Assembly (NCBI GenBank): GCA_026388595.1
Contig: JAPLJM010000045.1
Location: 1 to 45,740, forward strand
Length of the DNA: 45,740 nt
Origin: Deltaproteobacteria bacterium
GTDB lineage: Bacteria > Desulfobacterota > Syntrophia > Syntrophales > Fen-1087
Direction of reading: 5' to 3'
The translations under genes and the position numbers were made by a program. Below the pieces are notes generated by a model. It was not told the origin of the DNA and searched no databases. It saw only the letters and a program-made list of their open reading frames with translations. Positions 1 to 45,740 of the stretch are shown here, in pieces. Each line of letters begins with the position of its first letter. Position 1 is the stretch's first letter.

Positions 1-318
1 CACACCGAGCCGGTCCATATCCTCATTGTGCTCGCGGATATAACGCTCGGAGATATCCGCAATGCCGACTCCTGCCGCATTGCTTTTCTGGATGATCTTG
101 TCGTCCACATCGGTAAAGTTTTTGACATAGGTCACTTCGAATCCCCGGTACCGGAGATAATTTGTGATCATGTCAAACACAACCGCAGAACGGGCGTGAC
201 CGACATGACAGGCATCATAGGCGGTAATTCCGCAGGCATAGATTCCGACTTTCCCGTCTTGGATCGGCTGGAATTCTTCTTTTTTCCGGGTGAGTGTATT
301 GTATAATTTAATGGTCAT
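1..318 (-). CDS. cysS: cysteine--tRNA ligase (canonical CysRS), first 106 codons; the rest lies beyond the left window edge
   Basis: Minus-strand ATG at 318 follows a GGGAGG SD. Hand translation [76 protein letters not shown] matches the CysRS N-terminus, including the Zn-ligand Cys and a HIGH-type motif (HVGH). The + ORF 28..306 is its antisense shadow. Confidence 0.9.
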
Positions 319-563
319 GGCGCCTCCCGTTAGCAATAGAAGAACAGAGACCTTTGAAAAATGGCTTCGTCGCGTCTCAAAAATCTTTTCCGCTAAGAAG
401 ATGATCAGGTGTAATCATGATATATTAAAAACCGTTAGCATCCTCTCTGGAAAGGCGGAAAACATTTGATTCGCCGCTTGCGAACCATTTTTCAGCGATC
501 ATGCAAATTTCTCGAATAATGAAACGGCAACAAGGCCGTGTAAAGCGCCGGCGTTAACGGTTG

Positions 564-1607
564 TCATGGAAAACGGGAGATTCTGGTCAATCCCGCTTCT
601 TCGCTCAACCCGCAGATGAGGTTCATGTTCTGAATGGCCTGACCTGCCGCCCCTTTGATCAGGTTATCAATGGCCGACAGAATAATGATCCGTTTTGTTC
701 TTTGATCGACAGTTACCCCGATATCACAGCCATTCGACCCGCAAACAGAAGATATATTTGGAAAAGTACCGGGCTTGCAAATTCTTATGAATGTCTCATC
801 CTGGTAAAAATGCCGATAGAGATCTGTCAATTCAGCCGTTGTCGTGTCTCGCTGCAGCGATCCATAAATCGTGCTTAAAATGCCCCGGTTGACCGGCAGC
901 AGGTGGGGCGTAAAAGAAATCATGATCTCGCGCCCGGCCAGGATGGAGAGTTCTTGTTCCATTTCGGGTATATGGCGATGCTGGCCGCCCACTTTATAGG
1001 CCTTGAAACCCTCGTTGACTTCGCAGAACAGGGATGTGACCTGTGGTTCCCGCCCGGTCCCGCTGACCCCTGACTTTGCATCGACAATGATGGACGCTGT
1101 ATCAATCCAGCCCGCCTTGAGTATGGGGGCGAGCCCCAGGATCACACTGGTGGGATAACATCCGGGATTGGCAACCAGACCGGCTTTCCGGATCGTCTCA
1201 CGATACAGTTCAGGAATGCCGTAAGCCGCCTCCGTCAGCAATTGCGGCGCCGCATGCTTTCCATACCACTGCTCATAGCCGCCGACATCCCGCAGCCGAA
1301 AATCGGCGCTCAGATCGATCACTTTCTTACCGGCTGCCATAAACGCCGGGGCCACAGTCATGGAAACCCCATGGGGAAGCGCTAAAAAAACGACATCCGC
1401 CAAACAGGCCACCTCATCGGGCGAAGCGTTCATAAAAGAGAGATTCGTTAAGCCTTGAAAAGCAGGATAGACATCTTCAAGCGGAAGTCCCGCATACCGG
1501 CGCGACGTGATGGCAACAACCGCCACCGCCGGATGAAAGAGCAGATGCTTTAAAAGCTCCTGGCCAGTATACCCGCTGGCTCCGTAAACACCGACCTTGA
1601 CCATCAT
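564..1607 (-). CDS. argC: N-acetyl-gamma-glutamyl-phosphate reductase
   Basis: 347-aa ORF with a Rossmann N-terminus (VKVGVYGASGYTGQELL) and the catalytic Cys block LVANPGCYPTS. AAGGAG SD lies upstream. Confidence 0.9.
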   Translation of the reverse strand: MMVKVGVYGASGYTGQELLKHLLFHPAVAVVAITSRRYAGLPLEDVYPAFQGLTNLSFMNASPDEVACLADVVFLALPHGVSMTVAPAFMAAGKKVIDLSADFRLRDVGGYEQWYGKHAAPQLLTEAAYGIPELYRETIRKAGLVANPGCYPTSVILGLAPILKAGWIDTASIIVDAKSGVSGTGREPQVTSLFCEVNEGFKAYKVGGQHRHIPEMEQELSILAGREIMISFTPHLLPVNRGILSTIYGSLQRDTTTAELTDLYRHFYQDETFIRICKPGTFPNISSVCGSNGCDIGVTVDQRTKRIIILSAIDNLIKGAAGQAIQNMNLICGLSEEAGLTRISRFP

Positions 1608-1661
1608 TCATCTCCTTATCGCGTCCTTCCCCATGAATTTTTCTAGAAGACGCAATCGTGC

Positions 1662-1687
1662 AAAAAAAAGGGAGGCCGCAGCCCCCC
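1662..1687 (-). terminator. Rho-independent terminator after rpsI
   Basis: Minus-strand RNA is GGGGGGC-UGCG-GCCUCCC (7-bp GC stem, 4-nt loop) followed directly by U8. It begins 10 nt after the rpsI stop. Confidence 0.8.
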
Positions 1688-1696
1688 TGATTAAGT

Positions 1697-2089
1697 TTAT
1701 CGTTTTGAAAACTGAAATCGTTTCCTCGCCCCGGGCTGACCATACTTTTTTCTTTCCTTGATCCGGGAATCCCGGGTAAGGAATCCCGCTTTTTTCAAGG
1801 CCGCACGCAATGTCAGATCATATTCCATCAGAACCTTGGAGATTCCATGTTTGATTGCACCTGCCTGTCCAGCAACGCCGCCGCCGCAGACATTGATGAA
1901 GAAGTCGAATTTGTCCTTGTTTCCGGTCATCTCAAGGGGTTGCTGGATCAGCATCTTCAGGCTGTCCCGTGTAAAATAATCATCAAAATTCCTTTTATTG
2001 ATTGTCAAAAGGCCGCTGCCTTCCTTCATATACACTCTCGCAATGGCGCATTTTCTCTTTCCCGTGGCATAAAAGCGTTTATCAGTCAT
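1697..2089 (-). CDS. rpsI: 30S ribosomal protein S9
   Basis: 130 aa; [15 protein letters not shown] ... ends [10 protein letters not shown], the typical S9 C-terminus. Confidence 0.95.
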
Positions 2090-2149
2090 CTCATTCTCCC
2101 CATCACCAGGATTATCCGATCCTGTTGTTCCCGTCTTTTGCGATTCCTC

Positions 2150-2578
2150 TTATAATTTCAAAAGTTGCGGGCATTGCGCCGCGTGGCCGTGATCACTGCA
2201 CGTATAAATTTTCAGCTTTTTCAACATCGCCCGGCCCAGAGAATTTTTCGGAAGCATGCCTCTGACGGCAAGACGCAATACCTCTGCCGGTTTTTCTTCA
2301 AGCATTTTCCCTGCGGCCATTTGCCTTATACCGCCCGGATAGCCGGAGTGACGGTAATACATCTTGTCCGTTAATTTCTTACCGGTCAGATGGACTTTGC
2401 CGGCATTAACAACAATTACAAAATCTCCGGTATCCACATAAGGCGTATAAACGGGTTTGTCCTTGCCGCGAAGCCGCTTTGCAATTTCACTGGCCAGCCG
2501 GCCCAGGACTTTACCCTCCGCATCGACAACATACCAGTTTCTCTCGACGTTTTCCTTTTTTGCCTGAAATGTTTTCAT
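2150..2578 (-). CDS. rplM: 50S ribosomal protein L13
   Basis: 142 aa; [33 protein letters not shown] is the L13 signature N-terminus. Confidence 0.95.
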
Positions 2579-2608
2579 AGACCACCAATCCCTTGAATTG
2601 AACTGTGG

Positions 2609-2637
2609 AAATTACGCAATTTTCGATCCTTTGTCAA
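2609..2637 (-). promoter_or_regulatory. sigma70-type promoter for rplM-rpsI
   Basis: Minus strand reads TTGACA (2637..2632), an exact 17-nt spacer, then TAATTT (2614..2609). It sits about 30 nt upstream of the rplM ATG. Confidence 0.65.
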
Positions 2638-2638
2638 G

Positions 2639-2699
2639 AAAAAACCTGCATAGAAAATTAAATATTTTCATGGCGCAGAGTCTGTCATGAAAATACAGG
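2639..2699 (-). terminator. candidate compound terminator after lptD
   Basis: RNA CCUGUA[UAUUUUCAUG-13 nt-CAUGAAAAUA]...UAUGCAGG followed by U6. There is an inner 10-bp AU-rich hairpin and an outer 6-bp helix, and the U-tract abuts the rplM -35 box. Confidence 0.5.
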
Positions 2700-2711
2700 A
2701 CAATGGGTTCA

Positions 2712-4928
2712 CTATTTCCCGACCTTTCCCAGGCCATACAGAGAAAAGGTCACCATGTAGGTCCGGTCAAGCTTATCGCCCTCTGTGGTAATGCCGTAAA
2801 GATTGATGGTGGTATTCAATTTCTCGGCATAACTGAATTCCACATTCCAGCATTGCCGATGATAGCTTAGACTCAGGCTCTTTTCCAAGTCTTTCTGGAT
2901 CAGTTGATTGCGCCTATGATTATAGGTGAGATCAAAGGCTTTCGTTATCACTGCCTTCAGATTGAGGTTGATTTCTTCAATGGAATTCTGAGTATAACGA
3001 TAACCAAGAACAGCCGTATCACCCCGCGCATCACTGAAGGATAAATCATAGTTGGCCTGGCTCCAGGTGGTCGCGCCGACACTGTATTTATTCCTGGCCG
3101 CAAAGGAAAGATATTGAAAGGGCGTAAAATCCGCTTCCAGCACAATATCGCCGAACCCCTTGCGCATAATGCCGGTCGCGGCGACATCCCTGTTCGACTC
3201 GATGATGTCATATGTCTGCGCCAATTTGAGACGGAGAAATTCACGGTAATTCTTTTTGCCGTCCTTGTCTTTCCATCGGGCCATGAAGCTGTTGGTCAAG
3301 GCATAGGCAATGGTTTGCTGCTCGCCGACGGACCCAATAAAATCAGGCAGGTTCGTCTGTTTCACATTGGGAACATAGGTATAAGACAGCTCCGGCCGGA
3401 TGCTATGCTGGATTTTCTCCACCGTCTGGCCACCGACGTCAAAAACCCGACTTACTTCTGAGTTCAGCCCCAATGAGGCGAAATATGTATTCCTGTTTCC
3501 CTGCTTGTCCAACAGATCCGGCTGTTGATCCTCCCGCTGCCACAGATTCTCAATAAGGGTGAAGGCCGGTGTCAGCTTTCCATAGCCGCCGAGGTTGACC
3601 GGAAGCGACAGGGTGGGTTTGAGTTCGTAGGAATGCCCCTTCTGCCCGGCGTCCCGGTAATAATAATCATAGGTGGTGGTAAATTCAAAATTCGCCGGCG
3701 ACCCGAAGAGGGGGTGCTTGATCCCCGTCAGGGTTGCCTCCGGATATCTCTGCAGGGTGGCATCGTTGGAAGGAGCGGCGAAATTGTCCGTATAACTGCC
3801 CAAAACGGTGAGGTTGTATAAAGACCAGTTTTTCACCAGCCGGGCGGTTGATTCCAGAGAGCCCAGGGCCGCATCGCCCACAAAGGACACTTTCCGGAAC
3901 CGTTGCGCTTCTGTTGCGGCATAATTGTTTAGATAATAGTTATTGGAGGCGAAATCCTTGAAATACCAACTGTCCGATACTTTCCGGATGTCCGTCCGGA
4001 AAGTAAAACTGGGATCGAAATTGGTTTGATGGTTCAGATATAGGGACCATCGCTGATGATCCGATTGCCAGTCCCGGCTGATGCCTCCGGCCGTCTCGGT
4101 CACACGGCCGGAATCATTCATAAAATCGCCATAAAACGTGCCAAAGTTATTGGGACTGGTAAAGTAGCGGAATTCGACCCCCTGTTTGTATCCCCGTCTA
4201 TCCATATAGCGCTGATAGAGCGTCGCATCCATATCATCGGAAATGGCCCAGAAAAAAGGAACCTCCACATCCATCCCCAGTTTACTGTCGGAAAAGGCAA
4301 AATAAGGGGGTAGCACGCCGGATTGACGCCTGGTTTTAGCCGGAAAGATAAGATAGGGGACATACAGAACCGGCATGCCCTTTGCGAGGAACTTTGTATG
4401 TTTCAGCGTGCCGTATCCTTCCACCGTGACATCGAGTTTGTCGCCCGTCAACTGCCAATCCGGAGACGGTCCGTCGCAGGTTGTCACTTTGGCGCCATTC
4501 ACCACATAGCTGGACTCTCCGGTCTTCTCAATGCGGTCACCGGTCAGATAGAAATGATTCTGTGCCATAAATGCCCGCCCCTGATAGGCAATGCCGGTCT
4601 TGTGCCTGATGTCAAAGTCGATTCTGTCCCCTTCCAGGGTGTCCTGACCGCTCCTGAGTATGGCATTGCCTTCCGCCCGGGCCCGATCACGGCCTTTTTC
4701 CAGAAAGACGTGATCGGCTGTTAAAATGCCTTTTACATGGGTAATGACCACATGCCCCGCGGCATGGTAGGTATCCTTTTCATAATCATAGGCAATACTG
4801 TCCGCTTCGATCTTCACGGGATCACCGGACGAATCGCTTAGCGCCTGGTTCTCGGCGCTAAAACCCAGCGCCGCCTGAAGCACCAGGAGGAACAGGAGGA
4901 TTAGAGATAGGCCCGTTCTGGGGTTCAT
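2712..4928 (-). CDS. lptD: LPS-assembly outer-membrane protein LptD (OstA family)
   Basis: About 738 aa. Signal peptide MNPRTGLSLILLFLLVLQAALGFSA, an OstA-like N-terminal domain and a long beta-barrel region ending in an aromatic-rich C-terminus. The ATG at 4928 overlaps the folC stop (ATGA). The ORF track extends to 4940. Confidence 0.85.
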   Translation of the reverse strand: MNPRTGLSLILLFLLVLQAALGFSAENQALSDSSGDPVKIEADSIAYDYEKDTYHAAGHVVITHVKGILTADHVFLEKGRDRARAEGNAILRSGQDTLEGDRIDFDIRHKTGIAYQGRAFMAQNHFYLTGDRIEKTGESSYVVNGAKVTTCDGPSPDWQLTGDKLDVTVEGYGTLKHTKFLAKGMPVLYVPYLIFPAKTRRQSGVLPPYFAFSDSKLGMDVEVPFFWAISDDMDATLYQRYMDRRGYKQGVEFRYFTSPNNFGTFYGDFMNDSGRVTETAGGISRDWQSDHQRWSLYLNHQTNFDPSFTFRTDIRKVSDSWYFKDFASNNYYLNNYAATEAQRFRKVSFVGDAALGSLESTARLVKNWSLYNLTVLGSYTDNFAAPSNDATLQRYPEATLTGIKHPLFGSPANFEFTTTYDYYYRDAGQKGHSYELKPTLSLPVNLGGYGKLTPAFTLIENLWQREDQQPDLLDKQGNRNTYFASLGLNSEVSRVFDVGGQTVEKIQHSIRPELSYTYVPNVKQTNLPDFIGSVGEQQTIAYALTNSFMARWKDKDGKKNYREFLRLKLAQTYDIIESNRDVAATGIMRKGFGDIVLEADFTPFQYLSFAARNKYSVGATTWSQANYDLSFSDARGDTAVLGYRYTQNSIEEINLNLKAVITKAFDLTYNHRRNQLIQKDLEKSLSLSYHRQCWNVEFSYAEKLNTTINLYGITTEGDKLDRTYMVTFSLYGLGKVGK

Positions 4929-6259
4929 GATACGCCACATCGTTCTTTAAAAAACCTTTTGACGGCGCCAACCAGATAAAGGGAGCCGGTCACGCAGATC
5001 AGGTCATCCGGATCGGCCGTGGTCAACGCCACTCGCAAGGCTTGCTCCGGCTGTTCAATCACCTCGGCACACCGGTAATATTGACGGGCCGCCTGCAGGA
5101 TCACCGCCGGAGACAGGGATCTCTCACTTTCCGGTCGAGTCAGGATCAGGCGATCCGCCAGCGGCGCCAGTCTCTTCAACATGGTCCGGTGATCCTTGTC
5201 TTCAAGAACACCGAAAACCACGGTCAGGCGGCGGTAACAAAATTCATCTTTCAAGGCGGCACAGAGGCTGGAAATGCCCGCCGGATTATGGGCCCCGTCA
5301 ACGAGAACCGTCGGGCGCTCCCGAAGGGTTTCCAGGCGTCCCTCCCATTGCGTTTCTCTGAGTCCCCGGCGAATGGCCTCCTCTTCCACGACAAAACCAT
5401 GCCCGGCAAGAAGCACCACCGCACCCACCGCCAAAGCGGCATTGTCAATCTGATGCCTTCCCCTGAGCGGACAGCAAAGATGATCGTAACGCTTGCCCAG
5501 GCCCCGGAATGAAAAACCGCCACCGGCCTGCCTCCTGGTTTTGATCTCATCGCCTACTCTGAAAAAGCGGGACTGTTTCTTCTGACAGGCCTCCTCTAAA
5601 ATTCCGACAACCTGTTTTTGCCTGGCGGCGGTAAGACAGCAGCCGCCGCTTCCGATGATCCCGCTCTTTTCCCGGGCAATCTGCTCGATCTTCATTCCCA
5701 GATACTGACGATGATCCAGGGAAATATTCGAAATCACCGAAACGGCGGGATCGGCAACATTCGTTGCGTCCAGCCTTCCTCCCATCCCCACCTCCAGGAC
5801 GGAAACATTCACGCGCTGTTGATCGAAATAATGAAAGGCCAAGGCCGTAAGAAATTCGAAATAGGAGAGATCCTCTTGCAGGCGCCGCTTGATCTCACCC
5901 GCGCATGCCCGCAGATCTTTCATGGCAATCATGCGTCCATCAATCCGAATCCGTTCCCGGATATCCAGAAGATGCGGCGAGGTATAAAGCCCCACACGGA
6001 AACCGCCGGCGGTAAGCATGGCGGCAGCCATCGCGGCGATGGATCCCTTGCCGTTGGTCCCGCCAATGATCATGCTCGCATATTTTTTTTCAGGATGCTT
6101 CATCCGGACGAGCAGGCGACGCAGGGGCGCAAGCCCCAATCGGATGGGCCGGCTGCTTAAATCACCCAGATATGCGAGAGGATCCATCGGTGTTACGGCC
6201 CCGTCAATTCGATGCTGCCTGCTTGAGACAAAAAAGCCATGGGCCGGCTGAATCACCAT
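4925..6259 (-). CDS. folC: bifunctional folylpolyglutamate synthase / dihydrofolate synthase (Mur-ligase family)
   Basis: Contains the P-loop IIGGTNGKGS and Mur-ligase middle and C-terminal domain motifs (DGAHNP). The start is uncertain: ATG at 6259 or an internal ATG at 6187 (MDPLAYLGDL). Confidence 0.85.
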   Translation of the reverse strand: MVIQPAHGFFVSSRQHRIDGAVTPMDPLAYLGDLSSRPIRLGLAPLRRLLVRMKHPEKKYASMIIGGTNGKGSIAAMAAAMLTAGGFRVGLYTSPHLLDIRERIRIDGRMIAMKDLRACAGEIKRRLQEDLSYFEFLTALAFHYFDQQRVNVSVLEVGMGGRLDATNVADPAVSVISNISLDHRQYLGMKIEQIAREKSGIIGSGGCCLTAARQKQVVGILEEACQKKQSRFFRVGDEIKTRRQAGGGFSFRGLGKRYDHLCCPLRGRHQIDNAALAVGAVVLLAGHGFVVEEEAIRRGLRETQWEGRLETLRERPTVLVDGAHNPAGISSLCAALKDEFCYRRLTVVFGVLEDKDHRTMLKRLAPLADRLILTRPESERSLSPAVILQAARQYYRCAEVIEQPEQALRVALTTADPDDLICVTGSLYLVGAVKRFFKERCGVS

Positions 6260-6297
6260 TCAACCCATGGCTTAGATCTTTAAAATTAAAAAACCGA

Positions 6298-6555
6298 TCA
6301 GGGAATAACCTTGAAAACTTCATCCCCCGGACGAACACGATCGGCAACCTTAATCCCGATATAGTCGCCGGCCACGGCCTTGTCAACCTTCTGGTTATTG
6401 ACTTCCATGGAATCAATGACCTGGGTCACATCGGTGGTATGACCAAATATCTTGATTGTATCCTGGACCTGCAGTTCACCCTCGGTGATCTTGACTGCCG
6501 CTACGCTTGGCTTTGCAAAAAACTTTACCACCTCACCAATTTTTTCTTCCGCCAT
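6298..6555 (-). CDS. small (85 aa) EF-Tu domain-2-like beta-barrel protein (translation elongation factor-like protein)
   Basis: MAEEKIGEVVKFFAKPSVAAVKITEGELQVQDTIKIFGHTTDVTQVIDSMEVNNQKVDKAVAGDYIGIKVADRVRPGDEVFKV. This resembles the stand-alone GTP_EFTU_D2-like proteins I recall from memory. The ATG at 6555 lies 5 nt after AAGGAGG. The track ORF start (6570) is a GTG inside the SD. Confidence 0.6.
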   Translation of the reverse strand: MAEEKIGEVVKFFAKPSVAAVKITEGELQVQDTIKIFGHTTDVTQVIDSMEVNNQKVDKAVAGDYIGIKVADRVRPGDEVFKVIP

Positions 6556-6673
6556 AATGACCTCCTTCACGACGTTTTACATAATTAGAAAGACAATACA
6601 TGCCGTTAACCGTTTCCGGCCGAAAATATATCTTTTAATCGAAAAAAACAAGAAAAAATGACTAAAAGTTGCC

Positions 6674-6708
6674 AAATAAAAAAGGCAGGATTTTGAAATC
6701 CTGCCTTT
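6674..6708 (-). terminator. Rho-independent terminator after rplQ (end of the alpha operon)
   Basis: RNA GGCAGGAUU-UCAA-AAUCCUGCC followed by UUUUUUAUUU. Confidence 0.85.
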
Positions 6709-6769
6709 ATAAACGATCCCATGCTCGGGTTCGGGGATGATCCTTTACCCCCTTCTCACATCCGGGGGA

Positions 6770-7171
6770 CTATGATGCTGCCGGAGCAGCCTTCTTCTTG
6801 GGCTTCTGCCTTTGTACGGCGTCAATAAACTCTATGATGGACAGGGGCGCATTATCGCCTGTTCGATATCCCATCTTCATGATTCTCGTATATCCTCCTG
6901 CCCGCTCACGATACCGCTCTGACAGCTCGCTGAACAGCTTCCCTACAACCGCGGGATCTCTGACAAAGGCCAAGGCCTGCCTTCTGGCATGGAGATCCCC
7001 CCGCTTTCCCAGGGTAATCATTTGCTCAGCAACCTTTTTCAGTTCCTTTGCCTTGACATCGGTTGTCTTGACCTTCTCATATTTCAAAAAGGAAGTAACC
7101 ATATTTCTCAGCATGGCTTTTCTGTGACTTGATGTCCTGCCGAGCTTACTTCCTGCTTTTCCGTGACGCAT
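6770..7171 (-). CDS. rplQ: 50S ribosomal protein L17
   Basis: 133 aa; [24 protein letters not shown] is the L17 N-terminus. Confidence 0.95.
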
Positions 7172-7209
7172 TGATCATCTTCCTTTCCTGTAAACGGTCC
7201 TTCCTGTTA

Positions 7210-8226
7210 TTACCCTGCCGCGGTTCCCGAATCGTCCATTGCCTCATCCTTGTTCCAGGGTGGGAAGTCCAGCTTTATGCCGAAACTCAAACCCATCTCC
7301 TGCAGGATGTCCTTGATCTCGTTCAGAGACTTCCGGCCGAAATTTTTTGTCTTCAGCATCTCTGCTTCTGTCTTTTGAACAAGCTCGCCGATGAGATTAA
7401 TCCCTGCGTTTTTCAGGCAGTTGGCTGACCTGACCGACAGTTCCAGATCATCCACATGCCGCAGCAGGTGGTCATTAATGGTATCCTCTTCCTTAAGATC
7501 CGGCTGCTCCCCCTGCTCTTCGGTTTCATTGAAATTAATAAAGATGTCCAGCTGGTCCTTCAATATTTTGGCCGCAAAGGCGAGAGCGTCTTCCGGCCAG
7601 ACACTGCCGTCCGTCCAGATCTCCATGATGAGCCTGTCGTAATCGGCAATCTGTCCGACCCGGGCATGGGTCACCGTATAATTGACCTTTTTAATGGGTG
7701 AAAATACAGCGTCGATATTGATCGTCCCCTCAGGTTGATCGTAGTCTCTCTCATTCCTTGCCGGGACATAACCCTTGCCCATTTTGACCGCCATCTCCGC
7801 CTTGAGAGGAGCCTCCCCGGACAGAGTAGCGATATGATGGTCAGGATTCAGAATCTCTACCGTCGCATCGCAAATAAGGTCGGCGGACGTCACCACACCC
7901 TCTTTGGATGTATCCAGTCGCACGACCCGCGGCCCATCCTGGTGCAGCTTGAGACGAACACCTTTCAGATTGAGAATGATATCGGCCACATCTTCCTTCA
8001 CACCGGCAACCGTCGAAAATTCATGGACAACACCATCGATCCGGACCGATACAATTGCCGCGCCCTGAATAGAGGACAGCAGAATCCTTCTCAGCGCGTT
8101 ACCGAATGTAATGCCGAAGCCCCTCTCCAAAGGCTGACAAATGAACTCCCCATAAAAACGCGTATGAGTTGCCTCATCAATCTCGATCCGCTTCGGTCTT
8201 ATCATACTGCGCCAATTTCTTTGCAT
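7210..8226 (-). CDS. rpoA: DNA-directed RNA polymerase subunit alpha
   Basis: 338 aa; [20 protein letters not shown] in the NTD and [16 protein letters not shown] in the CTD HhH. Confidence 0.95.
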
Positions 8227-8281
8227 AATTTCAATTCCCTACCCTTCGGGTCCAGATGCGGCTTTTTTTGCGTTGATCATT

Positions 8282-8908
8282 TTATTTCGAATAAAGCTCA
8301 ACAACCAATTGTTCCTGAACCGGCATGGTCAATTCGTCCCGCGTCGGCAGGACTTTTACCGTACCTTTAAAGTTTTCCTTGTCCAGTTCAAGCCATGGGG
8401 GTACGCCGCGCCTGGCAACGGTTCCTACGGCATCCAGAATCCGCTCCACTTTCCTGCTGCCCTCCCGGACCTGGATGTCATCGCCCATCCTGACCAAGAA
8501 AGAGGGGATATTCACCGGCTTGCCGCTCACTGTAAAGTGATTATGCCTGACAAGCTGCCGCGCTTCGTTCCTTGAATTGGCAAATCCCATACGAAACACC
8601 ATGTTATCGAGGCGTCTCTCCAAGAATACCAGCAGGTTGGTCCCCGTGATTCCTTTTTGACGGTCCGCTTTTTCAAAATAACCCCGGAACTGTTTTTCCA
8701 ATAGGCCATACATTCTCTTAAGCTTTTGCTTGGCCCTTAACTGGACACCATAATCAGAATGCTTTTTCCGCATCTGTCCGTGTTCGCCCGGAGCATAACT
8801 CCGCCGTTCAAAGGCACATTTCTCACTGTAGCATCGATCTCCCTTAAGAAACAGCTTCAGTCCCTCCCTACGGCACAACCTACATACGGATTCTCTATAT
8901 CTTGCCAA
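8282..8908 (-). CDS. rpsD: 30S ribosomal protein S4
   Basis: 208 aa; [26 protein letters not shown]. Confidence 0.95.
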
Positions 8909-8976
8909 AAATGCCTCCCTGAATGAACTCCACCTTCAAAACGTTATAATTATTATTCAATTAACCGTCTAATGAC

Positions 8977-9369
8977 TTATACCCTTCGCCGCTTCGGGGG
9001 GCGACATCCATTATGGGGAATAGGGGTGACGTCCCGGATCAGGCTGATATTCAATCCAGCCAACTGGAGAGACCGAAGGGCAGACTCACGCCCTGAACCC
9101 GGCCCCTTCACATACACCTGGACACTTCGTAAACCATGCTCCTTCGCTTTCTTGACGGCATCCTCCGCCGCCATTTGTGCGGCAAAGGGCGTACTTTTTC
9201 GCGACCCCTTGAATCCCTGCATTCCGGCCGATGCCCATGCAATCACATTGCCGCCCATGTCCGTGATGGTGACAATCGTGTTGTTAAAAGTCGATTGAAT
9301 ATGGGCAACCCCTTCGGTGATATTCTTTTTCTCTTTTCTCTTCCCTGTCTTTCTGACTGGCTTAGCCAT
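8977..9369 (-). CDS. rpsK: 30S ribosomal protein S11
   Basis: 130 aa; [18 protein letters not shown] ... ends [13 protein letters not shown]. Confidence 0.95.
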
Positions 9370-9395
9370 TGATCCTCCCGATGCTTACCTGCGAT

Positions 9396-9764
9396 TTATT
9401 TCTTTTTTCCTGCAATGGACCGCCGGGGTCCTTTTCGCGTCCGGGCGTTGGTACTTGTCCGTTGGCCCCTCACGGGAAGCCCCTTACGGTGCCGCAGTCC
9501 CCGATAGGTGCCGATATCCATCAACCTTTTCAAGGACATGGATATATCACGACGCAAATCACCCTCAACCTTATGTTCCTTATCGATAACATTTCTGATT
9601 GCGGTGATTTCTGTATCAGCCAGGTGATCTGTTTTCGTATCTGTATTGACACCTGCCTTTTGAAGAATGTCTTTAGATTTTGACCGTCCTATACCATAGA
9701 TATAGGTGAGCGCAATCTCCATTCTTTTGTTTTTGGGTAAATCCACCCCTGCAATTCTTGCCAC
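9396..9764 (-). CDS. rpsM: 30S ribosomal protein S13
   Basis: 122 aa; [26 protein letters not shown]. Confidence 0.95.
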
Positions 9765-9794
9765 CTGCCATCCTCCTGGTTAAATAAACCGCTT

Positions 9795-9908
9795 CTATCC
9801 CTGTCGCTGCTTGTGCTTGGGATTCTCACAAATGACTCTCAATACGCCGCATCGTTTGACAATTTTACACTTGTCACATATTTTTTTTACGGAAGACCGC
9901 ACTTTCAT
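9795..9908 (-). CDS. rpmJ: 50S ribosomal protein L36 (Zn-binding form)
   Basis: Not in the ORF track (37 aa). Hand translation [37 protein letters not shown], between infA and rpsM as expected. Confidence 0.9.
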
Positions 9909-9982
9909 AATGTCTGCTCCTCAAACCGAATGCGAACTGCCATGGGCCAGGGTTGTGTCACCCGGTGCATCTGTTCGCCTGA

Positions 9983-10204
9983 TCATTTCGTTCTGTAGAC
10001 AATCCTGCCTCGGGTTAAATCATAGGGCGACAACTCAATCGTTACCTTGTCTCCCGGTAGTATTTTTATAAAGTGCATACGCATTTTTCCTGAAATATGA
10101 GCAAGAACACGATGCCCATTATCTAGTTCCACGCGAAACATAGCGTTCGGCAAGGGTTCAATAACACGCCCTTCAACTTCTATCGGCTCTTCTTTTGCCA
10201 TCAA
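9983..10204 (-). CDS. infA: translation initiation factor IF-1
   Basis: 73 aa; S1-like fold sequence [35 protein letters not shown]. Confidence 0.95.
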
Positions 10205-10216
10205 ATATCCCTGTTT

Positions 10217-10966
10217 TCAATTCCCTAAGCTCAGGATAACCGGACCTTCTTTTGTAATGGCCACCGTATGCTCAAAATGGGCCGATAATCGACCATCTGC
10301 GGTAACGACGGTCCACCCGTCGGAAAGGACCCTGACCTTGTATGTCCCTGCGTTTACCATGGGTTCAATGGCAAGGACCATTCCGCTTTTTAACTCAATC
10401 CCGCGGCCGCTTACCCCATAATTTGGAATTTGCGGTTCTTCATGCAGGTTTCTGCCGATCCCATGGCCGACAAAGTCCCTGACGACGGAGAATCCTGCCG
10501 CTTCAACCCGGTTCTGTACGGCCGCGGAAATATCACCCAATCTGTTTCCCGCTCGAGCCTGAAGGATTCCATCATAAAGGCTCTGTTCCGTCGTCTGCAA
10601 CAACAACAGGGTTTCCGGGGTGACTTCGCCGACGGGTACGGTAATGGCGGCATCCCCGTAATATCCTTGATGGTGGGCGCCGAAATCAAGGCTGACGATA
10701 TCTCCGCTTTTAAGCACCCGAGTGGACGGCATGCCATGGACGACTTCCGAATTGACTGATGTACAAAGAGCAAAAGGATAACCACGATATCCCTTAAATG
10801 CGGGTTTGGCCCCTCTTTTCTTGGCCATCTCCTCGGAATAGCGGTTAAGATCGAGGGTCGAGATGCCAGGCCTTATTTTTTCTTTCAGCTCCCTCAGTAT
10901 GTCCGCGACAATAACGTTGCTCGTCCTTATTTTCTCGATCTCCTCAGGTCGCTTGAGGATAATCAT
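10217..10966 (-). CDS. map: type I methionine aminopeptidase
   Basis: 249 aa; metal-ligand blocks VHG, DFGAHHQGYYGD, GHGIG and the EP/EH motifs. Confidence 0.95.
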   Translation of the reverse strand: MIILKRPEEIEKIRTSNVIVADILRELKEKIRPGISTLDLNRYSEEMAKKRGAKPAFKGYRGYPFALCTSVNSEVVHGMPSTRVLKSGDIVSLDFGAHHQGYYGDAAITVPVGEVTPETLLLLQTTEQSLYDGILQARAGNRLGDISAAVQNRVEAAGFSVVRDFVGHGIGRNLHEEPQIPNYGVSGRGIELKSGMVLAIEPMVNAGTYKVRVLSDGWTVVTADGRLSAHFEHTVAITKEGPVILSLGN

Positions 10967-10998
10967 TTCACGATAACCCTTCCCTCTGAAGGCGTCTT

Positions 10999-12306
10999 TT
11001 ACCGTCGTTTGGCAATTCGCCCCTTCTTCATAAATCCTTCATACTGTCTCGTCAACAGATGCGTTTCGATCTGTCCCGCCGTGTCGAGTGCGACACCGAC
11101 AACGATTAAAAGTGCCGTTCCCCCAAAATAAAAAGGAACGTTAAAATAACTGATCAGAATACTGGGAAGCACACAGACTGCCGAAACATAAATCGCGCCG
11201 CTGAATGTCAGCTTTGTCAGGACATCATCAATATAATCAGCGGTTTTCTTTCCCGGCCGGATGCCAGGTACATAGCCGCCATACTTTTTCATGTTATCAG
11301 CCACATCAACAGGATTAAAGGTCACCGCCGTATAAAAGTAACAGAAAAAAACAATAAAGGCAATGTAGAGCAGTTCATAACCGACGCGTCCCGGTACCAG
11401 GGCATTGGCGATGGACTTCATCCAGGGATGGGGAATAAAATTCGCAATGGTAGCGGGAAACATGATGATGGACGACGCAAAAATGGGCGGGATCACCCCT
11501 GCCGTATTAACTTTCAATGGCAGGTGGGTTGTTTGACCACCGTACATTTTTCTTCCCACAATCCGCTTTGCATATTGAACCGGAATCCTCCGCTGACCGC
11601 TTTCCACAAACACAATGACGCCCACCACTCCAACCATCATGACGCTCAGGATGAGAATGGAAAAAATCCCCATCTCGCCTGAAGACATCAGGCTGAACGT
11701 ATTGATGATCGCCTCCGGTCCCCGACAGACGATCCCGGCAAAGATGATCAGGGAAATACCGTTACCAATTCCTTTTTCCGTGATCTGTTCACCCACCCAC
11801 ATGATAAAGGCTGTACCGGCAGTCAGCGTGATCACCGTCATCATTCTAAAAGCCCAGCCGGGATCGATGACAATCGACACTCCCGTCGGGCCAGCCATGT
11901 TCTCCAGGCCGACAGCAATTCCAAATCCCTGGATGATACTGAGAATAACCGTTCCATAACGCGTGTACTGGGTGATCTTTCTTCTGCCGGCCTCCCCTTC
12001 CTTAGATAATTTCTCCAGGTAGGGAAAAGCGACCGTCAGCAACTGCAGAATAATCGAAGCGCTGATGTATGGCATAATCCCCAGCGCAAAAACCGACAAA
12101 TTGCTTAAAGCGCCACCGGCAAACATGTCAAAAAGACCCAGCAAGGATCCCTTGGCTTGCGCAAAAAAAGCGGCCAGTGCTGCAGTGTCTATCCCCGGTG
12201 TCGTAACGTGAGCGCCAATGCGATAAACGATAAGCATCAGAAAGGTAAATATGATTCGTTTCTGCAGCTCCGGTATCTTGGAGATATTTTTTAGACCGTC
12301 TAACAA
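10999..12306 (-). CDS. secY: preprotein translocase subunit SecY
   Basis: 435 aa, 10-TM profile, with [11 protein letters not shown] and RIPVQYAKR motifs. TTG start lies 1 nt after the rplO stop. Confidence 0.95.
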
Positions 12307-12307
12307 A

Positions 12308-12751
12308 TCAGATGACCCCTATAATCGTCCCGCCGGCGGCTTCAATTTTGGTTCTGGCCCCCTGACTGATCATGTCCACCTTTACAGAGAGGGGATAATC
12401 AATGATCCCTTTACCCAGCAGCTTGATCCCATCGTTTTTTCTATTGACGAGACCGGCCCGGATGAGGCTCTCTGCATCAATAACAGATCCTGCGGGAAAT
12501 TTATTCAATTGTTCGATATTAATAGCGACAATAATCTTTCGGAAGATATTGCGAAATCCCCTTTTCGGCAGCCTTCTTGCCAGAGGCATTTGCCCCCCCT
12601 CAAAACCGGGTCTCGTCCCGCCCCCGGAACGGGCATTCTGACCTTTGGCGCCCTTGCAGGATGTCCCCCCATGTCCGGAACCATCCCCGCGTCCAACCCT
12701 TTTTCTCTTCTTCCGGGAACCTGCCGGCGGCCTTAATGAACTCAGATTCAT
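12308..12751 (-). CDS. rplO: 50S ribosomal protein L15
   Basis: 147 aa; [28 protein letters not shown]. Confidence 0.95.
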
Positions 12752-12945
12752 ATTTCACTCCCCTTCACTTCTTCCATGGAGACCAGATGGCAAACCTTCC
12801 TGACCATCCCCCTGATCTCAGGGGTATCCTCCAGCAAAACCGCACGATTCAGTTTGCCAAGCCCCATCCCCATCAGAATCTTCCGTTGTGACTCCGGCCG
12901 TCCTATATAACTTTTAATCAGTGTTATTCTGAGTTTATTTCGCAC
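12748..12945 (-). CDS. rpmD: 50S ribosomal protein L30
   Basis: 65 aa; [32 protein letters not shown] start follows a GAGGTGG SD. Confidence 0.9.
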
Positions 12946-12957
12946 AAACCACCTCTT

Positions 12958-13470
12958 TTATTCAGCACGTTTTGTTTCCGCGAGGCGCATTCCTCTCATC
13001 ATGGCAATATCTTTCGGATCTTTCAATTGGCGGAGACCATCAATGGTAGCCTTAACCAGATTGTGCGGATTATGGGATCCGAGGCATTTGGTCAATATAT
13101 TGTGCACACCGGCAACCTCAAGCACGGCCCGGACGGCGCCACCGGCAATCAGCCCCGTTCCCTCAGAGGCCGGTTTCAGCAGGACCTTTCCGGCCCCGTA
13201 ATGACCAATGATTTCATAGGGAATGGTCCTGTTCAAAACAGCGACCTTGGTCATGTTTTTTTTTGCCTGCTCCGTTCCCTTTCTGATTGCCTCCGGCACT
13301 TCATGAGCCTTACCGAGTCCGGCGCCGACGGCACCACTGCCATCACCAACGACCACGACGGCGCTGAATCTGAATCGCCGTCCCCCTTTGACCACCTTGG
13401 CGGTTCTGTTAATCGCGATTACTCTGTCAATCAGCTCAAATTCTTCCATTTTTTCTTTTCCAGCCATCAT
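12958..13470 (-). CDS. rpsE: 30S ribosomal protein S5
   Basis: 170 aa; [36 protein letters not shown]. Confidence 0.95.
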
Positions 13471-13500
13471 TTCTTTCGCACTGCGAAATCCAAACCCATC

Positions 13501-13866
13501 CTAAAATTTTAATCCCGCTTCTCTGGCCGCGTCCGCAAGCGCTTTCACGCGCCCATGGTAAAGATAGTATCCCCGATCAAATACGACCTGTTCTATGCCC
13601 ATCGCCTGTAGTCGTTTCGATACTAATTTACCGACTTCCCTTGCCTGCTCCATTTTTTTTAAACCAGCAATTGTCTCCCGCAAATCTTTACTCACGGTTG
13701 AAGCCTCTGCCAGTGTTTTTTGTGCATCATCGGCAATGGCCTGCACATAGATATGGTTGGCGCTCCTGAACAAGGAAAGACGCGGCTTTGCATCCGTCCC
13801 GAACATCTTGGCCCTGACCCTTTTTGCCCGTTTCGCTCTGATCTTTTCAATTTTTTTCGATGCCAA
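13501..13866 (-). CDS. rplR: 50S ribosomal protein L18
   Basis: [18 protein letters not shown] ... [25 protein letters not shown]. Preferred start is the TTG at 13866, 6 nt after GAGGT (121 aa). The track ORF extends to an ATG at 13908. Confidence 0.9.
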
Positions 13867-13941
13867 TGGTCTACCTCGTTTATATGATAACACCAGCTTA
13901 AGGATCATTTTGTTGATCCATCCCGCTGGTGTTTTTTACGA

Positions 13942-14481
13942 TTAGCTCCCGACTGATTTACCCACTTTTCGTCTGATCTTCTCACCGGCATACCGGATGC
14001 CCTTGCCCTTGTAGGGCTCGGGTTTCCGCAAGGCCCTGATCTCAGAAGCAACGCGTCCCACCAACTGCTTATCAATGCCGGATACCACGATATTCACCAG
14101 CTTATCGACCCTGACAGCAATTCCATCCGGAATGATGTACTCCGACGGGCTGGAATATCCGATCACCAACTTGAGCTTGTCACTGCTGGCTTCTGCTCGG
14201 TAGCCGACGCCGGAAATCTCCAGCTTTTTTTCGAAGCCCGCGCTCACCCCCGTCACCATATTCTCAATCAGGGTTCTCACGAGTCCATGATAGGACCTGG
14301 CATTCCTGTCGTCTGAAGTTTTTTTGACAACGATGGTTTTATCCTCCAGAGCCACCTCAATGCCCTGCGGAACCTTCAGCGAAAGTGTCCCTTTGGGTCC
14401 TTGCACGCTTAGATTCGCGTTATTCTGAATGATCTTGATACCCGCCGGCATCAGGATGGGCTTCTTACCTATTCTTGACAT
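13942..14481 (-). CDS. rplF: 50S ribosomal protein L6
   Basis: MSRIGKKPILMPAGIKI ... Start is the ATG at 14481 (179 aa). The longer track ORF (14529) overlaps rpsH. Confidence 0.95.
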   Translation of the reverse strand: MSRIGKKPILMPAGIKIIQNNANLSVQGPKGTLSLKVPQGIEVALEDKTIVVKKTSDDRNARSYHGLVRTLIENMVTGVSAGFEKKLEISGVGYRAEASSDKLKLVIGYSSPSEYIIPDGIAVRVDKLVNIVVSGIDKQLVGRVASEIRALRKPEPYKGKGIRYAGEKIRRKVGKSVGS

Positions 14482-14522
14482 GAACGAATCTCCATTTATC
14501 TTGCACGCTCTGCAGCCGCCAT

Positions 14523-14924
14523 CTACCAAACACTACAGAGGATCTCGCCACCGACGTTCAATTGTCTGGCGTCCTTGTCCGTCATAATTCCACGGGAAGT
14601 GGAAAGGATGGCGATACCATATCCATTCAATATTTTTGGTATTTTTTCGCTTTTTACATAAATGCGCCGTCCCGGTTTGCTGACTCTCTGGATATCGGTA
14701 ATGACGGTACGCTTGGCATCCGCATATTTGAGATAGACCCGCAGCATCCCGAAACCGCCACTCTCTTTTTTGGTATCATAGCCGCCGATGTAACCATTTT
14801 TCTTCAGCACTTCCGCAAGCTGAATATTCATGCGGGATAACAAAACGTCTACACTCTTGAAATGTCCTCGATTCGCATTTCGGATCCTGGTCAGCATGTC
14901 TGCAATCGGATCGGTCATTCCCAT
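14523..14924 (-). CDS. rpsH: 30S ribosomal protein S8
   Basis: 133 aa; MTDPIADMLTRIRNA. Confidence 0.95.
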   Translation of the reverse strand: MGMTDPIADMLTRIRNANRGHFKSVDVLLSRMNIQLAEVLKKNGYIGGYDTKKESGGFGMLRVYLKYADAKRTVITDIQRVSKPGRRIYVKSEKIPKILNGYGIAILSTSRGIMTDKDARQLNVGGEILCSVW

Positions 14925-14947
14925 AAAAGACTCCTTGATAATTATCT

Positions 14948-15133
14948 CTACCAGCTGGATTTAATGACACCCGGAATCTCACCTTTTAAAGAAAGATTCC
15001 TTAGACATATTCTACACATATCAAATTTTCGATAATAGGCCCGAGGCCGACCGCAGATCGGGCAACGATTGTATGCCCGCACTGGATACTTTGCCGTTCT
15101 TTTTGCCTTCGCGATTAATGATTTTTTTGCCAA
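14948..15133 (-). CDS. rpsN: 30S ribosomal protein S14, short type-Z (zinc-binding) form
   Basis: 61 aa; [20 protein letters not shown] (CxxC...CxxC), ends KSSW. TTG start follows an AGGAGG SD. Confidence 0.95.
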
Positions 15134-15174
15134 ACCTTATGCCTCCTGGTGCCAATCTTTTTTGTGTTCAGGCT

Positions 15175-15714
15175 TTATTGTTTGAAGGGTACACCCATGA
15201 GCCTTAACAGCTGCCTGGCTTCCTCGTCCGTTCTCGCCGAGGTGGTGATCACAATATTCATCCCTTTGACCTTATCAATTTTATCATAGTCAATTTCCGG
15301 AAAGATTATTTGCTCCTTCAGACCCATGGCAAAATTGCCCCTTCCATCAAAAGATTTCGGTGAAATGCCCCTGAAATCCCTGACTCTGGGAAGGTTCACA
15401 TTGACCAGCCGATCAAAGAACTCATACATCCGATCGCTTCTCAGGGTTACACAACACCCGATCGACATCCCCTGCCGAAGCTTAAATGTTGCAATGGATT
15501 TCCTGGCCTTTGTAATGACCGGTTTTTGTCCTGTAATTGTCGCAAGTTCCTGGACAGCTCCATCCAAAATCTTGATATTCTGAATCGCCTCGCCAAGGCC
15601 CATGTTCACGACAATTTTTTCGATCTTTGGCACTTCCATACGATTCTTGTATTGAAAGGCCTTGATTAAGGCTGGTACTACTTCTTTCTCATAGTATGTT
15701 TTTAATCTTGCCAT
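15175..15714 (-). CDS. rplE: 50S ribosomal protein L5
   Basis: [20 protein letters not shown] ... Start is the ATG at 15714 (179 aa). The track ORF start 15756 overlaps rplX. Confidence 0.95.
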
Positions 15715-15722
15715 TTTCTGAC

Positions 15723-16043
15723 CTATGTATCCAAGATTTCGCCGCATTTCCTGCAAACACGGACTTTTTTTCCATCATCCAGAATTTTATAGCCGATCCG
15801 CACACCAGTATCACACTTATTGCACAGAAACATTACATTCGAAATCTGCAGGGCGGCTTCTTTCTCCACAATACCCCCTTTACCCCGGGCATCGGGTCGC
15901 TGATGCTTCTTAATAAAGTTGAGCTTTTCTACAATAACCTTATGTCCTTCGCCGATCACTCTCATGATTTTACCGGTTTTTCCTGCTTCCTTACCGGTCG
16001 TGACCTTGACGGCATCACCTTTTTTCAACTTCATTTTCTGCAT
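15723..16043 (-). CDS. rplX: 50S ribosomal protein L24
   Basis: 106 aa; KOW motif [22 protein letters not shown]. Confidence 0.95.
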
Positions 16044-16099
16044 CTTTTCAGTCCTTTGTGCTATCCTGCCGTTGTGTTATGGCGTGGCTCGCAAACCTA

Positions 16100-16468
16100 T
16101 TATAAAACCTCTGGCGCCAAAGAGATGATTTTCATAAACTGCTTCGCCCTCAACTCGCGGGCGACGGGCCCAAAGATTCGGGTGCCAACCGGTTCCAGTT
16201 GATTATTAATCAGTACCGCTGAGTTATCGTCAAATTTCAGAAAGGATCCATCCTGCCGACGTGTTTCCTTGGCGGTCCGCACAATGACGGCCTTCATGAC
16301 ATCCCCTTTTTTTACCTTCGAATTCGGTATTGCTTCTTTCACGGATACCACAATGACATCCCCCACGCCGGCATACCTTCTTTTCGAACCACCCAGAACC
16401 TTTATACACGCAACCTTCTTTGCACCGGAATTATCCGCCACATTCAAAACAGTCTGCATCTGAATCAT
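16100..16468 (-). CDS. rplN: 50S ribosomal protein L14
   Basis: 122 aa; [28 protein letters not shown]. Confidence 0.95.
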
Positions 16469-16500
16469 AAAAAACCCCGCCTATCTGACTGCCTTCTTCG

Positions 16501-16758
16501 CTATTTTGCTTTTTCGAGAATCTCGCGCATCCGCCAGCGCTTATCATGGCTTAGCGGACGTGACTCAACGATAATCACTTTATCGCCAACATGACAACTA
16601 TTCTGTTCATCATGGGCTTTGTATTTCATATAGCTTCTGATATATTTGTGAAAGACCGCATGTTTCACCAACCTCTCCGCTCGGACGACAATGGTCTTAT
16701 CCATTTTATTGCTGACCACAATTCCCTTGATGGTCCTTTTGTTGCCACGATTAACCAT
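16501..16758 (-). CDS. rpsQ: 30S ribosomal protein S17
   Basis: 85 aa; GIVVSNKMDKTIVVRAERLVKHAVFHKY. Confidence 0.95.
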   Translation of the reverse strand: MVNRGNKRTIKGIVVSNKMDKTIVVRAERLVKHAVFHKYIRSYMKYKAHDEQNSCHVGDKVIIVESRPLSHDKRWRMREILEKAK

Positions 16759-16761
16759 GGA

Positions 16762-16956
16762 TTACGTGCGAACCTCCTTTTCCCTCTGAACCGTTTTTAT
16801 GCGGGCAATCTCCCTGCGAACACGGCTCAACGTGGCCGTCGAGTCCAACTGACCCGTGGTATGGCGCAGGCGCAGGCGAAACATCTCCTCTGCCATTTCT
16901 CTGCCTTTCTGGTTCAATTCGTCCACATTCAAATCTCTGATTTCCTTAATTTTCAT
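16762..16956 (-). CDS. rpmC: 50S ribosomal protein L29
   Basis: 64 aa; [25 protein letters not shown]. Overlaps the rplP end by 11 nt. Confidence 0.93.
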
Positions 16957-17368
16957 CAGACAACTCCCTTGTCAGAAACTTCGTGGATATGGATAGTTTG
17001 TGAGACGCCAACCGGAATGCTTCACGGGCTTCTTCCCTGGTCACACCCTCCATCTCATAAAGAACAAACCCGGGTCTCACCACTGCCACCCACTCATCCG
17101 GCGCTCCCTTTCCCTTCCCCATCCGGGTTTCTGCCGGCTTGCGGGTAATGGACTTGTGAGGGAAAACCCTGATCCATATTTTACCGCCTCTTTTGACATG
17201 GCGTGTCATGGCAATACGCGCTGCTTCGATCTGTCGGGCTGTAACCCAGCCGCATTCTGTTGCTTGCAGGCCAAACTCACCAAAGGTGATCTGGCTACCC
17301 CGGATCGCCTTCCCGCCCATACGTCCCCGTTGCAACTTTCTATATTTAACTCGCTTTGGTGATAGCAT
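16946..17368 (-). CDS. rplP: 50S ribosomal protein L16
   Basis: 140 aa; [21 protein letters not shown]. Confidence 0.95.
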
Positions 17369-17421
17369 ATTATTCGAACCCCAGTATCTACTCCAAGAAT
17401 CCCTCTAAAGGACGAAGTTTC

Positions 17422-18072
17422 CTATTTTTCCTTTTCTTTTCTTACAGGCAGGACTTCTCCATGAAATATCAACACCTTCACACCGATCAGCCCGTATGCG
17501 GTGTGGGCTTCAATGAAACCGCAGTCAATATCGGCCCTGAGGGTATGCAGAGGCACCCGCCCCTCGCGGTACCACTCGGAGCGGGCCATTTCTGCCCCAC
17601 CCAGCCTGCCCGCGCAACCGACTCTGATACCCTTCGCGCCGAACTTGAGCGCTGACGTTACACACTTTTTCATAGCCCTCCGAAAGGCAACACGCCTTTC
17701 CAATTGCAGGGCAATATTCTCTGCTACCAGTTGCGCATCAATCTCCGGCTTCCTCACTTCGAGGATATTAATGATGACGTCGCTTTTGGTGACGTTTTCT
17801 TCAAGATCCTTTTTGAGCTTATCGATTTCGGATCCTTTTTTGCCGATGATGATGCCCGGGCGTGCCGTATAGATGTTGACCTTGGCTTTATTTGCCGCTC
17901 TCTCTATATCGATGTGGGAGATACCGGCATGATATAATTTTTTCTTGAGGTATTTCCTGATTTTGATATCCTCATGCAGTAACTCTTTATAGCGCTTGTC
18001 GGCAAACCAGAGCGACTGCCATGTCTTGATGCCGCCTAGCCTTAATCCGATTGGGTTAACCTTCTGCCCCAA
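17422..18072 (-). CDS. rpsC: 30S ribosomal protein S3
   Basis: 216 aa; [24 protein letters not shown] with a KH domain. Confidence 0.95.
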
Positions 18073-18092
18073 ACTGTCACCTCCTCAAATGC

Positions 18093-18425
18093 TTACTGTT
18101 CATCCAGAATAATTGTGATATGACTCATTCGCTTCTTAATCGCGGCGGCTCTTCCCTGCGCCCTGGCCCGCCACCGCTTCAATGATGGTCCCTGATCCAC
18201 AAAAATTGTTTTTACGTAAAGAATCGTATCATCGATATTCGGATTCTGCTTGGCATTGGCGACAGCGGACTTCAACACTTTCCCAATCACACCCGCCGCA
18301 TACTTCCGTGTAAACATCAGGATTCTCTCTGCCTCCTGAATCTTTTTCCCCCGGACCAAATCCGCTACGAGTCTTGCCTTCTGCGGAGACATCCTGATAT
18401 ACTTGGCAACCGCTTTTGCTTCCAT
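18093..18425 (-). CDS. rplV: 50S ribosomal protein L22
   Basis: MEAKAVAKYIRMSPQKARLVADLVRGK ... Start is the ATG at 18425 (110 aa). The 173-aa track ORF runs into rpsS and is rejected. Confidence 0.95.
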   Translation of the reverse strand: MEAKAVAKYIRMSPQKARLVADLVRGKKIQEAERILMFTRKYAAGVIGKVLKSAVANAKQNPNIDDTILYVKTIFVDQGPSLKRWRARAQGRAAAIKKRMSHITIILDEQ

Positions 18426-18465
18426 ATCCCTATAAACTCCAAACCATGATCTTAATTTTAAAAGA

Positions 18466-18747
18466 TCACCTGCGTACTTTAGACTTTCGATCGCCGGCAT
18501 GACTGTAGAACGTCCTCGTAGGCGAAAATTCTCCGAGTTTATGTCCCACCATGTTTTCCGTAACGAAAACCGGAACAAATTTCTTGCCATTGTGGACGGC
18601 GAACGTCTGCCCAATTAACTCAGGAACCACTGTAGAACGCCGGGACCACGTCTTAATGACACTTTTATTTCCTGAAAGCTCTGCCTTCCTGACCTTTTCA
18701 AGAAGCTTTTCCTCAATGTATGCACCCTTCTTGACTGAACGCGCCAC
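18466..18747 (-). CDS. rpsS: 30S ribosomal protein S19
   Basis: 93 aa; [27 protein letters not shown]. Confidence 0.95.
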
Positions 18748-18748
18748 G

Positions 18749-19570
18749 TTAACCTCTTCTTTTCACAATGTATTTATCTGTGCTCTTGTTCGTCCTTGTT
18801 TTATGACCTTTCGTCGGCACACCCCAAGGCGTACAGGGATGACGTCCACCGGAAGATTTGCCTTCTCCGCCGCCCATCGGGTGATCGACCGGATTCATGG
18901 CAACCCCGCGGACCTTGGGGCGCTTCCCATGCCATCTTGTCCTTCCGGCCTTTCCGATACTGACGTTTTCATGGTCGATATTTCCAACTTGACCAACGGT
19001 AGCCTTGCAGGCCAGCAGTACTTTTCTCACTTCCCCGGAGGGAAGTCTGACCTGCGCATATCCTTCTTCCTTGGCCATTAACTGTCCATAGGTGCCTGCG
19101 CTTCTGATCATCTGAGCACCACGCCCGATTTTAAGCTCCAGGTTATGTATCAAGGAACCCAATGGCAAGTTTTTCAGGGGCACCGTATTCCCTGGCTTGA
19201 TATCTGCGTTGTCTCCGCTGATCACAACATCCCCGACGCCGACCTTGTTTGGGGCAATAATATATCGTTTCTCGCCGTCATGATACCGGATCAAGGCGAT
19301 CCTGGATGTTCTGTTCGGGTCATATTCAATGGAGATCACGTTACCCGGCACGTCGGCCTTATCGCGACGAAAATCAATTAATCTGTATTTCTGCTTATGA
19401 CCGCCGCCGATATGCCGGCTGGTAATTCTTCCATAGTTGTTGCGTCCACCCGATTTCTTCAGCGGCCGTAAAAGACTTTTCTCCGGTTCGTTCGTGGTAA
19501 TTTCCTTGAAATCAGAGCATGTCTGAAATCGACGTCCCGGTGATGTGGGTTTATATTTTCTGATCGCCAT
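18749..19570 (-). CDS. rplB: 50S ribosomal protein L2
   Basis: 273 aa; [17 protein letters not shown] ... [13 protein letters not shown]. Confidence 0.95.
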
Positions 19571-19588
19571 TCCTACAATCCTTTTCCT

Positions 19589-19876
19589 CTATACGCCTTC
19601 ATAAACTTCGATGCGATTGCCCGGTAATAGGGTGACAATGGCCTTTTTCCAGGAGCGCTTCTGACCAACAATTTTTCCCGTCCGCTTTTTTTTGCCTGCC
19701 ACGTTCATCACATGCACGTCCATCACTTTGACTTTAAAAAGCTTCTCCACGGCATTGGCAATCTCAATCTTATTTGCTCTCGGATCCACCTCAAGAATAT
19801 ACTTGTTGGCCTCATCTTTTGCGATGGCACTCTTTTCAGTAATGAGCGCTCTCTTTATGATATGATACAATTCCAT
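19589..19876 (-). CDS. rplW: 50S ribosomal protein L23
   Basis: 95 aa; IKRALITEKSAIAKDEANKYILEVDPRANKIEI. Confidence 0.95.
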   Translation of the reverse strand: MELYHIIKRALITEKSAIAKDEANKYILEVDPRANKIEIANAVEKLFKVKVMDVHVMNVAGKKKRTGKIVGQKRSWKKAIVTLLPGNRIEVYEGV

Positions 19877-20505
19877 TATGACGTCAACGCCCCTTCAATC
19901 ATTTTCACAGAGGGTTCCAAAAAGACCACATGATCATGATTCAACAGATCATAGACATTGATTCCCTCTGCTCTAATCAGTTTTACACCCTGGATATTCT
20001 GAGAGGATTTTTCCAGGATAGGATTTGATCGATCAAGGATAAACAAGGCTTTCTTCAATCCAAAACGGTCAAACACTGCCTTAAATTTCCGTGTCTTGAT
20101 TTCCTCCAAGGGAAAATCTCTCAATACGATGATCCGCTGATCCTGCATTTTCATGCTCAGAGCGGAAATCAGCGCCAATTTTCTGACCTTTTTCGGCACT
20201 CTGAGAGCATAGCTTCTGGGATGCGGACCGAAGACTGTTCCACCCCCCCGCCAAAGCGGGGATCGGCTGGTGCCGGCCCGGGCGCGACCTGTTCCTTTTT
20301 GACGCCACGGCTTTTTCCCGCCGCCACGGATATCGCTTCTCTCCTTTGTCGACGCTGTTCCCAACCGCCGTGAAAGCATCTGCATTCTGACTGTTTCATA
20401 AAGAGCAGCCGGGTTCACCTCAGCGCCAAATACCGCATCGCTCAGTTCGAGTTGTGACACTTTTTTATTATCGATATCGTATACATCCAAAACCGGCATA
20501 ATCAC
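19876..20505 (-). CDS. rplD: 50S ribosomal protein L4
   Basis: 209 aa; GGGKKPWRQKGTGRARAGTSRSPLWRGGG. Confidence 0.95.
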   Translation of the reverse strand: MIMPVLDVYDIDNKKVSQLELSDAVFGAEVNPAALYETVRMQMLSRRLGTASTKERSDIRGGGKKPWRQKGTGRARAGTSRSPLWRGGGTVFGPHPRSYALRVPKKVRKLALISALSMKMQDQRIIVLRDFPLEEIKTRKFKAVFDRFGLKKALFILDRSNPILEKSSQNIQGVKLIRAEGINVYDLLNHDHVVFLEPSVKMIEGALTS

Positions 20506-20512
20506 TCCCGCC

Positions 20513-21151
20513 CTAACTGCGAACCCGCTTCTTCGCTTTCTTAATCAGAACCATCCCCGTTTTACCGCCGGGAATGGATCCCTTGATCAGAATCAGATTC
20601 TGGTCAGACCTCACGGCCCAAACCAGCATGTTCTGTATGGTCTTGCGCACACTACCCATGTGACCGGGCATTTTCTTTCCTTTGAAGACCCTGGATGGAT
20701 CCGCACTGGCGCCGATGGATCCGGGCGCCCGATGAAACATGGAACCGTGGGTGGCCCGCCCCCCGCTGAATCCGTGCCTTTTGATGACCCCGGCGAACCC
20801 CTTCCCTTTGGAAGTTCCGACTACATCAACATAATCGCCCGCCTGAAAAAGATCAGCCATCAATTCCTGGCCAACAACGTACTCGTCAGCGGCGGTTTTA
20901 AATTCGCGCAAAAATCTAAAATTACCCTTATCGGCTTTTTTGAAGTGTCCCTGAAGGGGCTTGGAGACATTCTTCTGTTTTATCCGTCCATATCCGAGTT
21001 GAACGGCCTCGTAGCCATCCGTTGCCATCGTTTTTTTCTGAATGACAATGGAGGGCTCTGCCTCCACGACCGTTACAGGGACTGCCACGCCCTCGTCAGA
21101 AAAGATCTGGGTCATGCCCAGTTTCCTACCTATAATACCCATTTCCATCAT
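20513..21151 (-). CDS. rplC: 50S ribosomal protein L3
   Basis: [13 protein letters not shown] ... [11 protein letters not shown]. The start is uncertain (ATG at 21151, 21148 or 21142). The track start 21187 is a TTG inside the upstream U-tract and is unlikely. Confidence 0.93.
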
Positions 21152-21184
21152 CTTCACACCGTCTGCAACCAGAGGGGCCGCTTT

Positions 21185-21222
21185 CAAAAAAGACAGGAGA
21201 TAAACCCTCGTTTATCTCCCAT
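21185..21222 (-). terminator. intrinsic-terminator-like hairpin (possible attenuator) between rpsJ and rplC
   Basis: RNA AUGGGAGAUAAAC-GAGG-GUUUAUCUCCUGU has 10 Watson-Crick bp plus 3 outer bp, two of them G-U. It is followed by CUUUUUUG. It begins 12 nt after the rpsJ stop and ends about 35 nt before the rplC start. Confidence 0.7.
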
Positions 21223-21233
21223 AATCATTTGAA

Positions 21234-21542
21234 CTATAATTTTATCTCAACATCCACACCAGCCGACAGATCCAGTTTCATCAATGCATCCACCGTTGAT
21301 TGGGTCGGCTCAATAATATCAATCAATCGCTTATGCGTTCTGATCTCAAACTGCTCCCTCGATTTCTTATCCACATGGGGTGATCGATTGACACAATATT
21401 TGTTGATTTCCGTCGGTAACGGAACAGGACCGGCAACGCGGGCGCCCGTTCGTTTGGCCGTCTCAACAATGTCCTCAACGGAGCGATCGAGCAGCTTATA
21501 GTCATACGCCTTGAGCCGAATTCTAATTTTTTGATCTTTCAT
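21234..21542 (-). CDS. rpsJ: 30S ribosomal protein S10
   Basis: [44 protein letters not shown] ... (102 aa). ATG at 21542, 34 nt after the tuf stop. The 169-aa track ORF overlaps tuf and is rejected. Confidence 0.95.
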
Positions 21543-21576
21543 GGTTGTTGTCGCCGTCACATCAATTTTTTTATTT

Positions 21577-22770
21577 TTATTCAATAATCTTGCTGACCAC
21601 ACCCGCGCCGACCGTCCTGCCACCTTCGCGGATAGCAAATCGGAGTTGCTCTTCCATGGCAATGGGGGTGATGAGTTGGATTTCAAGATTGACATTATCG
21701 CCAGGCATGACCATTTCAACGCCTTCCGGCAAGGTGCAAACACCGGTCACGTCTGTCGTTCTGAAATAGAACTGGGGTCGATAGCCCGCGAAAAACGGGG
21801 TATGACGACCGCCTTCCTCCTTGGTCAGGATGTAGATGGCAGCATTGAACTTGGTATGCGGGGTAATGGATCCCGGCTTTGCTAAAACCTGTCCTCTTTC
21901 GACTTCTTCACGCTTCGTACCCCTGAGCAGCACCCCAACATCGTCACCTGCGCGGCCTTCATCAAGGGTTTTACGGAACATTTCAACACCGGTACAAACC
22001 GTTTTGAACGTCGGCCGGATACCAATAATTTCAACTTCCTCTCCGGTCCTGATGATCCCCCGATCCACCCTGCCGGTGACAACCGTGCCACGACCGGAAA
22101 TGGAAAAAACATCCCCGACGGGCATCAGGAAGGGCTTATCAAGAACACGAACGGGCTCCGGAATATAGTCATCCACGGCATCCATCAGTTTATAGATGGA
22201 CTGTACGTCCGGGTCATTGTCATCATCGTTTTCAAGCGCCTTCAACGCCGACCCCCGAATGATCGGGATATCATCCCCCGGGAATTCATAGGCCGTCAGC
22301 AGCTCTCTTAATTCGAGCTCTACAAGGTCTAGGAGTTCCGGATCATCAACAAGGTCAACCTTATTCATATAAACAACGATGTAGGGCACCTGAACCTGCC
22401 TGGCAAGGAGGATATGCTCCCGTGTCTGGGGCATGGGACCGTCGGAGGCTGCAACCACCAATATGGTTCCATCCATGTGCGCTGCACCGGAAATCATGTT
22501 TTTGATATAGTCCGCGTGGCCCGGGCAGTCGACATGGGCATAATGCCTCTTGGCTGTCTGATACTCCACATGGCAAATATTGATGGTCACGCCTCTTTCT
22601 TTTTCTTCCGGGGCATTATCAATCGAGTCAAAGGGCCTGAATTCTGCCCATCCCTTTTTGGCCAAGTGCTTCGTGATCGCGGCCGTCAATGTGGTTTTCC
22701 CATGATCCACATGCCCAATGGTCCCGATATTGAGATGCGGCTTCGTCCTCTCAAATTTTTTCTTAGCCAT
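21577..22770 (-). CDS. tuf: elongation factor Tu
   Basis: 397 aa; [18 protein letters not shown] and NKVD GTPase motifs; C-terminus [15 protein letters not shown]. Confidence 0.97.
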
Positions 22771-22899
22771 TTCTTCCTACCTCCTTAAACTTTGAATGGT
22801 TCATCTTTTTGTCTTTTGCCCTTTGCTCTTTAAAATTGCCTTCTCTATCATGCTTTGGCTTCTCATGATCGTGGACAGCCTGATTCCCCGGCGAAACCT

Positions 22900-23370
22900 C
22901 TAAAATCGATAGTGTGCAAAAGCCTTGTTCGCCTCTGCCATCTTATGGACGCTTTCCCTTTTCTTAATGGCACCACCCCTGTTATTTGCGGCATCGAGGA
23001 TTTCACCAGCCAGCTTCTCCCGCATTGTTTTTTCGGTCCGCTCCTTTGCGTGCAGAATCAGCCAGCGAATTCCCAAAGCCAGCCTTCGTGAAGGTACGAC
23101 TTCCGTGGGAACCTGATAAGTTGAGCCGCCGACCCGCCGGGATTTAACTTCAATGACGGGCTTGACGTTGTTGACCGCCTTTTCAAAGACGTCAACGGGT
23201 GATTCTTTGGTTTTTTTCCCAATAATATCGAAAGAACCATAAAGTATCGACTCAGCAACGCTTTTTTTACCACGCTTCAATAAGCTGTTGATAAACTTGG
23301 CCACCAGCTTGTTGTTATACTTGGGATCCGGTAATACTTCCCGTTTGGCAATTTCCCTTCTTCTCGGCAT
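22900..23370 (-). CDS. rpsG: 30S ribosomal protein S7
   Basis: 156 aa; [28 protein letters not shown]. Confidence 0.95.
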
Positions 23371-23384
23371 GCGACCTTCTCCAA

Positions 23385-23756
23385 TTAACTCGGCTTCTTC
23401 GCCCCATATTTCGATCGACCCTGTTTCCTGTCCTGAACACCAACGGCATCCAAGGTTCCCCTGACGATATGATACCGCACGCCGGGAAGATCCTTGACCC
23501 TTCCACCCCGGACCAGAACCACCGAATGCTCCTGCAGATTGTGCCCCATCCCGGGAATATAAGATGTTACTTCATAACCGCTGGTCAGGCGGACCCTGGC
23601 CACCTTCCTCAATGCAGAGTTCGGCTTTTTTGGTGTCGTCGTATAGACTCTGACGCAAACCCCCCGCCGCTGCGGTGAGCTGGACAAGGCCGGTGTGGCG
23701 GCTTTTTTCTGGATCTTGGCCCGACCCTTACGAACCAACTGATTTATCGTCGGCAT
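23385..23756 (-). CDS. rpsL: 30S ribosomal protein S12
   Basis: 123 aa; [12 protein letters not shown] ... [16 protein letters not shown]. Confidence 0.95.
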
Positions 23757-23821
23757 TCTTCCTCCCGAAATGTTCCCCGTAGATACATGTTACTATGTTG
23801 TAGCAAAAGACAGGTTACCTA

Positions 23822-27947
<4,126 letters not shown>

Positions 27948-28036
27948 TCATTATCTCCTTCGAAAAATTACAAATGTCAATCTGCACGATTCAGAACAAA
28001 GACTGAATACGGCACCATCCATTCAAATTTTCCTGA

Positions 28037-31000
28037 TCATTCATCTTCAATAAGCTCTACATCCAGGCAGAGACTCTGCATCTCTTTAACCAGGACATTA
28101 AAGCTTTCCGGCAGTCCGGGCTCCAATGTATGCTCACCCTTCACGATGGCTTCATAAATACGCGTCCGGCCTGCCACATCATCGGATTTTACCGTGAGAA
28201 ATTCCTGCAAAGAGTGGGCGGCACCGTAAGCCTCCATCGCCCAAACTTCCATCTCTCCCAGCCGCTGGCCGCCAAACTGCGCCTTTCCGCCCAGTGGCTG
28301 CTGGGTCACGAGCGAATAAGGCCCGATGGATCTCGCGTGAATCTTGTTGTCTACCAGATGATGGAGCTTTAACATGTAGATCATTCCCACCGTCACCTTT
28401 TGATCAAAAGGCTCGCCGGTTCTTCCGTCGAACAAGACCGTTTGGCCCTTCTCCGGAAGATTGGCCAACTTAAGCATCCCCTGGATTTCCATTTCATCGG
28501 CCCCGTCGAAAACGGGCGTCGCCACCGATATCCCTGTCTTTAAGCGTCCGATAAATCTTTTAATTTCTTCATCCGTCGCCCCGTCCACGAAACGATCCGC
28601 CTCCGGGGATGCATAAAGTTGCTTCACTTCTTTCCTCAGTTGACCAATGCTGTAATGTTTCTCCAGGAGGGCATTGATCTTTTCACCCAATCCCTTGGCT
28701 GCCCAGCCCAGATGGGTCTCAAGGATCTGTCCGACGTTCATGCGCGAGGGAACCCCGAGCGGGTTCAAGATGATATCCACGGGCGTTCCATCGATAAAAT
28801 AGGGCATGTCCTCATCGGGCAGAATCCGGGACAGAACCCCTTTGTTCCCGTGGCGTCCGGCCATCTTATCACCAACGGAAAGCTTCCGCTTGATGGCAAT
28901 ATAGACCTTTACCAGTTTGATTACACCCGGTGGAAGTTCATCTCCGGCTTTCAGTTTCTCATGCTTCTCTTCAAAAAGGGCATTCACAAAGTCTATTTTC
29001 CGCGAAAGATTCTCCAGAAGAGAGCTGATTTTTTCTTCAAGGGCCTCCTCCTGATGGGAGGAGATGTCTTTCCAGAGATGGAACGGAATCATTTCCAAGA
29101 TGTCCTTGGTAATGAGGTCGCCCTTCTTCAGGACAATCTTTTTCTTTTTGGGATCAACCAGCTTGGCAGCAGCGGTTTTACCGATAAGCATTCCGGAGAC
29201 CCGGTCCTTGACCGCCTCTGTAATGATTCTGATTTCATCGTCGCGATCCTTGCAGAGCAGCGCAAAAGCCTCCTCTTCGATAATTTGCGAACGATGGTCC
29301 TTTTCAGCCCCTTTCCGGATGAAAATCTTGGCATCTATAACGGTCCCCTCGACGCCGGGAGACACGCGGAGGGAGGTATCCCGGACATCACTGGCCTTCT
29401 CACCAAAAATGGCCCTGAGGAGCTTCTCTTCAGAGGACAACTGGGTTTCACCTTTGGGGGTTATTTTTCCCACGAGGATATCACCGGACTTGACGGCTAC
29501 TCCCATGCGGACGATCCCGCTTTCATCGAGATTCCGAAGGGCTTCTTCACCCACATTGGGTATATCCCTGGTAATTTCTTCTTTTCCCAGCTTTGTGTCC
29601 CGGGCCATTGTTTCAAATTCCTCTATGTGGATAGAGGTGTAAACATCATCCTTGACAATCCTTTCACTGACCAGGATGGAATCTTCGTAGTTGTACCCCC
29701 CCCAAGACATGAAGGCCACCATCACATTACGGCCCAACGCCAGTTCGCCATTGTCCGTGGCCGGCCCATCTGCGATGATGTCGACCTTTTTGATCACATC
29801 CCCCTTGTTCACAATCGGTTTCTGGTTAAAGCAGGTATCCTGATTGGAACGTTGGTATTTGATGAGGTTATAAATGTCAACGCCGATATCCAGCCCGTCC
29901 TGCTCGGCGCCGTCAGACTTAATAACAATGCGTGAGGCGTCAACAGTTTCCACCACCCCTGATCGTTTCGCAACGACAACGGCTCCGGAATCCCTCGCCA
30001 CAATGGATTCCATCCCAGTACCCACAAGGGGTACCGCGGGTTTCATCAGGGGCACGGCCTGGCGCTGCATATTGGATCCCATCAGCGCTCGGTTGGCATC
30101 ATCATGCTCCAGAAAGGGAATCAAGGTGGCGGCCACACTAACAAGCTGATTGGGCGACACGTCCATCATCTTGATCTCTTCAGGCAATACCGTCAGGAAG
30201 TCGCCTCCCTTCCGCGCCGAGATGAGTTCACCGATGAACCGCCCGTCTTTATCAAGGGGGCGATCAGCCTGCGCGATGACGAAGTCCTCCTCTTCTATGG
30301 CCGTAAGATAACGGACATCATCCTGGACCCGTCCATTTTCAACCATCCGGTAAGGCGTTTCAATAAAACCAAATTCATTGACCCGCGCATAGGTGCTCAG
30401 AGAGACGATCAAGCCGATATTCGGCCCCTCCGGCGTCTCCACCGGACAGATCCTTCCATAATGGGTGGGATGGACATCCCGGACTTCAAACCCTGCCCGC
30501 TCCCGTGTCAGACCGCCCGGTCCCAGCGCCGAAAGACGGCGCTTATGTGTAATCTCAGAAAGAGGATTCGTCTGATCCATGAACTGCGACAGCTGGGATG
30601 ACCCGAAAAACTCATTGACCACGGCAGAAACCGGTTTCGCATTGATGAGATCATGGGGCATCATGGTTTCTAAATCCTGAAGACTCATTTTCTCTTTAAT
30701 GGCCCGTTCCATTCTCACCAGTCCGATACGGTATTGATTTTCTATGAGTTCCCCTACGGATCGGACACGCCGGTTGCCCAGGTGATCAATATCGTCAACA
30801 TTGCATTCCGCCACACCATTCTTGAGATCTATGAGATATTTGACTGCCGTCAGGATATCTTCGTGCTTCAGTACGGTCACATCCGTCGGCACGTCCAGAT
30901 GGAGCTTGTAATTCATCTTCGCACGACCGACATCGGACAGATCATACGTCTCTGATTCAAAAAAGAGGCTTCGGAAAAAAGTGTTGGCCGTTTCTGGGGT

Positions 31001-32128
31001 CGGGGGATTACTGGGCCGGAGCCGGCGATATATTTCAATGATCGCCTCTTCCTTTGTTTCCAGCTTGTCCGTCAGCAGGGTATCCCGGATGGACGCATTG
31101 GCCCGATCCTCATCAATATGAATAAAGTTAATCTGACTGATGCCCAGCTCACGAACTTTTTCAAGCCCTTCAAAAGTCAATTCGTCATTACATCTTAATA
31201 GAACTTCACCCGTTTGCGTGTTAAGCACGTCAGAAGCAACAACTTTACCAAGCATGTCAATTTCATTCACAGCGACCCGCTTGATCTTAAGATCAGCCAT
31301 GCGTTTTAAGAGCGGTTTGGTGATTTTTCTTCCCTTCTTAACGATAATCTCACCTGTCCGCAGGTCGATGATATCCTCCGGCGCTTTCCCGCCAATGACG
31401 GAATCATCAACCGCCATATAGAGTTTGTCTCCCTCGAGGGAAATGGTCTCCACGTTGTAAAAATAATTGAGGAGTTGCTCCGTGGGATAACCCATTGCCT
31501 TAAGAAGAATCGTGACAGGCATTTTTCGTCTCCTGTCAATGCGAACATAGAGAATATCTTTCGAATCGAACTCGAGATCAAGCCAGGAGCCCCGGATGGG
31601 AATAATACGGGCCGAGTAAATTAATTTACCGCTGGCCAGGGTTTTCCCTTTGTCATGATCAAAGAAGATGCCCGGTGACCGGTGAAGCTGACTGACGATA
31701 ACCCGTTCGGTCCCATTCACAATGAATGTCCCGTTTTCGGTCATTAAAGGAATCTCACCAAAGTATATTTCCTGCTCTTTGATGTCTCGAATTTGCCGTT
31801 GATCAGAACCAGGATCGGCATCAAACACCACGAGCCGGACGACAATCTTCAAGGGAGCGGCATAAGTCATCCCTTTCTGCACGCATTCCTTGATATCATA
31901 ACGGACATCCCCGATCTTATAGCTTACGAATTCGAGTGAACACTTCCGGCTGTAGTCGGAAATCGGAAAGACGCTCTTGAACGCACCCTGCAGGCCAAGA
32001 TTCCTGCGATTTTCCGCATCTATCTCTCTCTGTAAAAATTTCTCGTAAGACTTGGTCTGAATATCAATCAGATTGGGAATATCAACAATCTTTCTAATCC
32101 GGCCAAAATTCTTTCTCAGCTCGCCCAT
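28037..32128 (-). CDS. rpoB: DNA-directed RNA polymerase subunit beta
   Basis: 1363 aa; [34 protein letters not shown] (rifampicin region), [25 protein letters not shown]. Confidence 0.97.
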
Positions 32129-32254
32129 AATATCCTTTTATGATTTCGTCCACACGCACTTCCTGAGCCGCCAGAATGCCTTTTGACTCAGGCTCGATCT
32201 ATCCACACTTACCTACAAAAGACCGAATTACCGCCATGCTTGTCGGTATGGCGA

Positions 32255-32644
32255 CTATTTCACGTCGACCGTTCCGCCAACCTCTTCAATTTTCTTCTTG
32301 ATGTCGGCAGCTTCATCTTTCGAGATCGTCTCTTTTATCGGCTTCGGAATGCCCTCGACGAGATCTTTGGCTTCTTTCAGCCCTAAGCCGGTAATCGCCC
32401 GCACAACCTTGATCACCTGAATCTTCTGTTCGCCAAAGCCTGTAAGAATCACATCGAACTCGGTCTTCTCCTCGACCGCGGCTGCAGCATCAGAACCCGC
32501 AGAAGCAGCGGCTGCCATTGCTACCGGTGCCGCCGCCGACACGCCAAACTTCTCTTCCAATTCCTTGACCAGCTCGGACAGTTCAAGGACGGTCATCCCT
32601 TCGATAAATTTTACAACATCTTCTTTCGTAATCTGATTTGACAT
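32255..32644 (-). CDS. rplL: 50S ribosomal protein L7/L12
   Basis: [35 protein letters not shown] ... The ATG at 32644 has GGAAGGA at proper spacing. The track start 32653 abuts the SD. Confidence 0.95.
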
Positions 32645-32674
32645 ATCTTTCATTCCTTCCTGTATGTTTTATGT

Positions 32675-33196
32675 TTAGACTGCTTCCTTTTTTGCTCGAT
32701 AGGCATCGAGAACCTGAACAAAACTTCTGGGGACGGCGCTCAGAACGTTGACCAACCCTGTCTGTACCCCGATGAATACAGAAAGGAGCTTCCCGAGGAG
32801 AATCTCCCGGGAAGGCAGTGCGGCCAGGGTGCTGAGTTGTTCCCGAGTGATCACCTTGCCTTTCAGCATGCCTGCTGTAATTTCGAGCTCGGCATTTTTC
32901 TTGGCGAAGTCAACCAGAACCTTTGCTGTTTCAACCACATCGCTACGATTCAGTGCAATCGCCAAGGGACCTTTAAAGTGATCCTGCAACACACTTAAAT
33001 CGGTCTCTTTCGAAGCGATCCTCAGGAGGGTGTTCTTCACCACGCTCAACTCGGTATCCGTCTTGCGCAACGCATTCCTGAGGGCTGTCAACTTTTCCAC
33101 ATTCAACCCGCTGTAATGGGCCAGGACCGCCAAGTCGAAATCCTTTAATTTTTCGTGAAGCTCGTGTGCAACCAGCTCCTTTGTTTTCCGATCCAA
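32675..33196 (-). CDS. rplJ: 50S ribosomal protein L10
   Basis: 173 aa; position between rplA and rplL. TTG start follows AAGGAGG. Confidence 0.93.
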   Translation of the reverse strand: MDRKTKELVAHELHEKLKDFDLAVLAHYSGLNVEKLTALRNALRKTDTELSVVKNTLLRIASKETDLSVLQDHFKGPLAIALNRSDVVETAKVLVDFAKKNAELEITAGMLKGKVITREQLSTLAALPSREILLGKLLSVFIGVQTGLVNVLSAVPRSFVQVLDAYRAKKEAV

Positions 33197-33415
33197 TCTA
33201 AAACCTCCTTTCCTTTATTTGCATCTTAATTGTTTGAATAGCATCATCCTAAAAAGAAAGTCGGAGAACAGATCGGCATACAGGAAATGGCGTTATGCTC
33301 ATGGTTATGTCCGAAGGAAAATAAAGATCATCTCGGCAGGCCGATGCATCTCGTTTAAACCGGCGTACCTGCTGTCTCAGACTTCTCAAATAGCTTAATA
33401 TCCCTATGTTTTCAA
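33197..33415 (-). promoter_or_regulatory. 219-nt rplA-rplJ spacer: candidate internal promoter and L10(L12)4 autoregulatory leader
   Basis: This is an unusually long non-coding spacer in the position where L10 leaders occur. A possible TTGAAA (33415..33410)-17 nt-TATTTG (33392..33387) promoter is present. The leader fold was not verified. Confidence 0.35.
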
Positions 33416-34114
33416 TTAAATATTTCTGACATCGAGGGGATCGATTTTAACACCGGGCCCCATCGTTGTGGAAATGGAAATGCTTCTCAAATAGGTTCCT
33501 TTACTGGAGGCCGGCTTTAACTTAACAATGGTTTCGATCAGAGCAAGCGTATTTTCCTGAAGTTTCTCGGGGCCGAAAGAAACCTTTCCAAGCGGGCTAT
33601 GGACGATGCCGGCCTTTTCGACGCGGAATTCCACTTTCCCCGCCTTGAGTTCCTGAACGGCTTTCGCCACATCAAAGGTCACCGTTCCGACTTTGGGGTT
33701 CGGCATCAGTCCGCGGGGACCGAGAATTTTTCCCAGCTTTCCGACACTGCCCATCATGTCCGGGGTGGCAACAACCCTGTCAAAATCGAGCCAGCCGGTT
33801 TTGATTTTTTCAATAATATCGTCAGCTCCGACGATATCGGCACCAGCCTCCAAGGCTTCCTTCTCTTTCTCGCCTTTGGCAAAAACGAGCACCCGGACAG
33901 ACTTTCCAAGGCCATGCGGCAACACCACGCTGCCCCGGACCATTTGATCCGCATGTGCAGGGTTGACACCCAGACGAATCGCACCGTCAACGGTCTCGTC
34001 GAACTTTGCCTTTGACGTCGTCACCACCAGTTCAATGGCCTCTTTCAGGGGATAGCGCTTCCCTGACTCAACCTTCTGTTTTGATTCTAAAAAACTTTTA
34101 CCCTTTTTGGACAT
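33416..34114 (-). CDS. rplA: 50S ribosomal protein L1
   Basis: 232 aa; [34 protein letters not shown]. Confidence 0.95.
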
Positions 34115-34236
34115 AATAAAACCTCAAAATGAAGCGACCCGCCTTCAGGACGGGGTTTCCTCGCACGGAGGACATTTAAACAAGACGCTTCCGGCTGTCT
34201 GTGATGGAACATCCCGGAAGTTCCCCCTATCATCAC
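34115..34236 (-). promoter_or_regulatory. structured 122-nt rplK-rplA spacer (candidate L1 autoregulatory site)
   Basis: RNA GUGAUG-AUAGGG-GGAAC-UUCCGGGAU-GUUCC-AUCAC forms a bipartite hairpin right after the rplK stop. A second hairpin CCCGUC-CUGAA-GGCGGG follows. The function is inferred from position only. Confidence 0.3.
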
Positions 34237-34662
34237 CTATGCCGTTATTTCGATCCCCATGGATTTCGCTGTTCCCTCAATGGTCTGGATTGCACCTTCC
34301 ATGTCAACGGCATTCAGATCATGATATTTCAGTTCGGCAATCTCCCGAATCTGTTTTGCGCTGACAGCCCCCACCTTATCCTTTTTCGGATTTCCTGAAC
34401 CCTTGGCAATCTTAGCGGCCTGCTTCAGAAGAACCGATGCCGGAGGGGTTTTTGTCACAAAGGTAAAGGATCGATCGGCATAGACCGTGATAACAACCGG
34501 AATCACCGTCCCTTCCTGGTTCTGCGTCATGGCATTGTAGGCTTTGCAGAATTCCATGATATTGACGCCGTGCTGACCCAAGGCCGGTCCGATGGGCGGT
34601 GAGGGCGTCGCTTTTCCGGCCTTGATTTGCAACTTTATGTTCGCGATTACTTTCTTTGCCAT
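34237..34662 (-). CDS. rplK: 50S ribosomal protein L11
   Basis: [40 protein letters not shown] (141 aa from the ATG at 34662). Confidence 0.95.
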
Positions 34663-34739
34663 AATGATCACCTATTGACATGAATAAACTGGCTTTAGGT
34701 ACAAAATAATAATTGAACCTTTGAGCCCGGACCCTTACA

Positions 34740-35276
34740 TTAACTCTGCACGACCTGGATGAAATCCAACTCTACCGGCGTCGAACGGCCGAAGATGCTG
34801 ACGATCACCCTTAACTTGCCTTTTTCCGGTTTCACCTCATCGATCACGCCATCAAAATTGGTGAAGGGACCGTCGATTATACGCACATGATCACCCTCTT
34901 CGAATTTAAATTTCGGTTTGGGTTTCAAAGTCCCTTCGTCGATCCTGGTTTTAAGGTTTTCCACGTCCTTATCGGGAATGGGCGTCGGCTTGTCCTTACC
35001 TCCGATAAAACCGGTCACTTTCGGTGTATCTTTGACGATGTGCCAGGTATTATCGTTCATCTCCATATGAACCAGGATATACCCGGGAAAAAACTTCCGT
35101 TTGGAGGTCTTCTTTTCACCGGAAACCAGTTCCACAACATCTTCTTCGGGAATTAGAACATCCGAAAAATAATCCTGCATGCCCGCTGCAGAGATTCTCT
35201 CCTGAAGGGAAATCTTGACCTTGTTCTCAAAACCGGAATATGTATGAACGACATACCACTTGAAAGCCATCTGCAT
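34740..35276 (-). CDS. nusG: transcription termination/antitermination factor NusG
   Basis: 178 aa; [15 protein letters not shown] in the NGN domain and a C-terminal KOW ([16 protein letters not shown]). The start overlaps the secE stop (TAATG). Confidence 0.95.
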
Positions 35277-35479
35277 TAACCCAGAGCCAGTCTAATAATT
35301 TTGCTGAGGCCGAAATCAACAACCCCCAAAAAAAGAGAGATAATCACCACGACAATGATCACGACGGACGTTGAGGCCAAAGTCTGTTTTGGCGTCGGCC
35401 ACGTGACCTTCCTGAGTTCAATCTTCGCCTCTTTTAAGAATTGCGTGACCTTCGCAAATATCAGTTTAATTTTATCCAT
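35276..35479 (-). CDS. secE: preprotein translocase subunit SecE
   Basis: 67 aa; [17 protein letters not shown] followed by a single TM helix. Confidence 0.9.
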
Positions 35480-35513
35480 TTAAAATCCATATCCGGAACT
35501 ATAAAAGAAAAAA

Positions 35514-35590
35514 TGGCAGGCCAGGAGGGACTCGAACCCCCAGCATCCGGATTTGGAGTCCGGCGCTCTATCCATTAGAGCTACTGGCCT
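35514..35590 (-). tRNA. tRNA-Trp (anticodon CCA)
   Basis: Reverse complement AGGCCAGTAGCTCTAATGGATAGAGCGCCGGACTCCAAATCCGG...GGTTCGAGTCCCTCCTGGCCTGCCA folds as a cloverleaf by hand; CCA is encoded. Confidence 0.93.
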
Positions 35591-35623
35591 ATTCCAAATG
35601 GTTTGTCCCTGCGCAAGGGAGAA

Positions 35624-35773
35624 CTATTTGGTCTCCCTGTGAACCTTGTGTCCCCGGCAGAATCTACAGAATTTTTTCAATTCCAGACGACTCTGCATGG
35701 TCCGTTTGTTCTTTGTGGTCGTATAATTTCTCTGTTTGCATTCGGTGCAAGCCAAAGTGATGATATTTCTCAT
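35624..35773 (-). CDS. rpmG: 50S ribosomal protein L33 (Zn-binding form)
   Basis: Not in the ORF track (49 aa). Hand translation [61 protein letters not shown]; the start lies 20 nt after the tRNA-Thr 3' end. Confidence 0.9.
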
Positions 35774-35793
35774 GATCACCCCTTTAAATGGTA

Positions 35794-35869
35794 TGGAGCC
35801 CACGACCAGGATTGAACTGGTGACCTCATCCTTACCAAGGATGTGCTCTACCGACTGAGCTACGTGGGC
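35794..35869 (-). tRNA. tRNA-Thr (anticodon GGT)
   Basis: Reverse complement GCCCACGTAGCTCAGTCGGTAGAGCACATCCTTGGTAAGGATGAGGTCACCAGTTCAATCCTGGTCGTGGGCTCCA. Confidence 0.93.
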
Positions 35870-35893
35870 TGATGATAGATCCCTCTATTTATT

Positions 35894-35969
35894 TGGAGCG
35901 GGAAACGGGATTCGAACCCGCGACCCTCAGCTTGGAAGGCTGACGCTCTAGCCACTGAGCTACTCCCGC
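35894..35969 (-). tRNA. tRNA-Gly (anticodon TCC)
   Basis: Reverse complement GCGGGAGTAGCTCAGTGGCTAGAGCGTCAGCCTTCCAAGCTGAGGGTCGCGGGTTCGAATCCCGTTTCCCGCTCCA. Confidence 0.93.
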
Positions 35970-36033
35970 TTCGACAAACAGCCAACGGCAACCTTTCCAG
36001 CCCGCATCCATGGGTCACGGTCCGGAAAAACAA

Positions 36034-36118
<85 letters not shown>

Positions 36119-36136
36119 AAAATCCATGCAAATTAC

Positions 36137-36212
36137 TGGAGCTGGCGATGGGACTTGAACCCGCAACCTGCTGATTACAAATCAGCTGCTCTGCCTGTTG
36201 AGCTACGCCAGC
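36137..36212 (-). tRNA. tRNA-Thr (anticodon TGT)
   Basis: Reverse complement GCTGGCGTAGCTCAACAGGCAGAGCAGCTGATTTGTAATCAGCAGGTTGCGGGTTCAAGTCCCATCGCCAGCTCCA. Confidence 0.93.
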
Positions 36213-36311
36213 CGGTATAAGACGCTAAGCCCCTGATTTCATTAAAAATAAAACAAATTTACCCTAAAAAAGCAAATACACACCACGTCGCGCGATTGAT
36301 GCGAATTGGTC

Positions 36312-36340
36312 ACATTAAATTCTATACTGATGTTTGTCAA
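36312..36340 (-). promoter_or_regulatory. strong sigma70-type promoter for the tRNA-Thr/Tyr/Gly/Thr (-rpmG...) transcription unit
   Basis: Minus strand reads TTGACA (36340..36335), exactly 17 nt, then TAATGT (36317..36312). It is preceded by an A/T-rich UP-like tract AAATAAATAAAAAAAAG. Confidence 0.7.
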
Positions 36341-36353
36341 GACTTTTTTTTAT

Positions 36354-38687
36354 TTATTTCAAACGCCATACCATTCCATCAGGGGTATCGGAAACCTCTA
36401 TACCCAAAACCAAGAGCCTGTCTCGGATATCATCCGATGCATTCCACTGACCGGCCCGTCTCAGGGCTTCTCTTTCCTGAAGAAGTTTCGAGACCTCCTC
36501 ACTGATGATCTCTTCCCTAAAATTCATCACCCCGAGAACACTATCCATTTTTTTCATGATCGCGAGGATGTTGTCTCTCTCTCTTTCACTCAACTGGGAT
36601 CGGGACAGGGGAATGCTGATTTTTTTCACAAATTCAAAAAGTGAAGCCAAGGCGTTTGAAATATTCAGATCGTCATCCATGGCATTGATGAAGGACTGAT
36701 TCACATCATAGATGCACTGGTCCGTGTCTGGAAAGCCATTTCCGGGGTGATAGCGGATCAATCTCTGAATGAAACCATTTAACTTGCGCACCGTATTTTT
36801 TGCCGTGTCCAAAGCACCAAAAGTAAAGTTCAGAGGCTTGCGATAATGGGCACTCAGCAGAAAAAAGCGGATCTCCGGACCGTGATATCCCCGCATCTCC
36901 AAATCATCTATCGTGAGCACGTTATTGAGGGAACGGGACATTTTCTTGCCGTCGATCATCAGCAGTTCTGTGTTCAGCCAGTAATTGGCCATCCTTTTCC
37001 CCGATACAGCCTTCCCAATCGCCATGACGTTTTCACAGTGGGGGAAAACAATATCCGCACCGCTGGCATGAATATCAAACGTCTCTCCAAGATATTTCAG
37101 GGAAATGGCAGCGCATTCCAGATGCCAACTGGGCCGGACATTGCCCCAGCGGGTTTTGAAATAAATGCCCCGCTTTAATTCATTGAGGGTTGATCTTTTC
37201 AGGAGGGTGAAATCAACAGGGCTGTCTTTCTCATAATCATCCTGGTCAACGGTTCTGTCCTGTTTCATTTTGCCGAGATCGACGCGGGACAGACAACCGT
37301 AGTCATCCAGCTTGGAGATATCAAAATAGACTGAACGCAGTTTTTCGTAAGCATAACCCCGCTCCATGAGCTTTTCGACATATTTGAGCATGTCCTCCAC
37401 ATGCTCACTGGCCTTTGGATAATCTTGATCCTTTTTTATGTTCAACTTATCGATATCTTGAAGAAATGCAGCCATACTCCCTTCAGTAAAGGCACGGAGC
37501 TCCATCCCCGCAAGCTCAGCCCCTTTGATGGAACGGTCCGCCAGATCAACGATATTCATCACATGCTGGACGATGTATCCCTTAAATTCAAAATACCGCC
37601 GAATCATGTCGGAAATAATGAAACGCCGGTAGCTGCCAATGTGTGGCACCACATGAACCGTTGGTCCGCAGGAGTGGATGCGAACCTTTTCGGCATTGAT
37701 GGGTTTAAAAAAGGTCTTTTCCCGTGTCAGGGTATTGTAGAGACGCAGGGTCGTTTGGGCCTTGTCCGTAAAAAGTTCCGTACTGAGATACCGCTCACCG
37801 CTGTCCGGGCAGATGACGACAATCAGGCCTTCTTCCAGCTCCTTAGCCTTTTGCAAGGCCACATGCATGGCCGCACCAGAGCTCATTCCCACCAGAGTGC
37901 CCTCTTCCCGGGCCATGCGCCGGGCCATTTCAAAAGCATCCTCATCGAGAATATTTATTTTTTCATCCAGACGGCTCCGGTCATAAATCCCAGGCTGGTA
38001 AGATTCTTTCATGTTTTTGAGGCCTTGAATCTTGTGCTGAAGATAGGGCTCTACCCCGATGATCGTAATCTGCGAATTCAATTCTTTGAGCCGCTTGGAA
38101 AGCCCCATCGCTGTGCCCGTCGTCCCCAGAGCCGCCACCACCATGGTCACCTGCCCATCGGTTTGGCGCCAGACCTCTTCCGCCGTTCCATAATAATGGG
38201 CAGCAATGTTGTCTGCATTATTGAATTGATCGGTGCCGAAATATTTACCCGGATGCTCGCGCATCAGACCATAGGCCATTTCGATTGCACCATCGGTCCC
38301 CTGAGCGGCCGGTGTGAAATATAATTCGGCGCCCATGGCTTTCAGTATTTTTTTCCGTTCCTCACTGGCGGCTTCCGATAGGGTCAGGCACAGCCGGTAA
38401 CCCTTGGCCGCGGCAATAAGGGCAAGCCCAATCCCGGTATTCCCGCTGGTGGCTTCAAGGATGATCTTTTCCTTCGTCAGTTCACCCCGTTTTTCCGCAC
38501 CTTCAATCATAAAAAGCGCCACCCTGTCCTTGATGGAGCCGCCGGGATTGAAACTCTCCAGTTTGGCAAATACCTTGACTTTTGGATTTGGATTCAACCT
38601 TGAAATTTCAATCAGGGGGGTATTGCCGATTGTACTTAAGATGCTTCCAGAAAACGTTTTCAAAAGTTCTTCCTTATTCGGATCCAA
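36354..38687 (-). CDS. fusion protein: N-terminal PLP-dependent cysteine synthase (CysK/CysM-like, ~300 aa) joined to a full-length cysteinyl-tRNA-synthetase-like module (~470 aa)
   Basis: Single 777-aa ORF. N-terminal part: IGNTPLIEI, PLP-Lys NPGGSIKDR, TSGNTGIGLA. C-terminal part: LRLYNTLTREKTFFKP, CGPTVHVVPHIGSYRRF, SWHLECAAI, DIHASGADIVFPHCENV, KMSRSLNN, and a C-terminal GIEVSDTPDGMVWRLK that matches the CysRS end. The start is either the TTG at 38687 or, with the better SD AAGGAAG, the TTG at 38663. Confidence 0.85.
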   Translation of the reverse strand: MDPNKEELLKTFSGSILSTIGNTPLIEISRLNPNPKVKVFAKLESFNPGGSIKDRVALFMIEGAEKRGELTKEKIILEATSGNTGIGLALIAAAKGYRLCLTLSEAASEERKKILKAMGAELYFTPAAQGTDGAIEMAYGLMREHPGKYFGTDQFNNADNIAAHYYGTAEEVWRQTDGQVTMVVAALGTTGTAMGLSKRLKELNSQITIIGVEPYLQHKIQGLKNMKESYQPGIYDRSRLDEKINILDEDAFEMARRMAREEGTLVGMSSGAAMHVALQKAKELEEGLIVVICPDSGERYLSTELFTDKAQTTLRLYNTLTREKTFFKPINAEKVRIHSCGPTVHVVPHIGSYRRFIISDMIRRYFEFKGYIVQHVMNIVDLADRSIKGAELAGMELRAFTEGSMAAFLQDIDKLNIKKDQDYPKASEHVEDMLKYVEKLMERGYAYEKLRSVYFDISKLDDYGCLSRVDLGKMKQDRTVDQDDYEKDSPVDFTLLKRSTLNELKRGIYFKTRWGNVRPSWHLECAAISLKYLGETFDIHASGADIVFPHCENVMAIGKAVSGKRMANYWLNTELLMIDGKKMSRSLNNVLTIDDLEMRGYHGPEIRFFLLSAHYRKPLNFTFGALDTAKNTVRKLNGFIQRLIRYHPGNGFPDTDQCIYDVNQSFINAMDDDLNISNALASLFEFVKKISIPLSRSQLSERERDNILAIMKKMDSVLGVMNFREEIISEEVSKLLQEREALRRAGQWNASDDIRDRLLVLGIEVSDTPDGMVWRLK

Positions 38688-38729
38688 TACAATCAGAGAT
38701 TAAGAAATACGAAAAAAGATCCATCGATT

Positions 38730-39146
38730 TCAGCTATCAAGTTTCATGATCGGAATCTTGAAGAACTGGATCCCCTCCTCGTGGAGCATTTCCTCTTCCT
38801 GGTGGGTCGTGGTCCCTTTGATATTGCGGGCCGCTTCTTCGCCATGATGGATTTTCATCGCCACCTCGGTAAACGTTTCGCCCACATCATCAAAATTCTT
38901 TTCAAGATACTCATTAAACAATTGCATCATCTTCAGAGGGGCGAGCTCCCTGGTTTGTTTTTTTTCTGATGTTTTCAGATCCCGTCCCATAATGGCCAGT
39001 GTCGAGGGAACAATTTCAGCACCCGCTTCCCCGCAAACGGGGCAAGTAATAAGATCCCTTTCTTTCTGCTCTTCAAAAGCCGTCCTGTCCTTGAACCAGC
39101 CCTCAAACTTGTGATTTTTCTTACATTTGAGATCGTAGATGATCAC
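38730..39146 (-). CDS. zinc-ribbon protein resembling the DUF1178 family
   Basis: VIIYDLKCKKNHKFEGWFKDRTAFEEQKERDLITCPVCGE. Preferred start is the GTG at 39146, 11 nt after GGAGG. The track ORF extends to 39212. Confidence 0.6.
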   Translation of the reverse strand: MIIYDLKCKKNHKFEGWFKDRTAFEEQKERDLITCPVCGEAGAEIVPSTLAIMGRDLKTSEKKQTRELAPLKMMQLFNEYLEKNFDDVGETFTEVAMKIHHGEEAARNIKGTTTHQEEEMLHEEGIQFFKIPIMKLDS

Positions 39147-39233
39147 TGGATCTTGCGCCTCCGACTTTTTTCTTGATCTAACCTTAAAATAATGATGGAC
39201 AATTAAACACAACTTTTATATGGTGGTCGGTGT

Positions 39234-39310
39234 CGGGATGTGGCCCAGCCTGGTAGGGCACTGCGTTCGGGACGCAGGAGTCGCGCGTTCAAATCGCGCC
39301 ATCCCGACCA
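39234..39310 (+). tRNA. tRNA-Pro (anticodon CGG)
   Basis: CGGGATGTGGCCCAGCCTGGTAGGGCACTGCGTTCGGGACGCAGGAGTCGCGCGTTCAAATCGCGCCATCCCGACCA forms a hand-folded cloverleaf with CCA encoded. It is the only complete plus-strand gene in the window. Confidence 0.93.
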
Positions 39311-39330
39311 TTATATATTTTTGCCCGTCA

Positions 39331-40545
39331 TTAGCCGCCCACGACCGACGCCATCTTGAAGATGGGTAAGTACATGGCAATGATCATGCCGCCCACGACC
39401 CCCCCAAGAAACACCATCATAAACGGCTCCAGCAGTGCCGTCATGGCATCCACCGCGGCATCCACTTCATCATCATAAAAGTCCGCAATCTTCGCAAGCA
39501 TGGTATCGAGAGCGCCTGTTGCCTCGCCCACGGCAATCATCTGGACCACCATGGCCGGGAAAATGCCTGCCTCCGTCAAGGGCTCTGCGATGGTCTTTCC
39601 TTCGCTGATACTTTTTCTTACTTTCATCAATGCGTTTTCAATGATTTTATTTCCCGCCGTTTTGCTGACGATGGCCAGACCGTCCAGGATGGGAACGCCG
39701 CTGGACATCATGGTAGCCATGGTGCGGGTGAATTTTGACACGGCGACTTTTTTCAAAAGCGGACCAAAGACGGGGGACTTTAAAATCAGATCGTCAATGA
39801 TAAGCGTTCCTTTTTCCGTCTTGTAGAACCGTTTGAAGGCAACAAAAGCAACTATGACAACCGCAATAGCCACAAGAAAATATTGCTGAGCCCATGAGCT
39901 TAAATTGACCAAAAACTGCGTGGGGCCGGGCAATTCTCCACCCATGCCTTCAAACATCTTCTGGAAAACCGGGATGACCTTGAGGAGCAACAGCGACACA
40001 ACACCGACGGAGATGACGAGCACGCTGGCCGGGTAGGTCATGGCGCCCTTGACCTTGCTTTTCAATTTCATGGCCTTTTCCATATAGCTGGAAAGGCGCT
40101 GAAGGATGACATCAAGGATACCCCCGCTTTCACCTGCGGCCACCAGATTGACAAAGAGGTCGTCAAAAACTTTGGGGTACTTTTTCAGGGCGTCCGAGAG
40201 GGTGGACCCCCCTTCGATGTCCTCCTTGATGGAGTTGATAATCTTGGCAAACGTCTTGTTTTGTTCCTGCTGCGCCAGCAGTTCAAGACACTGAATCAGC
40301 GGGAGTCCTGCATTGATCATGGTGGCAAAAATCCGGGCAAAGATGACCACGTTTTTCTCTTTCACGCCCGGTTTAAGAAAGGGAAGATACTCCGCCAACT
40401 CTTTCGGTTTTCGCTTAATATTGATCGATTTGAGTCCCTGTCTGCGAAGAACACCGCGCAAGGCCGCATCGTTGGCGGCTTCCATCTCCCCCTTTTTGAT
40501 CTCGCCCTTTCGGGTTTGGGCTTCCCATACAAATACCGGCATCAT
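39331..40545 (-). CDS. pilC: type IV pilus / type II secretion platform protein (PilC/GspF family)
   Basis: 404 aa. Two T2SSF repeats (FARIFATMINAGLPLIQCLELL and FTRTMATMMSSGVPILDGLAIV) and 3 TM segments. C-terminus MYLPIFKM. Confidence 0.9.
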   Translation of the reverse strand: MMPVFVWEAQTRKGEIKKGEMEAANDAALRGVLRRQGLKSINIKRKPKELAEYLPFLKPGVKEKNVVIFARIFATMINAGLPLIQCLELLAQQEQNKTFAKIINSIKEDIEGGSTLSDALKKYPKVFDDLFVNLVAAGESGGILDVILQRLSSYMEKAMKLKSKVKGAMTYPASVLVISVGVVSLLLLKVIPVFQKMFEGMGGELPGPTQFLVNLSSWAQQYFLVAIAVVIVAFVAFKRFYKTEKGTLIIDDLILKSPVFGPLLKKVAVSKFTRTMATMMSSGVPILDGLAIVSKTAGNKIIENALMKVRKSISEGKTIAEPLTEAGIFPAMVVQMIAVGEATGALDTMLAKIADFYDDEVDAAVDAMTALLEPFMMVFLGGVVGGMIIAMYLPIFKMASVVGG

Positions 40546-41292
40546 TCAGCTCCTTGGCGTATTGGCCCATTTCCGGACAATGTCATTCAGAAAGATCCCT
40601 GCGGCTACGGAAACATTCAGTGAATCGATCTTACCGCGCATAGGAATGGACAAAAGAAAATCACACTGCTTCCGAACCAGCGGCCTTAGGCCATGGCCTT
40701 CAGAACCCATGACCAGACCGACATGTCCCTGGTAAGCCACATCGTACATATTTTGACCTGCATCGGCATCGGCGCCATAGATCCAGAACCCTTGTTTTTT
40801 CAAATCATCCATCGCCCTGGATAGATTCGTAACGCAGACAACTGGCGTCAGCAGAGCCGCACCTGCAGACGCTTTGATCACAGCCGCGGTAACCGTAGCA
40901 GTCCGGTGAGCGGGAATCACAACCCCATTTGCACCGTGACAGTGGGCCGTTCTGATCAAAGCCCCCAGATTTTGCGGGTCTGTAATACCATCCAGGAGAA
41001 GGATCAAATGACAGGCAGATGCCGGATGGCGGTTCTCCAACAATTGATCCAGATCCGCATAGACAAAAGACGGATAAAAGCCGATGATTCCCTGATGCAC
41101 ACCCCCGCCCGCCAGGTTTTCGATCTCGCGATTTGCCTTGATTGTGACGGGAATGTTCTTTGCGTCAGCAAGGTTCAGGATCGAATGCAGCGCTTCCTTC
41201 GTCGTCCTTTTCGCAACGGCTATTTTCACAAGCCGGCAAGGCTCTGCCCTCAGTGCTTCCGCAAGCGGATTAATTCCGTAAATGATCTCCAT
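40546..41292 (-). CDS. rlmB: 23S rRNA (guanosine-2'-O)-methyltransferase, SpoU/TrmH family (RlmB-like)
   Basis: MEIIYGINPLAEAL ... ILLLDGITDPQNLGALIRTA ... LVMGSEGHGLR ... IPMRGKIDSLNVSVAAGI. Start is the ATG at 41292. The track ORF start 41379 overlaps pyrF. Confidence 0.8.
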   Translation of the reverse strand: MEIIYGINPLAEALRAEPCRLVKIAVAKRTTKEALHSILNLADAKNIPVTIKANREIENLAGGGVHQGIIGFYPSFVYADLDQLLENRHPASACHLILLLDGITDPQNLGALIRTAHCHGANGVVIPAHRTATVTAAVIKASAGAALLTPVVCVTNLSRAMDDLKKQGFWIYGADADAGQNMYDVAYQGHVGLVMGSEGHGLRPLVRKQCDFLLSIPMRGKIDSLNVSVAAGIFLNDIVRKWANTPRS

Positions 41293-41320
41293 TGCACGAT
41301 CCCGGTTAAGGCATTCCTTT

Positions 41321-42091
41321 TCAGCGCCCCCGCCTCCGGAGACCTGCTGAAATCTCTTCGATGATTTGCTCCGCAGCAAAAATCGGATCTTCGGCCATGC
41401 GGATGGGTCGGCCGATCACCAGATAATCAGCCCCTCTGCGAATCGCTTCCATGGGGGTCAGCGTCCTTTTTTGGTCGTCGCCCTGCACGGCATCAGTCCC
41501 CCTAATGCCGGGGGTGACAATCAGGAAATCCGGACCGCAAGCTTCCCGGATGGGAGAAACATCTTGCGCGGAGGCCACAACACCGGTCAAACCGGCGTCC
41601 TGCGCCATTTTAGACAAGGTCAGGACCAGCGCTTCTGTAGAACAATGAAACCCCAGCCCGCGGAGATCTTCGTCATTCAGGCTGGTCAGCACGGTTACCG
41701 CCAGAATGACAGGCATGGGATTCTGCATCGCCTCCGAAGTTCTCCGGACGGTCGCAACGGTCTCCTCCATCATTTTTTTCCCGCCCAGAGCATGGAGGTT
41801 GAACATGGAAACATCCAGTTTGACAGCGCCTTCCGCCGCCCTGGCAACCGTGTTGGGAATATCATGAAACTTCAGGTCCAGAAATACCTTGCCGCCTCGA
41901 TCGCGGATCTGCCGGACGATCTCAGGCCCGTAAAGGGTAAACGACTCCTTCCCGACCTTGAACAGTCCGACGTGCCCCTGCAAGCGGTCAACCCAGGCCA
42001 GTGCCTCCGGGAGACCTGCTCCGATATCCAGGGCGAAAATCAGTCGGTCGATCGCCCTTTCTCTCAGATCCCTATTCTGTATATTCTTCAT
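41321..42091 (-). CDS. pyrF: orotidine 5'-phosphate decarboxylase
   Basis: LIFALDIG ... [10 protein letters not shown] ... [14 protein letters not shown] ... Probable start is the ATG at 42091 (MKNIQNRDL), which overlaps the rpoZ end by 20 nt. Confidence 0.9.
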
Positions 42092-42344
42092 CACCAATAT
42101 ATTCTGTCTCATCCCCCATCGGAAGGTACATGTCCCGGACGCCCACCAGGTATTCCGGATGGGCATGCGTGACCTTTCCTGCAGCAATTTCCCGGAGGGC
42201 AGCAACGATTTCCCGGTTATTTTTTATGTCCGTCAGGGGTTGCGAGCCCTTTAAAAGGTGCTTGGCGCGCTTTGCTGTCAGCATCACGAGCGCAAAGCGA
42301 TTCGCAGAGTGCCGTAACGCATCTTCCACAGTAATTCTTGCCAT
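42072..42344 (-). CDS. rpoZ: DNA-directed RNA polymerase subunit omega
   Basis: 90 aa; [33 protein letters not shown]. Confidence 0.93.
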
Positions 42345-42420
42345 ATCGTTTTATTCCTCCATCAAGTTACAACTTTTATTAATCATTCAGTCAAGCAGCG
42401 CCCCACAGGACGAACCGCCA

Positions 42421-43065
42421 TCATTCAAAAAAAGGTCCTATCTTCTCCGTCAACCTCTCCCGCCGGCTTTTCTCTGCAATATAGATGGACCTGAGGCAAT
42501 CGGTGGCGTCCTGAAGATCTTCATTGATAATAACATAATCATACCACACAATCTCTTTAATTTCATCCATCGCCTTGCCAAGTCGTTTTTGCACGACCTC
42601 CGGGATCTCGCCGCGTCTGTTTAGTCTGGATTTCAAAGCCTCAAGGGATGGAGGGAGGATAAACACAAAAACGCCACCCGGGCAACTCTTTTTCAGGGCC
42701 TTTGCCCCCACAGGTTCGATGTCCAGCAAGAGGTCGCCGCCGCTGCCGAGAACATCCTGCATGATCTCTTTGGACGTCCCGTAATAATGGCCGTAATTTT
42801 CAACCCATTCAACAAAGGTCCCTTTCCGGATCTGCTCCCGGAAGGCCTCCTCAGAGACAAAGAAATAGTCCACACCCTCTTTTTCACCAGGGCGGGGCGG
42901 TCTCGTTGTAGAGGAAGCCGAAAAACGGATATTCGGGCACAGTTTAAGGAATTCACGGCAGATGGATGTCTTTCCTGTCCCCGACGGCGCCGAGACCACC
43001 ATGAACAGAGCAGCGTTTACCCGATGAGATGCTCCCCCGGTTTGCTGTTTTTTAAATTCATTCAA
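42421..43065 (-). CDS. gmk: guanylate kinase
   Basis: 214 aa; P-loop SAPSGTGKTSI, TTRPPRPGEKEGVDYFFV, YYGTSK. Confidence 0.95.
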   Translation of the reverse strand: MNEFKKQQTGGASHRVNAALFMVVSAPSGTGKTSICREFLKLCPNIRFSASSTTRPPRPGEKEGVDYFFVSEEAFREQIRKGTFVEWVENYGHYYGTSKEIMQDVLGSGGDLLLDIEPVGAKALKKSCPGGVFVFILPPSLEALKSRLNRRGEIPEVVQKRLGKAMDEIKEIVWYDYVIINEDLQDATDCLRSIYIAEKSRRERLTEKIGPFFE

Positions 43066-43942
43066 GATTCTGTACCTGTTCTCTCAGTTTTGCCAATTCA
43101 CTTTTTATTTCTATGACTTGTCTTGATATATCGGCATCACTGCTCTTTGAACCGATGGTATTCACCTCCCGGTTCATTTCCTGGATCAGGAAATCGACTT
43201 TTCTGCCAATGGCTTCATCACTATGCAACATTTCCAGAAACTGCCCGATATGGCTCCGGAAACGGACAATCTCCTCCGTAATATCACTTTTTTCAGCAAA
43301 AATAGCAACTTCCTGACTTAAGCGGGCCTCATCAACCACCAGGCCGCTGCTCAGTTCCCGGATCCGTTCAGTCAGGCGTTTCTGATATTCCGAAACGACC
43401 TGCGGCGCCTTTACTTCAATCCTGTTGATCAGTTGCGCCATCAGATCAAGGCGGGCCAGCAGATCCTGTGAAAGGATTTCCCCTTCCCGTCGCCTCATGT
43501 CCATCATACCGGCAATCGCTTCTTCCAGAACCACCGACAAACCCTGCCAGAGTGTTGTCATGTCCTGCGGCGACTCCACGGGCAGAAAGATATCCTTCTG
43601 GCCCGCAATCATCCCCAGTTTGATGTCATCCTGGAGGTTCAGGGATTGCTTCAATTGCGTGAACAGGTCAAAATAATTCCGGGCCAGTGGCAGATTTAAT
43701 GCCAGGTAGTGGGCATTTTCGGCGCTGGCATTGGCATCCCTGCGGATGGTTACGTCGATTTTACCGCGAATCAGCGGTTCCCCGATCTTTTTTTTGATCT
43801 CTATTTCAAGTGCGGACAGAGAGGCAGGAAGCCTCAGAGAAATTTCCAGAAAGCGATGGTTAAGAGATTTTATCTCTACGATATATTTTTGATCATCTAA
43901 GACGGCCTCGGCACGGCCATAACCTGTCATACTATGTACCAT
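43058..43942 (-). CDS. yicC: YicC-family stress-induced protein (endoribonuclease YicC)
   Basis: 294 aa; MVHSMTGYGRAE ... SLNHRFLE ... C-terminal KSELAKLREQVQNLE. Confidence 0.9.
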   Translation of the reverse strand: MVHSMTGYGRAEAVLDDQKYIVEIKSLNHRFLEISLRLPASLSALEIEIKKKIGEPLIRGKIDVTIRRDANASAENAHYLALNLPLARNYFDLFTQLKQSLNLQDDIKLGMIAGQKDIFLPVESPQDMTTLWQGLSVVLEEAIAGMMDMRRREGEILSQDLLARLDLMAQLINRIEVKAPQVVSEYQKRLTERIRELSSGLVVDEARLSQEVAIFAEKSDITEEIVRFRSHIGQFLEMLHSDEAIGRKVDFLIQEMNREVNTIGSKSSDADISRQVIEIKSELAKLREQVQNLE

Positions 43943-44483
43943 TTGAATTATCCTTTGAAGCTGTCTTCAATGCCTGCAGATATTGCTTGCGAATTTTATT
44001 CAGCAGGGACATCACTTCCTGTCCCGCATAATCGGGATAGGTCCAGGGGAGGGCCTGGAACGTTCCCTCCGTGAAAATCAGCGTCAGGTCGGCATAAATA
44101 CCATCCCGAAGATAGGGGCGATGCGTATACCCCTTCCCCGTCGCCAGAATCAAGTGTGCGGGGGATATATATCCCGGATCAATATTGATCTGCCTGCGCC
44201 CGTCACTGGAAAATCGATCCTCAAGGCGGTTGGTCAGCAGTTTGACGTCGGGAAGGGATTCGGGGTGGATGAGCTTGTCAAAACTGACCATGCGCCGGAT
44301 CAAAGATCTTCCCATCTCTTTTTCATAATAATTCGTGTAGTCAAAGGGCATCTCTGCACTGATCAAGTCGGGCCGGCCGAAATTCGCCGTCAGGATTTGC
44401 ATTGCCTCAGGGAGAATGCCTCCCCTTGCCGTGATGATGCTCATGACAAGCTTGACCGCCTCTGCCTGTCGCGGTTTGCTCAT
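43932..44483 (-). CDS. conserved hypothetical protein (resembles the DUF4416 family)
   Basis: 183-aa ORF with no recognisable catalytic motif. INIDPGYISPAHLILATGKGYTHRPYLRDGIYADLTL matches my memory of DUF4416. Its start overlaps the upstream kinase stop (ATGA). Confidence 0.55.
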   Translation of the reverse strand: MSKPRQAEAVKLVMSIITARGGILPEAMQILTANFGRPDLISAEMPFDYTNYYEKEMGRSLIRRMVSFDKLIHPESLPDVKLLTNRLEDRFSSDGRRQINIDPGYISPAHLILATGKGYTHRPYLRDGIYADLTLIFTEGTFQALPWTYPDYAGQEVMSLLNKIRKQYLQALKTASKDNSNGT

Positions 44484-45469
44484 AGCACTTTTTTCAGTTC
44501 CGCCTGTGAAACTGTCGATGTGCCGACCTTGCCGACCACAATTCCGGCGGCATGGTTGGCCAGGAAGGCGGCTTCCTTGAAGGTTGCCCCGGAAGCCATG
44601 CAGAGGGCAAATACCCCGATGACCGTGTCTCCCGCGCCGGTGACATCGAAAACTTCCCGTGCCTCTGTCGGGAATAAGGTATGGCTCACGCGGTTATTTT
44701 TTTCAAACAGGGTCATCCCCTCTTCGCCCCGCGTAATGAGGAGCGCCTGATAACGGTAGCGGCTCAGCAGGGCCGTCCCCACCTCAATCAGGTTCTCGCG
44801 ATTCACCCGATCGATGCCGACTGCCCGCCCCGCCTCGTGATGATTGGGCGTGATGATATCACACCCTTCATAAAGGGAGAAATCACTTTTTTTCGGATCG
44901 GCGCAGACAATGATTTTCCGGTTTCGCACCAGATCCCGAATACCATCGAGCAGGGATTTAGTAATCACGCCCTTACTATAGTCGGAAATGACAATTGCGC
45001 CGAGCTCATCCTGCAAGGACCCGATATAGTTGATCATCCGCTCGATGCTGTCGCCGCTCACCGCCCGGCGGCTTTCTCGGTCAAACCGCACCACCTGCTG
45101 GCTATGAGCCACAACCCTTGTTTTGAGCGTCGTAGGACGATCGGCTTCGACAATGATGCCCTGCGTGTCAATCTGCCGTTTGCGAAACTCACTGACCAGC
45201 TTTTTCCCCATCTCGTCGGCGCCAATGACACCGGAAACAAAAACTTTGCCGTCCATGGCATAAATATTGTTCAACACATTGGCGGAGCCGCCCAACAGCA
45301 GGTGATCCGCATCAACCTCCACCACGGGCACGGGCGCCTCCGGTGAAATCCGCGAAACCTTCCCCCAGATAAAATGGTCGATCATCAAATCGCCCACAAC
45401 CAGAACCTTTGCCCGGGAAAAGCGGTCAATAATTTCAAAGGCCCTTTTTCGACTCAGTATCTTCTTCAT
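44480..45469 (-). CDS. D-glycero-beta-D-manno-heptose-7-phosphate kinase (RfaE/HldE domain I only; PfkB sugar-kinase family)
   Basis: VLVVGDLMIDHFIWGKVSRISPEAPVPVV ... DVTGAGDTVIGVFA (PfkB signature). Preferred start is the ATG at 45469 (MKKILSRKRAF). The track start is 45502. Confidence 0.85.
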   Translation of the reverse strand: MKKILSRKRAFEIIDRFSRAKVLVVGDLMIDHFIWGKVSRISPEAPVPVVEVDADHLLLGGSANVLNNIYAMDGKVFVSGVIGADEMGKKLVSEFRKRQIDTQGIIVEADRPTTLKTRVVAHSQQVVRFDRESRRAVSGDSIERMINYIGSLQDELGAIVISDYSKGVITKSLLDGIRDLVRNRKIIVCADPKKSDFSLYEGCDIITPNHHEAGRAVGIDRVNRENLIEVGTALLSRYRYQALLITRGEEGMTLFEKNNRVSHTLFPTEAREVFDVTGAGDTVIGVFALCMASGATFKEAAFLANHAAGIVVGKVGTSTVSQAELKKVL

Positions 45470-45555
45470 GCCTTCCCATCCCGTCACGCGTCCATCGATC
45501 ATGAAGACATTCAGACCACGCGACGCAGGCGAGTTGATTTATTTCTAAAGCAAGT

Positions 45556-45585
45556 AGTCTATTCCTATTGGTATTTTTTTGTCAA
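45556..45585 (-). promoter_or_regulatory. candidate promoter for the heptose-kinase...pilC gene string
   Basis: Minus strand reads TTGACA (45585..45580), 18 nt, then TAGACT (45561..45556). Confidence 0.4.
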
Positions 45586-45619
45586 TGCTTTTCTATAAAA
45601 ATGTCGCGAGTTCGTGACA

Positions 45620-45653
45620 TGTCCGGTTTGTAGCACGTAATCTGTCCGGTTTG
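45620..45653. repeat. two perfect 11-bp direct repeats TGTCCGGTTTG spaced 23 bp start-to-start
   Basis: Copies lie at 45620..45630 and 45643..45653. They are immediately preceded by the imperfect 20-bp palindrome ATGTCGCGAGTTCGTGACAT (45601..45620). Confidence 0.8.
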
Positions 45654-45678
45654 ATATGGTCACCTATGGAGGTGACGG

Positions 45679-45740
45679 ATGCGACGGACGGAGATGCTAC
45701 AGGAGATCCGAAAGATGCGATTTGAGGAGGCTTATTCGGA
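45679..45740 (+). CDS. 5' end of an unknown plus-strand ORF (MRRTEMLQEIRKMRFEEAYS...), running off the right edge
   Basis: The ATG at 45679 lies 6 nt after GGAGG and the frame is open to the window end. Only 20 codons are visible, so the product cannot be assigned. It is faintly reminiscent of N-termini of HTH/transposase-type proteins. Confidence 0.35.
   Translation, partial: MRRTEMLQEIRKMRFEEAYS

What the first reader, a model, noticed from the sequence alone, without database searches (positions are those of the whole stretch)
36354..38687. Cysteine synthase fused in frame to a divergent full-length CysRS, alongside a canonical cysS in the same window
One 777-aa ORF joins a CysK/CysM-type PLP enzyme to a complete class-I CysRS module through a short linker (...STELFTDKAQTT|LRLYNTLTREK...). 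The PLP domain carries the PLP-Lys in NPGGSIKDR and the TSGNTG loop. The CysRS module retains the tRNA-anticodon-domain-like C-terminus ending GMVWRLK, like E. coli TTWRRK. Its signature motifs are altered relative to the canonical enzyme:
- HIGH is HIGS (CGPTVHVVPHIGSYRRF), whereas the separate canonical cysS at 1..318 shows CHVGHARS.
- KMSKS is KMSRS.
- The Zn/Cys-binding block FPHHENE (E. coli, recalled from memory) reads FPHCENV, so the residue aligned with the Glu Zn ligand is Val and a new Cys appears next to the His ligand.

This looks like a paralogue under different constraints. Possible roles, all inference:
- channelling newly made cysteine onto tRNA-Cys
- an MshC-like cysteine ligase for a low-molecular-weight thiol
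- sulfur or persulfide chemistry, given that PLP-dependent cysteine persulfide synthase activity has been reported for CysRS

The gene sits directly upstream of the tRNA operon promoter.
Basis: partly seen in the sequence, partly recalled or inferred. Interest (0 to 1): 0.7.

Follow-up and report, generated by a model that had tools for sequence, protein, structure and literature searches.

The report
Cysteine synthase fused to CysRS paralogue
A Syntrophus-like bacterium has a real, conserved gene that joins a cysteine-making enzyme to a second, divergent copy of the enzyme that loads cysteine onto tRNA. The fusion family is widespread among relatives of sulfate reducers and appears unstudied, and in many lineages the tRNA-loading half has lost its catalytic motifs, so its true job is open.

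Summary
A minus-strand ORF (36354-38687; likely start 38663, 769 aa) fuses an intact CysK/M-type PLP enzyme to a full-length CysRS module. Independent metagenome contigs show no indel at the junction. More than 120 protein clusters share the architecture, including cultured Syntrophus aciditrophicus at the same syntenic position.

A canonical E. coli-type cysS lies on the same contig in three genomes, so the module is a paralogue (38% identity to the canonical enzyme).

The "new Cys" at position 235 is not family-wide.

What is new:
- The fusion is one old clade across Thermodesulfobacteriota, Myxococcota and Bdellovibrionota.
- The PLP motifs are invariant in every member.
- The zinc/cysteine pocket is kept in 24/27 members, but KMS[KR]S survives in only 7/27, and Lys269 is never present.
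- A Desulfovibrionales-type branch has lost everything except FPH..N.

The window's copy is on the best-preserved branch, with HIGS, KMSRS, three of four zinc ligands and the anticodon domain.

Most likely it is a cysteine synthase coupled to an auxiliary, still active CysRS (confidence about 0.45). The main rival is a HisZ-like, non-catalytic cysteine-sensing domain (about 0.3). I found no publication on the fusion.

The parts
36354..38663 (-). Fusion CDS: cysteine synthase (CysK/M type) joined to a CysRS paralogue. 769 aa from TTG 38663; the mechanical ORF extends to TTG 38687 (777 aa).
38669..38675 (-). Probable ribosome-binding site AAGGAAG, 5 nt upstream of the TTG at 38663.
   Evidence: homologue N-termini
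37803..38639 (-). PLP-dependent beta-replacement domain (Pfam PALP, residues 17-295). It carries the PLP-Lys in GGSIKDR (38523-38549), TSGNTG (38433-38450), GTTGT (38112-38126), the subtype loop HKIQGLKNMKESY (37998-38036) and MSSGAA (37869-37886).
   Evidence: All these motifs are invariant in the 32-34 fusions whose PLP domain is covered.
37749..37802 (-). Junction/linker (...PDSGERYLSTELFTDKAQTT|LRLYN...). The AlphaFold2 model has low confidence here (pLDDT below 50 for residues 288-302 of the 769-aa form).
36798..37748 (-). CysRS-type class I catalytic (Rossmann + CP) domain. Motifs: SCGPTVHVVPHIGS (37632-37673), ADRSIKGA (37518-37541), WHLEC (37113-37127), FPHCENV (37026-37046), KMSRS (36930-36944).
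36525..36692 (-). DALR_2 helical (stem-contact/anticodon) domain of CysRS.
36363..36503 (-). CysS_C alpha/beta anticodon-binding domain ending GMVWRLK.
1..318 (-). N-terminal 106 codons of the canonical, E. coli-type housekeeping cysS ([13 protein letters not shown]), cut by the window edge. It follows asd (564-1607), as in two other Syntrophales contigs.
38730..39212 (-). DUF1178 zinc-ribbon gene directly upstream. This pairing is conserved in the Syntrophus-type loci (L001, L090, L092) but not in other lineages.
35514..36212 (-). Downstream tRNA cluster Thr(tgt)-Tyr-Gly-Thr(ggt)-Trp, which precedes secE-nusG-rplKA. It contains no tRNA-Cys.

Best explanation
The gene encodes a two-module protein from an old, conserved fusion family.

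**Shown**
- The N-terminal module is a catalytically intact CysK/M-type PLP beta-replacement enzyme.
- The C-terminal module is a complete CysRS paralogue of the 'CGPT..HIGN' subtype. It exists beside a canonical housekeeping cysS in the same genome.

**Inferred**
- In this Syntrophales branch the module still binds zinc and cysteine through Cys28, Cys209, His234 and Trp205 (E. coli numbering).
- It still binds ATP through HIGS and KMSRS, and tRNA-Cys through its retained anticodon domains.
- The protein would therefore make cysteine and hand it directly to its own auxiliary CysRS. This synthesis-coupled charging route would supplement the housekeeping enzyme when free cysteine is scarce.

Decay of the ATP motifs in sister lineages shows that aminoacylation is not what holds the fusion together across the whole family. 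A second role for the module, such as cysteine binding, regulation or scaffolding of the synthase, probably also exists here.
For: **The fusion is real and conserved.**
- Domain scans and curated models: cysS 385 bits (cutoff 340), cysKM 361.5 bits (cutoff 344).
- Independent contigs show no indel at the junction.
- All of the 120 best-scoring protein clusters are full-length fusions, including cultured S. aciditrophicus and S. gentianae. S. aciditrophicus carries it at the same syntenic position.

**It is a paralogue.** A canonical cysS lies on the same contig in three genomes, at 38% identity to the module.

**Catalytic residues are fixed in this branch.** In 46 sequences at 70% identity or more, the following are invariant: C332, P340-H341-x-G343, W513-H-L-E-C517, F540-P-H-C543-x-N-V546 and K574-M-S-R-S578.

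**Both halves are constrained.**
- Mean pairwise identity is 75% for the CysRS core and 80% for the PLP domain.
- The anticodon domains are present, and the model matches the CysRS-tRNA complex 1u0b at TMt 0.85.

**The same architecture arose twice.** P0124 is an independent fusion that uses a fully canonical CysRS, which suggests that coupling the two activities is itself selected.

**The PLP motifs are invariant** in every fusion.
Against: - Only 3 of the 4 protein zinc ligands remain (E238->V). The catalytic second Lys of KMSKS is Arg, and the fourth HIGH residue is Ser.
- In the main fusion clade KMS[KR]S survives in only 7/27 members and the first His of HIGH in 16/27. A Desulfovibrionales-type branch has also lost C28, C209 and KMSKS, yet keeps the full-length module. 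This shows that a non-aminoacylating function can maintain the module.
- The module evolves faster than the housekeeping CysRS.
- AlphaFold2 gives no confident inter-domain geometry: pTM is 0.62 and the linker has pLDDT below 50. Physical channelling is therefore unsupported.
- No tRNA-Cys gene is linked to the fusion in 31 loci.
- There is no biochemical data, and the expression evidence is inconclusive.
Confidence: 0.45

Rival explanations
1. HisZ-like regulatory paralogue. The CysRS-derived module does not aminoacylate. It is a zinc-thiolate cysteine sensor (and perhaps a tRNA-Cys sensor) or a scaffold that allosterically controls the fused cysteine synthase, giving product feedback at the synthase itself.
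For: - Family-wide, the cysteine/zinc pocket is far better kept than the ATP site. C28+C209+H234 are present in 24/27 members, against KMS[KR]S in 7/27 and Lys269 in 0/27.
- F232, P233, H234 and N237 are invariant in 34/34.
- The module stays full length even where all catalytic motifs are gone.
- A canonical cysS is present for translation.
- Precedent, from my own knowledge: HisZ, a HisRS paralogue that regulates HisG.
Against: - In the window's own branch HxG and KMSRS are invariant across 46 sequences, and the catalytic core is 75% conserved. That is not expected if ATP binding were irrelevant.
- The Desulfovibrionales-type branch has also lost the zinc ligands, so cysteine sensing cannot be the universal role either.
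Confidence: 0.3
2. MshC-like ligase. The module activates cysteine and ligates it to a non-tRNA acceptor, such as a low-molecular-weight thiol precursor or a peptide.
For: - MshC is a known CysRS paralogue, and the structural match is good (8hfn and 3c8z at TMt 0.83-0.84).
- The zinc and ATP motifs are largely intact.
Against: - The MshC model scores 188 bits against a cutoff of 485.
- The DALR_2 and CysS_C anticodon domains are retained. From memory, MshC lacks the C-terminal one.
- No glycosyltransferase, deacetylase or thiol-pathway genes are nearby.
Confidence: 0.08
3. tRNA-dependent amino-acid conversion. The CysRS-like module only docks tRNA-Cys. The PLP domain then converts an aminoacyl moiety on the tRNA (for example O-phosphoseryl) into cysteinyl, making the protein an analogue of SepCysS.
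For: - Invariant PLP chemistry is combined with a retained tRNA-binding architecture and a dispensable aaRS active site.
- RNA-dependent cysteine synthesis exists in some bacteria (PMC5424206).
Against: - No SepRS is linked to any fusion locus.
- The Desulfobacterales group lacks the last roughly 10 residues of the anticodon domain, and the conserved Trp458 is kept in only 15/27 members.
- No structural evidence places the CCA end near the PLP site.
- Surveys of cysteine-encoding systems do not mention the fusion.
Confidence: 0.05
4. Cysteine persulfide synthase. The protein makes CysSSH or polysulfides, extending the PLP-dependent activity reported for CysRS.
For: - A genuine PLP enzyme is fused to a CysRS.
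- CARS and E. coli CysRS are reported to be PLP-dependent persulfide synthases (PMC5660078).
Against: - The two lysines modelled as PLP sites in E. coli CysRS (K73, K269) are both Arg here, and Lys269 is absent from the whole clade.
- The PLP domain has the ordinary cysteine synthase signature.
Confidence: 0.05
5. Artefact: two adjacent genes joined by an assembly or sequencing error.
For: The window does contain at least one likely assembly lesion, a frame break in rpoC.
Against: - Independent contigs have no indel across the ORF.
- The complete genome of S. aciditrophicus and more than 120 protein clusters show the same uninterrupted ORF.
Confidence: 0.01

Closest known systems
Canonical bacterial cysteinyl-tRNA synthetase (CysRS; TIGR00435; PDB 1li5, 1u0b, 8qhp)
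   Same: - Full domain set: Rossmann + CP, stem-contact/DALR and the C-terminal anticodon domain.
- Scores above the curated cutoff (385 vs 340 bits).
- Retains Cys28, Trp205, Cys209, His234, HIGx and KMSxS.
- TMt is 0.85-0.92 to solved CysRSs.
   Different: - Fused behind a PLP enzyme.
- Carries E238->V, H235->C and K269->R, and a clade-specific insertion 'LLKRSTLNELKRGIYFKTRWGNVRP' before WHLEC.
- Coexists with a separate housekeeping cysS (38% identity).
- Its sister lineages lose HIGH and KMSKS.
Cysteine synthase CysK/CysM (O-acetylserine sulfhydrylase; TIGR01136)
   Same: - The PLP-Lys, Asn loop, phosphate loop and Ser motif are all present and invariant.
- Aligns without gaps to E. coli and Salmonella CysM over 293 residues.
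- 41-46% identity to solved OASS structures.
   Different: - Scores below the cysM (358 vs 394) and cysK (315 vs 351) equivalog cutoffs.
- Has its own loop, 'HKIQGLKNMKESY'.
- Carries a 460-residue C-terminal CysRS module.
Sulfur-carrier (CysO thiocarboxylate)-dependent CysM systems with JAB (Mec) and E1-like genes (M. tuberculosis type; operon classes 4c/4d of PMC1779556)
   Same: Stand-alone synthases sharing the HKIQGLKN loop are flanked by Prok-JAB and ThiF genes in 21 of about 46 loci each.
   Different: - None of the 37 fusion loci, nor the window, has a JAB or ThiF neighbour.
- M. tuberculosis CysM is not among the best 60 PDB matches.
- The sulfur donor and the OAS-or-OPS preference of the fused domain are unknown.
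HisZ (HisRS paralogue, regulatory subunit of ATP phosphoribosyltransferase; from my own knowledge, Sissler et al. 1999)
   Same: An aaRS paralogue that is physically coupled to the biosynthesis of its own amino acid, with loss of aminoacylation motifs (seen in most fusion lineages).
   Different: - HisZ is a separate subunit that lacks the anticodon domain.
- Here the module is covalently fused and complete, and in this window it keeps the catalytic motifs.
MshC (cysteine:GlcN-Ins ligase, a CysRS paralogue)
   Same: A CysRS-derived catalytic core with a zinc site.
   Different: - Scores 188 bits against a cutoff of 485.
- The fusion keeps its tRNA anticodon domains.
- There is no mycothiol gene context.
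SepRS/SepCysS tRNA-dependent cysteine synthesis
   Same: It couples cysteine formation to tRNA-Cys charging (PMC5424206, PMC8762117).
   Different: - The enzyme families are different (class II SepRS; fold-type I SepCysS).
- No SepRS linkage is seen.
- These surveys do not mention the fusion.

Membership tests
CysRS (cysteine--tRNA ligase) | Score above the curated equivalog cutoff over the full length | tested here: met
   TIGR00435 scores 385.1 bits (cutoff 340) over residues 314-775. The cutoff does not separate active from decayed relatives: Desulfobulbus, with KMSAE, scores 404.
CysRS (cysteine--tRNA ligase) | HIGH signature | tested here: inconclusive
   The motif is HIGS. The first His and the Gly are kept. 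The fourth residue is Asn in many ordinary CysRSs of this subtype, so Ser is a mild variant.
CysRS (cysteine--tRNA ligase) | KMSKS signature with its second (catalytic) Lys | tested here: not met
   The motif is KMSRS. Lys269 is Arg here, and Lys is never found at this position in the 27-member main fusion clade.
CysRS (cysteine--tRNA ligase) | Four protein zinc ligands Cys28, Cys209, His234, Glu238, plus Trp205 (ligand identities recalled from Newberry et al. 2002) | tested here: not met
   Cys28, Cys209, His234 and Trp205 are present, but Glu238 is Val. The adjacent H235C change is restricted to this sub-branch.
CysRS (cysteine--tRNA ligase) | tRNA anticodon-binding domains | tested here: met
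   DALR_2 (E 1.7e-9) and CysS_C (E 4e-7) are present. The C-terminus GMVWRLK aligns to E. coli TTWRRK.
CysRS (cysteine--tRNA ligase) | Cysteine activation and tRNA-Cys charging | not testable with these tools
   Needs biochemistry or complementation.
CysRS (cysteine--tRNA ligase) | Sole or housekeeping CysRS of the genome | tested here: not met
   A separate canonical cysS lies on the same contig in the window and in two other genomes.
Cysteine synthase CysK/CysM (fold-type II PLP) | PLP-Lys, TSGNTG Asn loop, GT[TS]GT phosphate loop, SSGAA Ser motif | tested here: met
   All four are present in the window and invariant in all fusions.
Cysteine synthase CysK/CysM (fold-type II PLP) | Curated model cutoffs | tested here: met
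   The cysKM subfamily model scores 361.5 bits (cutoff 344). The cysM (358 vs 394) and cysK (315 vs 351) equivalogs are not reached, so the isozyme type is unassigned.
MshC | Score above the TIGR03447 cutoff; no C-terminal anticodon domain | tested here: not met
   The score is 187.7 bits against a cutoff of 485.1, and the CysS_C domain is present.
HisZ-like non-catalytic aaRS paralogue | Loss of aminoacylation signature motifs | tested here: not met
   Not met for the window's copy: HIGS and KMSRS are kept and are invariant in its clade. It is met in most sister lineages.
CysO-dependent CysM system | Neighbouring ThiS/MoaD-type carrier, JAB peptidase and E1-like genes | tested here: not met
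   No JAB or ThiF homologue is found in the window or in 37 fusion loci. They are present next to stand-alone relatives in 21 loci each.
CysRS-type persulfide synthase (CPERS) | Lys73/Lys76 and Lys266/Lys269 as PLP-binding lysines (PMC5660078) | tested here: not met
   K73->R and K269->R; K76 and K266 are kept.

The most novel reading that the evidence does not exclude
The CysRS-derived module is not primarily a synthetase. It would be a cysteine-specific (zinc-thiolate), and possibly tRNA-Cys-responsive, sensor or scaffold that gates the fused cysteine synthase. That would make it a covalent, cysteine-pathway counterpart of HisZ. It would also explain why the module persists at full length across Thermodesulfobacteriota, Myxococcota and Bdellovibrionota while HIGH and KMSKS decay. 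The window's protein would then be an evolutionary intermediate that still retains ATP-site motifs.
Probability: 0.3. Interest if true: 0.75.

Novelty: new variant of a known kind. Interest (0 to 1): 0.6.

Why it matters
Covalent fusion of an aminoacyl-tRNA synthetase to the enzyme that makes its amino acid is rare.

This family offers a natural series. It runs from fully canonical members (P0121, and the independent fusion P0124), through the partly altered window and Syntrophus form, to a completely decayed CysRS module. In all of them the cysteine synthase half stays intact.

That makes two questions directly testable:
- Do synthesis and tRNA charging of a scarce, reactive amino acid get physically coupled in energy-limited anaerobes?
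- How does an aaRS turn into a regulatory or scaffold pseudo-enzyme?

There is also a practical point. Annotation pipelines call all these proteins 'cysteine--tRNA ligase', including members that cannot be ligases, and they overlook the cysteine synthase domain. This can mislead metabolic reconstructions of syntrophs and sulfate reducers.

Tried and rejected
1. **Assembly artefact.** Rejected by independent contigs and by conservation.
2. **HIGS as a significant alteration.** Rejected, because HIGN is standard in this CysRS subtype.
3. **Cys235 as a compensating fourth zinc ligand.** Rejected as a family trait: Smithella has Gly and Desulfarculia has Phe.
4. **My recollection that the HKIQGLKNM loop matches M. 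tuberculosis CysM.** Not supported by sequence. Mtb CysM is not in the best 60 PDB matches, and HKIQG is simply the CysK motif followed by a 3-residue insertion. Gene context of the stand-alone relatives does, however, link the subtype to JAB/E1 sulfur-carrier systems.
5. **A conserved operon partner for the fusion.** None is found family-wide. DUF1178 is upstream only in Syntrophales, and an unannotated 330-370-aa protein is adjacent only in the Desulfobacterales and P0121 groups.
6. **Linked tRNA-Cys gene.** None in 31 loci.
7. **Riboswitch or T-box leader.** No Rfam match.
9. **Expression evidence.** Only one tiny run of guessed RNA type was found, so this is inconclusive.
10. **First search with the 106-aa canonical fragment.** It returned only fragments. 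A 325-aa query worked.
11. **Literature searches.** They returned no description of the fusion.
Full report
**1.

The window has a 777-codon ORF on the minus strand at 36354..38687. Pfam finds four domains in order: PALP (17-295), tRNA-synt_1e (327-630), DALR_2 (666-721) and CysS_C (729-775). The curated NCBIfam models for cysteine--tRNA ligase (385 bits, cutoff 340) and for the cysKM cysteine synthase subfamily (361.5 bits, cutoff 344) are both passed.

Homologues are 769 aa and begin MK(T/K)LS. An AAGGAAG ribosome-binding site precedes an in-frame TTG at 38663, which is therefore the likely start.

Cys28, Trp205, Cys209 and His234 are retained.

The 'canonical cysS at 1..318' is real, but it is on the minus strand and is cut by the window edge.

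**2. It is not an artefact**

Logan contigs from independent freshwater-sediment, wetland and soil metagenomes cover the gene. One 3096-nt contig spans the whole ORF with seven substitutions and no indel, and another crosses the junction near 37750 without a gap.

All of the 120 best-scoring protein clusters are full-length fusions at 70-100% identity. They include the cultured Syntrophus aciditrophicus and S. gentianae, and every source calls them only 'cysteine--tRNA ligase'.

In the complete S. aciditrophicus genome the gene sits in the same syntenic block as here: DUF4416-yicC-gmk-rpoZ-pyrF-rlmB-pilC-DUF1178-fusion-...-tRNAs-secE-nusG-rplKAJL-rpoB. The window is therefore from an uncultured Syntrophales relative.

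**3. It is a paralogue**

A canonical, E. coli-type cysS lies on the same contig as the fusion, about 36-44 kb away and always after rplM-rpsI-asd. It has CGITAYD.CHVGH, WHIEC, FPHHENE and KMSKS, and is about 493 aa long. This holds in the window, in a 62-kb ENA contig and in a 288-kb JGI contig.

Within one genome the two CysRSs share 38% identity. Between matched genomes, identities are as follows:

| Region compared | Identity |
|---|---|
| Canonical CysRS, N-terminal 106 residues | 73-76% |
| Fusion module, same region | 60-67% |
| Fusion module, whole | 63-71% |
| PLP domain (one genome pair) | 79% |

Both halves are thus constrained, and the CysRS module somewhat less so than the housekeeping enzyme. 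Within the Syntrophales-type clade, mean pairwise identity is 80% for the PLP domain, 75% for the CysRS core, 62% for DALR and 56% for the C-terminal domain.

**4.

The module belongs to the 'CGPTVY..HIGN' CysRS subtype. Many ordinary stand-alone CysRS representatives have HIGN together with FPHHENE and KMSKS, so a non-His fourth residue is normal.

The Cys at position 235 is confined to the window and S. aciditrophicus sub-branch. Smithella has Gly and Desulfarculia has Phe.

The closest 120 clusters do fix HxG[S/N], FPHCEN[V/I] and KMSRS.

**5. The family picture, which is the main new result**

An exhaustive search of 1.84 billion representatives and a scan of GTDB species genomes show the fusion in many lineages:
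- Smithella and Syntrophaceae
- Desulfobacterales, including Desulforapulum autotrophicum and Desulfobacula MAGs
- Desulfobulbales and Desulfarculia
- Caldimicrobium
- Desulfovibrionales and Desulfocurvus
- Polyangiaceae
- a Pseudobdellovibrionaceae MAG

A neighbour-joining tree puts 30 of 31 fusion modules in one clade. That clade shares the insertion 'LLKRxTLxELKRGxxxKTxWGNVRP'. P0124, which has fully canonical motifs, is an independent second fusion.

I aligned 34 fusions to E. coli CysRS. Conservation is as follows:

| Feature | Conservation |
|---|---|
| PLP motifs (Lys of GGS[IV]KDR, TSGNTG, GT[TS]GT, MSSGAA, HKIQGLKN) | invariant |
| F232, P233, H234, N237 | 34/34 |
| C28 + C209 + H234 together (27-member main clade) | 24/27 |
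| First His of HIGH (main clade) | 16/27 |
| KMS[KR]S intact (main clade) | 7/27 |
| Lys269 (main clade) | 0/27 |

The Desulfobacterales group also lacks the last roughly 10 residues. A Desulfovibrionales-type group (six sequences) has lost C28, HIGH, C209 and KMSKS but keeps the full-length module.

Scores against the curated cysS model (cutoff 340) run as follows:

| Member | cysS bits |
|---|---|
| P0124 | 517 |
| P0121 | 452 |
| Desulfobulbus | 404 |
| Desulfarculia | 389 |
| Window | 385 |
| Smithella | 367 |
| Desulforapulum | 344 |
| P0122 | 300 |
| Desulfovibrionales type | 113-141 |

All members pass the cysKM model. The window's copy therefore sits on the best-preserved side of a family in which the aaRS active site is decaying.

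**6. Structure**

AlphaFold2 with a 46-sequence alignment folds both halves with mean pLDDT 81.8. However, pTM is 0.62, and both the junction (288-302) and the mobile loop 208-227 are below pLDDT 50.

Foldseek matches the two halves separately, to CysRS (8qhp, 1u0b) and to O-acetylserine sulfhydrylases. No solved structure covers both halves.

**7. Context and chemistry**

The neighbours in the window are housekeeping genes. No Rfam leader is present, and no tRNA-Cys gene is linked in 31 loci. No partner gene is conserved family-wide.

The PLP domain aligns without gaps to E. coli and Salmonella CysM, but it scores below both the cysM and the cysK equivalog cutoffs.

Stand-alone synthases that share its HKIQGLKN loop are widespread. 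In 21 loci each they are flanked by Prok-JAB and ThiF genes. This is the sulfur-carrier cysteine system described in PMC1779556. None of the fusion loci has these genes. The sulfur donor of the fused domain therefore remains open.

**8. Mechanism**

*Shown:* an intact cysteine synthase-type domain and a complete CysRS paralogue are in one polypeptide, beside a housekeeping cysS.

*Inferred (about 0.45):* in this branch the module still activates cysteine and charges tRNA-Cys, giving a synthesis-coupled auxiliary route. The supporting points are the invariance of HxG, KMSRS, WHLEC and FPH in the clade, the retained anticodon domains, and the independent canonical fusion P0124.

*Main rival (about 0.3):* the module is a HisZ-like, non-catalytic cysteine sensor or scaffold. 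This is favoured by the family-wide decay of the ATP motifs while the zinc pocket is retained.

*Disfavoured:*
- An MshC-like ligase.
- A SepCysS-like conversion on tRNA.
- CysRS-type persulfide synthase. K73 and K269, the modelled PLP sites, are both Arg.

**9. Novelty**

Both domains are well known. The architecture is present in public databases but is annotated only as cysS.

I found no paper describing it. The searches covered fusion and paralogue terms and two surveys of cysteine-encoding systems. The library does not hold most subscription journals, so an earlier description cannot be excluded.

I rate it a new variant of a known kind: an aaRS paralogue coupled to biosynthesis of its amino acid. 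Interest is about 0.6.

Noticed in passing
window 23822-27944 (minus strand), break near 26500: rpoC is split into two overlapping ORFs in different frames: 518 aa with Rpb1 domains 1-2, and 921 aa with domains 3-5. After '...[10 protein letters not shown]', roughly 50 nt of conserved sequence appear to be missing before '...[15 protein letters not shown]'. This is probably an assembly or sequencing lesion in an essential gene, so the window is not error-free.
   Followed up: partly
L004 6902-8014; also L011, L012, L018, L021, L024, L028, L029, next to the fusion: A 320-370-aa protein with no Pfam match (N-terminus 'M.P.YFPFTY...') lies directly adjacent, on the same strand, to the fusion in 8 loci of the P0121 and Desulfobacterales groups. 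It has no homologue in the window. It may be a functional partner of the decayed-motif fusions.
   Followed up: partly
L058-L088 (stand-alone HKIQGLKN-type cysteine synthase loci): Prok-JAB and ThiF (E1-like) genes flank the stand-alone relatives of the PLP domain in 21 loci each, which is the signature of a CysO/Mec-type sulfur-carrier cysteine synthesis system. They are absent from all fusion loci.
   Followed up: yes
L005-L007 (protein P0124): This is an independent second fusion of a cysteine synthase to a fully canonical CysRS (HIGN, FPHHQNE, KMSKS; cysS 517 bits) that groups with ordinary CysRSs in the tree. A nitroreductase gene lies next to it, and one also lies next to the P0121 fusion in L004.
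   Followed up: partly
L008 6398-6982 and L033 (gene downstream of the fusion): A calcineurin-like metallophosphoesterase follows the fully decayed Desulfovibrionales-type fusions in two loci.
   Followed up: no
window 38730-39212; L001 9382-9798; L090; L092: A DUF1178 zinc-ribbon gene is always immediately upstream of the fusion in Syntrophus-type genomes (gap 30-245 nt). Its function is unknown, and the two genes may be co-transcribed.
   Followed up: no
proteins P0148, P0150: These are tandem CysK-CysK double-PALP proteins of about 700-740 aa, a different multi-domain cysteine synthase architecture.
   Followed up: no
L015, L017, L026 (just downstream of the fusion; further away in L022): In the Desulfobulbales-type loci L015, L017 and L026 a tRNA-Arg(tct) gene follows the fusion within about 100 nt. 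In L022 the same tRNA gene lies about 5 kb downstream. As in the window, the fusion there sits next to tRNA genes that are not tRNA-Cys.
   Followed up: no
window 35400-37509: A contig from a very small run of guessed RNA type spans from the tRNA cluster into the CysRS module of a roughly 97-98% identical strain. If it really is RNA, transcription reads through from the fusion gene into the tRNA operon.
   Followed up: partly
L089 3001-4389: The canonical cysS on the 62-kb ENA contig is broken into three ORFs by frameshifts. These are likely long-read assembly errors, because the orthologue on the 288-kb contig is intact (493 aa).
   Followed up: partly
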